Positions 1 to 64,000 of a stretch of 64,000 nucleotides of DNA are shown here, piece by piece; position 1 is the stretch's first letter; each line of letters starts with the position of its first letter. The notes below the pieces were generated by a model. It ran no database searches, had not been told where the DNA came from, and saw nothing but the letters and a program-made list of their open reading frames with translations. This DNA comes from Stegostoma tigrinum (Eukaryota), in the NCBI RefSeq assembly GCF_030684315.1, contig NC_081385.1, forward strand, positions 21,481,247 to 21,545,246. The letters are read 5' to 3'. The translations under genes were made by a program, and so were the position numbers.

Positions 1-103
1 ATCACTTTAATGATTGGCAGTTATTCACAGGTAGCTTCCCCTTAATTGTTCATTAAAGGAAATTATTGTGAATGAGGTAGTTATGATGAAAGGTGATCAT
101 TCA

Positions 104-185
104 CTTAAGACCGTAAGACATAGGAGTGGAAGTAAGGCCATTTGGCCCATCAAGTCCACTCCGCCATTTAAATCATGGCTGATGA
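104..185 (-). mobile_element. CR1 LINE 3'-end fragment
   Basis: taagacataggagtggaagtaaggccatttggcccatc...catggctgat resembles the reverse complement of shark CR1 3' tails. Confidence 0.55.
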
Positions 186-189
186 TGAT

Positions 190-1930
190 TTATTGATATT
201 GAAGGTAGATGATCTATTAGGTTGGTGTTCTGGATCAGTTTGTTGTTGTTCTGCACTTTCTTATTCAAATTGCAACATTAGTTGCAACATTTGTGGTGTG
301 TGTTGATCCCAGCATCAAAAGACAAACTGTCGGTGATTGTAAAGCCTTGATCTGTGAAACTATCAACAACCTCCAGCATCACATTATCAATACTGATAGG
401 TAATGGTATGGCAACATCCTGGGCCAAGACATTGATCTCCTTGACGCTGACGGTCAAACTAAACACCTAACAGGCATCCATTTGACCATTTGCCACTGGT
501 GTTCATCAGCATGAAGCAACTCTTTGGAGGATTGCAATGAGCAAAACTGGACAGCTTTTCAATCTGAAGGGATATTTCAGCATGAAAGAGAAGAATCAGT
601 CAAAGGATACAGCCTTGGTTGACCCCATCAGAGATGTCTAATGTTGCCCCATCAAGATGGATTTGACCATTAGTTTGCCATGGTGGAGGTCACATCGAAC
701 AGCTTCAGAGAGCTGCCAATAGTCCACAGCTTTAACAAACCTCCTCTGTCAAAGCAGCAAATGCCCTGCTCAGATCAGTTGAAGACAATATGTCATTATG
801 TCATTTGTTCACACATTTTACTTGCAGAAGATCAGAATAATTACAGGTTTTTGGTTCTGATACTATACAAGGATTTGGGATTTAAGCAAAGTCTGATAAC
901 AGTAGGCAAATCATTTCTCATGATGCTCAGCAGGGTAATGTTTCAATAGTGATTGCATTCACTGCAACCACCTTAGCTCTTGTAAAGGGTTCTAAATCTT
1001 TCTTTCATGTGTAACCTGGGACACTAAGTCCTCCCTCCAGATACAGAGAAAACTTGATGAATTCAAATGGGAAATCATCAGCACCTGGACCCTTGCTTAG
1101 GGCAAGAGTGAGCCAATAGCTTTGACAAACTCCCCCACTGTACATTCGATATTCAACTTTGCCTTGAATGTTTTTAACAACAAAACTATTCTCCTTAGAA
1201 CGTAACCCGAAGTGTGTTCCTCCCATCTCCCAATTGCTTATTGATTCAATGATGGTGTCTTGCCTTTGTTTTCAAAGGAGCTGCTCACTTTGCTGACTGA
1301 CCTTTTTGACGCCTTCATACACACTCCCACACTGACACTCCCTGTGCCAAAGGACATCTGGATGACCTAGCAGAGTTGTAACCAGTAGTCATCAGCACAC
1401 TGTCTTGCAGTCTGTCAGATATCATTTTGAACAGCTCTTAATGTATTCAAAGCTTTCCACTCCAATCTCTCTTGTAATTAGTGAGAGCTGACTGCTTGAC
1501 TTCAGTAATAGGCTGAATTGCAGTCATGTTAACCATGAAACAGACAACAGTTTTCTGCTTTTGCATTCCCATATATTGAGAGTGCATGATTGTAGATGCT
1601 GTCTTGAATCTGTTCTATTTTGCTTCTGGACTCTGTGTGGGAAAGCCAGGAAAAAACTTGCTCAATCATGCTATAGAACTGTTGGAATTTATCTGGCTAA
1701 GAAACATGGTTGATGTGGATACAACAGTGGTATTTCTGCTTTCAATGAGAGAACATCAAGGGTTACAATCTTCCCTTAATGTGCTTCAGGCAGTGATTTG
1801 TGTCTATGTTGAGAATGCTGCTCAAAGAATCATGTCTGGTGATGATCATATCCAGCTGATGTCAACTCCTTGATCTTAAATGTTATTAGGACACCTCATG
1901 GCTTGCCTAGCTTGTGCTGAAAGACGGTGT
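190..1930 (-). mobile_element. Decayed RTE-clade LINE ORF2 fragment
   Basis: Minus-strand remnants FSLTVSVKEINVLAQDV...LEVVDSFT..GFTITDSLSFDA, DGVNQGCIL, SKGPGADD and CADDYWLQLC resemble RTE reverse transcriptase; many stops and frameshifts. Confidence 0.75.
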
Positions 1931-2360
1931 CAATTGTGCAGAGCTCTAGTAACAGAAGTACATAGTCAAATAAGTTTAAGCAACATTATCAGCCATTAAA
2001 ATAGGGATTATTACCCAAGATATCTGGTAGGTTTGGATCAGGTAGGTACTTAAAGTCTTAAAAGTCAAACTCCCAATACAAACCTACCTGCAACCTAGCT
2101 CTGTCTTTAGCTAGCTAAGGTAGGAAAGTGGGCAGATGACTAACCCACTTTATGGAGGAATGCTGAATTTAAAATATGATGAATGAAGCTTCAAACCTGA
2201 TTGCCATTAAGGTCTTCAACGTCAACTGCTATCAATCAGATTTCTTCAAGTCTCAGGAAACCCAACAGTGACATTCAAGCAAGGATCTTAAATCGAGGAG
2301 ACGAATTTGAATGCATTCACCTTTGCGTTATGCAATCCTTGTAAAACTTTATTTACATCC

Positions 2361-2715
2361 TGGGGAGGTGATGGCCTAATGGTATTAGTGCTGGATTGTT
2401 TATCCAGAGACTCAGATAATGTTCTGGGGATTTGGGTTTGAATTCAACCATGCAGATGGTAGAATTTGAATTCAATAAAATCTCGGGAATTAAAAGTCTA
2501 ATGATGAGCACGAATCCATGGTGAATTGTCAGGAAAAACCCACCTGGTTTGCTAATGTCCTCAAGGGAAGGAAACTGACATCTTTACCTTGTCTGGCCTA
2601 TATGTGGCTCCAGATCCACAGCAATGTGGCTGACTCTGAACTGCCCGCTGAGTAATTAGGGATAGGCAATAAATGCTGTCTCGCCAGTGAACCCTAATCC
2701 TGTTAATGAATTTTT
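2361..2715 (+). mobile_element. tRNA-derived DeuSINE-like shark SINE (SacSINE1-like)
   Basis: tRNA-like head, central ggaaggaaa...tctggccta.atgtg.ctccaga.ccacagcaatgtgg domain, ggcaataaatgctg tail; several copies in the window. Confidence 0.7.
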
Positions 2716-3270
2716 AGAAATCTGACTTTCAGGGCAGGGTGGGTTAAGAAGTTATGCTCTTCCCCCTTCATAGAAAACCCCTAAAACTCTGGACTCACTC
2801 TTGTGCTCCCAACTTTCTTCCATTCCCAGTCTTCAATGCGCTTACACTGAGGCCTCTGATTGCACGTCAGCATTGCCAAGCCTCCAACCACTCCAACTGC
2901 TTCTCCACCAGCATGTCCTCCAGGTCTTCAGTCTCCAGACCTTAAATTTCTATACTTGAATCTTTGGGATCATTAGCTAATAATCAACCATTCCTCCCCT
3001 CAATCCAGAAGGAAGTGACTACCTTCCATTCCTTCATAAATGGGTTTTCTTCCTTCAGTCCCCCACAGCTGCCTCCTCCCAGCCACATACTTTGTCTTTG
3101 CTTCTCCACCTATCTGGAAGCAAACCTGTCAATTAATGTGTAAAGAAATCCACACAAATTTCTAATCAACACCCTTCCTGAAGATATAAGTAAAAGTATA
3201 CTGCTGATCTCCATCTCCCAAACAACACAGTTTTGAATCTACATAAAAAAAACTGTGAAAAAATTTAGAT

Positions 3271-3922
3271 TTGAAATGGCTCGGGGACCGCTTTGCAGAA
3301 CACCTCCACTCGGTTCACAATAAACAACTGCACCTCCCAGTCGCTAACCATTTCAACTCTGCCTCCCGTTCTTTAGATGACATGTCCATCATGGGCCTCC
3401 TGCAGTGCCACAATGATGCCACCCGAAGGTTGCAGGAACAGCAACTCATATTCCGCTTGGGAACCCTGCAGCCTAATGGTATCAATGTGGACTTCACCAG
3501 CTTCAAAATCTCCCCTTCCCCTACTGCATCCCTAAACAGCCCAGTTCGACCCCTCCCCCCACTGCACCACACAACCAGCCCAGCCTGTCTCTGCTTCCCT
3601 AACCTGTTCTTCCTCTCACCCATCCCTTCCTCCCACCTCAAGCCACACCTCCATTTCCTACCTACCACCTCATCCCGCCTCCTTGACCTGTCCATCTTCC
3701 CTGGACTGACTATCGCCTCCCTACCTTCCCACCCATACTCTCCTCTCTACCTATCTTGTTTTCTCTCCATCTTCGGTCCGCCTCCCCCTCTCTCCCTATT
3801 TATTCCAGTTCCCTCTCCCCATCCCCCTCTCTGATGAAGGGTCCAGGCCCGAAATGTCAGCTTTTGTGGTCCTGAGACGCTGCTTGGCCTGCTGTGTTCG
3901 TCCAGCTTCACACTTCGTTATA
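3271..3922 (+). mobile_element. Penelope-like element 3' part (GIY-YIG C-terminus plus terminus with hammerhead motif)
   Basis: LGDRFAEHLHSV...PVANHFNS...LQEQQLIFRLGTLQPNGINVDF; C-rich 3' region; ctgatgaagggtccaggcccgaaatgtc at 3831-3858. Confidence 0.8.
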
Positions 3923-4099
3923 GAGAAAGTGAGTTGTTGATTTGATAAAGGCATTTTGCAAATGTCTTAGACTGATTAACAGAGAGCTGAGTAATGAGGT
4001 GTTTAACTGCAGTTTCCTTTCATGGTCACACAATTGTATACTCGGGAATAGCATGATGTAATAAGGCTTCTTATATAAAATAAATCAACTTTTCATTCA

Positions 4100-4190
4100 G
4101 TGATAATGGGAACTGCAGATGCTGGAGAATCCAAGATAATAAAATGTGAGGCTGGATGAACTGTGTTCATCCAGCCTCACATTTTATCAA
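4100..4190. mobile_element. Palindromic remnant of two head-to-head Penelope termini
   Basis: Perfect 23-bp inverted repeat 4139-4161/4165-4187; same sequence as the terminus at 54957-54980. Confidence 0.7.
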
Positions 4191-5164
4191 CTTTTCATTT
4201 AGTCCTGTTGAAATCCTCACTGCTTTTGACTTTTCCAGCCGCGTGTTGCTGCCAAATTTTAATGGCTTATGAGTTGATAATAAAAGGTATAGTTTTAAAA
4301 AAACTTGGTAAAAGAACTAAGGGCAACATGTGGAAGACAATGAGTAGTTAGGTGCTGTTTGATAAAGTGAAGGACATAGATTGGTCTTCAAAAGGCAACT
4401 GAATAAATACTTCAGGGAGAAAAAGCAATTGCAGGGAAATGGGAAAGAATGGAAAAGTATAACCAGCTGGATAACTTAAATCATTTTTCAAAACTAATAG
4501 CACATATTTGACAGGATGAATGGTATCATTCTCTGCTGTAGTTTTCTATGGTTTTACTATCATTCTCCAGCATTCAATTTTAATACTGACTTCATTTTTC
4601 GGGCAATTTTTGGGCATTTCACCTCTAAATTCTGGCCAAAAATTAAGATTAATGCTTGAATATTTAAGTGTAGTAATAAAGTGTTTTAATCATCTCATCT
4701 GCAACATTTTAGTTGTCCTCTATGTGCACAGCGTGACACCATATATTACACCAACCTCCTCTATTACAATACTAACCTTACTTACTACCTGAATGCTTAG
4801 TAAATTCACTTATTCATTTATATACTGTGTTACAGATTAACATCTGCTAACAAATTGTAGAAATTCTTGCTTCTTATTATATCACCAGTGCTACAAATTA
4901 AACGCAGCTGAAATTTTGGTTAACAAGTCAAAATTGCCAGCAGCAGTGACGATTTCAACAGGACTGAATAAAAAGTTGATTTATCTCAGAGGAGTGGACT
5001 TATTACATTGTAATCACCAATTTACTCCCAAATATAGAATTATGTGACCACAAAGGAAAACTGCATTAATTGTGTGTGTGCAACCAAACGTTTCACTCCA
5101 ATTTCCAAGATCTGGCATAGCATAAGTTGATTAAAATTGCTCCAGGCAATATTCCTATTTTAGG

Positions 5165-6560
5165 TTGCAGAACTGCTCGTTGAGCCAGTGTATTTGGGTT
5201 GTAGATATTTTGTCACCTTGCTAGGTAACATCGTCAGTGAGCCTCTGGTGAAGTGTTAATGTTCTGTCTGGCTGGTTAATTATCTGCCTCCGTTTGCTGG
5301 GGTGGTTACCATTACTTCCAGTTCTGTCCTTCAGTGATTTCTATACCATGTGCCATTCAATGTGTTTGTTGACAGAGTTCTGGTTGAAATGCCAGGCCTC
5401 CAGGAATTCCCTGGCATGTCTCTATTGTTGCTTGTGCTCTTATGGATGTGTTGTCCCAGTTGAATTTGTGTACTTCTTTGTCCGTGTGTATTGAGACCAG
5501 TGAAAAGTGAACACTTCTCTTGGCGGCTAATTGGTATTCATGTATCATAATTGTCAGTTTTCTTCCAGATTGGCCAATGTAATGTTTCTTACCGTCCTTG
5601 CATAGTATTTTGTATATATAACATTAGTTTTATTAGTTGTAGGTATGGTCCTTTATGTTAGTCAGTCGCAGTCTCAGGATGGTTGTGGTTTGTGGGCTAC
5701 CCTGATACCTAATGGTCTGAGTAGCCTTGTGGCCATCTCTGATATGTCTCTGACGTACATTAGGGTGACTAGTGAGTCTGGCCATGTTTTGTTTTCTTGT
5801 TGTGGTCTGTCGTGGAGGTAACAGCAGGTTGTGATTTTTGGGTATCTATTCCTTTTAAAAACTCTGTATAAGAACTCCTGTTCTGCTTTGCGCAGTTCTG
5901 GGTTGCTGTAGTGTGTTGTGGCTCATTTGAATAATGTCCTCAAGCAGCTCCGTTTATGGTATTGGGATGGTTGCTGGTGTCACTAAGTATCTGGTCCGTT
6001 TGTGTTGTCTTTCTGTATAAGCAGTCTGGAGTTCCCCATTACGTTCCACCACTATGTCCAGGAAGGCTAGTCGGTTGTTGTTTTCTTCTTTTTTGTGAAT
6101 TTTATTCTGGTGAGGATGTTGTTTATGTTTCAGTGGGTTTCTTCTAGTCTTGTACATTTGTTAATCATGAAGGTGTCATCTACGTAGCGGATGCAGATTT
6201 TGGGTTGGATAGTGGAGAGCGCTGTCCATTCCAATCTTTGCATTACTGCTTCTGCTATCAGTCCTGATGTTGGGGATCCCATTGGTGCTCCGTTGTTTTG
6301 TTTGACCATACGGTCATTGAAGGTGAAGTGGGCCATGAGGCACAGATCCAGCAGTTTCAGGGTGCTGTCCTTGTTGATGCTGGCTGTGTCGTGGGGTGCC
6401 TGCCTTCTTGATTGGTTCAGCAATTGTCTCTTTGGCTAGTTCGATATAAATAGTGCTGCCACATCAAACAATAATATTATTTCATCCTCTTCTGTTCTTG
6501 TATCCTTGCTGTTCAGGAATGCTTGGGAGGAATGGATGGAGTGGGTAAGTGTTGTTAACT
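5165..6560 (-). mobile_element. Second-family Penelope-like element (RT plus GIY-YIG), decayed
   Basis: LLDLCLMAHFTFND...GAPMGSP.SGLIAEAVMQRLE...RYVDDTF (RT motifs) and NVIYKI.CKD..KHYIGQSGRKL...IHEYQLA (GIY-YIG). Confidence 0.85.
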
Positions 6561-6769
6561 AAGTATATGATGGGCTCCGCATCCTGGATGATCCTGAATG
6601 CATCCTCGACTCAGAAGTACATAAGCCAGGGGTCACCCTCAGACACATTGCCTTACTGCAAGGTGCCAAATTAGCCTGAAAGCACTCACCTATACTGCAA
6701 AGTGGATTGTCATGGGCCTGGTATCCGGAATACTTAAGACCCAAACATTACATCACTGTAGCATTTCCC

Positions 6770-9700
6770 TTCCTCCCTCCTCCTCTAACCAAAAAAAGAC
6801 AGAGATGTGCTATTGAAAATTTGTTGGTACCAAAGTGATAAGTAAGGTGTTGACTCAGGAGGCTTCGGTGAGTAGCAGCTCAGCAAAGAGTACACGTGGA
6901 CTCAAGTGAAGTCCTTTTCGACTTTCCTCTTTAGTCTTGGAGCAGTTGAGATTGTACTGAGGGCAGTGACATGCTCCTCCTGCAGGATGTGGGGAGCTCA
7001 GGGTGACTTCCATCATCCCTGATGACTACACCCATGGGAAGTGCACCCAGCTGCACTTCTGGGAGACTGTTAGGGAGCTACAGCTGTACCAGGATGCACT
7101 CAGGATCATCCAAGATGCTGAGCCCATCAAAGATAAGAGTTTGAATGAGGTGGTCGCACCTACAGTGCAGGCAGAGAGTAGCTGGCTGACCAACAGGAAA
7201 GGCAAAGGGATTAGACAAGAGAGTGTAGGAATCCCCTGTGGCCACCATTTTGGATACTGTTGGAGGGGATGACCGATCAGGGAAAGGAGCAGTAGCCAGG
7301 TCAGTGGCACTATAACTGGCACTGAGGCACAGCAGGAAAGGGTAAAGGTAAACAGGGCCTTACTGATAGGAGACTCGATAGTTAGGGTGACAGAACAGGA
7401 GATTCTGTGGCTGCAAATGGGAATCCATGCTAGTGTGTTGCTTCTTGCGTGCAAGGGCTCAGGACATTGGAGCCGCTGCAGAACATTGGGGAAGGTGATC
7501 AGCCAGAAGTCTTTATGCACATTGGTGCAAATGACGTAAGTCAAAATAGGGATGAGGTCCTGCGATGTGATTATAGAGAGCTAAGAAAAAGGTTAAAAGC
7601 CAGAGCCTCAATGGTGGTAATCTCCAGAGCCATGTGCTAGTCATGGTAAGAACAGGAGGATATGGCAGATGAATGTGTGGCTAAAGAATTGGTGCAGTGG
7701 GCAGGGATTCAGATTCTTGGATCATTTGGGATCTTTTCTGAGGCAGAGGTGACCCATTCAAGACCCTAGTTCTATTAACTTTAAAATAGTTATGGAGAAA
7801 AACAAAACTGGTCCACAGGTTCGAGTACTAAATTGTGGCAAAGCAAATTTTGAAGCCTGCAGGGGTTGGATAGGAGTAGTTTATTTGCAGGCAAAGGACC
7901 TCTGGCAAGTTGGAGGCTTTTGAAAGAGTGATAGCTTGAGTTCCAGGTCTATATATTCCTGTGAGGTTAAGGGGCAAGGTTGGCAGGAGTTGGGAATCCT
8001 GGATGACATGACATATTGAGGCTTTGACCAGAAAAACGAAAGAGGCATAAGCTCAGGCACAGGCAGCTGGGATCAAGGAAATCTCTGATGGAATACAAAG
8101 GATAACGGGAGTTTATTGAAGAAGGAAATTAGGAAGGCAAAAAGGGGGCACGAGATAGCTTTGGCTGAGAAGATTAGGGTGAATCCAAAGAGATTATTTA
8201 AGTGTATTAAAGAAACAAGAATAACTAGATAGATAACAGGGTCTCTCAAGAATGAAAGTGGACATGTATGAATGGAATCACAGGAAATGGGTGAGGTCCT
8301 CTGCACATTTGTGTTTAGTGGAGAAAGACATGAAGACTTGGGAACTTGGCAAAGTTAGTGCTGCTCCCTTGGTCAGTCCACATGACCAGTAGAGGAGGTG
8401 CTGGAAGTATTAGAATGTATGAAGGTGGATAAATGTCCTGATCCTGACCAGATATATCCAAGAAGCCTGCAAGAGGCTACAGAAGAAATTGCAGGGGCCC
8501 TGCCTGATATATTTGCATCATCGTTAGCCACGGTTGAGGTTTCAGAAACAAAATGTTATTCTCTTAAGAAGGGCTGCAAAGAAAATCCTGGGAACTAAAG
8601 ACCAGTAAGCCTATTATCTGCGGTAGGTAACTTACTCGAGAAAATTGTGGGATAAGATCTATGTTTGGATAGCCAGACTTTGATTAGTCAGCATAGCTTC
8701 GTGTGTAGAAGATCAGGCATCTCAAATTTTTTGGAGTTCTTTGAAGTGGCCAGGAAGGTGGTTGAGGGCAGGGTGATAAATGGCGTCTATATGGATTTCA
8801 GTAAAGCCTTTAAGGTTGCACATGGTAGGCTGCTCTGGAATGTTAGATCACATGGAATCCAGGGAAAGCTGGCAAATTTGATACACAATTGGCTTGATGG
8901 TAGGAAGCAGAGAGTAACATTGGAAGACTGTCCAGCTTGTTGGTCTGGACGCCTGTAATTAGTGCTTAGCTCATTGCTGTTTGTTAGCTAGATCAATGAT
9001 AAGAATGCACACTGTATGATTAGTAAGTTTATGGATGTCACTAAAATACACGGTATCGTGGACAGTGAGGAAGGCTATCAGAAATTGCAGCAGGATCTTG
9101 ATCAGCTGGGAAAGTGGGCTGAGAGATATCTATATTAAATTCTGTGCTAAGTGTGAGGTGTTGCATTTTGGAAACCAAATTAAGATAGCTTCATGGTGAA
9201 TGGTAGGGCCTTAAGGTGTGTAGTGGAACACAGGGTCCTTTAAGTCCAGGTGCACAGTTCTCAAAGTGGAGTCACAGGTGAACAGGGAAGTGAAGAAAGC
9301 TTTTGGCACATAGCCTTCATCAGTAAGGGCAACGAATATTAAAGTTGAGAAGTTATGTTGCAATTGTATAGGACATTGGTGACAACGTGTTGAGTTTTAG
9401 TCACCTTGCTACAGGAAGGATGTTGCTAAACTGGAAAGCGTGCAGAAGAAATTTACAAGGAAGTTGCCAGGACTCACGAGAATAAGTTTTACTAGGACCT
9501 TTGTCTTTACAGTGTAGGCAACTGAGAGCTGATCTTGTAGAAGTGTTTAAGATCGAGAGGCATGGATAGGGTGAATACACTCAGTCTTTTGGTTGGGGAT
9601 TCAGGGAATAGAGGGCATCAGTTTAACGTAAGAGGGGAAAGAATACGTGGAAACCTCAGGGGCAATTTTTTTAAAAAAGAGGGTGGTGAACATATGGAAT

Positions 9701-9895
9701 GAGCTGCCGGCGGAAGTGGTCGAGGCAGGTACGTTAACAACATTTGAATAAATACATGGACAGAAAAGGTTTAGAAGGATATGGGCCAAGTGCAGCGAAA
9801 TGGGGTGAGCATGGATGGACATTTTGGTCGGCACAGACCAGTTTGGGTCGAAGGGCCAATCTCCATGCTGTAGGACCTTATGACTTTATGACTCT
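6770..9895 (+). mobile_element. CR1 LINE with ORF1 (SGNH/esterase-like) and RT, endonuclease region largely deleted
   Basis: ORF1 remnants LLIGDSIVR and VFMHIGANDV...YRELRKRLKAR; ORF2 remnants DKCPDPDQIYPR and YMDFSKAFKVAHGRLL; CR1 3' tail. Confidence 0.85.
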
Positions 9896-11294
9896 AATTC
9901 ACTAAGTAACACAGGAAGAATATTCAAAGCTCGGGACCCTGCTAGCAATTCTGTTGCTCTGTTTGATACTGACTCCATCAAACCAGTTAGCTAGGTGTTG
10001 ATTGCTAAGATCATCAACTGTCTGATTCATCTGATTCATGTTCAAATTACATGAAATATTACAAAAAAGAGCAGTATAAAAACTGAGATCAAGCCTTTTA
10101 AGCTCACAATATCTTTCTGTCCAACTAAAATATTAGAGTTCAATGTCTGTTGAATTTTATGACCTCTGTAAGGTTAATCTCAATTAATACTAATTGTCCT
10201 CAAATTTATGTTGTAAACCTGTATCAATTGGAATCAAAAATCAGACAGTCCAAAGCAATATCAAACATTACTAAAAAAGAGATTTACTATGTGTCACATC
10301 AGTCTGTTGTCTCCTAATAACAAGGTAAGGCCTAAATCCAAGTACTACTGGATGTGCAGTAATTCATTTCTAAAGTTAAACAATATTCTTTATTCCACAA
10401 TATCACCGGCAACATCTCAAAAATCTGCATTTTTCAGTTTCCCACAAGAACTGGCAATAGCTTATACTCTCTGTGACTGTTGCTGCTCTTTCTATAAGAA
10501 GATTTAGTGATAAAGTTAGAAAATGCAATGCTTCATAGAATATTCTATAAATAATGATTTTATTCCATATTTCGTCCATGAAGTGCGCAAGACAACAACT
10601 AATGGGAATTATTATGTATTCAGTGAAGATCATCTGTACTAGGATTAGAGGCATTAAGGTGATGCAGTCATTTCAAGGGCTTAGCATGAAACTAATCAGC
10701 TTTCTATTAGTATTCCAATTGCATAATGCTAGAATGCAGTGACTTTGGGAATATTGCCAGCTTTTAGTGAACATTCAAGCTGAACCTGACAAAGATAGTC
10801 TTTATTCAATGTTACAATCTTACCTTCAATTCCCTTATGTATAATTGCAATTAATGTTATCAGAGGATTAAGAAAGTGTTTGTCTACTTTATTGATAAAT
10901 ATTTAAGCAGGGTACTTCAAGAGGATGAAATCTGTTATTGAAGAGCCTGATAATTCAAAGCACCCACTTTGCGTTATAGACCATTTATAACACAATTTAA
11001 AAACAGATTAGATTTCTTTTAGAGCAAAATGCAGTGCGAATATCAATCTCGGATTAATATCAAGAGTTGACAAATTCAAGATGTACTGCCAGCTCCATTT
11101 CACTGTTTGGTCACAAAAGGCACTATTGCATGGAATTCATCCCAGTACAAAAACATAATTTATTGTTAGGGATAATCTGTGGATTTTCTTCTAAATGTTC
11201 AAAACCCTGAGATTTCCCTCTGCACTGAGTTATGTTTGCCAGTCATGACACATGGACTGTCCTGAAATGTTATACAGTGTAAGAAATACTAAAT

Positions 11295-12958
11295 ATTACA
11301 GCACAGAAAAAGGTTATTCAGCCTATCTACTCTAATCCAATTTCCCAGAACTTTCTCAGACATTCACATATGCCTCTAAATTCTTCTGGAATATTATGAT
11401 GTTGCCCACCTCTACCACCCTTTCAGGCACAAAGTTCCAGATACCCACCACACTCTTGGTGAAAAAGTTTTTCCTTAAGTCCCCTCTAAACCTTCTGCCC
11501 TTTACTTTACTTTAAATATATGTGCCCTAGTTATTAATTCCTTCACTAAATGGCAAGATTTCTTTTTATCCATCCCATAAATGCCTCTCATACTTTTTAA
11601 ACTTCAGTCAGGTCCCCTCCTAGCCTTCCTCGCTCTATGGAAAACTCCAGCCTAAATTAGTCACTCTTTATAATTGAAATGCTCCAGACTGAGCAACATC
11701 CTGGAGAATCTCTTACACATTCTCTAATGCAGTCACATCCTTCCTGTTCTTGGGAACAAAAATTACATACTCCAGCTATGGCCTAACTAATATCTTTTTC
11801 ATCTCTATAATTACAAGAGCAAGGAGGTGTTTATTAATGACTCAATCAATAAAGGAGAGTATCCCGTAGCCCTCCTTACCTTGCTAAAGCAGCTGGTCCG
11901 TTGTTTTCAAGGATCTATAGACATTTGCACCAAGTTCTCTCTAATTCTCTGATCTTCCCAGGATCCTCACATTGTGTATTTCCTCACATTGTTGGTCCTC
12001 CCAAAATATATTACCTCATAGTCTGAAGGATTGAACTCCATTTGCCACTGTTCAGCCTTGCTGACTAGCTGAAATGTATCAGTCCATCACCTAAGGATTT
12101 CGCCTCATTATTTATCAGATCACTAATTTTGTATTATCTGCAAACTTACGAATTATAACACTACATTCATGACAAATACACAGGAACCTAGTACTGAACC
12201 CTAGGGTACATCATTGGACACAGGTTCCAATCAAAAAACAATTTTTCAGCACACCGTCAGCCTCCTGCACTATGCCTATTTTATAAACAATTTGGCAAAA
12301 TACATAGGATCTTACTTTCTTGACCAGTCACCTATATGACACCTTGTCAAAAGTCTTACCGAAGTCCATGTGGACAACATCAGCACACTACCCTCATTGA
12401 CACACTTTGTCACCAAATCCAAGAATTCAATTAAAATCATTACACTTGATCACCCCATTCCTGATAAAGACATGCTGACTATCCACGGTTAATCCTGGTT
12501 TCTCCATGAGGGGATTAACATTGTTCCTCGGAATGTTTCCAAATGTTTCTAGTATTGCCAGGCCTGCTGGCCTTTAGTTTTCTGGTTTATCACTACCATC
12601 CTTCTCAAATAATAGCATCACATTAGCTTTTTTCCTCTGGCACCTCTCCTGTGGTCATAATGTCAATGTTCAGGCTGTTGAAACCTTCTCCTTTGTCTCT
12701 CACAGTAGTCTGGAATGCCTAGGGGTTTATCCAATTTTAATCGGCTAAAACCACTGATAGCTCCTCTCTCTGTCTTAGTTTGTTCCCCTTTTTGATTTCT
12801 AAACCTACATCATTCTTCTCTATAGTACTGAAAAGTACTCACTTAAAATCTTAACCATGCCTTCCAGCCACATACACACATCGTCACTTAAGTCTTTATT
12901 GTGTCTTATTCTTTCCCTAATTATCCTCTCGCCCCTAATATACTTATAAAACACCCCT
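11295..12958 (-). mobile_element. Old CR1 LINE ORF2 fragment; continues at about 13470-13560 and 15010-15960
   Basis: Reverse-oriented CR1 RT and 3' sequence, heavily diverged and interrupted by younger insertions. Confidence 0.7.
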
Positions 12959-12959
12959 T

Positions 12960-13470
12960 GATTTGATTTATTATTGTCACATGTACTGAAATACAGTGTT
13001 GCATGCTAATAAAACAACTCATACCTTTACACAAGTACATCAGGGTATTACAGAATGCCGAATATAATGTTACAGCTACAAGAGAAGCTCTAGAGAAAGA
13101 TCAACTCTAACTGTCTAAGAGGTCGTTCATAAGTCTGATAACAGCAGGAAAGAAGCTGTTCTTAAATCTTTTGGTACGTGTTTTCAAACTTTGTATCTTC
13201 TGCCTGATAGAGGGTGGAAGAGAGTTTAAGTGGGGTGGGAGTGGTCTTTGAGGTTGGCTGCTTTCCTGATGCAGCAAGATGTGTACAGTCAATGGTTTGC
13301 ATGATAGACTGAGCTGTGTTCACAACTCTCTCGAATTTCTTGCAGTCTTAGGCAGATCAATTTCCAAAGCAAGCTGTGATGCATCCTGATAGGATACTTT
13401 CTATGATGCATCAATAAGAATTGGTAAGAATCCTCGTGGGCATGTGAATTTCCTTAGCCTTTTGGATTTA
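12960..13470 (-). mobile_element. Rex1/Babar-type LINE 3' fragment
   Basis: C-terminal KTRTKRFKNSFFPAVIRLMN motif; gtgacaataa(tcaa)-type tail. Confidence 0.7.
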
Positions 13471-13564
13471 CATTTACCCACCATTGTTTTTAACGTGCCC
13501 TCTCATTTGTATTTTAAATAAACCTTTGCAGTTTTGACACTCCTTTGGGCCTTCTCTTGTTTTG

Positions 13565-14830
13565 AGCCCTAGGCTTTGCCTCCACCACATCTGCTCCCAA
13601 AATGAGGCGTCCCACTCCCGGGCATCCCAGGTGTCCTCGTTTGTCAAGGACCACAACTCCCCCTCCACAGTGGTTGAAAACACCCTCAACCCTGTCTCGC
13701 GCGTTCCCTGCACTTCAGCCCTCACACTCCCTACCCACAATAACACCCAAAACAGAAGCCCCTCATCCTCACGTATCACCTCATCAACAACAGGTTTCAA
13801 AGCATGATCCTCTGCCATTTCTGCCACCTACAATCGGAACCCACTACCAAGGATATTTTTCTCTCCCTACGCTTATCTGCTTTCCCGAGACACCGCTCTC
13901 TCCATGGCTCTCTCGTCTGCTCCACACTCCCCACTAGCTCCAGCACCCCGGCACTTTTCCCTGCAACCACAGGAAGTATGACACCTGCCCCCTCACCCCC
14001 ATCCCATGACCCAAGAAAACTTTCCATATTAAACAGATATTCACCTGCACATCTGCCAATGTGGTATATTATATCTGCTGTTCCTGATGTGGCCTCCTCT
14101 ACATCAGGAAAACCAAGCACAGGCTTGGAGACCATTTTGTGGAACACCTACACTCGATTCTTGACAAACGACAACACCTCCCTGTCTCAAACCACTTCAA
14201 CTCCCCCTCCCTCGATGACATGTCCATCCTGGGCCGCCTCCAGTGCCACAATGATGCCACCCAAAGACTGGAGGAGCAGCAGCACCTCATTCTGCTTGGG
14301 AACCCTGCAGCCCAATGGTCTCCATGTGGACTTCACATGCTTCAAAATCTCCCCTCCCCCACCGCATCCCAAGACCAACCCATCTCGTCCCTGTTTCCTT
14401 GACCTGTCCATCTTTTCTCCCACCTGTCTGCTTCTCCAACCTCACTGACTAACCCCCAGCTCCACTTCCTACCTACTAGATTCACCCCCACCTCCTTGAC
14501 CTGTCCCGTCTTTTCTCCCACCTACCTGCCCCTCCCTCCCTCCCCACTGACCAATCCCCATCCCAACTCCCGACCTACACTCACCTTTACTGGCTTCATC
14601 TCAGTCTCTTTGACCTGTTCGTCTTCTCCGCTCCTCTCTAAACCTTCTATTGTTGCCTCCCCCCTCTCTATTTATTTCAGAACCCCCTTCCCCGCCCCCA
14701 TTCCTGAAGAAGGGTCTAGACCCAAAACATCTGCTTTCCTGCTCCTCTGATGCCGCCTGGCCTGCTGTGTTCCTTTAGTCCTTCACCTTGTTATCTCAGA
14801 CTCCAGCGTTGGCAGTTCCTACTATCGCTA
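13565..14830 (+). mobile_element. Penelope-like element 3' part, same family as 3271-3922
   Basis: LCLHHICSQNEASHSR and EHLHSILDKRQHLPVSNHFNS...LEEQQ; decayed hammerhead core at about 14704-14731. Confidence 0.8.
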
Positions 14831-14834
14831 GATG

Positions 14835-15010
14835 TATCAGTGAACCAGATGGACTTCTTTTTACCGCAACGGACGTTTACATGGTCTCTGTCAGGCTAGC
14901 TTTTCCATTGCAAACTTGTGTGTTTTGATTAAATTCAAATTTCACCATCTGCCATGGCTTGTTACACTGGATTACTAGGCCAGTGACTTTACCTCTACAT
15001 CATCCCCATT
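14835..15010 (-). mobile_element. DeuSINE-like SINE fragment
   Basis: Reverse-complement similarity to the 5' half of 2361-2715. Confidence 0.55.
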
Positions 15011-17524
15011 CCTCAAGCATTACCCCATCTGCTGCAGGGCTTTCTACATGCTGTCCTTAAAAAGCTCTCCTGGATACATTTTAATAATTCCGCTCTGTCT
15101 AAGCCCTTCACACTTCATATATCCCTAAATTCCAGGAAGGCAAAATCCTCTAATATTATCCTATTCACTTTATGCTTCACTGAGATTTGCCTATATACTA
15201 CCCTTTTATTTCTTACTGTCAGGTTGACTGTATAGAACATAGAACAGTACAGGCCCTTCAGCCCATGATGTTGCGCCGTGGAATAATCCTAATCCAAAAA
15301 TAAAATAACCTAACCTACATTCTCCACAATTCACTGCTGTCCCTGTGTATGTCCAGCAGTCGCTTAAATAAGAACATGTTTAATAAATGTATTGTTCCCT
15401 TTGTTTTCACGTTCTCTCTCTTGAGGAACCTTCTAAAACCGTCTATTGTGGTAATTGATTCTTTGATCAATATTGCAAAACGATCTCTTCTGTTACACAC
15501 TCCTCCCGGCCCTGCCTAAAGATTCTATACCCCAGAATTATTGAGCTGCCCTTCCCTCAACCATGTTTCTATGATAGCAATGATATAAATCCCCAGGTGT
15601 TAAACCACACTGTCAAAACACCTGCCTTCCTCGTAAGACTCCTTTCATTCAAATAATGCTATCCAGCTTTGCCATTCTCCCTCTGTGTCATAACGGGACT
15701 ATACATACTCTGTCTTCCCCACAATTTTGATATTTTCTCCATATTTGTCTGTACACCACCTCTCGTTATCCCTGCCCCTGCCAAATTAGTTTAAAGCCCC
15801 ACCAATTGCAGCAACAAACACCCCATGAGGATGTTAGTCTGGTTTCACTTTATGAAAACCCATCAGATTTATGCAGGTCACACCTTCCCCAAAAACTAAC
15901 CCAGTGATCAGGAATCTCAAGGCCTCCTTCCAGCAGCAACTCCTTTGCGACACATTCACACCACTTGCTAAAATGCAAGGTGCTGACATTTCAAAATTTC
16001 AAGGCAACTGCTCTGTGCATTGATGTAAAATATTCCCTGTTGTAAAAGAATAGTCTTTGTTCTCATGTTTTAGTTTTCAAGGTTACAGCACCTGGACTCC
16101 GAAAACACTGTTCCTAACAAGCCGAATTGAGTCATCTTGTTTAATGTTTTATTTCTCATCTGAGCTTGAATGGAATTTTACTGTAGTTCAAACATCATTT
16201 CATCAACTCCTCTTTGTGGTATATTTTCTGAACCCATTTATTTGTCAGATACTTGTATTTTCAGCCTTGAATTACCCTTCAGGTTTTTTTTATTGCTGCT
16301 CAAATGAACAAAAGCTGGAACAGTAATCAAGAGTGAAGGCCAGGCTGATTTTTGCTCCCTTTGCTTCAGGGGGAAAAAAAATCAGCATGGCCTTCACTCT
16401 TGATGATGGTTGCTAAGATGTGGTGCCCCTCTCTACAAACGTACAGATGCGCAGAATTAAGTGACTTGGCCAAGGCATATCAGAGCTGAGAAAGAAGCAG
16501 AAAAATGCGGAAGTTTTTTGTGGAGAGAAAAATAGAGTTAACACTACATGATGATGGCTTTCCGTCTTAACGGAAAAGAGATCTAGGAATCTGGCACTTG
16601 CCGGCTATCTTTTGTTCACTTTTGATTTTAATTCAGATGTTAATGAGAAATTTATTGCAAAGAGCAGGAGAAGGGATATGCAATGGTATTCACCAATTAT
16701 ATATCCACTCAACTGTTATTCCATTAAAATGGTAAGTTTGAAATTCTTTAACTGCATATTCATTGCAAAGAGTTAGTTCGGAATAACTGGGATGCTTATA
16801 AAACATGCACTGTACATTAAACAAGCAATTCTGATAAAATTTTATGATTCTGCTCCTCAAATCTCTTTCTTATTTTATATCTTCCTCAAAATGTTTGAAA
16901 ATCATCCAAGAAAGCTGTGGCTTCATGGGCAGAGGTCATCCTCTGAGTATGCAATCCTTTTAGCAAGTGTGTTCTGACATCAAAGATAGGAGCTGTTGAA
17001 CAGTAAAGATCACAGACATTATCTAGAATATAAAACATGAGAACTTTTGGTAAGAGGAAAATAAACATAAGTTAGGAACAGATAGATTGTGATCTTTAGC
17101 AAAGAATTAAGGTCACATCAAAAGCAACTGCAAAATAAGAAATTCTGGCAACTGTTCCCCTCCGATCTGCTGACACTACAATTCCTAGAAATAATTATGA
17201 TTAATAAGATTTACCACAGCACAGTTGAAACGGCCTATTGCTTGTCTATTAATTTGGTTTCAGAGTAAAATCTTCTAACTACAATTGTTTTGATAAGAAT
17301 ATGACATCTAGTTCACACTAAAATGGTTATACAAAAGCAAAACAAATGGAACCTGAAACAATGAAAATGTTGGAAATCTGCAATAGGAAAAAAAACTCTG
17401 AACACAGCAGATCAAGCAGCATCTATGGTGAGAAAAATTGAGTCAACATTTCATTTTGATGTCCTTACATCAGATGGCCAGTTTTGAAAAATGATTTTGG
17501 AACTGGAATATTACTTTTTCAAAG

Positions 17525-17845
17525 AATCATCGAATCCTTACAGTGTTGAAGCAGGCAACTGGGCTCATTAAGCCCACACTGACCCTCTAAAGAGCATCCC
17601 ACCAAGACCCACTTCTTAACCGTATCCATGTAACCCTGCATTTCTCATGGCTAATCCACCTAGCCTGTACACCCCTAGACGCCATGGGTAATCCGCCTGA
17701 CTTGCACATCTTTTGACTGCGGGACAAAACCAGTGCACCGGGTGGAAGCCCATGCAAACTCTACACAGTCGCCCAACGCTAGAATTGAACCCGAGTCCTT
17801 GACACTGAGGCAGCAGTGCTAACCACTATGTCACCATGCCACCCC
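17525..17845 (-). mobile_element. HE1-type shark SINE
   Basis: Reverse of gtggcatggtg.c..agtggttagcactgctgcctca...gggttcaattc head, gatgtgcaagt.agg body and CR1-like tail. Confidence 0.75.
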
Positions 17846-20800
17846 AAAGACTTTTTTGTTTTAAGGTTTTCAAGAAATTTTTGGTATTATTTCATTGGAT
17901 ATACCTCCAAAGAGATAATATTGCAAAGTGCTCGGTGTAGTAAAGGCACAGATTGATTTTAAAAAAAATTCTACAAAACTTCATGCTCTGGTAAATTGTA
18001 TTCTTTGCCATATGCATATCCTTTCTTTCTTTTGACATTCTCATCAACCTGATGGGTGTCACCAAATTTTGATGACTTACAATGGTTAGCTTCCTGCCTG
18101 AAAGTGAGTCAGTAAATGGATGGTGGATGGGCAAGAGCATCACCTCCACACCTAAAGAGTAGTCAGTAGTACTGTCAAGAGGGATCTCCTTCAGTTGCCT
18201 GGAAACATCTTCCCTATACAGGTATCAGTCTCCTCTCACTTAAAAACATTCATCTTCCTCATCTCCTTCATGGGCACTCTGCCTGTAGGCAGGTTCTTCA
18301 TTCATTGTCTTCAGTCTTTCTTCATGGCAGCTTCTGTCTGTGGTGGCTTACCATTGCCTTTCATTCTAAGGCAAGACATGGGGACAGGTCCCACATCATC
18401 TTCAGCTGGGACAGGAATCAAACCCACGCTGCTGGGGCTAATATAAGCCAGACATTAACCAATCAAACTAAGTAGTCACCTTCCTTGGTGTACAATCAGG
18501 CAAGCAACTGATAATTGTGCTGTAAAGGCTTGTGCGAGAGAAAACTCAGTCCAGTTACCAGCATTGCCATCATCAGCACTTTACAGAGCGTCTATCCAAT
18601 CAATGGCCAGCAGTTATAATTAGGTTTTCTCTATTGTCTGCCAAACCTATGTTGTTACCTCAAACTAAAGATCACATTGGAACCTAAAGTCTCCCATGCC
18701 ATCAGCAACACTAAAGGGCTGAGGCCATTACGTCAATCCTTCAAAAAAAAACATAACTACAGCAACATAACCCAAACTGCTGGTAATTAAACTTGAAGTT
18801 CCTTTTTGAACCAGGACCAAAACAGTTGAGCTCTTCACCACTCTGCAAGTCTGAAAAGGGCAGCATTAAAGACAAACAAAAGCATTTCACACATTTCCTT
18901 TGCTTGCAGAGCTCTCAAAACAGCGTTTTTCACTTACACCTTGCGTCTTGAATGCAGATGATCAAAGCTAGAGATAGTTTATTTTATAATTACAAAGATT
19001 GTCAAGATGCATATCAAATTATAGAGATGGGATTTGCAATGATATACATATCAAATTATACAGCAGACACTGTCAAGTCCAGTGAAATTTCTCCACGTGA
19101 ATCCCAATTTCTGGAGGACTCTAGGACATTAACCTTCTTTACCACCATCCCAAGCCAAATTTGATTGCCAATATTCAAAAAGTGAAATTTCCCTTCCTGA
19201 AATACGTATTTGTGAGCATATTGCATTATTTATAAAATAGCTGTAGAATTAATAGGATAGGTTGTGTGCATTTCTGTTACAGGTGCCATGGTGGTCTTGG
19301 GTCACAATCTGAACTGGAGCAATCTCAGACGAGTTGCTTTGCACATTAAAGGTAGAGGAGCCATCTTTTCCTCCAGTCAAAACAAAATAGAGTCCGAGAA
19401 TGGCAACTTTGATCGAGTACTAAGGCTTTACTGCCAGTCAAAATCAAACTAAAATCTTCACCTCTCACTCATGAGCAAGAAAATCCCAAGAAGACTGTTA
19501 CCCCTTTTTATCAAAACTGCATTGATGAGATGGCTAGACTAATCTTGAATCTTTGTGAAGAGTACTCTCAAAACTCCATAGATTCCAGACATAGAAACTC
19601 CTGCATAATTGTAAAGGTTACACATGCCTTCAAGATCAGACTCCAACACAAGTCACAATGAAATAGGTGAGTTACACTAAAACCTTCTGAGTCAAGTCAG
19701 TGACAGAGGCAAGTTTCATGAATTTACAATAGTTTCCTTGCTGCAGCCACTCATGTTGAAAAATAATGGCCCAACTGAATACATTTAAATTAATGAACTC
19801 AAAATAATGTCATTTAAGCTACAAACTATGAAAAAAGCCTCTACTTCATTGTTTTATGTCATTTGTATGTTATGTGCACAGCACAGGGACTGAGTATTTA
19901 CACATCCCGTTGATGGAAGGTGAAATGCAAAGAATTCTATTTTAGGTCTGCAGCTTATCAGAAATTTGGCCTTGGAATGCCCAGAATAATTTGGTTGACC
20001 TGTCGATTATGCGGGACCTTATGATGCAACTCTCTGGTATGATCAGGCCCAGTTTTGGCACAGAACAGCATTTCTTTTTTGGAACCATAAAAAGGAGAGC
20101 AAACCAGCAGTTCAAATTCACAACAATTCTCAAGTTTCATATTCTTTTCTACATGAGCTACAATCAGGAGCAATGAAAGACATTAACAAAGGAAATTCAA
20201 GCAAATTAATAAATACAGGATCTTCCTCAGAAACTGCCAAACTGTTGAATTCAATGCGCTTTTGGCTGTATTTATCATGTAAAATGTTGAATTTTTCAAT
20301 CTCTTCTTTAAGGCAATTGAGCTATGTTTTATAAACTATCTTCATTCAGGGTCAAGGTTTTGCCTTGTGAATTGTTATTTGAGAATATTTTCACAAATAT
20401 CACAAAGGAAGTTCTCCTGGTTATCATCAATGCAAAATTATTTGGTGGTCTTGAACTAAAATTATACTTGGTGCGATTCGAAGATTTTGATGGTCAGCGC
20501 CACCTTCTAGTGGCTGTTTCTAGAAATGCAGCTTATTCTCTTTCCTGTTCTATTTGAAAATACCTTCTCTAACAGTAATCTGAAATTGGATTCAACATTC
20601 AAAAGGTAACCAATCCAACACTGCAATTTTTTTTTCTAAATTTCTGCATAATTGTTTCTATCTTGCATCTCTGCAACATACTGGCAAAAAAAAAGCAGAA
20701 AACAGACAACAGGGTATTACCCAGTTTCAATGAAAATTTATCCAAGTGAAAAATGGGATGACAATAGTTGGATGATTGGTGACCAGCACAATTACTATGA

Positions 20801-21489
20801 ATCAAAAGGAGCATTGTATATGCTGCAGGAACTCTGACTCTCTTTGGGATCAACAAAGCCCTTGCTCAAACTCCACTCCACAGAAAGAATGTGGCTAGCG
20901 AGCCCTCACTCTCTAGTGAAAAGTTCAGCCACAGTAAAACCTTTAGCTGTTTGAGTTACTTCTAATTAAGCAAGTTATCCCCCTCTGTGACCTGGAGGGT
21001 AGATTTGCTCATTTTCATCCTATCATCAGCTAGTCTGTCAAATCCATACCTAGATGAAAGTACAGCATCCAGGTTCTAATTTCTAAACTTCCCAAACTAA
21101 CTAACCTTCAATCATTCCACATCAATGAAGCACAATAGTCACTATCATAGTCAGGAGGAATACATGTGGACAGAACGTTATGCGACAGAATGTCCCACAG
21201 TGCATCACACAGATATCCAAATCACCTCTTCATAGATGTATCCTCCTCGTACAAATAACTCAAGTCATTTGACCTCTTGTTTGCATAATTTGGGGTGAGA
21301 AGTATAAGTGAGATTGCATCATCCTTAAAAAGTTACCTGATTTGTCAGCTACACAGGAGCTTGTTCTTCCTCTTCCTGTTATGAAAATAGGATGGCCAAG
21401 GAATATTCGGGGTGAGGGATCTAAAGAAATGCTTTAAATTGTCACAAGGAAGGATAGATATTTGTAGTCAGAAACACAAGGATGGTTTT

Positions 21490-23470
21490 AGATGCCAATT
21501 CCAACTGTCCATACTCAAACACAGCTACACTCCCCCTCCTCTTGGACACCATCCCAAGGCCTCCTACCCTCCCTTGACCTCTTTATCTCTAACTGCCATC
21601 GAGACATCAATCACCTCAACCTCTCCACCCTCTCACCCACTCCAACCTCTCTCCCACAGAACATGCAGCCCTCCCTTCCCTCCGCTCCAACCCCAACCTC
21701 AGCATAAAATCCACAGTCAAGAGGGGCGCAGTTGTAATACAACACACTAATCTCTACATCGCCAAGGCCAGACCACCTTTTTGATCATGACCCCACCCCC
21801 GACCACCAAAACATCATCTCCCAGACCATCCACAACCTCATCACTTCAGGTGATCTCCCACCCATACCCTCCAACCTCATCATTCCCCAACCCCACACCG
21901 CCCACTTCTATCTCCTTCCCAAAATCCACAAACCGTACTGCCCTGGTCAACCCATCGTCTCCGCCTGCTCCTACCCCACCAAAATTATCGACTCAATTTT
22001 CTTCCCTTTGGTCCAGGAACTCTCCACCTACATCCGTGACACCACCCACGCCCTCCACCTCCTGCAAAACTTCCAATTCCCTGGTTCCCAACACCGCATC
22101 TTTACCATGGATGTCTCATCCCTATAGACTTGCATTCCCCAAAGGCTCTCTGCTCCTTCCTGTCCCACAGGCCTAACCAGTCCCCCTTCAATGACACCCT
22201 TATCTGAACTCATCCTCACCCTTAACAACTTCTCCTTCAATTCCTCCCACTTTCAAAGGTATTGGCCATGGGCACATGCATGGGCCCAAGCTATGCCCGC
22301 CTCTTTGCAAAATACATAGAACAATCCATCTTCTGAAGCTACACTGGCCCTACACTGGTTTGTGGATTTTGGGAAGGAGATAGAAGTGGGCGGTGTGGGG
22401 TTGGGGAATATTGAGGTTGGAGGCTGTGGGTGGGAGATCACCTGAAATGATGAGGTTGTGGTTGGTCTGGGAGATGATGTTTCAGTGGTCAGGGGTGGGG
22501 TCATGATGAAAGAGGCAGTAGGAGGTGCTGTCAGAGAGCTGGTGTCTGGCCTTGGCGATGTAGAGATTAGTGCGTCGTATTAAATTAAAGACTCTATCAG
22601 CACCGCCTCATGTTCCCATGAGGAGCTCAAACAGTTCAACCACTTCACACCCTGACCTTACGTTCAGCTCTCTCTCCTTCCTGGACCTCTCGGTTTCCAT
22701 CTCTGGCAACCACCAGTAAACTGACATCCATCTCAGGCCTACCAACTCCCACAGCTACCTAGAATACACCTCCCACCCACCTTCCTGAAAAAACGCCAAC
22801 CGCTATTCCTAATTGCTTTGCCTCCATCGCATCTGCTCCCGAGATGAGGCATTTCACTCCCGGACATCCCAGATGTCCTCGTTTTTCAAGGACCGCAACT
22901 TACCCTCCACAGTGGTCAAAAACGCCCTCGACCACGTCTCTCGCATTTCCTGCAACTCATCCCTCACACCCCATCCCTGCAATTACAAAAAAAAATCCCC
23001 TTCATCCTCATTTACCACCCCACCTACCTCCAAATCCAACACATCATCGTCCAGCACTTCCACCATCTGCGATCTGACCCCACTATCAAAGACGTTTCTT
23101 TCTCCCCACCTCCCTAACCTTTGTCCTTCCTCCCACCTATCCACTCCTCCTACCTCAAGCCCCACCCCAACCTCCTACCTTCCACCCTTATCCCGCCTCC
23201 TTGACTTGTCCATCTTCTCTGGACTGATCTACCCCCACCCTAACTCCCCACTGACACTCACCTTTACTGGCTCCATCCCCACCTCTTTGACCTGTTTTGA
23301 CTCCTCTCCGCCTATCTTCTCCTCTATCCAACTTCCATCCACCCCTCTCTCTATTTCAGAATCCCCTTCCCCGCCCCCATATCTAAAGGTTCCAGACCCA
23401 AAATGTCAGCTTCCCTGCTCCGCTACTGCTGCTTGACCTGCTGTGTTCATCCAGCTTTATGCCTTGTTAT
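21490..23470 (+). mobile_element. Penelope-like element, longer RT-containing copy with internal inverted duplication
   Basis: FYLLPKIHKP, FTMDVSSL and GLAMGTCMGPSYARLF-type RT remnants; same terminus as the other copies. Confidence 0.8.
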
Positions 23471-26400
23471 CTCATAATTCAGTCTCTTGTGCACTATCTG
23501 TGCAAGCAAAGGAAATCTGCATCTGTTGCACCACTTACCATCATTCTGATAATCTTAGATGCATACACTTGAAGCTCAACTTGCAGATCAAGTTGAGAAA
23601 ACATTCACAATTCAAAGTATGTTGTTAGCATTAAAGATCATAACACTCAAATCATTTTCCTGTCTGAAAAACATGCAGTTTCTAGATAGTCAAGAAATCC
23701 ACCATTCATTTTTCTAATACCTCAACGACATATTTCCCAATGCCTTCTAATTTTATAACTTGAGAATATTCACAATATTTTCTTTACCTGTGGATTGCAA
23801 AAAGTTCATTTCAGCCACTGTTTACAAATCCCACTCTCAATTCACCTGTTCCAAAATGTTCATAAATTGTACTATATTGTGGGTTCTAAAGGTTTACCCA
23901 AGTAAAATAAACAAACCTACATGTAATTTTAACATATCCCTACCCGCTTGTTCTCAGATGAAACACCATCAATAAAGATTTCATAATAAGTTATACTATT
24001 GTCGGAGAAACATTCTATGTTCTAACCTGTGACAAAGGATTTACAACTGAAGTGTAAAATAAATCATTAACATCAACGCTTGCATATTAATATGCAGGAC
24101 TAATGCTAATCTACCATCCTGGCTGTCTTAATTTACTAATACTGTAGTCCCTGATAATAGCAAGTATGGCCTTATATTAAGTGTTGTTTCAATTAAAGCA
24201 GCAGTGTTGTTTCAAGATTTAAAATGTGGCAGTGATCTTGGTATTTGCCTATTGAGCAACAGATAACTAACTAAATAGTGCTGCATAATGCTTGACGTAA
24301 CAGCACATCAAAATGTGGAAATGCAGCATGGTAATTTCAAAGATACAAAGCATGAATACTGCCATGCTCATCACAATAGCATTATATTTTGTAAGTATTT
24401 TCATGTTTTGCATTTTTAAACCACAGTTTCTACAGCGACTTGATTGCAGCTGAGATTAATTGGTTTATAGTTGAGTGGCTTCCTTCATAGATAAAATAGA
24501 CAATGTATGATAAAATTGCAGTATGCAAACATAATTTAGTAGGGATTAGAATACTGATGATAGATGACATCATTCAGATTTGGCACTCTGGTTATGATAA
24601 TGGGGGAAAAGCCAAGAAAAATGGTTGTAAAACAATTCCAGACTTGAAAATAGTTCCTGAGCATAATCACTTGAACACCAGCACTGAGATTACTCCTGTC
24701 CTGCATTTATGGAATTTAACATCCTCAGTTTTAACAATGGTGGGGTAACAAAAGGCAGGGCAAAAAGAACTATAATCCTTTAGTTTCAAGGATGTCAGTC
24801 GTTAAACATGAAGGATATCCTGAATGGGGCAAAATTATCACAACTGCAGATAAAGAAACTTCATTCCCGACAAGATTTAGATGTAAGATTTAGATTTAGA
24901 CATTGTAACAGCTCTTCGCCCACATCTACAGTGTTTAAAGAGACTAAAAGGGTGAATATAAACCAGGTAACAAAGACAAGAAAGTCAACTTCTGTCAGCC
25001 CCTCGTGATCTATTTAACTAATATAATGAACACAAATTCTATTTCGGATTAGTTATCAATCTATTATAAAAGGCCAATATTATCTGTGATACCCATTTTC
25101 AGGTCACAGATCAATCATTGTTTACCAAAAGCAGGGAACCGAAGTTACAGATTTACCTTGCATATAAAACATGCACTAGGACAGTAAAAAAAAACTTTAA
25201 ACTGAGACCAAAAATTGCAGCATAAGCATCACATACTTAATACTGAACAATTCTGCAACATACAACTAGCCCTCAGCTGCTCTTAATACTACACAGGCAT
25301 AAGCCACCTAACAGCATGACCTTTCACCTCACATCTACTGTCAACTTGCCATTCTGATGACCAGTGCATGGAAGTGTTTTATTTTAAATTACAGTAACTC
25401 CTAGCTGAAGTATGCATAAATCTAACCTCAGAATTTGACTGATTTTCTTAAAGGTCCGTGCTCAGTACTGATCAGAACAGTTTAACTAAATTACAGTGCT
25501 GGAGCTGATTGCGATAAAATATTTCAGCTGTATTGAAAGTCAATTTTTAGAAGTAATGGTATCCAAATGCAACACTACTATTCTTGGAACAACAAGCCAT
25601 TCCTGTCACACATTCCATCATTCTGTTCCAGAATTGTTGCTATTTATCTTTGCTGCAGATTCCTTGGATAGTCAAAATTTAAAAGGCATTTCAAAGTGAT
25701 TTAGCAGACAGCAAATTTCACCGCACTGTGATGGGGAGGGGGAGGTTTGGAAAATGGGTGCATTTAGTCCAGCATTTCTGTGCAGCCTTTAAAGCCACTT
25801 GGATATGTACTTGAAATGCAGTATTCAATAGGGTAACAGACCAGGATCTTGTGATATCTGGTTGACTACCACAAATTTGATGGGTTGACTGCATCCCTCT
25901 TAGACTGTTAACTTTTCTGTTTCTGCCAACTCAAGTTAAAGGCTACATTTGTTGCCACTGAAACTGCAGGGAGGGTACATTCTCAGCCCTTATAGCTGCA
26001 GTGCTTATGATATCACTACCAGTAAGTAAACTCATTGGAGTAGACCGTAGTGACTTGTTACTTGAATCTGTGGTGATGCAGTGATACAATCTCAAAACAC
26101 AAAGTGCAGTCATGCTATCAAATTTAATAATGGAAAGCTCTACTCACTTAATAGCCCAATTCAGTCTTAACCCTGCAATCTGTCCTCAACAAGATGTCAA
26201 ATCGCCTTTGGCATATTTCTTGGAATTTGCAGCTACTAGATGGCAAGAACGTGGTAGCAGCAATGTCAAGGGAAGCAGCCACTGGAACAATGAGGGGAAG
26301 GCACTACTTCCATCTCCAGTCCAGTGCAGGTACTTGACAATGATTAAGGGAACCAACTGTACAAGTGCATTGGTAAGAGATGCAAAGATACTTCTATGAC

Positions 26401-29400
26401 GTTTTCTATGTCTAGCACTTTGAGGTACTGAATTCCAGACACCCCCCATCTGTCAGCAAACATTTCTCATCGTCCTTCTGTTCCTACTGCCAAATACTTC
26501 AAACCTATGCCTCAATTTAATAACATCACAAGTAAAGGTTAATAAAACTTCTTATACACTCTATCCTTACCATCCAATTCTGTATTTCTCTTCAAAATTT
26601 TTCAGAATTCCAATATTCATGACTCTTTCAGTAATTCATAATTTCTCAATTAAATAAGTTGGCTCTAATTTTAAGTTTCTGTTCCCTTATCCTGAACTCT
26701 TTGACGCAACAGAAGTTTCATTTTTGCACAATCTATAAATCACTATCAAAATAACCCCATAAAATTCCAAAGAGTATGGTCTACATGATGAATTTATGTA
26801 ATCTTTTCAACTTAACCCTAAGAATCTGGAGAATTCACACTGGAAAAAGTGCAACATCCTCTATAAAAAGTGTACTGCTCCAGATGTAGCCAGGGTTTTG
26901 CGATACACCTTCTTCAATATTCTACTTTGGAGATATAAAAGGTTAGTTTTCTATAAATTGAGTATTGTTTGTACCTGACCAAAATCTTTTAGTTACATAT
27001 AGACAGACCATTAAAAACTTACTTGGAGCTTGACTGTTCCAAACTTCTTCTTATTTTAGAACTCAAATCTATTCTTTCCTTTTGGTCAAAAATGGACAAC
27101 TTCTCATGAAATCTTTTTAATCTACTCTTGTCTCTAATTTTATACTCTTCGCGGTATGATTTATTATGGCTACAATTTCGAATATCGGCAAACTAAACCT
27201 TGTCATGTATGACTAATTATCTCATGATCAATGAGCTAAATTAATATACAGTTGTGCACGGGTATTATTAATACTGAAATGTCCAAAAATCTGTCTTCAC
27301 TTCACTTTTACAAAGAATGTACACGAAGAAGGAAGATAAAACATTTTCACACACCAAATGTCACTAGTTTTAACTGTGGATGCATGGCCTTCACAACGAT
27401 ATGAGAAAATAAGAAAAAAATGACAAAGTTGGTAATTTGCAAAATTCATTAGACACAAAAGAATTACAATTCAAAATGTGAAATAGATATTACATTTAAG
27501 ATCAAACTTTTCTGGTATGTGAACAATACCAATTACACAGAATCACATAACAGGGTATATGCCAAACTTATCAGGAATCAATAAAGTCTGACCCAAGCAG
27601 GTCTTCCTACAAAAATGTATGATATATTTAAAAATATTGCACATTTACAGACTAATTACAAGCTGTACAACAGCTAAATAGCATAGAAATTTAGACAGCA
27701 GTGCAATTCTCCTAGTATTAAAGATTCCTCTTCCTTAGCTGGCAACAGCTAACATTCCCATGTCAAAAACACAGGGAACAAAATCAAAAGACCTTGCAAC
27801 AATTGACTTCAAGTTAAAGAAACCAAGATTTTTGTTCACCCATTATCAGAAAAAAAATTCAGTTATTTTAAAAAGGTGGCTATAAGATACATTAAAGTCG
27901 AAACTTTTGATCTTCGACTCATCAGGAGAAAGAAAACGAAACTAAACTTTGAGAGGCAACACTAATTTATACAGTATGAAAAGAGGGTGTCAACTGATAG
28001 AGGACCAGCAGTACGAACCATTAACCATCTTAATTACCTGGTTAACCTCAGAACAGGAAGGTAGACTGAGTACTCAGGACATCGCAAATCTATTACTGTG
28101 ATCCTCATGATAGTCTCCCTAACTTTTTGTTGAAAAAAGCAAGTGTAAAGTACGTACACCCCTGTTTCGCCTGCATAAAACAAGGTTTATTTTGTTTTTA
28201 AAAGAAAAGTAATGGTTATATTAAAAACCTGTACAAATATGTTTTCTTTAATTCTGAATGGTTATCTTTGCTTTTTTTTGCTGGTGAACTAAGACCAGAG
28301 AATACATTATTAAATCATTACAACTGTAAAAAGGTACATAAGAAAACACAATATATACATTTGTTTCAGTGGGCAATAAAAACAGTAAAAATTTGGTTAG
28401 GTGCAACTTTAACACAAACAATGAGAAAACTAAAAACAAACATTAGTAACTAAATACCCATCAACAGGAAATATCCGCTCTCTAAATTTATTCTAACCAG
28501 AATGTTCCTGCTATACAGCTATTCCTTGAAAAGGACCCATTCTGTTACTGAAAAGGCCAACGCCGCTTCTAGGTAGCAATATAGTGATTCCACTTCTATT
28601 GCGAGTATCAGTACAAACCAAGAAACAGGAAAACAGCAACAATTTTTATAAACGGGCACTAACAACTGTGTACGTTTAGTATGAGGTGCAAGAGGCTAAA
28701 GTCACACACTAGTTCCCTACATTTATGCATCCCAAATGTGGTTTATAATTTTATCACCAAGATCAGAGTTGGTTTGACAGAGAACATGCTGATTTCTTGC
28801 ACACCACACTAAACTTCTATCAGGAGCATGCTACTTCCCAGCACAGAGAGAAGCTAAGTAACAGCTCATTTACATAAATGAGCAGATTCAAATTATCATC
28901 TGCCATTCTTGAAATTCCTTGCTGTGTCTGATTGCTTTACTGGAGCTTGACAATTTTTTTTCTGTGTTTAAAAAAATTATTTATTGCGTGGTTACTGTAT
29001 GAACAGATATCCAATCTTTTAAGTAATTTTAATAGCACTGTCTATGCCTCAGTGAGTTCATCACACACTATTTAAAAATTAGCATACAAATGTACCTATA
29101 AAATTAATTTTGTGGATCCAGTTTAATAACTAATTTTTTTTCAGTAGCCCTAATGCTGCTAACAGAAGTCTCATCAGTCAGCAGTCCCTCTCAGCTGAGC
29201 AGAATGCTGCATGTACTTGCCAGTTAGTTGGCAAAATTTGTAAAAAAAAAGCACCGGCTGGAGGAGCACCAACATTGGAGGCAGGCTAAAAGTAAAAATT
29301 ACAATCAACTGTTCATCACACTAATACCTTTTGAAGTAACACTCTTCAACAAGAAAAGTCAGTGTCTCAATGAATCATCAACAGAGCGGGAAGAGAGATT

Positions 29401-30018
29401 TAGTACAACTGTAGTCTGCACAACATTTTTTAAAAAAAGTCCAAAACTTCTATCTGCTTTGGCACTCAATTTAAGTCTTGCATCTGCATTATAACTAAGT
29501 AGATTCCACACATGCAATCTGAGCCGAACATAAAACCACGTTCTTACTCCTCTGCGGCATACTTAATACTCTAAAAAATTTTCATTTTACTGGCACATCT
29601 CACTATGCAATTACCACCAAGGCAGGTCACATTGTTAAAGGTCACCAGAATCAGATGAGAAAGTTGCATCACCTCACTCCGCTCCAGGCAAAGCACCATT
29701 AGAATTTTTTTTAAAATCACAAGTAGCTACTGATGCAAAAATTAGCATTAAGGGGTTGGATAAGTTTACAAGTGGAAAGGGAACAAGATTAGAGTCATAA
29801 ATAGGCTAAGAGGTCTTCTGTGTTTTATATTGTACAAACAGGGAACATTCGTGCAGTCATCCCAATCTGCCCATAGAGAAAGTTACAATAATGTATATAA
29901 TTTTTTTTAACATTAGGAAGTATTCCAGCTTAGTTTGCTTTCACTGAGCATTCAGTCAAGTTCCAAACGTTCAGAGAGAAAGGGATTAACTCAACCCCAA
30001 ACTGACAATGTAAGTTTA

Positions 30019-30441
30019 TTACCAATTTCGACGCCTGTTGCTGCGAGAGTGCTCCCTCCTGTAATCATACTCCCAACGTCTATTGTGTTGTGAGCTTTGG
30101 TCATGTTGGAGCTCTGGCTCACGGTTTCCTCTATAATACTGCTCTGAATTGTGATCCTGGAAGTGAGCATCTCGAGTGAAATAACCATTATCTGATCGAT
30201 AGGATGAATAGCTCTGCTGCCTCTGAGTGTTTGAAGTCGATTTTTCAGAATGCCACATCATTCGTGAATTTGGACTGGATGACCGTGGCTGTGAAGGGGT
30301 GCTATAATTCTGAGGTGTGGCCTGTTGATTAGAAGATGTACCTCGATAGGACTGTTGCAGAGTGGATCGATTGTTAGCATTAGCCTGCTGCAGACTGTAA
30401 TTCTGCTGCCCTCCCCTGGCCTGCTGCCACATGTTGTTCAC
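30019..30441 (-). CDS. RBM7: RBM7 last coding exon (Q/S/R-rich low-complexity C-terminus)
   Basis: ttaacttgtag acceptor; 140-codon open frame [11 protein letters not shown]...[12 protein letters not shown] (ORF track 30019..30441). Confidence 0.88.
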   Translation of the reverse strand: MNNMWQQARGGQQNYSLQQANANNRSTLQQSYRGTSSNQQATPQNYSTPSQPRSSSPNSRMMWHSEKSTSNTQRQQSYSSYRSDNGYFTRDAHFQDHNSEQYYRGNREPELQHDQSSQHNRRWEYDYRREHSRSNRRRNW

Positions 30442-33400
30442 CTACAAGTTAAAAATCAAATTGTTTACATATCAGCACAATTCAATCACAGCTAAGAAAG
30501 GACCTCTTGATCCATCTCAAAAAGAAACTAGCTAGAAGATACAGTTTCAATTGGAACACAAAGAGAAGTGGAGCATTTTCATTAAGGTGGGGAAATAAAC
30601 TTTCAAAAAGGAGTTGGATAAATCCTTGGGAAAGAAATAAATGACAGACTGACTGGCCTCTGCAGATAGATTGCAGGGTAAGGTTAATTGGCTAGCTCTT
30701 TTGAAACAGGAAGAGGAGGAAAGAACCCATCTGTAACTCAAGACTGGGTGTAACCCGACAGAAAATATTGTAAACTGAACTGTAACAGATACATCAATTT
30801 TTACAGGACTGATGATGGACTAGTGGTAAGGGAGTGGTAATGTGGACTAGCAATCCAGAGACTGAGACTAATGTTCTGGGGACATAGATTCAAATCTGTT
30901 GGGAGGTGGTGAAATTTCAAATGAATATAACAGGTTACGTGGTTGCCATTGAGCCAATGATGGCAATTTGATAAACTTATTTTGTTTCAACAATGCTCCT
31001 TAGGGAAGGAAATATTACCAGGTCTTGCCTACATGTGACTGAATAATCAATACAATGCTGTGGCGTGCAATGTCCTCAACAAGCCACACAGTTCAAGGGC
31101 AATGTGGGATGGGAAATTAACGCTGGCCTAGATAACAACACCACACCCCATGTACAAAACATATGTAAACATATGAATTAGGAACAAGAGTAGTCACTGA
31201 GCCCCTCATGCCAGCTCTGCTATTTGATAAGGTCATGGCTGATCTAGAAATTCAACACCATCCATGTCACCACTGCCATTTCATACTTATGAGTTCCCAA
31301 GTATCCTATTTTAAACTCTGATAGTATTCTGGCAATTTCCATAAGACAGATGTTAGGCGAATTAATCTATTGTCTTTCTTCTTGAACAAAAGATGTTACA
31401 TTAATTATTTTCAAATATGTGGGAACTTTGCAGAGTCAAAGCATGCTAATATGAAGTGTTTGTCATACAAATAACTCCAGAATAGGGACACAAAAACAAC
31501 ACAAAATTACATTAATCTTAAAATAAAGAGAGGATATGAACGGGGTGGGGGGGAACAAATCCTGTGATGAATTCATTAATTTTTGTTTCAGCAATTTCAA
31601 AGCTAAGAAGAGTAATAGTTGACTAAAGATTGTGAAAGGAGAGCAGGCATTGGCCTAGTGGCATTATGATTAGTGCCTCATTGATTAATCCAGACACCCT
31701 GGTAATGTTCATGGCAGATGGTGGAACTTGAATTCAATAACAAAGAGTTTAATGACGACCATGAAATCATTATCCATTATCCATTGTCCATTGTCAGGAA
31801 AAACCTTTCTGGTTCACTAATGTCCTTTAGGAATGGAAGCCAACAGCTTTACCTCGTCACATCCATATACATTACTCCAAACTAGAAAGGATGACTCTTA
31901 ACAGCCTCTGGGCAATTATAGAAAAGCAATAAATGCTGGTCATAACAGTGAAACCCAAAACCTATGAAGTAATGTATAAAAATCAAAATATTCCAGGTTG
32001 ACACATTAGTTCATGCCACTAACAGGGGTGTGACATTGTGGGAGGGTTTTAATAGGTCACACAGATCAGTTCAGTCGTCTGAGTGTTAAATCAGAAGGGG
32101 CATGAAGAGATCTCATGCAGCAAAATATGCTGCTATTACTTGGGTCCATGCAGTTGGAGCTGAGAAAGCTGCAGACAATCACTGACTGTGTTCCTTGCTA
32201 GTTTGGTCTCAGGGACGCCTCAGGCACTTACTAGCTAAGTGGAAACAAAGATGTCTGCTAGAGAGCTGGCAGTTAGCAAGGTTCAGCTCAGGACAGCTAG
32301 AGAAGTCACAACTGGGATGATAATTAATGCAGTAGTACAACTTTGTGAATCCAGCAAACACAATCTCAAGAGAAGTGATTAAGTAACTGGGAGGAAGGCA
32401 GTCATTAAAACGGTCTAGGTTGGAACAATTTTTGAGAGCAATCAGAAGCTAAAATCCTTGAAAAAGACAAGAGACACAATTCCTTTAAAGGAAAATATTT
32501 TGTGATTCAGCGATCACTCTTGACTGGCGAGTTGCTGTATGCGGGATCTACCTTGGTCATGCACACTATTTGACATGCAGTTTGTGGTGTATTCCACGAC
32601 AATTAATCCATTATTACCACTCATTACTTCTGGATGATTGTCCAGGATGTGCTTTCTGAGCTTTCGTACACTAAAACTTTCATGTTTGCTAACAAACTGT
32701 GAAATCTTGTGGGCTTACTCTCTAAATAACCGAGATTTCAAATCATTTAATAAAAAGATCAACAATTCCTAAACTGATCATAATCAAACTTGGACGTCTC
32801 ATCAGGGATTAGAGCAGTTCTTAAAAGAATCAAATCTCCATATTATTGCTCCACCTAATTTTCACTTATGGAAATGAAGTGCAGTATGAACTTAATGCAT
32901 AACATGTAGAATAAATGACAGTATACAATTGGTAGAGTAAAAATTTTATTAAAAATACTTTTCATAACATGTGCTTTTACTTACCACAACCTGCCTCTGA
33001 AGGCTATCAGGTGAACAAAATGATTTCTGTACTGGCTGTGGGGTCGCAAAGATTGAAGAACCCATATTATCCATACCATGGCCGAACCTGTCAGAGCAAA
33101 CAAGAGAATTTTCAATAAAATCACAAAAGAAAAGCCAAGAGAAACAAAAATTTTCAGAACTACAGGAATTTGTTCAAATCCAAATAATGTCAATGTTGCA
33201 AAAGCAATGCCATGGGTATACTCCAATCTCCAATCCTCAACAACGATTTATTACTAATGTCACTCTCTTTCCACTTCCACCTTAACAATGTAACAACACT
33301 GGGGTACAAAGTGCGACCTTTGGGTCATAGGGACCAGGGCAATAAAGGGTCAATCAAAAAGTCTAAAGGCATATAGTTTATTACTGCCGGTGGCTTTGGT

Positions 33401-36400
33401 CATCATCAGCAAGACACATACACAAGGTATTGGAATATTGAGTTCAGTTCTGGTCACCTCATTATATGAAGGATGTGGAAGCTTTAGAGAGAGTGCAGAG
33501 GAGACTTACCAGGATGCTTGCCTGGACTGGACAGCAGGTCTTATGAGGAAAGGTTGAGGGAGCTAGGGCTTTTTTCATTGGAGCGAAGAAGGATGAGAGG
33601 TGACTTGATAGAGGTGTACAAGGCGATGAGAAGCACAGACAGAGTGGATAGTCAGAGATATTTTCCCCAGGGTAGAAATGACTATTACGAGGGGGCATAA
33701 TTTTAAGGTGATAGGAGGAAGATACAGGAAATGTCAGAGGTAGGTATATCTCACAGAGAGTAGTCAGCGTGTGGAATGTGCTGCCGGCAGCGGTCAGTGA
33801 AGTCGGATACCTTGAGACTTTTCAGTGACTCATGGATAGGTACATGGAGGATAGTAAAATGTAGGGTATGCAGGGTAGTTTGATCTTAGTAGGATAATAA
33901 GTTGTACAACATCATGGGCGAAAGGACCTGTACTGCGCTGTACTGCTCTATGTTCTGTGTATTAATATCTTTACAAATAAACGAATGCAGTAATGCACAG
34001 GACAAGGCACACCTGTCTTCGACAATGAAAGGAAAATAGTTAGCAAAAACAGAAATTGCTGGAAAAGATCAGGACGTCTGCCAGCATCTGTAAAGAGAAA
34101 TCAGAGTTAACATTTCAGGTCCAGCGACCCTTTCTCAGAGCCGGGAAAATCTTTATTTGACATGGGATGTTTTACCTGCTGAGTGATTGTTCAATCTTAT
34201 TTAGCTATTATCTCAAGGCTGCGATTTCAATCATTGTCCGAATTGCTCATAAATGAGCTAAAAATGAATGATGACTAAAATTGCACTTCATCCGAATCCA
34301 TTCAAATTTACCTAAATAATCGTAAGATCTTTAATACAATGCTTAGCATCCCAAGTGTTTCCTGTCACCACTTTATTCCACAGCTGCAATGTAGCGCACG
34401 TACTAACCTTGGAAGTGATGTCCACTTGCATCAAGGATGAATTTTACATTAGATTTTTCACACAACTATAACTAACCAAGCACAAGCTGCCAACATTTCC
34501 CAAACATAAATGAGTACTGTCAGTATCCATTTCAACTTTCACCTCCAATCCTGAAAGATATAGATTCAACAATCCTAAAAAAAACTTATGAAAAAGCCTC
34601 CAAGAAGTGTTTTATACTTGAAGTAGATTGCATTTCTTTTAAAAAGTCTAATATAGCAAATAGACTGCGTTCTTAGCTAACATACAGAACTGAAAACAAA
34701 ATAGCTGAACAATCACAAATAATGTTTATACCGATTATTGCTGAACTGGTTAGAATTGTAGGGAGGAGTGAAAGAAGCAGCTGAATTCTGAGACTGGTTT
34801 CCTTCCCGAGTTTCATGGACACTACCTAGAAACAGGAGACAAATTTACTGTCAATTTTAAGTACAATATTTGTTGTGATTTTCTTGCATTTGGAAGAATC
34901 AAAAAGTAAATACCTGTTATGTGTTTACAATATTTGGTGTGCAGATACATAGATCCCTTAAAACGGCCACCCAAGTGGTCAGGGTTGTTAAGAAAGCATA
35001 TGGTGTTTTGGCTTTCATTAACAGGGGGTTTGAGTTTAAGAGTCGTGAGATCTTGTTGCAACTCTATAAAACTTTGGTTAGACCGCACTTGGAATACTGC
35101 GTCCAGTTCTGGTCGCCCTATTATAGGAAGGATGTGGATGCTTTGGAGAGGGTTCAGAGGAGGTTTACCAGGATGCTGCCTGGACTGGAGGAGGGCTTAT
35201 CTTATGAAGAGAGGTTGACTGAGCTCGGTCTCTTTTCATTGGAGAAAAGGAGGAGGAGAGGGGACCTAACTGAGGTATATAAGATAATGAGAGGCATAGA
35301 TAGAGTTGATAGCCAGAGACGATTTCCCAGGGCAGAAATGGCTAGCACAAGGGGTCATAGTTTTAAGCTGGTTGGAGGAAAGTATAGAGGGGATGTCAGA
35401 GGCGGGTTCTTTACACAGAGAGTTGTGAGAGCATGGAATGCGTTGCCAGCAGCAGTTGTGGAAGCAAGGTCATTGGGGTCATTTAAGAGACTGCTGGACA
35501 TGCATATGGTCACAGAAATTTGAGGATGCATACATGAGGATCAATGGTCGGCACAACATTGTGGGCTGAAGGGCCTGTTCTGTGCTGTACTGTTCTATGT
35601 TCTATAAGTCAATGGCAGTTTGCTTTCTATTAAGATTTAATGTCCATCATGCTGCTTGCCTCCCCTCATTCATAAACCATTTGAATTCTCTACTATCAAT
35701 TTTTTCCCCTGCAACAGTTTAAACAGAGGTATTGCCACTGTAATGAAAATCATCTAAAATATCTTCAGCACAGACCTCTATCCACTGAAGACCAATGGTG
35801 ACAGCAATATCACAGCCCATTTGCAAGGTACCAGATCAAGAAGCCGTTTCTACCATGAAAGCACAAAATCCAACATCTATATTTAAAAACTTAGAGTATG
35901 TTTACTGAGGAAGAATTTTTCATCCAATACAAAGTCAAAATTGGTTCCACAAAAGATACATATATAATTGAACTCATTTTTAGATGGATCCATTGCAGTT
36001 ATTATTGGTAGTTTCTGTTGTTCATTTTGGTGGGATGTGGGCATCACTGGCTGGCCAACATTTGTTGCCAGTTCCTAGTTGCCCTTAAGGCAGTAGTGAG
36101 ATGCCTTCTTGAACCGCTGCAGTGCACCTGCTGTGGGTTGACCCACAATGCCATTAGGGAGGGAATTCCAGGATTTGGACCCAGTGTAGGAATGGCAATA
36201 TATTTCTAAGCCAGGACGGCGAGTGGCTTGGAGGGCTACTTGAAGGCGGTGGTGTTCCCACATATCTGCCACCCTTGTCCTACTAGACAGGAGTGGTTGT
36301 TGATTTGGAAGGTGCTCCCTGAAAATCTTTGGTGAATTTCTACAGTACATCTTGTAGATAGCACATACTGTTGCTACGGATCGGTGGCAGAAGGAATGGA

Positions 36401-39400
36401 TGCTTGTGGATACTTGTGTCGTTGGAGCTGCATACATCCAGGTAAGTGGCAAGTATTCCATCACACTCCTGACTTGTGCCTTGTAGATGGAGGACAGGCT
36501 TTCAGGAAACAGGAAGTGAGTTACTTGCTGCAGTATTCCTAGCCTCTGACCTGCAAGTCCAGTTGCGCTTCTGGCCAATGATAACTCTCAGATGTTGACA
36601 GTGGGGGATTCAGTAAAGGTAACATCAATGAATGTCAAGGGTCAGTGGTGAGACTGTCACTTCTTATGGTCATGGCCTGGCATGTGTGACACAAATACTT
36701 GCCAATGGTCAGCCCAAAACTGGATACTGTCCAGCTCTTGTTGCATTTGGACACAAACTGCTTCAGTGTCTGAGGAGTCGTAATTTGCAATGTTCAGCAC
36801 CCATCATCGAACATCCCCACTTCTGACCTTATGACGGAGGGAAGGTCATTGATGAAGCAGCTGAAGATGATTGCACCTAGGACACTACCCTTAAAAACTC
36901 CTGCAGAGATGTCCTGGAGCTGAGATGGCTGACCTCCAACAACAGCCATCATCCTATGTATCAGGTTTGAATCAAGCCACAAGGGAGTTTGTCCCCGATA
37001 CCCACTGATTCCAGTTTTACTAGGGGTCCTTAACGCCACATTCAGTCAGGTGTGTTGCAAAGTTGTGTAGAGTACTTGTGAATTGGAAGAGAGAAAGTTA
37101 GAATTTGTTTGTGAAAAAAAGTGATGAGGTGGGGGGTGAAAAAAAAGTGTGTAGGCCCTTTAAGAGGTGACGTGCTTTTCTAAGCTTGGAGGTTTAGACA
37201 AAAATGTCTGGAGCAGCTGCAGATGTACAGATAGTTCGGAAATTAAACCAAATGTATCAACTGGCTGTGTGGTTGAAAACCTAGGCTTGGATGACAGCCA
37301 ATTAATTTAAACCAGGCACTTAAGAGACCAATCGAATTTAAATCTGATGGTGTTAACAACCTAAAATCAATCTTATCATTAGAAAGTCAACAGAGGCATC
37401 AAGGGTATATAAAAGGATTTTTGAAAATCAGGATGAGCAAGAAGTGCCATCAGAAGAGTATAAAATTCTGGCCCTCAGAGAAATCTTTAGGCTGTCTGAT
37501 TAAGCACCATCTAAAAAAGTACCACTGCACTCTCAGCCAATATCCCTGACATCACAATTCAACAAACAAAGGTGTTCCTGGCTGCGGATCAGCCGTGGGG
37601 GAGCGGAGCACTCCAAAGATGCATCCTGACTGTAGTTTTGACAGCATAAGTTTTAATTTTTGTTTTCTTACTACTTTGGATTATATAAGCAGGATTTGTA
37701 TTTATTGGAACAGTGTACCATTCAAATTTTGTTTTATTAGGGAATAGTTAGTAATTAAGGGGGAGTTGTTTGCTTTGTTCTGTTAATTTGTTCACTGTTA
37801 AGAGTTAGATAAATAAATTGTTACTTGTTGATTAAAATTATTAAAATTGTTACTTGTTGATTAAAGAATTTCATTTCATTTAACCTCTCCTTTATAACAG
37901 ATTGGGAGGCATGAGGCAGATTACACCATTTTTCCCCATTTCCTTTAACAGATTACAAGGCGAAGCGACCTTCTCTGGGTGCTTTGGTTTTAATTATCAG
38001 AGGGGTTCAAACCACCCCTCCATAACAAATGCAGCCTTGATGTCAAGTGTTGTCAGTCACCTCATCTCTGGAATTCAGCTCTGTTGTCCACGTTTGAACG
38101 AAGACTGCAATGAGTTCAGGAACTGAGTGGCTCCGGCAGAACCCAAACTGGGCATCACTGAGCAGATGCTGCATGACAGCACTGTTGATAACACCTTCTA
38201 TTACTTTACTGATAATGGACAGTAGAATAATGGGGTGGTAATTGGCCAGATTGGATTTGCCCTGTTTTTTACATACAGGACACACTTTCCAATTTTCCAC
38301 ATTGCCAAGGAGATACCAGTGTTGTAACTATATTGGAACAGTTTGGCTAGGGGAACAGCGAGTTCTGCAGCACAAGTCTTCAGTCCTATTACCAGGATGT
38401 TGACAGAGCCAGAAGCTCTTGCAGTATCCAATGCTTCCAATCATTTCTTGACATCACGTAGAGTGAATCAAATTGGCTAAAGACCGGTATCTGTAATACT
38501 GGAGGCTGCTGGAGAAGGCCAAGATGGATCATCCACTCAATTGTGAACAGTGATGCGAAAACTTCTGCCTTATCTTTTGCACTGATGGGCTCTTCCATCT
38601 TGAGAATTAGGATATTTGCGGACCCTCCTCCTCCACCTCCAATGAATTGTTTAAGTTGCCTACCACCATTCGTGACAGGAATGTGGCAGGACTGCAGAGC
38701 TTAGATCTGAATTTTTGGTTGTAGGATCACTTAGCTCTATCACTTTCTGCTTATGCTGTTTGGTATGCAGGTAGTCCTCCTCTTCAGCTATGCCTGGTGC
38801 TGTTCCTGGCATGGTTGATCCCTGGCTTGATGGTAATGGTTGAATGGGGAATATGCCAGGCCATGAGACTACAGATTATGCTCAGTCTAATTCCACTTGT
38901 TGATGACCCACAGTCCTCATGGATACTCAGTCTTAAGTTCCGAGATCTGTGCGAAGTTTGTTCCATTTAGTACAGTAACGGTGCTACATAACACAATGGA
39001 AATACCTCTTAGCTCACTTTACTGCAACCAGTTCAAATATCACACTTGGACAAGTTTATATTCTCTCCGATTCAGAAAAAGGTGCAGTGAAAAATTAAAA
39101 GCAGCCTACCCGAATTCAAGCCATCACCCAATAAGGCAGGAAATAAACTGGAGTAATTAAGCATTTCTGACTTTACCTGATCTGAACTGGATCTTGATAG
39201 CCTTTCCGTAGAGTTGTATTCCATTCAACAAGTTTTTCCCATAATGGACGGACTCCACGTGTTTGAAATGCACGAATGCGTACTGCTTTGATTTTCCATC
39301 CTTGTCCTTGGGGATCTTTACACCAAGGAGTGGGCCAGACTGGCAAAGAAAAAAAAACGAAATGAGGGAGGATACTTATATTTAAAATCAAATAGCGGGG

Positions 39401-39934
39401 AAAAGGGGAAAAGCATGAACTTTGAAAAAGTGCCTTGGAATTTACAGTAACACATGAGAACCAGAGTGAAGTTGGGGAATTTCAAACAAACCTGTCTGCT
39501 AAGTATGTAATCAACCAGTAAATAGAAAATTTGCTCCAGTGTCTCATAAGTGAAAATAGCCAAAGTTGTACAGCACGAATGAAACGTGTGGCTGGCTGAC
39601 TGGCTGGGAAATATGAGGGTATTTGTTTCAAATTATCGGTAAATTTCAGACAAGTTTTTGCTGACGGCTGCACAAAGCCGAATGAACAGTGGCTCGGCCG
39701 ATTCATTAAACGGCGATAAAATCAAACTAAGTAAACGTGGAGACAAAAATGAAACTGGATTTAAAATTAAAAGGAACGGTCCCGGTCAAGAAACGGAGAC
39801 AAGTTCACTCCAGCCCGAGGCCTCACTAGGCCTAGGCCCACCTGCAGAAACAATTCAAATAGAAGCTCCTCCGTTACTCTCTGATCCAGATTCCCGATGA
39901 ACAGCATCTTATCCGCATCATTTGATACTCCCAT
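30019..39934 (-). CDS. RBM7: RNA-binding protein 7 (NEXT complex RRM subunit), whole gene span, 5 coding exons: 39934-39842, 39339-39177, 34825-34732, 33087-32985, 30441-30019 (876 nt, 291 aa)
   Basis: Spliced translation [31 protein letters not shown]|[55 protein letters not shown]... is the RBM7/RBM11-type RRM. The [15 protein letters not shown] motif resembles human RBM7 QRSFSSPENFQRQAV. All introns are GT-AG with phases 0,1,2,0. Linkage to REXO2 favours RBM7 over RBM11. Confidence 0.93.
30810..31155 (+). mobile_element. DeuSINE-like SINE in RBM7 intron 4
   Basis: Similarity to 2361-2715. Confidence 0.6.
31640..31975 (+). mobile_element. DeuSINE-like SINE in RBM7 intron 4
   Basis: Similarity to 2361-2715 (gcagatggtggaa.ttgaattcaataa; gcaataaatgctgg). 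Confidence 0.65.
32985..33087 (-). CDS. RBM7: RBM7 coding exon 4
   Basis: ctctgacag acceptor; 103 nt; [34 protein letters not shown]; gtaagt donor. Confidence 0.88.
33425..33960 (+). mobile_element. CR1 LINE 3' fragment
   Basis: [34 protein letters not shown]; tgtactgctctatgttct tail. Confidence 0.85.
34732..34825 (-). CDS. RBM7: RBM7 coding exon 3
   Basis: gtttctag acceptor; 94 nt, phase 1 to 2; [32 protein letters not shown]; gtataa donor; keeps exons 2 and 4 in frame. Confidence 0.8.
34930..35605 (+). mobile_element. Young 5'-truncated CR1 LINE
   Basis: Open 200-aa ORF2 C-terminus ([19 protein letters not shown]...[14 protein letters not shown]); (tgttcta)n tail. Confidence 0.9.
36015..39000 (-). 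mobile_element. CR1/L2-like LINE (RT region), interrupted by an LTR-like insert
   Basis: [44 protein letters not shown] and [12 protein letters not shown]; the sequence rejoins across 37052/38028. Confidence 0.8.
37053..38027 (+). mobile_element. Solo LTR-like element
   Basis: TGTTG...TAACA ends; TATA-like and AATAAA motifs; splits the LINE at cagtca/aatgcagcc; homologous to 47324-48314. Confidence 0.7.
39177..39339 (-). CDS. RBM7: RBM7 coding exon 2 (RNP1, KQYAFVHF)
   Basis: ttctttgccag acceptor; 163 nt; [27 protein letters not shown]...IKIQFRS; gtaaag donor. Confidence 0.95.
39842..39934 (-). CDS. RBM7: RBM7 coding exon 1 (RNP2, LFIGNL)
   Basis: ACCACCATGG Kozak context; encodes [31 protein letters not shown]; followed by a GT donor. 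Confidence 0.93.
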
Positions 39935-39989
39935 GGTGGTTTCAAATTAACCTCTACCCGTTTCACCTTCCCCTTAAACCAGATTTAGT

Positions 39990-40190
39990 TCAGGCGCCTC
40001 TTAGTCGCGCTCGCTCCACTTCGGACCTCACTTCCGCCCCGCTACAATCATCCGCGGGACTTACTTCCGCTTCGCAACATCCATTCTCAGAACGCACTTC
40101 CCCACGAGACCTACTTCCGCCCTATTGCCGCCATCCACTGAGCTCACTTCCACCCTTCTCGGGGTTCACTTCCGCCTTGCACACTTAGCC
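39990..40190 (-). promoter_or_regulatory. RBM7 CpG-rich promoter with a cluster of ETS/GABP-type motifs
   Basis: ACTTCCGC (GCGGAAGT on the minus strand) at 40030, 40063, 40113 and 40168, plus ACTTCC at 40096 and 40146, just upstream of the RBM7 ATG; CpG-rich. Confidence 0.75.
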
Positions 40191-42094
40191 TTCAGATCCT
40201 GTGGATGTCACGATTAAAATTTGATACGAATAACACGTCAGTGTTTTTTTTGTGACCCACCACGAAGGCACCTGCTCAAACCAACGTAATTTTCAAGGCC
40301 TGGTTCGAAATTTAGTTGCAAGGTCGAATACCAAATATTTGATACCAACCAGAAATCTAACAAACTAATGAAACCTTTGAAAGCCTTACAACTTAGGAAA
40401 TGAATATAATTCCTGAAGGAAAAATAAACAGCCTGTACCATCATTCTAAGCCAACCCGTGATATTATCACACCCTCTGGAGCGCGCTGGACTTGAACTCA
40501 GCCCCCTGATTCAGAGGCAGGGACATTACCACCGAGCCACAACAAACCTAAACAATCACAACTCCTGCCAAAATCCAAGCTTGCACCAGGGACCTTCTTA
40601 TCGTCAGTTTAAAGATTGCCCGAAAATATTTTAGCCAAGCTGATCTAACACTGAGATCACAACTGATCTGCTACGTACTGGTTGCCAAATTAAGCCTCGT
40701 AATTAATAAAAATCTGATTAAACTGATTAATAAAAATCTATCAATTTCAGATTTTAAATTAAGAATTGACAATTGCAGTTTGTTATCTCGACTTCAATTA
40801 TTGATTGTATGTACGAGTATTCCCTAATTTCAGTCCTGTGATGCTCTAATTTTATGCCTCCTTGTCCTGGGCTCATTTTACTTATCCTAAGCTCCTTAAG
40901 ATTGTATGAACATTGACCAAATTACTCTCGTACATTGAATGCATAATGGTTATGTTCCAGCCCTTGAACTCTAATTATTTTTGATTTCTTTCATGTATGT
41001 TGCTGCATTTTCTAATATTTTGGACTCTTCAGGAAACAAACAATCATTACAACTTTCTATTTTGGTCAGCACAGAGAAATTTAGGCCAAAGGGCCTGTGT
41101 CTATGCTGTAGACCCTATGATTCTATTCATTAACTTTATGGGACACTATTCCATTCCCAGCTGTGAAAAAAAACAAAGAAATTTACTTTTGAAAGTAATT
41201 CTCCAGTCAGAGATGAATTTTTAATCTTGACGTATTCACCATGGGATCATTGCAAGGCAGCAAGGGCAAAGACTGCGCAATTCTGAATTGCGCAAAGTAA
41301 CCAGGCTTTCGACAATCAATGATTCTCTTCCATTTCAGGTTAAGCTGGCGCACTTTAATTGAACATTCTCATCCTCCGAAGATTAATACAAAACCAATCC
41401 CATTCCTCTCAGATCACAGTGATATTATCTATGTATTCCCCTTTACCCCTCCCCCTCCAACAGATCAATCCTTTAATTTTTGGCGGCACAACCTCCCTCC
41501 TTTCAGAGTACTGCTCCCAGTTTCTCTCCTGTTCTGGAGTGTCTTCTACTTCTTCCAGTCATCGTTCCTCCAGTTTTTTCCCTATTCAGTTCTATTTACT
41601 TCTCCTATTCATTTTCCTGACATCACTCCTACTTGACTCATGCTTCTGCTTGAAATTATTCTGACAGCGGGTAGGAACGAAAGGCCGCAATCCAAAATAT
41701 TAGCTCTGTTTCTGTCTCCACAGCTACTGACAGGACCGCTCTGTATTTCCAGAATGTTGTGCTTACTTTTGCAATTTCAGCTGCAATGTATTGCAGGGGC
41801 TGGAACCTCTTCACACAGCAACAGACATGGATAGGAAAGGGGCTTGCAGAGTGGATTCATGAAGCACTGAACTACGAGGCAAACCTGAATGGTTCATATA
41901 CGGGTTATCTTATTATTAAATGGCACATTATGTTCCACTGTGGCCTAAATTCCAAGGGTTCTACCAAAAATGAGCCTGGGGCAGTCTCATGAAATGTGTG
42001 CATGTGCGACCTTAACATAAGTCTACCTGACAATTTAGCAAGCTGACAAAACATCACTTGAGCGCAGAGTAATGAGAAAAACTTAACAGGCTGT

Positions 42095-42390
42095 GGGAAC
42101 GGCACCGTCAACCAGTGGTTAGCACTACTGTCTCACAGCACCAGGGACCCGGATTCGATTCTAGCCTTGGGCAATTGTCCACGTGCAGTTTGTGCATTCT
42201 CCCGATTTCTGCGTGGGTTTCCTCCAGGTGGTCTGCTTTCCTCCCACGATCCAAAGATGTGCAAGTTAGGTGGACTGGCCATGCTGAATGTGGGTTTACC
42301 GGATTTGATAGCGTGTCCAAGCAGAATGCTCTTCAGAGGTTTGGTGTGAATGGCCTCGTTCCATACTGTAGGGTATCTATGATAAATTAA
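42095..42390 (+). mobile_element. HE1-type shark SINE
   Basis: agtggttagcact.ctg.ctcacagcaccagggacccgg.ttcgattc head; gggtttcctcc...ccaaagatgtgca.gttagg body. Confidence 0.8.
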
Positions 42391-43112
42391 ATAGTTGGGT
42401 GAAACAAAGGAGAGAATGTATGCCTTGTTATACTGACATAGACTGTGCAGAACCTCAGGTCCAGAATATTTCATTCCAGGAACAGACATTTTTCTTCCTC
42501 ATGGGCAAACAAAAAAAAAGCACATTCCTAGATCTGTAGAGATAATGTACAAATTTAGTAATACTTTCTCATCTTTAGTAATGATTCATTAAGAATCTAC
42601 ACACCTGGAATCCATCTTTGTACCTCCACAAGAAGGCAGCCAATGTACCAAAAAGGTCTATGCTGGACCATTTTACAATTCTCTTGTTAATCAAATAATT
42701 TGACCACAAACACACAAGATGGTCGCAGGCTAAGTCGTTCCATTTAGAGCTCCACTCTGGTTGCCAGTTCTCTTTTTCTCGTCCTTCTTGTTTTTATTTC
42801 CTCCCTCCTCTCTCAGTCTGTTATAATTTTATCCAACCCCAACCCCTTTGTACTTCCTACCTAAGGAGTTGGGAAGGAGTCGGGTTGCAACTGGGATCGA
42901 TGTGGCGGGAGGTGAGTGGGTGGATTGTGTCTTGCAGTGACAGCAGATCGAACATAGACGGAGTGATGGCACGGATCAAATGTGGACCAGCGAGAGCAGG
43001 CCAGTGAGGCATCAGTGGTAAGACCGGGTCAATGAGGCAGCCCAGAGCAGGATGCTGGCAGAGACATGCCAGGGTCTGGAAAGCCCCGAGTGGAACTGCG
43101 GCAGTGGAAAGG

Positions 43113-44985
43113 AAAGAACAAAGAAAATTATAGCACAGGAACAGGCCCTTAGGCCCTTTGGCCCTCCAAGCCTGCGCCGATCGAGATCCTCTGTCTAAGC
43201 CTATAATCTATGCTCCTGCCCATCCATGTACCTGTCCAGATACATCTTAAAAGACACTAACATGCCTACGTCTACCACCTTTGCTGGCAATGCGTTCCAG
43301 GCACCCACCACCCTCTGCATAAAGAACTTTCTACGCATAACTCCCATAAACATTCCTCCTCTCACTTTGAACTCATGACCCCTAGTAATTGAGTACCCCA
43401 TTCCGGGAAAAAACTTCTTGCTATCCACCTTGTCTATACCCCTCATGATTTTGTAGACCTCAAAACAGGTCCCCCCTCAATCTCTGTCTTTCTAATGAAA
43501 ATAATCCTGTCTATTCAACCTTTCATCATAGTTAGCACCCTCCAAACCAGGCAACATCCTGGTGAACCTCCTCTGCACCATCTCCAAAGCATCCACATCG
43601 TTTTGGTAATTTGGCGACCAGAACTGTACACAGTACTCCAAATGTGGCCGAACCAAAGTCTTATACAACCATAACATGACCTCTTGTACTCAATACCCCG
43701 CCCAATGAAGGAAAGCATGCCATATGCCTTCTTGACCACCCTATTGACCTGCGTTGCCACCTTCAGGGAACAATGGACCTGAACACCCAGATCTCTCTGG
43801 ACATCAATTTCCCCCAGGACTTTTCCATTTACTGTATAGTTTGGTCTTGAATTAGATCTTCCAAAATGCATCACCTCGCATTTGCCCGGATTGAACTCCA
43901 TCTGCCATTTATCTGCCCAACTCTCCAGTCTATCTATATTCTGCTGTAATTTCTGACAGTCCCCTTCAATATCTGCTACTCCACCAATCTTCGTGTCATC
44001 TGCAAACTTGCTAATCAGATCACCTATGCCTTCCTCCAAATCATTTACGTATATCACAAACAACTGTGGTCCCAGCACAGATCCCTGTGGAACACCACTC
44101 ATCACAGGTCTCCAATTTGAGAAACCCCTTCCACTGCTACCCTCTGTCTCCTGTTGCCTAGCCAGTTTTTTATCCATCTAGCTAGCACACCCCTGAACCC
44201 CATGTGACTTCACTTTCTCCATCAGCCTGCCACGGGGAACCTTATCAAACAGCTTACTGAAGTCCAAGTATATGACATCTACAGCCTTTCCCTCATCAAT
44301 CAACTTTGTCACATCCTCAAAGAATTCTATTAAGTTGGTAAGACATGACGTTCCCTGTACAAAACCACGTTGCCTATCACTGATAAGCCTATTTTCTTCT
44401 AAACGGGAATAGATCCTATCCCTCAGTATCTTCTCCAGCAGCTTCCCTACCACTGATGTCAGGCTCACAGGTCGATAACTACCTGGATTATCCTTGCTAC
44501 CTTTCTTAAACAAGGGGACAACATCAGCAATTCTCCAGTCCTCCGGGATCTCACCCGTGTTTAAGGATGCTGCAAAGATATCTATTAAGACCCCAACTAT
44601 TTCCTCTCTCACTTCCCTCAAATAACTTGGGATAGATCCCATCCAGACCTGAGGACTTGTTCACCTTAATGCCTTTTAGGATACCCAACACTTACTCTAG
44701 TTCATGTTGACATGAGGAGGGAGTAAGTAAACATATATCCCTAGCCTCAACATCTGTCATGTCCCTCTCCTTGGTGAATACCGTTGCAAAGTACCCGTTA
44801 AAAATGTCACCCATTTTCTTTGACTCAATGCATAAATTTCCCTCTTTGTCCTTAAGTCGGCCAATCCTTTCTCTAGTTACCCTCTTGCTCTTTATATATG
44901 AATAAAAGGCTTTGGGATTTTCCTTAACCATGTTTGCTAACAATATCTCATGTCCCCTCTTAGCCCTCTTAATTCGTCATTTCAG
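43113..44985 (-). mobile_element. Relatively young CR1 LINE, about 1.9 kb of ORF2 with frameshifts
   Basis: YRPVSLTSVVGKLLE, YLDFSKLFDKVP, GVPQGSVLGP, KFADDTK and LVRPHLEYC across adjacent ORFs. Confidence 0.92.
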
Positions 44986-46364
44986 AAAGTTGATGTGTTA
45001 ATGTTAAAGTTAAGTGAATGGTACCATGTATGTACAGCAAAGTAACACACTTTTCACTGTATTTTTACATTGAATATATGTGACAATAAATGATTCAATT
45101 AATCAATCAAGTGCAGAATCAATGTCCACAAGTACTAGCATACAATCTCAGCTGACTTTGATGCTTCAGTACTGACCTCCCCATGTATCAATCAATTACT
45201 GTATTTTCCCAAGAGAAGTCTGCAATGTTTTTGATGGTGCCTTGGATGATTTGTGATGATCACATTGATACTGCTTTGGTCTGGGACAACACCAATAGTA
45301 ATCTGCTTAGGGATCCAGCCGTCATCTCTGCGGGGACCTCAGCTGCCTTGCGGGAAGCATTGCAGAACTCTTACGGTACCTGTAACAGACTCAGAGTAAC
45401 GCATCAAATGGCTGGCAGTAAGAACAAAGGTCTACTCCAATTTGATTTTAATCTTCACCTAAGTGCCATGCTGTTTCGAGGCATGACCATGGAGTCAGCC
45501 AAACGGAAATCCAAGGATGCAAAGACAGTGGCATTCCTTGAGGGCACAATAGCAAGTTATGAGAATTTCTCCCAAATCTTACTAACAAATTCTTGAGAAA
45601 CAGAAAATCTTTAAGATCTTAGATACCTTCGAGTAAGTCAGCCTCCCCTATGAACACAATCTCAACATGACGCTGAATCACAGCTTACTTCCTTCATCTA
45701 GTAGATCTTCTGCTAGGCATACAATTCACAATTTTTGAAACACAGTCTGTGTGTTTCAGTGTTCCCATTGTCTGTGCTGAGACCCTAATTAACACCACTA
45801 CCTACAGAACTGAAAATATTCTCCCATTTTACAAATTCCATTGATTAAAGTCTTCTCCCATACAAAGTTCAATATTCTGTCTGGCCTCCTATTTAGCAAG
45901 TTCAGCTAGGTCCCAGTCACTCCAAAGTATCAAAATCAAGTCTACATCCTTATTTTCCATCCTTTCCCTTATCTTAACTGTGCAGCCTCTTTTCAAGCCA
46001 AGTAAATTCAATTTAGCTTAATCATGATTCTGCACCAACATCCAGTATCAGATAACATTTATTTCATCACTGCATTGCAGCTCTTTAAAATTTTCCTAAA
46101 TTATATCACATTATTGTCCCAATCACTATTGTTGAAAGGGGTCTCAAAAAACTCACTGATCTAACAAAAAATTTTGTCTTCTCTTGCTTTTCAAAGCCTG
46201 ACTTCAATACTGACCATTCAGTTTTCACATCTAATGAATATACACCCAAACAATGGTTTGGTATTTAAAAGGGTGGCTGACCTGATATGTTTGCGAGCAA
46301 TTTCCATTCGAAAAGTAGAATACTGCAAAGGCTTAAGGTCTATTGTAAAATCAAACTATCTGAA

Positions 46365-46950
46365 TTTCCCCTCTCAGTATTTTGCTTTCCTTCACTTGAT
46401 ATCTTGCTCTTCTATTTCACTCGGTAAGTTGCTCTCCCTCCTCACTTGGCATCTGGCTCTGCTTCATTCAGCTACTCTCTCCCTCCTTTGCTTCAGCATC
46501 TTGTTCACCTCCTTCACTCTGTGTCCCACCCTTTCACTTGGCAATTCAATCCCTCCTTCACTTGGTGCGTTGCTCCCTTTTACTCAGTGTCTCAATCTCT
46601 TCCTCCTTTCAATATCTCGTCCTTTTCCTTCACTCAGCATCTCAGTCTTACCCTCACTCTGTGTTCTATTCTCTCTATTCATTTGGCAACTACTTTTCCT
46701 CGTGGCTTGTTTCTCACACTTATCCTATTTATCTCGCTCTCCTTCAGTCAGCATCTCACTCCTTCCTTCACTCCTGTCTTACCTTCTTTTACCAGCTTAT
46801 TCAGTCTCTTTCACTCAGGATCTCATGTTCCACCTTGACTCAGTGTTTTGCACTCCTTCCCTTGACTTCTTGCTCTTTCACTTCACTCAGTATCTCACTT
46901 TGCCCTTCACTCAGCGATTTACTCTCCTTTACTTGACTTCTTCTGCTTTT
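46365..46950. repeat. Pyrimidine-rich degenerate tandem repeat block
   Basis: Units resembling TTCACTCAGCATCTCACTCTCC (about 22 nt). Confidence 0.8.
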
Positions 46951-47323
46951 CATCTTAACTCCATTTGTTTCATTTCCTTTTCACTTTCAAGCTATTTCAT
47001 ATTCTCTAGCTCTTTGTTTCACTTTGTCATTTGCCATTGTCTCTAATTCATGCTGCTTCACTTGCAATTCAGTTCTAGACATTTTCAATAATTCCCACTG
47101 CATTCTTGGCAATTGGAAATGCTGAACTCTTGCTACAATTATCTCACTTTTCTTCATGGACACAGACAACTCCAAGGTCAGCTTGCCTGCCATTACCAAA
47201 AGCTTTCCCTTACTCACCTTTTATAAACCAACCCACTGACTTCTTCCAGACTGAGGAACTCTTAGCCACTGAAAAAAAAAACCAGCATTACACAAGGCAC
47301 ACCCTATTTCAACCTACTGAATG

Positions 47324-48314
47324 TGTTACGAAGTTAGGTAGAGAAATTGTGAGGTGGAAGGCAGGAAGCTAAAATGTGTGGTTCATTTAAAGAGATTTGT
47401 GCTTTGATTGTAATGTATGTCTGTGAGCAGCAGCTGAAATTGCCAGTACAGGAAGCCTCAAAAAGTGAAACAAGTGTATCAAAAAAGCCTTACAGGTGGC
47501 AGCCAAAACAGCAGACTTGTTTTGTTGTTGTGACAATGAGCTTGAATTCAGCCAATTAATTTAAAACCAAACTCAGCGATTCAAAGCTAGTTGAATTTAA
47601 ATTTGATGGTGTTGACAACCTGAAATCAATCATATAAGAAATTGATTTTGTCATTACAGGTGTATAAGATGAGAACATTTGGATAAATCGGAGACAACGA
47701 ACTGCCATCTGAAAGAGAGAGAGACAACTGCCACCTGCCAGAGTCAGTACCATTCAGCTCTCAGAAAAAGCCCATTTACTGAGTCAAAGGCAACACGGTG
47801 TTTCAGATCCAAGTCCTCATTGAACAAATTATCAAAATAAAACATTCCTGACAGCAGAATTAGCGGAAGGAAGATGTTTGTGAAGAGAGCAGAGATGACA
47901 GAGGATTCCAGAAGACAGTCTGTGCAAGCTTGGAGAGATAAAGTTATAATTTACTGCTTCTTATTAATTGGGTTTTTACTCGTGGGAACTGTTTTTATTT
48001 AAACAGCATTCTAGTTGAATTTAGACAAGTTAGGGAGTAGTTAGTAGTCTAGGGGAATGGCAGTTTGTTATTAATTTTGTTAATTTGTTCATTGTTGGGT
48101 TAAATAAATAAAATGTTTCTTGTTACTTGTAAAGTGGAGATCAGGATTTTTTTTCTTCTGACCACACTTAAAAGAGATTATGAGGAGAAACGCGAGCTTC
48201 TCTAAGTGTTTAGAGGGTAATTATTAGAGGAAATCCACTATTCCTGTCATAACAGTTCGGGGCTTGTGCTTTATTTTAATTTTCAGAGGGGTTCAGCCAT
48301 TCCCTGTCATAACA
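47324..48314 (+). mobile_element. LTR-like element, same family as 37053-38027
   Basis: TGTTAC...ATAACA ends; shared block cagccaattaattt...gaatttaaat.tgatggtgtt.acaacct.aaatcaatc; shared 3' end tcagaggggttca. Confidence 0.7.
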
Positions 48315-48999
48315 AAACAATACCTGAGAAGTTAAAAGTGAACACCACGCTCACTCCTCACTGTCTTTCGGTCCTCTAATACTGAATCCAAAATGGTATC
48401 AGAAATTTCATTCTCAGACAAAACCCCAATTTTGTTATGAATCACGCACCCCCACCCCCACCCCAAAATATCGTCAGCAGCTCGGCCCGTCCCTAACGTA
48501 TATTTTTTTTAAAGGCTAGTGTAAGATGCTGTGTTTCAGATATAATTCCTTTGGCCCACCACTAGGCTTTAAGTAAAATGCACTTTATTCTTACAACCTG
48601 GTTAAAATACAAACGAAAATAAGAACTGGCACAACTATTGAAATACATAGCAAGGTAAAGTACTATTTAACCACTAATCCTCAACTGTTCCAATATCAGT
48701 AGCATCCCATAAACACACCCTTTAGCAGGAATGCATTCAGCAAAATAGTTCTGGGTTTCATGTGTTACAGAAACCTTCTTCCTAACTAATTGAAAGCCAG
48801 CCTAAAACTCTTTCTGGGTCTGTGTGAGCCCTGACCCTGCCCACTCATGCTTCTATTGTCATATTAGAAAAAACTCACTCAAGTAAAATCCAACATCTGT
48901 TTATCAATTGCCTGTGTGAAGGAGACAGACCACTGTGGCAACATCTCTCTGCATGAGAAACAGAACACACCTCTATTAAAGGCACAGTACTGTTATGTT

Positions 49000-51900
49000 C
49001 TACAACTCTTGGCGTCTCAATCTCACCCATTATTCAACGTTTCGCTATTTTCCTTCACACGGTATCTCCATCTCCTCTTGTTTCGCACTCTCAAGTCACT
49101 TGACAGCTCACTTTCCTTTTGACTGGTCTTGTCGATCTCTTCTTTTGCATGGTGTCTCGCTCTCCGTATTTCACTCTGTTCTTCACTTGGTATCTCGCTC
49201 TCTTTTACTCAGCATCTCACTCCCTCATTCACTCGGTATGTTGCTTTCCTTCAGTCAGCATCTCACTGTCCCCTTTCACTCGGCAATCTGCTCTCCTTCA
49301 TTTGATGTCTTGTTTTCCTATTTCACGTGGTATCTTGCTCTCCCTCGTCGCTCGGCATTTAGCTCTTCATTCGGCAACTATATCCCTCCTTTCCTTCGGC
49401 ATCCCACTCTCTTTCTTCACTCAGTGTCTCACTCTGCCTTTCACTCAGCATTTTGTTCTCCTCTGCTCAGTGTCTCCTTCTCCCTCTCCTTCAGCTGGCA
49501 TCTCATTTTCCTCTGGTCATGACATATTTCCTGTTTACTCAGCGTCACACATTCCCCCTTCACTTCCAACCTACTCTCCCTCTTGTGATCTTGCATAACC
49601 TTTTCACATGGCCTCTAATACTCCCTCTTTTCTCAACATCTCATTCTCCTCCTCACTCAGTGCCTAGCTCTCCTCCTTCACTGTGTCTCACTCTCTTATT
49701 CAACACCTCACTCTTCTCTTTCACTCGTTATCTTAATCCTGCCTTTATTCAGCATCTCACTGTCTCCATTCACTTGGCGACTCACTTTCCTCTTGACTTG
49801 TTCTTTCACTCTCCTTTGCTCAGCATCTCACTTGCCCCCAGACCTTTGCTCTCCTTCACGTCTCACTCCCTCTTCTCCTTTCATTCAACATCTCAATCTC
49901 CTCCTTCACTCAGTGTCTCACTCTATCCTTTCACTTGACATTTCATTCTCCTTCTCTCAGCAACTCAGTCCCTTCTTCACTCGGTCACTTGCTCTCCTTC
50001 AGTCAGTGACTCACTCCCTCCACTCGGTGTCTTGCTCTCCTTCAATCAGCAATTCAATCCCTCCTTCACTCGGTGTGTCACTGCCTTTTACTCAGTATCT
50101 CAATCTCCTCATTCTCTCAACATCTCACCTTCCTCTTTCACTCCGCATCACAGTCTTGCCTTCACTCAACGTCTTACGCTCTATTCATTTGGCAACTCAC
50201 TTTTCCTTTTGACTCGTCTCCTCACTCATCTTATTTATCTCGCTCTCCTTCACTTGGCATATCACTCCCTTTTTCACACCATGTCTCGCTTTTCTTCACA
50301 AAGCTATTCACTCCCCTTCACTCAGCATTTCACTTTCCACCTTCACTCAATGCTTTGCTCTGCCCTTTCACTTGGGTGTTTCAGTCTCCTCCTTTGCTTG
50401 ATGTCTCACTCTCCTTCAATCGGCATCTCATTTTCCCTTTCTCATGGCATCTTCCTCCCCCTGTTCACTCAGCGTCACTGCCTCTCTCCTCACGCAGCAT
50501 CACATTTCACCCCTCACTCATGGTCTTGCTCAACTTCTTCACTTGGCATCTCACTCTTCACCTTCACTTGAAGTCCTGCTATTCTCTTTCACTCGGTATC
50601 GCAAACTTCTTCTTTACTTGATGCCTCCCTCTCCTCCTCCACTCAGTTGTCTTAATCTTCCCTTCACTTGATGCCTCATTCCCTCTACTCACTTGAATGA
50701 TTCACTCTGCTCTTGATGCGTCTTCTCACTCTCCTTCGCATGGCATTTTGCTCTCCTTCACTCAGCATCTCACTTTCTCACTTCACTCAGCCTTTTGATC
50801 TCCTTTCACTTGATGCCTTGTTCTCCTACCTCACACGATATTTTGTTCTCTCTCTCTCTCTATACTCGTGTCTCACTTTCTGTCAACTGGCAACTCATTT
50901 TCCCCATCTCACGGCATCTTGCACTCCCTGTTCACTTAGCATCACTCTCTACCTTCACTCATGGTCTTGCTCAGCCTCTTCATTGGGCACCTCATACTTC
51001 TCCTTGAAAGATCTCACTCTCCCCCTTCACTTAAAGTCTTGCAATCCTCCTTCATTCGATATCACAATCTCCATTTCACTTGACATCTCGGTCTCTCTAT
51101 TCATTTTGCAACTCAGTTTCTTCTTGACTCATCTTCTCACTTCTTCGCATATCGTATCACTCTTCTGTGATGCCATGAGATGGGGAAAATGAGGTGCCAA
51201 TTGACATATAACTCTGCTTCACTCAGCATCTCACTCCATCCTTCATTCACATCTTGCCCCTCTTCGCTCAGTATCTCAATCTCCCTTTGACGTCTTGCCC
51301 TCTCTTCAATTAGCGACTCACATCCCTCTCAGCTCATCTTCTCATTCTTCTTCGCATGGTGTCTTGCCCTCCTTCATTCAGCATCTCAATCTCTTTCACA
51401 GGGCATCTCACTTTTCCCCCTCTACTCGACATTTTTCTCTCCCTCACTTGAAGCCTTATTCTGTTACGTTGCTTATTATCTCATTCTCCCTCTTGGTGTC
51501 TCGCTCTCCTTCAAGTGGCATCCCATTTTTCCCTTCTCATGGCATCTTGCTCTCCCTGCTCAGTCAGCATCACACTCCCCTTGACTCGCCACCTTACTCT
51601 CACCATTGAGTTGTCATCTTTCTCTACCTCATCTCATCAAATGTTTCATGTTCCTCCTTCTCTCAACATCTCAATTTGCTCCTTCACACAGCCTCACTCT
51701 CTCTCACTACACCATACCTCACTCTTCACCTTCCGTGTTTCACTTGACCACTTCAATCAGTGCCTTGTGCTCTCCTTCTCTCAACAAGTCATTCTCCTTC
51801 TTCAGTCAGAGCCTCACTTTCCCTTTTCACTTAGCACCCTCTTCTCCCTTTTACTATCTTCATTCAGCATCTCATTCTCCTTCACTCAGCCATTTACTTA

Positions 51901-53820
51901 ATGCGTCACTCTCCTCCTTCACCCAACATCTCGCTACCCTCCTTCACTTGGTATTTGAATCTTCTCGTCACTCAGCATTTCACTCTCTATTCACTTCGCA
52001 ACTCACTTTCTTATTGACTTGTCTTCTCACACTCATTTATTTGGCATTTAACTCTACTTCACTTGGTGTCTTGCTCTCTTTCATTCAGCATCTCACCTGA
52101 ACCCTTCTCCCAGCAACTCACTCCCTCCTTAACACAGCATCTCTTTCCTTTATTTAACAACTTGCCCACATCTGATGTTAGGCTCACTGTTCTATAGTTC
52201 CCTGGGTTTTCCTTAACATCTTTCATATATAGTGGAAACCACACTAGACAATCTCCGGTCTTCTGGCACTTCATTTGTGGCTATGAATCATACAAATATC
52301 TCAGCAAAGAGCCTAGCAATCACTTCCCTACTTTTCTACTTCCCGACCTTCCCACAGGTCCCAGGGATTTATCCTTCTTTAAGGGTTTTAAGCCATCCAG
52401 CACCTCCTCCTATATAACATGGACATTTTTCAAGATGTTGCCATTTATTTCCTCACATTCTATATCATCCATATCCTTCCCCACAGTTATCACATATGCA
52501 AAATACTCCTATAGCATCTCACCCATTTCCTCCAGTTTCACATATAGACAGCCTTACTGATCTTTAAGGGGCCCCACTGTCTCCCTAGTCACCCTTTTGT
52601 CCTTTATACATATTTATAAAATCCAATGGATCCTCTCTAACCTTATTTGTCAAAGCTATCTCACGTTCCCTTTCTTGCCCTCCTGATTTTCCTCTTAATT
52701 CGTTGTCGATTTTCACTCAGAATCTGGCTCTCCACCTTAACTTGGAATTTTGTTCTTCCTCCTCTTCATAGCATCTCTCTCTCTCTCCACCATCACTCAG
52801 CATCTTGTTCTCACTCTTCACTGGGTATCTCGCTCTTCCCTTCACTCGGTGTATGGCTAACCCTTTTCATTTGGTATCTCACTCTCCATCTTCATTCCAA
52901 ATCTTTCTCTCCTTCATTTGGCGTTCTGCTAATCTGCACTTGGCATCTTGCTCTAGCCTTCACGAAGCGTTTCACTCATCCCCTTCACTCTTGCCTCTCA
53001 TTCTTCATCAGTTGACATCTCATACTCCTTCACATGGAATGTCATCCTCTCCTTTCATTTGCTGTTTTAAGATCCTTTACGCAGCAACTCCCTCCCTCCT
53101 TTCATTGGGCATTATGTGCCCCACTACAAAATGCTTCACATTCCTTTCTCTCAACATCTTGGTCTTCTTCACTCACTGTCTGGTTCTCCTTCACCAGAAG
53201 TCTCACACTGTCCCTATTGGCTTGTGTCACTTTCCCATTTACTCAGCATCTCACTCAACGCATCGCTCTTCATCGCACTCTTCCCCCCATCCCCTCACCC
53301 CCACTTTCTTGGTGTCTCACTCTTCTTCATTCAGTGTCTTGCACTCCTACACCATTACCTTCCATCCAGCATCTCACTCTCCCTCATTCTAATGTCTCAC
53401 TCTTCTCCTTCACCTGACGCCATGTTCTCCCTCTTCAGATGGAATCTCATTCTTCCTGTTTCACAGAGTCTCTCGCTCCATCTTCACTCTGCATCTTGCA
53501 TCTTGCTCTCCTTCTCTCGGATTTTTGCTCTCCTTCATTTGACAACTCCAGCTAGCCTTCAGCTCGGTCTCTTGCTTTCACCTTCACCTGGGTTCTCATT
53601 CTCCCCCATCCCATTCTCCTTCACTCAACGCCTCATCCTCGCCTTCACGTTCAGTCTTGTTCGCCCTCTATTGGATGCCTCACTTTTCCCATCTCTGACT
53701 GGAAGCCTCACTCCAATTGTCGTCCGGGGGGGGGGGGGGCATCTCCCTCCTTCAGTTGACGTCTTACGCTCACGCTCTCTTCCCCATCACTTAGTGCCCC
53801 GCTCCACTTCTGCAGCTCAG
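49000..53820. repeat. About 4.8-kb pyrimidine-rich degenerate satellite, interrupted by a CR1 fragment at about 52150-52700
   Basis: Recurring CACTCAGCATCTCACTCTCCTT-like units; strong C/T strand bias; produces many spurious S/L/F/H-rich ORFs. Confidence 0.85.
52150..52700 (-). mobile_element. CR1 ORF2 fragment inside the satellite
   Basis: KENPGNYRTVSLTSDVGKLL motif on the minus strand. Confidence 0.75.
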
Positions 53821-54039
53821 CCGTGATATTTCTTTTCCCCTTGGGTGTCTGGAGACGCTGTGGGAGACAGAGAGGAGTGGAGACTGAGAGCTTGTGGTCT
53901 CCAGGGGACCTGGTTCTCCTTCACCCACAGAGGAACTGGAATGTGGTAACACTGATCAGACTTTGTGGAATGTCATCATCACTAACTGCTGGTCATGAAC
54001 ATGAAACATCATTCTTTGCGGGTGTGGGTGTGGCCACTG

Positions 54040-54420
54040 ACGAGAATTAAGCCCGTTCACTTTCTAATTTACACAGCCATCGACGCCTACCACCACTGGA
54101 GGTGCTTGTCTTTTTACGACAGTGCGGCAGCGGTGGGCGGGGCCCCGTCGTAAAACCTTCCGTCGGGCGAACAGGCCTTGCCGGCCGCCGGCGATGCTGC
54201 GCACGCGCGTTCTCGGTGCCGGCTTTAAAGCCGCCGGCGTGTTCATTGCTTGCAGCCGGCTGTCCCGGGGTTTTGCTTCGTGTCTTCGTTCCCGTCACTC
54301 GGCCTGTCCCAGCTTCCAGGCCCGGCTTAGCCGCAGCGAGCAGGAGCCGCTGTCTCCCAGCTCCGGCCCGCTCCTCTTAGCCCAGTCTCACGCCGCCATG
54401 GCCGTCCAGAGTATGGCCAA
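54040..54420 (+). promoter_or_regulatory. REXO2 CpG island / promoter with GC box
   Basis: Sharp rise in GC and CpG content over exon 1; GGGCGGGG at 54135-54142. Confidence 0.75.
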
Positions 54421-54445
54421 GAGGATGGTCTGGGTGGATCTGGAG
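54194..54445 (+). CDS. REXO2: REXO2 exon 1 (putative mitochondrial presequence plus [16 protein letters not shown])
   Basis: ATG 54194 opens an Arg/Ser/Leu-rich leader; second ATG 54398 in GCCGCCATGG; donor GAG|gtaaag. The 3' part is secure; the upstream start is inferred. Confidence 0.85.
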
Positions 54446-57400
54446 GTAAAGCTTGCCCCTACCTCAAACTCAACCCTAGCCCCAGCCCCTACTCACTCTA
54501 ACTCGCTCCCCAGCCTGTTAGGGCTTTCTAATGGTAAATTTAATGTATCCCTGGGGAACAGGAGGGAACACCTCTGCATCGCCCTTACCCACATTTGCAA
54601 ACTTTACCTGCTGTTTTGCAAAAGATGATTTCGTTTTGGCGCAGTTGTGAATAATCCTGCACCTTTAACTCGTCCAGACTTTTACGTGGTTTGTGTTTCT
54701 TTTTTATTTTTTGCACTCCAACCCCGCCTAAATGTGGCCTGAGTGCGGTCGTTTCCAGAGACTTGCAGCAAATGCTGGTTGCTCTGCCACGTTTCTATTT
54801 TTTTTCTTCTAAACTTTGCAGCAATTGTCTTGTGCTGTGTATAATTTGGGGAGTGGGGGGAAAGGGAGAGAGACAGTAGAAACACCTTAGCTCTGATGAA
54901 GGGTCTAGGCCCGAAACGTCAGCTTTTGTGCTCCTGAGATGCTGCTTAGCCTGCTGTGTTCATCCAGCCTCACATTTTATTATCTTGAAACACCTTAGCT
55001 GGTGGTTTTACTAGATCAGATTTAACGTTGGGAATGCTTGGTGGTATGGCATTTGCAGCATCTGTGCTGTGCTAGTGAATGAGAGAGATGATGCCGGTTT
55101 ACGGAATGGTTTTTCTACAGTGAGCTGTGGCTATGCTGTTGTTGTACTTGCTGGACTATAGTGTGGTTTTTTTCTTGTCCCAAAAAAATTAGTAACTTGA
55201 GTATGCAAACCTGATCAAATCTAGTGTGATGCTCAAGATCTATGCAGGTTTTTCTGCTTGGGTGGGAAATTGAAAGCCTACAGGTAGGAAGTCTGCCTGT
55301 TTGGCAGACTTTGCTGTAGAGTAGGTGGTGTTTGCAGGAAGGGTTGTGTAGATGAGATTTGTCTTCTATGGCTTGTGCACTCTCTTCAATAGCTTATCTT
55401 CACTTCTGAGTGTATCTGATGAAATCTTCTGTTGTGCTTGGTGCCTTCCTGAAAGGGCCTTCTCCCTTTTATAGGTCTGTTACAAGTCTGGGTCTGGAGG
55501 TTTGACCACCTTTCCAGAAGGTTTCAGGACATGTGCTTTGACTATATCAATCTAGTGCAATCAATGCTGTAGTCTTCAGATTGACCATAGTCTTGATCTT
55601 TGATATAAAGGTGCAGGTACCTAAAGAAGTTTTACATGGTGCATTTTTAGAATTGACTTTGCTTTAAGTTTTGTTGATGCAGCCTGTTTTAAGTTTCTCG
55701 CTAATTTTTTTTTGTACAGAGCTGTGTTCCAAGTTGCATAGAAGTGACTGATGTGTAGAGAACCAGAATAATGCTTTGCCTATTGTAATATAGAGCTTCA
55801 GGATTTCCAAAAGTTTGCTGTTCATTAACAGCATATTGCAGTTGGGACTGTACTTTTTTCTTATTGTGGCTTTTTATAAAAGGACGAAAAACAAATGTGA
55901 TCTGACACTTTTGCTTTTGTCTCTAAACAGATGACTGGATTGGACATAGAAAAAGATAAAATCATAGAAATGGCATGCATTATAACTGATGCGGATTTGA
56001 ATATTTTAGCTGAGGTAAGATGCCTTAAAGTTCTAGGAAAGAATCTATTTTAAATTTTGGATATAGATATTTAAATTTTAGACTTTTGTGTAAAGCAATC
56101 ATTTTCTTTCTATTAGGGTCCACACTTGATTGTCAACCAACCAAATGAGCTATTAGATGGCATGTCAGAGTGGTGTACAGAACATCATGGAAAGGTATAT
56201 TACTGTTCACTATTTCAGATTTGTACACAAGTCAAGAATTGACAAGCATGTCTGAAATGTCAGTTCTGCCCATTCCTTAAAGAACAGTTTGGTACAATGT
56301 GGACTACATGTTCAATATAGGGGTTGCTTGTACATCAATCTTTCTGTCCTTGAAAGATGTTAAATTGTGAAATGCTTATGTAACATTTCAATTTTTCATG
56401 AACATCTTTCCTGCCTCCAAAGATTCACTTGCAATCATCTTGGTGACTGACTGCACTTTAGTAATATCCTTTGCAGTGTTGGGATCGAATGTTAATGACT
56501 TAACTCTTCAGTCTTTGTATATTTAAAGAGGAGCTTGTGGAAGAATATGCATGCTTTAGTTTTATAGAAGTCAGTTGTTGAATTTGTGGGATATTTAGGG
56601 GAGCAAAATTTGATGTACTGTAATTGAATGAAGATGGATTGCTCTGAACTCTTTATTAAATGTACCATTAGTTTTGTTCACATAATGGAAGCTCACTGAA
56701 GTTGACATCTTGATATAGATAAGGTGCAGTGCTGGATGAACACAGCAAGCCAAGCAGCATCAGAGGAACAAGATAGATGAGGTTTCGGGCCGAGACCCCC
56801 CCTCCAGGAAAGAAGGGTCTAGACCCGATATGTCAGCTATCCTGCTCCCCAGCTGCTTGGCCTGCTGTGCTCCTCCAGCTCTGCACCTTGTTTCAATTCT
56901 GCAGGTCCTACTATCTCTGAAACAATGAGTATAGATGTTGCAGTTCACAAAAAGACAGTCCCCCACACACACAAATTTACCTTTACCTTGAGCCATAGAC
57001 TTTCAATCACTGCATGTTTTGTCTAGGGGGTGGTGGTTGCAAGGGGATGTTGGGGTTAGGTGGTAATCTGTGGGCATCATTAAGGAACTGAGGTTTTGAA
57101 ATGCTCACTGCAGAATTTTCGCAATAGCATGAAGTACAATTTAGTTGTATGTAGTGAAAACAGAATAAAGACTAGGAATAGGGGTGAGGTGATTGAATAA
57201 AAGAGCTCACTTCACAATATATTACAAATTACTGATTACTTTTCCTCCATTCTAAAACTCTCTTTTGATCAAGAGAGCACCTTTTTTAAACTTCAGCTGA
57301 CTTTAGTCACCAAGTAAGATTATAACTTCAGTTCCATGTATAACAGTGAGAATGCAACAACATCTGCTATGGCAGAACAGGTGCCTGATGCAATTTCTAG

Positions 57401-60400
57401 CACAGTACTGTGAGACATTACTGTTGAATTTGCCCTATACTAATGCCAAGTGCCCATGGCCTTGTGGTTTGTTACAGCAAACAGTGCTGAAGCATCATAC
57501 AATTGCACTTTATTTTTATTCTTGTAAGGGCAGAATGTATGAATTTTGAATTGCATCTACACAGACCATAATCTTTATTCACCAGTGTGAGTCTCTTTCC
57601 TGAGGATTTTACTTTTTTCTTTCAGCTGTTGGGCTGAGGGTATTGCTGCAGAGGTAGCATTTTATTGCCTATCCCAAATTGCCCAGTGGGCAGTTCAGAG
57701 TAAACCATGTTGTGGATCTGGAATCACATAGGCCAGACCAGGCAAAGTGAACCAGATGAGTGTTTCTGACAATCGACAATGGTCATTAGACTCTGAACTC
57801 CAGATTTTGTGTTCTTGTTCCTAATGGAATTTGACCCCAGACCTGAGTCTCTGGATTTGCAGTCCAAGTATAGCACTGCTAGGCCTTTCTCCCTTGCACA
57901 CTGGGAGAGATTTTGATCATGCCTCTAAAATTTATTCAAATGTATTGGAAGCAAGCATAAAAGACACAGATTTAGGGAGCAAAGCATTAAGTTGAATTTG
58001 AAGGCATAACTCTAATTTGGGATTTTCATTATGCAAGAGAACCATATTAACAATGTGAAACGTATTTTGTTTTTACTTTGCAGTCAGGCCTCACACAGGC
58101 TGTGCGGGATAGTAAGATCAGCCTGCAGCAAGCAGAATATGAATTTCTCTCTTTTGTACGCCAGCATACCCCGCCAGGCCTCTGTCCTCTTGCAGGTAAG
58201 AGAGATTCAAATAAGGTATTGTCTTGAGTTTCTTTGTAATATTGGTGCTTTAGTGTACAAGTCCCTGAAGGTGCAGCACAGGTAGGTAGGGAGGTGAAGA
58301 CCTGTGGTATGCTTGCCTTCATTAGCTGGTTTGGGGGTGGGGTATAGAATGTAGCAGCAAGGAAGCCTTGTTACAACTTCAAACTGCCATAGATGGAATA
58401 CAGTTTACTGTCTTGGTTGCCTCGCTTTTTCCTTCCTTTCTTTGAAGGAAGTGATTTAAACTAGAGGGGGTGCTGTGCAGTATCAACAATGTTGCTGTGA
58501 TGAGAAGCCTCTTATGAGGATAGGCTGGGTTTGTTTTCTTGGAGCAGAGGTAGCTGAGCCAATGATTCAACTTGCAGTGTACAAAATTGAGAAGTGTAGA
58601 CAAGAGATTGAGAATCTCTTTTCTCCAAGGCCAAAGAACTTAAGTTGAAGTGAGGAGCAAGTAATTCAGGAGATGAGATTATCTTCACCTAGAGGGTGGC
58701 AGATTGAGGCAACATGTTGCCTGAGGGGGTAGTGGAGGCATGTACTTGAGCAACACTTGAAGCCTCTGGATCAGTCATTTAAAATGCTTGGGCATAGTGC
58801 ACATAAATAAGACTAGTGTAGTTTGTTGGGCAGCATAGAGATGATTGGCCAAAGGAGCAGTTTTGTATGGTCTGTGATGCTTTAAATATTTAGGCATATT
58901 TAATGACACTAGCAAGTATTAATTTGTTTGACATGTAAAGACCAAAGGATCACTGAGAATGGGCAAATGAATCAAAGTCTAAGGATTTTTCTTTAGACAG
59001 AATTGTAATCTGCATTTTCTCAACAACTAGCCTGCTCATAATTGGGTGATTTCATATGGACTTTTGTGGTGTATAAACAGGAATATACAATTGCATGAGT
59101 TTGACCTTCAAGATGTCTAAAGACCATTCTGAAGGTGCAGGTGTAACAGGAGAATCATAGTACAAATGTTTTATTTCTAGGCAATTCAGTCCATGCTGAT
59201 AAAAAGTTTCTGGATAAATACATGCCACAGTTCATGAAGCACTTGCACTACAGAATAATTGATGTTAGTACAATCAAAGAATTATGCAGGTAAGATGTTT
59301 TTTAATCAGAAGTCTGGCTTTACTCTAACAGTAACTGTATTTCAATGTGAAGAGTATTTCTAGCATCTTGAGTATTCTGTACTTAATAGTACTGAATTTT
59401 TGTTTTTGTCTTGGTGGCTTTATTAGACGTTGGTATCCAGATGAATATGAAGATGCACCAAAGAAGAAAGCATCGCACCGGTGAGTGGTGCCTGCCATTG
59501 CTAACTATGTTTGAACATGCAAAAACAGTTTATTTGGAACCTCTTTTAATAGAGACTTCAGTTTCAAATACAAACTTATAGATATGGATTCACTCAGCAT
59601 TTTAAGAGGTTGAGTTATCAATGCCTGGTTCTTAACAGTTAAAGATAACAAATCAGGACAGCATTTTTCCATTGAAAGTGCAGTATTATAAATGACAGCA
59701 ATCTAACTAGCACTGAAAATGCTGGAGAAATTCAGCAGGTCTGGCTGCATCTGTGGAGATTTCTGAAGGAGTGTCATGAGATTCAACATTAACACTGTTT
59801 TGCTCTTGCCTGAGTTTCATCAGCTTTGCTGTAGCACTTATCCTTTATTTCATTTCCTTGACTTTGTATGTAATTGTTTCTGTTTTGGCTGTACCTTTTG
59901 TAGCCTTTGTCTGGAAGGGCACAGGCTTTTGAATGGAAGATCTTTGTGGTATTGTTGACCTTTGATTTGTAGTTGAAAGTAGGCTAACCTGGACAAACTG
60001 GAAATGGAACACAGAATGAACAGGGTTTTCTTTTCTGTTTGAACAGATGACAATGACCTCAAACCAGGTTGCCCTGTCAACAATCATGGTATAGTCTATA
60101 CCATCAGGGAACAAGTGTGCCTTTTGTTGACTGTCATCTTTTAGAATTGTCCTGACATTTGTGACATTGACTCAACCATCTTATTACCTCAAGCACTAGC
60201 AACCAATGTGCATACGTTTAATTTTGTGGTTTTTTGGTAACTTTGCCACACAAGCTAACTCTGATCCTTAAATTGATCTTGTTGTTGTGTGTTTTTTTAG
60301 AGCATTAAATGATATCCGTGAGAGCATCAAAGAGCTGCAGTTTTACAGAACACATATATTTAAAGAAACCAAGGCAGATGAGAAGAAGAGAAAAACTCAT

Positions 60401-60436
60401 CTAGAAAATGGTGACAATAGCAAGCAAGAGAGCTAG
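54194..60436 (+). CDS. REXO2: Oligoribonuclease, mitochondrial/cytosolic (DEDDh exonuclease), whole gene span, 7 exons: 54194-54445, 55931-56014, 56117-56194, 58084-58195, 59181-59289, 59427-59480, 60301-60436 (825 nt, 274 aa)
   Basis: Spliced product contains [16 protein letters not shown] (ExoI), [13 protein letters not shown] (ExoII), [17 protein letters not shown] and [14 protein letters not shown] (ExoIII); all introns GT-AG and in frame. Confidence 0.97.
54889..54924 (+). ncRNA. Minimal type-I hammerhead ribozyme motif (Penelope terminus-derived), REXO2 intron 1, sense
   Basis: agct-CTGATGA-A-GGGTC-TA-GGCCC-GAAA-CG-TC-agct: both core boxes, helix II, palindromic ACGT helix III and GUC triplet are present. 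Confidence 0.7.
54893..54986 (+). mobile_element. Short Penelope terminus insertion flanked by a 14-bp direct repeat (probable TSD)
   Basis: GAAACACCTTAGCT at 54879-54892 and 54987-55000; the insert matches the 3' terminus at 3831-3922. Confidence 0.8.
55931..56014 (+). CDS. REXO2: REXO2 exon 2
   Basis: cag|[28 protein letters not shown]|gtaaga. Confidence 0.96.
56117..56194 (+). CDS. REXO2: REXO2 exon 3
   Basis: tag|[26 protein letters not shown]|gtatat. Confidence 0.96.
56715..56920. mobile_element. Inverted pair of Penelope termini (hairpin element) in REXO2 intron 3
   Basis: aaggtgcag.gctgga.ga.cacagca.gccaagcagc ... gctgcttggcctgctgtg.tc.tccagc.ctgcacctt. Confidence 0.7.
57625..57890 (-). 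mobile_element. DeuSINE-like SINE
   Basis: Reverse of the 2361-2715 family (cagcatt.ttattgcc; tctggaatcacataggccagacc). Confidence 0.6.
58084..58195 (+). CDS. REXO2: REXO2 exon 4
   Basis: cag|[38 protein letters not shown]|gtaag. Confidence 0.96.
58245..58880 (+). mobile_element. Old CR1 3' fragment in REXO2 intron 4
   Basis: Degenerate ttatgaggataggctggg.ttgttttc.ttggagcagag and CR1 tail. Confidence 0.6.
59181..59289 (+). CDS. REXO2: REXO2 exon 5
   Basis: tag|[36 protein letters not shown]|gtaag. Confidence 0.96.
59427..59480 (+). CDS. REXO2: REXO2 exon 6
   Basis: tag|[18 protein letters not shown]|gtgagt. Confidence 0.95.
60301..60436 (+). CDS. REXO2: REXO2 exon 7 (last coding exon)
   Basis: tag|[44 protein letters not shown]. 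Confidence 0.95.
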
Positions 60437-60627
60437 GACAAAAGGACTGACATCTACAAAGCTTATCCAGAAAACTGTCCCTGTTTACACTTTTTTTTGC
60501 TCCCAGTCACGTGTTGGACACTTGAAAATAAGATCTTTTCTGACATGTAATGTTTAAAAGCAGTATCTCTAAATTTATTTCTGTTGTGTTTTTAGCTGCT
60601 TTAGTTACAGACTTCGCTCAAATTTGT

Positions 60628-60633
60628 AATAAA
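60628..60633 (+). terminator. Candidate REXO2 polyadenylation signal
   Basis: AATAAA about 190 nt after the stop, followed by a T/GT-rich tract; alternative AATAAA at 61100-61105. Confidence 0.5.
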
Positions 60634-62489
60634 GCCAGGTTTCACTTTTTTGTTTCTTCTAGTTGGAGTCTTTGGCCTGTGAAACAACACCACAACAGTG
60701 TGAATTTAGAACACAGCTGCTTTTTTATTTCACATTTTTCCATATAAATGCATAATAATTCTGGCAATTTTTCTGCTTGAGTTTCTAATTCAATTCCAAT
60801 TTCCATCACTGGTTGATTAAGAATTGTATGCAATTCAGTGTTTATTACTGCACATAGTGTGACTTTCTCTTGTTTTTGTTGCTGATTTCAAGCTGCTGCC
60901 TAATCAACTTGCCAGAAACTGGTTTAATGTTTAATCGTGTGTTGAAATAGTGTACATAGCACTGTGGAATGAGCAGTCCTGATTTAGCTAACAAATATTG
61001 TAAACACTCCCTGTTAACTTGTTCATTATCCTCAACTTCTGTTAGCACAATGCCATGAAATTTAAAAATCTAACCTCGAATGCACTTATTTTTATTCTAA
61101 ATAAACTCTGCCTGTTAACAGCAAAATCATTGTTTTTTTTTAAAATCATTCCAAGGTGCTTTGGAGGAATCTGTAATTTTGAGTACAAGGATCTAAGTGA
61201 CTGGAAGCCTGATCATACTTTCTGTGAAGGGGGGAGGTCGGGGGGAGAAGGGGCAGAGGTTAAGGGGAATTTGATCTAGGGCACTAAAAGTGAATTGACA
61301 GGGTCTACTTAGCTGCTTACCAAAATCTGGTTTCATAATGGCATTAGTTGTTTTGCTACTGATCTGATTGTTCAGATCAAATGTCATTTTGAAATGTGTC
61401 TTATTTCAGTTTTATCCTCAGGTCTGGTTTTGCTTTTGAAACTTTGCTTTAAGGATATGTCATTAGCATCAACATTGGTTTGATTCTGTCTCTCTACAAA
61501 ATTGCCAGCTTTTTCCTTGTTTTCTATGTAACCCTGGCCACTGACCAGTTGTGCTTTGGTAAGGCCATCCCAATCCATCTGCATGGCATCTGAAGTAGTT
61601 GGATGGTTGTTTCAAAATATGGTAGCTTAATTTGAATTTTAAAGATAAAGCTAGATTTTATAATGCTCTTTATTTTTCAAAGTTCCAGTATGGATACCCT
61701 TAATCATGAGGGAAGTGAGTTTACATTTTGGGTTTAGATGTTTTGTAAGCCTCAAAGTTTAAAGGCCACTTTGTGTAGTTTTTTTAAAAAACAAACTATG
61801 ACAATTCATCTAACATGGGGGGGAAATATCTGTGTCCTAGAATTTAAAAACTGGGCACCAAGCCATTTTAAGGTTGTTGGAAATGACCTGGCTTTTGGTT
61901 AGCAGAAGGTCCCTTTTTTAAATTAGAATGGTGAGATTTAAGGTGGAGCTTCAGACATTTGTTAGGAGCAACAGAAGGCTTTGACAGGCTGAGCAGCAGA
62001 ATTAATTCTGGTTGTGGCTGTCCTGCAGACTTGTGAAGCTAAGTTTCAAGGGAACAGGCAGTGGACTTGGAAAAATTTTAAAATTTGAGGCATATTTTCC
62101 TAGTTAAGTGATCAGTATGACTTTCAGCAATAGGATTTGGAACATGCAGCAATGTCTTGGATGCCCTTAAGTTCCCCTACATATGGAATGCAACAAACAA
62201 CAGGACAAGATTGTAATGTAATTTCTATTCCCCGCTTTTCATTTATTGTTGCTTTGTTTGCCTTTGTTACAGTAAGGAGTATTTAACCTGATTGTTAGAA
62301 TAGGAGGTGACCATCTGGTTTGTCAAGTTTGCTCTGTAGTATGGCCATAGTTGAACTTGGGTGTCAACCTCTCAATCCTTTAATTCCATGAGAGACCAAG
62401 AATCTATTTGTTCCAATTTTAAATGTATTCATTGGTGATTCTGCAACCTTCTGGCACTGAGATCTCTAAAGACTGTCAATCCTTAGACT

Positions 62490-62727
62490 CACTACATGTA
62501 GAAATAGGCCCTTCAGCCCAACAACTCCATCCTGCCCCTCGGAGCATCCCACCCGGACCCATTTTGCCCTATAACCCACACGTACGCTGCAAATTGGACT
62601 GTGGAAGGAAACCAGCAGACACAGAATGTGCAAACTCCGCACAGACAGTTACCTGAGGCTGGAATTGAACCTGGGTCCCTGGTGCTGTGAGGCTGCAGTG
62701 CTAACCACTGAGCCACCATACCGTGCC
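62490..62727 (-). mobile_element. HE1-type shark SINE
   Basis: Reverse of ggcacggt.tggtggctcagtggttagcactgcagcctcacagcaccagggacccaggttcaattcc. Confidence 0.8.
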
Positions 62728-63084
62728 TGCATGATGAAATTTCTCTTCCATTAAGCCTTGAGACGGTGTACAAAAATGTTATTTTTCAATGTAGACTCAC
62801 CAAAAAGTCCTGTAAACTGCACAGCAAGCAGAGTATGTTGCAATGGTTAAATCTAATGTTTAAAAACAACATGGATGAAATTTGTAGCAGCGGATGATGA
62901 GGTAGGGACAGAGGCAGGCACTGTTACAGAAGAGATGGCTTATGGATACAAGGTGCCTAAACTCATCTTTACACCAAAAACAATCTGCACCAGCCTCCAT
63001 TCATGGAGAGATAAGCCAGTCATGAGGGAGCAAGCTGGCTTTAGTCTCAATCTTGTTTTAGAATTTCATAATATTTAATTAGGT

Positions 63085-63435
63085 GAGAAAATGGCCTTGT
63101 GGTAATGAGTGTACTGTTAATTAAGAGACCCAGGTAATGTTCTGAGGACCTGGGTTTGAATCCTGCCAAGGCAGATGGTGGAATTTAAATTCAACTTTTT
63201 TTAAAAATCTGAAATTTAGAGTCAGATGATCAGTGTGAAACTGTGGACGCTTGTTGTAAAAACCCGTTGTGTTCCTTAATGCCCCCAAGGGAGGGTAAAC
63301 TTCCATTGTTATCTGTTCTGGCCTCCATGTGACTCCAGACCAACAGCAATGTGGTTGACTCTTAATTGTCCCCTGGGCATTTACAGGTGCACAGTAAATG
63401 CTGGCCCAGCCAGCAATGCCCTCATTCCTTGCAGT
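63085..63435 (+). mobile_element. DeuSINE-like SINE
   Basis: Similarity to 2361-2715 along its length. Confidence 0.7.
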
Positions 63436-64000
63436 TTAAATTATGCTTATCTAGCCCTGGATGTGGGATAATTCAGATGTCTGATAAGAGCTACGGCTGT
63501 GATGAAGAGGGACGATGCATCAATGGGGTTGCGATGGAAGCATTTGCAAGCTGTCTCTGTGACAGCGATGGGTGTGGTTCTGAGGACAAGGGGGTTGGCC
63601 TCGAGGAATCCGTGTTTCAGCCGCGGCTCTCGGGAGGTGAGTGTGGTGGAGGGAGATGCTGGTCAGGTTTGTCCCTGGCCGGGAGGAGATTCTATCAGCT
63701 GCCGGACCGGGTGAGCCTCTTCTTGGCTGGCTTGAGGTTCGAGGGGCAGGTCGCTATTCTTTCTATGTCCTGCAACACCCCGACGACCTGCACTTTCACC
63801 AAAACACCAGTACAAACACAAGCTCGCTGGTCAGCCAACTCGCAGGACAAATCACCTTCAACATGAAACATTTCAGAAGGGATCCGTTGCCACGTCGACG
63901 ACTTAGTGGATTCAGCTCCAGAAATCGAAGTGAAACTGCAGCAACTCCTGGCAGTTTGCCAAGTCCTGACGTTGCATAAATTTCCATGCCCGCAATACTT

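Follow-up and report, generated by a model that had tools for sequence, protein, structure and literature searches.

Among the systems described so far, those closest to the locus analyzed here are the minimal hammerhead ribozymes (min-HHRs) of metazoan Penelope-like elements (PLEs). Monomer cleavage of these ribozymes was undetectable and dimer cleavage was low (PMC4209133), and the hammerhead of an Anolis PLE cut only with the element's protein present (PMC11167929). Hammerheads are also found in non-LTR retrozymes, of which about 43% in Xenopus overlap introns, sense intronic copies being common (PMC7229834; bioRxiv 10.64898/2026.07.22.740005). The latter source, a 2026 preprint, sampled one cartilaginous fish. 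Here, we analyze a stretch of 64,000 nucleotides of shark DNA, referred to as the window, in which a hammerhead motif lies in an intron of REXO2. We consider it quite probable that the insert carrying this motif is a lineage-specific 94-bp PLE stub, that the completion of its helix I by host DNA is a by-product of junction microhomology, and that the ribozyme is nearly inactive in REXO2 pre-mRNA.

A 94-bp insert in intron 1 of REXO2

The host gene is REXO2, as the initial annotation had proposed: the exon matches lie on the same strand, and the insert occupies intron 1 in sense orientation. Exon 2 (55931-56014) matches mitochondrial oligoribonuclease with an E value of 6.5e-11, and exon 4 matches oligoribonuclease; further exon-like stretches, as far as about position 60436, we take by eye to belong to REXO2. 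Intron 1 extends from 54446 to 55930 on the forward strand (1485 nt), and the predicted ribozyme cut lies 475 nt into it, at the position originally given, and 1011 nt before exon 2. An in-frame upstream ATG (54194-54445) lengthens the frame by 68 residues ahead of the second ATG of REXO2, with an abundance of R, S, A, and L. This N-terminal addition is likely a mitochondrial targeting extension and presumably resembles the human gene. A long region just upstream of REXO2 (46350-53650) is made up of degenerate, pyrimidine-rich repeats that recur about every 22-25 nt, and intron 3 harbors an older head-to-head pair of pLTR fragments (56700-56925), both with broken cores.

A check of the sequence confirmed an insert of 94 nt (54893-54986, forward strand) between 14-bp repeats. 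This insert is a stub of a Penelope-like element that comprises a solo pLTR and lacks the optional 3' tail. The two 14-mer copies, at 54879-54892 and 54987-55000 on the forward strand, are identical and have no further occurrence on either strand of the 64-kb window; the chance of this 14-mer at any given position is about 5e-9. The 5' strand of helix I is made up of the final four bases of the left copy, of which the last two (CT) equal the native element flank. The right copy starts with G54987, which also equals the native continuation of the element, and the 3' end of the insert is thus ambiguous by 1 nt. Its start had been placed exactly at CTGATGA. This holds to within 2 nt, since the native flank, as seen in the copy at 3831, and the target both end in CT.

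Contigs of four of the 20 public runs listed for the locus were mapped on 54380-56200. Two runs were from organism A (X1 and X2), whose samples share one study and one of which may be the source of the assembly, and two were from a relative, organism B, and belong to two studies. Each of the two organism B runs has a contig in which 54851 is connected to 54996 by 16 letters, too few to accommodate the insert or a pair of 14-mers. The insertion is therefore probably lineage specific, as its presumed youth had suggested, being absent from organism B in two of two runs, and the hammerhead insert is not conserved across these species. An empty site with two copies of the 14-mer, named beforehand as the case against a duplication, was not seen in organism B. 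Identical repeats together with a relative lacking the insert uphold the reading as a target-site duplication. In both organism A runs, contigs lead out of unique sequence into the insert from either side (54380-54915, without any difference, and 54966-56200), and among the joints listed for the two samples none runs across the insert, as an empty allele would give. This is equally expected for a tolerated and for a mildly useful insert. At 55167, 55241, and 55803, both organism A runs disagree with the window at full depth, reflecting assembly errors or another allele.

On the searched stretch, organism A yielded 80,670 and 79,522 contigs and organism B 10,650 and 7,868, which corresponds to an about eightfold better representation of the family in organism A. 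Depth on 54868-54989 piled up to millions versus 10-20 in the flanks, depth not being equivalent to copy number. The Penelope family is clearly very large.

The hammerhead motif and its predicted folds

Judged by its sequence, the insert is a minimal type-I hammerhead of the Penelope-like kind; every sequence feature looked for in this kind was found. The core (54893-54920, forward strand) contains the previously noted elements CUGAUGA (54893-54899), A54900, GAAA (54913-54916), CG, and UC, corresponding to the conserved CUGANGA/GAAA/UH of min-HHRs (54893-54899, 54913-54916, and 54919-54920). The extra A54900 is the single base between positions 9 and 10.1, as in min-HHRs. Helix II is closed by the pair G10.1-C11.1 (G54901-C54912, pair probability 0.88-1.0), and the palindromic 15.2-16.2 segment is ACGU (54916-54919), with which helix III is possible only in a dimer. 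Helix II had been described as 5 bp with a 2-nt loop, which the folding corrects to 4 bp (54901-54904 with 54909-54912) and a CUAG loop. The cut is predicted after C54920, and AGCU (54921-54924) follows. The 3' strand of helix I with the distal GUG spans 54921-54930 on the forward strand, and 54921 is the landing point of the deepest short joints listed for the family. Helix I closes the motif with the 4 bp annotated for the host flank (54889-54892 with 54921-54924), beyond which CAC (54883-54885) indeed pairs with GUG (54928-54930) across a 3x3 loop. With the native flank, taken from the copy at 3831, it comprises 2 bp only, as had been noted; described cases have 2-5 bp.

The motif had been called apparently intact. 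This is true of the sequence but not of the Rfam match or of local fold stability, which equals that of shuffles (z 0.00). In Rfam, neither the window (E<=5) nor 54850-54960 (E<=10) gave a hammerhead match, which is expected because the motif lacks helix III. A canonical type-I hammerhead is thus not present: there is no Rfam match, and no bases lie between 15.2 and 16.2. Another core-like match, at 55416, has neither helix II nor the palindrome and was dismissed as a chance occurrence.

In the folding model, which takes no account of Mg2+, tertiary contacts, or proteins, the probabilities of the three outer pairs of helix I are 0.8-0.96 for contexts of at most 251 nt and about 0.5 for 401 nt, and those of the helix II pairs are 0.87-1.0 for contexts of at most 251 nt. 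The open-core fraction of the same core was 6.7e-3 with the host flank versus 3.7e-6 with the native flank, a difference of about 1800-fold, and it amounted to 0.6-0.7% in four contexts of 57-251 nt. The model thus bears out the claim that the host-supplied helix I is far better than the native one. The preferred fold of the monomer mispairs the core, 54895-54898 with 54917-54920, and even the open form lacks helix III. Cutting in pre-mRNA would require another molecule or help from the element's protein. A double hammerhead came to -26.9 kcal/mol, a rough sum as this structure is non-nested, which is weaker than two inactive monomers (-28.6 kcal/mol), and a helix II-swapped dimer was far stronger (-43.8 kcal/mol). 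We rejected the swapped dimer as the active form, as helix III would stay unformed in it. Small PLE hammerheads reportedly cleave as dimers. On the sense strand of the gene no second palindromic core was found, so that there is no partner in cis. At the quoted mammalian transcription rate of 3.5-4.1 kb/min (PMC10919898), exon 2 would be reached about 15-17 s after the cut site; transcription in sharks may be slower. Family RNA may be abundant enough to provide partners in trans. With the monomer mispaired, helix III lacking, and a partner absent from the gene, the folding predictions do not support cutting of REXO2 pre-mRNA, and they make it unlikely that such cutting matters.

The Penelope-like family and its joints

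Six other stretches within the window are related to the insert. The comparison copy at 3271-3921 (forward strand) comprises the end of a GIY-YIG domain, the native flank, and a decayed hammerhead, and matches the insert with 89% identity over 91 nt. The ORF end ahead of its hammerhead at 3831 shares 87-88% identity with proteins predicted for Rhincodon typus and Stegostoma tigrinum, which points to a shark as the host. Both P0002 (88% identical to window positions 3271-3504) and P0003 are proteins with reverse transcriptase (RT) and GIY-YIG sequence, and three decayed copies within the window align to them. In Pfam, P0002 scored 23.2 bits for GIY-YIG (cut-off 22.6), and RVT_1 was found with an E value of 9.3e-5, under its cut-off. 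At its C-terminus, P0003 agrees with the reading frame of the insert in 13 of the final 14 residues, which ties the insert to an element with RT and GIY-YIG; these protein alignments substantiate the Penelope-like origin proposed initially and place the insert in the pLTR. At residue 318, P0002 has a CX4CxxC linker between RT and GIY-YIG, of which decayed versions remain in P0003 and the window copy at 13947. A CX2-5CxxC linker between RT and endonuclease is described as a feature of the Neptune/Nematis clade (PMC8557442). By its linker, the element would be a Neptune-type Penelope-like element of this clade. The decayed ORF fragments of the window by themselves had no match in Pfam or NCBIfam, a protein atlas hinted only weakly at GIY-YIG (15% of one cluster), and no solved relative of P0003 was found. 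Exact-pattern scans of viral, bacterial-genome, and metagenome contigs detected no copy of the family.

Three of the seven aligned copies continue into the tail, and four end at the short end like the insert; the long end lies about 35 nt further. Inverted pairs of the family occur at 4098-4193 and 56700-56925. The former is part of a head-to-head fold-back (4084-4199), which has one tailed arm, no hammerhead core, a 14-bp duplication (4084-4097 and 4186-4199), and weak microRNA-like Rfam matches. The native flank at 3800-3830, 14670-14703, and 23350-23380 has a pyrimidine tract and then CAG about 22 nt before the core, resembling a 3' splice site; PLEs with introns near the ribozyme are known (PMC4209133). 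Elsewhere in the window, nested inverted repeats at 21735-22582 (159 nt at 93% and 39 nt at 95%) overlap a decayed Penelope RT region (22107-23096), and a 41-bp hairpin at 16319-16411, 85% complementary and with a sub-threshold MIR167-like Rfam score, is probably a small inverted-repeat element.

Contigs of organism A also contained joints between family copies. The deepest short joint listed for X1 runs from 54987 to 54921 with GA between (depth 545); a GAA form reached 129, and the single-copy flank about 19. For X2, joints between the same positions were listed with GA (321.5) and with G (294.7), the flank being at about 10, and one direct joint runs from 54987 to 54920. Since position 54921 directly follows the predicted cut and the element natively continues with G or GA, the short 3' end of one copy appears to meet a copy that starts at the cut. 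The short joints, of which there were 120 besides those listed, carry no orientation, and an inverted reading also falls within at most 1 base of the cut. We saw no microhomology that would force the 54987/54921 joint. These joints are likely the result of a template jump after the reverse transcriptase had left a ribozyme-cut RNA, and they may record cleavage in vivo; they may also derive from one amplified event. No joint of this type was among those listed for organism B. Another joint, from 54931 to 54891, corresponds to a 41-nt tandem duplication of the hammerhead, present in 4 contigs with depths of 218.6 (X1) and 129.7 (X2). Short self-similarity inside the element may explain this duplication. 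Tandem-duplicated hammerheads would have a dimer partner in cis and may therefore be better candidates for activity.

If substantiated, genomic joints at the cut would constitute indirect in vivo evidence for hammerhead cleavage in PLEs. The role of the hammerhead in endonuclease-bearing PLEs has been termed unclear (PMC8557442). No report of genomic joints at a hammerhead cut was found in the mostly open-access literature searched.

Probable origin of helix I and possible cutting of the host transcript

The structure of the insert suggests the following course of events. The element's endonuclease would cut the two strands 14 nt apart, as judged from duplications observed twice. Reverse transcription would start inside the RNA near 54986-54989, giving the shorter of the two 3' end classes; the classes are observed, and priming is deduced from the Anolis element. 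It would stop a few bases ahead of the core, and the cDNA end would then anneal to the target overhang via CT, or via GCT with an extra G. Because the element flank ends in CT, such junction microhomology gives two helix I pairs for free, and CT or GCT annealing alone would give two to three of the four pairs, with one or two left to chance. Short microhomology is described for 5' junctions of PLEs (PMC3846280). G followed by the native CTCT preceded the core in three of the eight short joints listed for X1, and this G is possibly a copied cap at an RNA start just ahead of the core. In simulations, a helix I of at least 4 bp arose at 47 of 3000 random sites and at 52 of 600 sites ending in CT. 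Of 1687 GCT sites, 857 had a fourth pairing base. Thus, ordinary junction microhomology of 2-3 nt plus chance would explain the pairing of helix I. What speaks against a mere by-product is the quality of the landing site, as the open-core fraction of the REXO2 copy was reached, among simulated window sites, by only 3 of the 3000 random ones and 8 of the 600 that end in CT.

This quality, which puts the site in the top 0.1-1.3%, also favors the idea that the host flank activates the ribozyme, which, assisted by another RNA of the family or by the element's protein, would cut REXO2 pre-mRNA to a measurable extent. High pairing probabilities of the outer helix I and of helix II in contexts up to 251 nt are in line with this, joints on the predicted cut suggest that the family can cut, and intronic ribozymes can reduce mRNA, as described for CPEB3 (PMC10919898). 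However, the monomer is mispaired and without helix III, helix I pairing drops in the 401-nt context, the double hammerhead is weaker than both the inactive monomers and the swapped dimer, a cis partner is missing, exon 2 follows only 1011 nt (about 15-17 s) later, and the insert is absent from organism B. We thus regard a measurable cut share as very improbable. The same low expectation holds for the broader proposal that the landing site decides the folding of each copy and that the REXO2 copy, completed by the duplication and aided by RNA or protein in trans, cuts the host pre-mRNA. If landing-site activation were true, about 1% of the family's tens of thousands of copies would be cutters activated by their host, and the joints at the cut site would be a genomic record of family cleavage in vivo. 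With the REXO2 copy and the native flank, a natural comparison is available for asking whether a landing site can activate a ribozyme. The single REXO2 locus matters little, being one stub of a very large element kind that is already known.

The initial annotation had alternatively suggested that the insertion was guided to AGCT by homology. In such a mechanism, the 3' strand of the ribozyme's helix I would pair with target DNA during integration, making a host-completed helix I the rule in this family. The target end is indeed the exact complement AGCT, which has a frequency of 0.4% in the window and of 5.7% given CT, but this is a single event chosen post hoc from a very large family. Such targeting predicts a large group of loose ends at 54889. 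None was found at 54889 or 54890 among the best six groups per run, where CT and T groups dominate (the largest upstream ones listed for X1 have 1029 contigs at 54892 and 520 at 54891); this test is weak, as 629 further rows exist and the groups mix native flanks and true ends. Moreover, the Anolis element primes at AT-rich DNA that is non-homologous to its RNA (PMC11167929). We consider guidance to AGCT very improbable. Still more improbable is a different history, in which the insert predates the split of organisms A and B and was deleted in organism B, or in which the repeat stems from break repair instead of the element's endonuclease. Compared with what a clean empty site should show, about 20 nt of flank are additionally missing in organism B, as a deletion might cause. 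Against an older insert or repair, the 14-mers are identical although the two organisms are about 10% apart in REXO2 intron 1 (47 other letters in 472 nt), the last 30 nt of the insert are identical to the copy at 4132-4161, a second insertion of the same family (4098-4185) likewise has a 14-bp duplication, and the family is far better represented in organism A. A lineage-specific PLE stub with a helix I completed through microhomology therefore remains our preferred reading, and it is this reading that we compare with described systems below.

With endonuclease-bearing PLE insertions (PMC3846280, PMC8557442), the family shares solo and inverted pLTRs, target duplications, 5' microhomology, and an optional tail; the duplications of rotifer PLEs measure 8-10 bp, compared with 14 bp in two insertions here. 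The Poseidon element PAc of Anolis (Frangieh et al. 2024, PMC11167929) likewise has a hammerhead near the ATG in its pLTR and two 3' end classes, with an optional tail of 30-40 bp between them, which mark two internal priming sites. Unlike PAc, the shark family has the zinc-finger linker of Neptune/Nematis, and whereas no RNA reads ending at the cut are reported for PAc, genomic joints of the shark family land there.

Non-LTR retrozymes (PMC7229834; bioRxiv 10.64898/2026.07.22.740005) are, like the insert, short non-coding PLE-derived sequences with a type-I hammerhead. They consist of tandem units running from cut to cut, whereas the REXO2 locus has a single copy; we rejected an identity as a retrozyme, the locus holding one unit and not at least two tandem hammerhead units. 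RECK/HH9-type hammerheads (PMC6155905) and CPEB3 (PMC10919898) share with the REXO2 motif the location of a ribozyme motif on the sense strand within an intron. They are conserved across species and complete as monomers, in contrast to the REXO2 motif, which is lineage specific, without helix III and without an Rfam match, and predicted to be nearly inactive in pre-mRNA. An identity as a canonical or conserved intronic hammerhead was dismissed on these grounds: no Rfam match, no helix III of its own, and absence from organism B.

The closest agreement is with the min-HHRs of metazoan PLEs (Cervera and De la Pena 2014, PMC4209133), with which the insert has in common the full core, the unpaired base between positions 9 and 10.1, the G10.1-C11.1 pair, the palindromic 15.2-16.2 segment in place of helix III, the location in the pLTR, and the existence of many solo copies. 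Helix II has 4 bp here and 6-8 bp in the min-HHRs of Schistosoma and Drosophila. A native helix I of 2 bp is also found in D. virilis, where splicing alters the 5' strand; here, host DNA extends it. Sharks are not among the animals named for min-HHRs in the accessible part of this source, and its supplement or that of the 2026 preprint may already list this Penelope family. On sequence grounds, the REXO2 insert belongs with the PLE minimal hammerheads.
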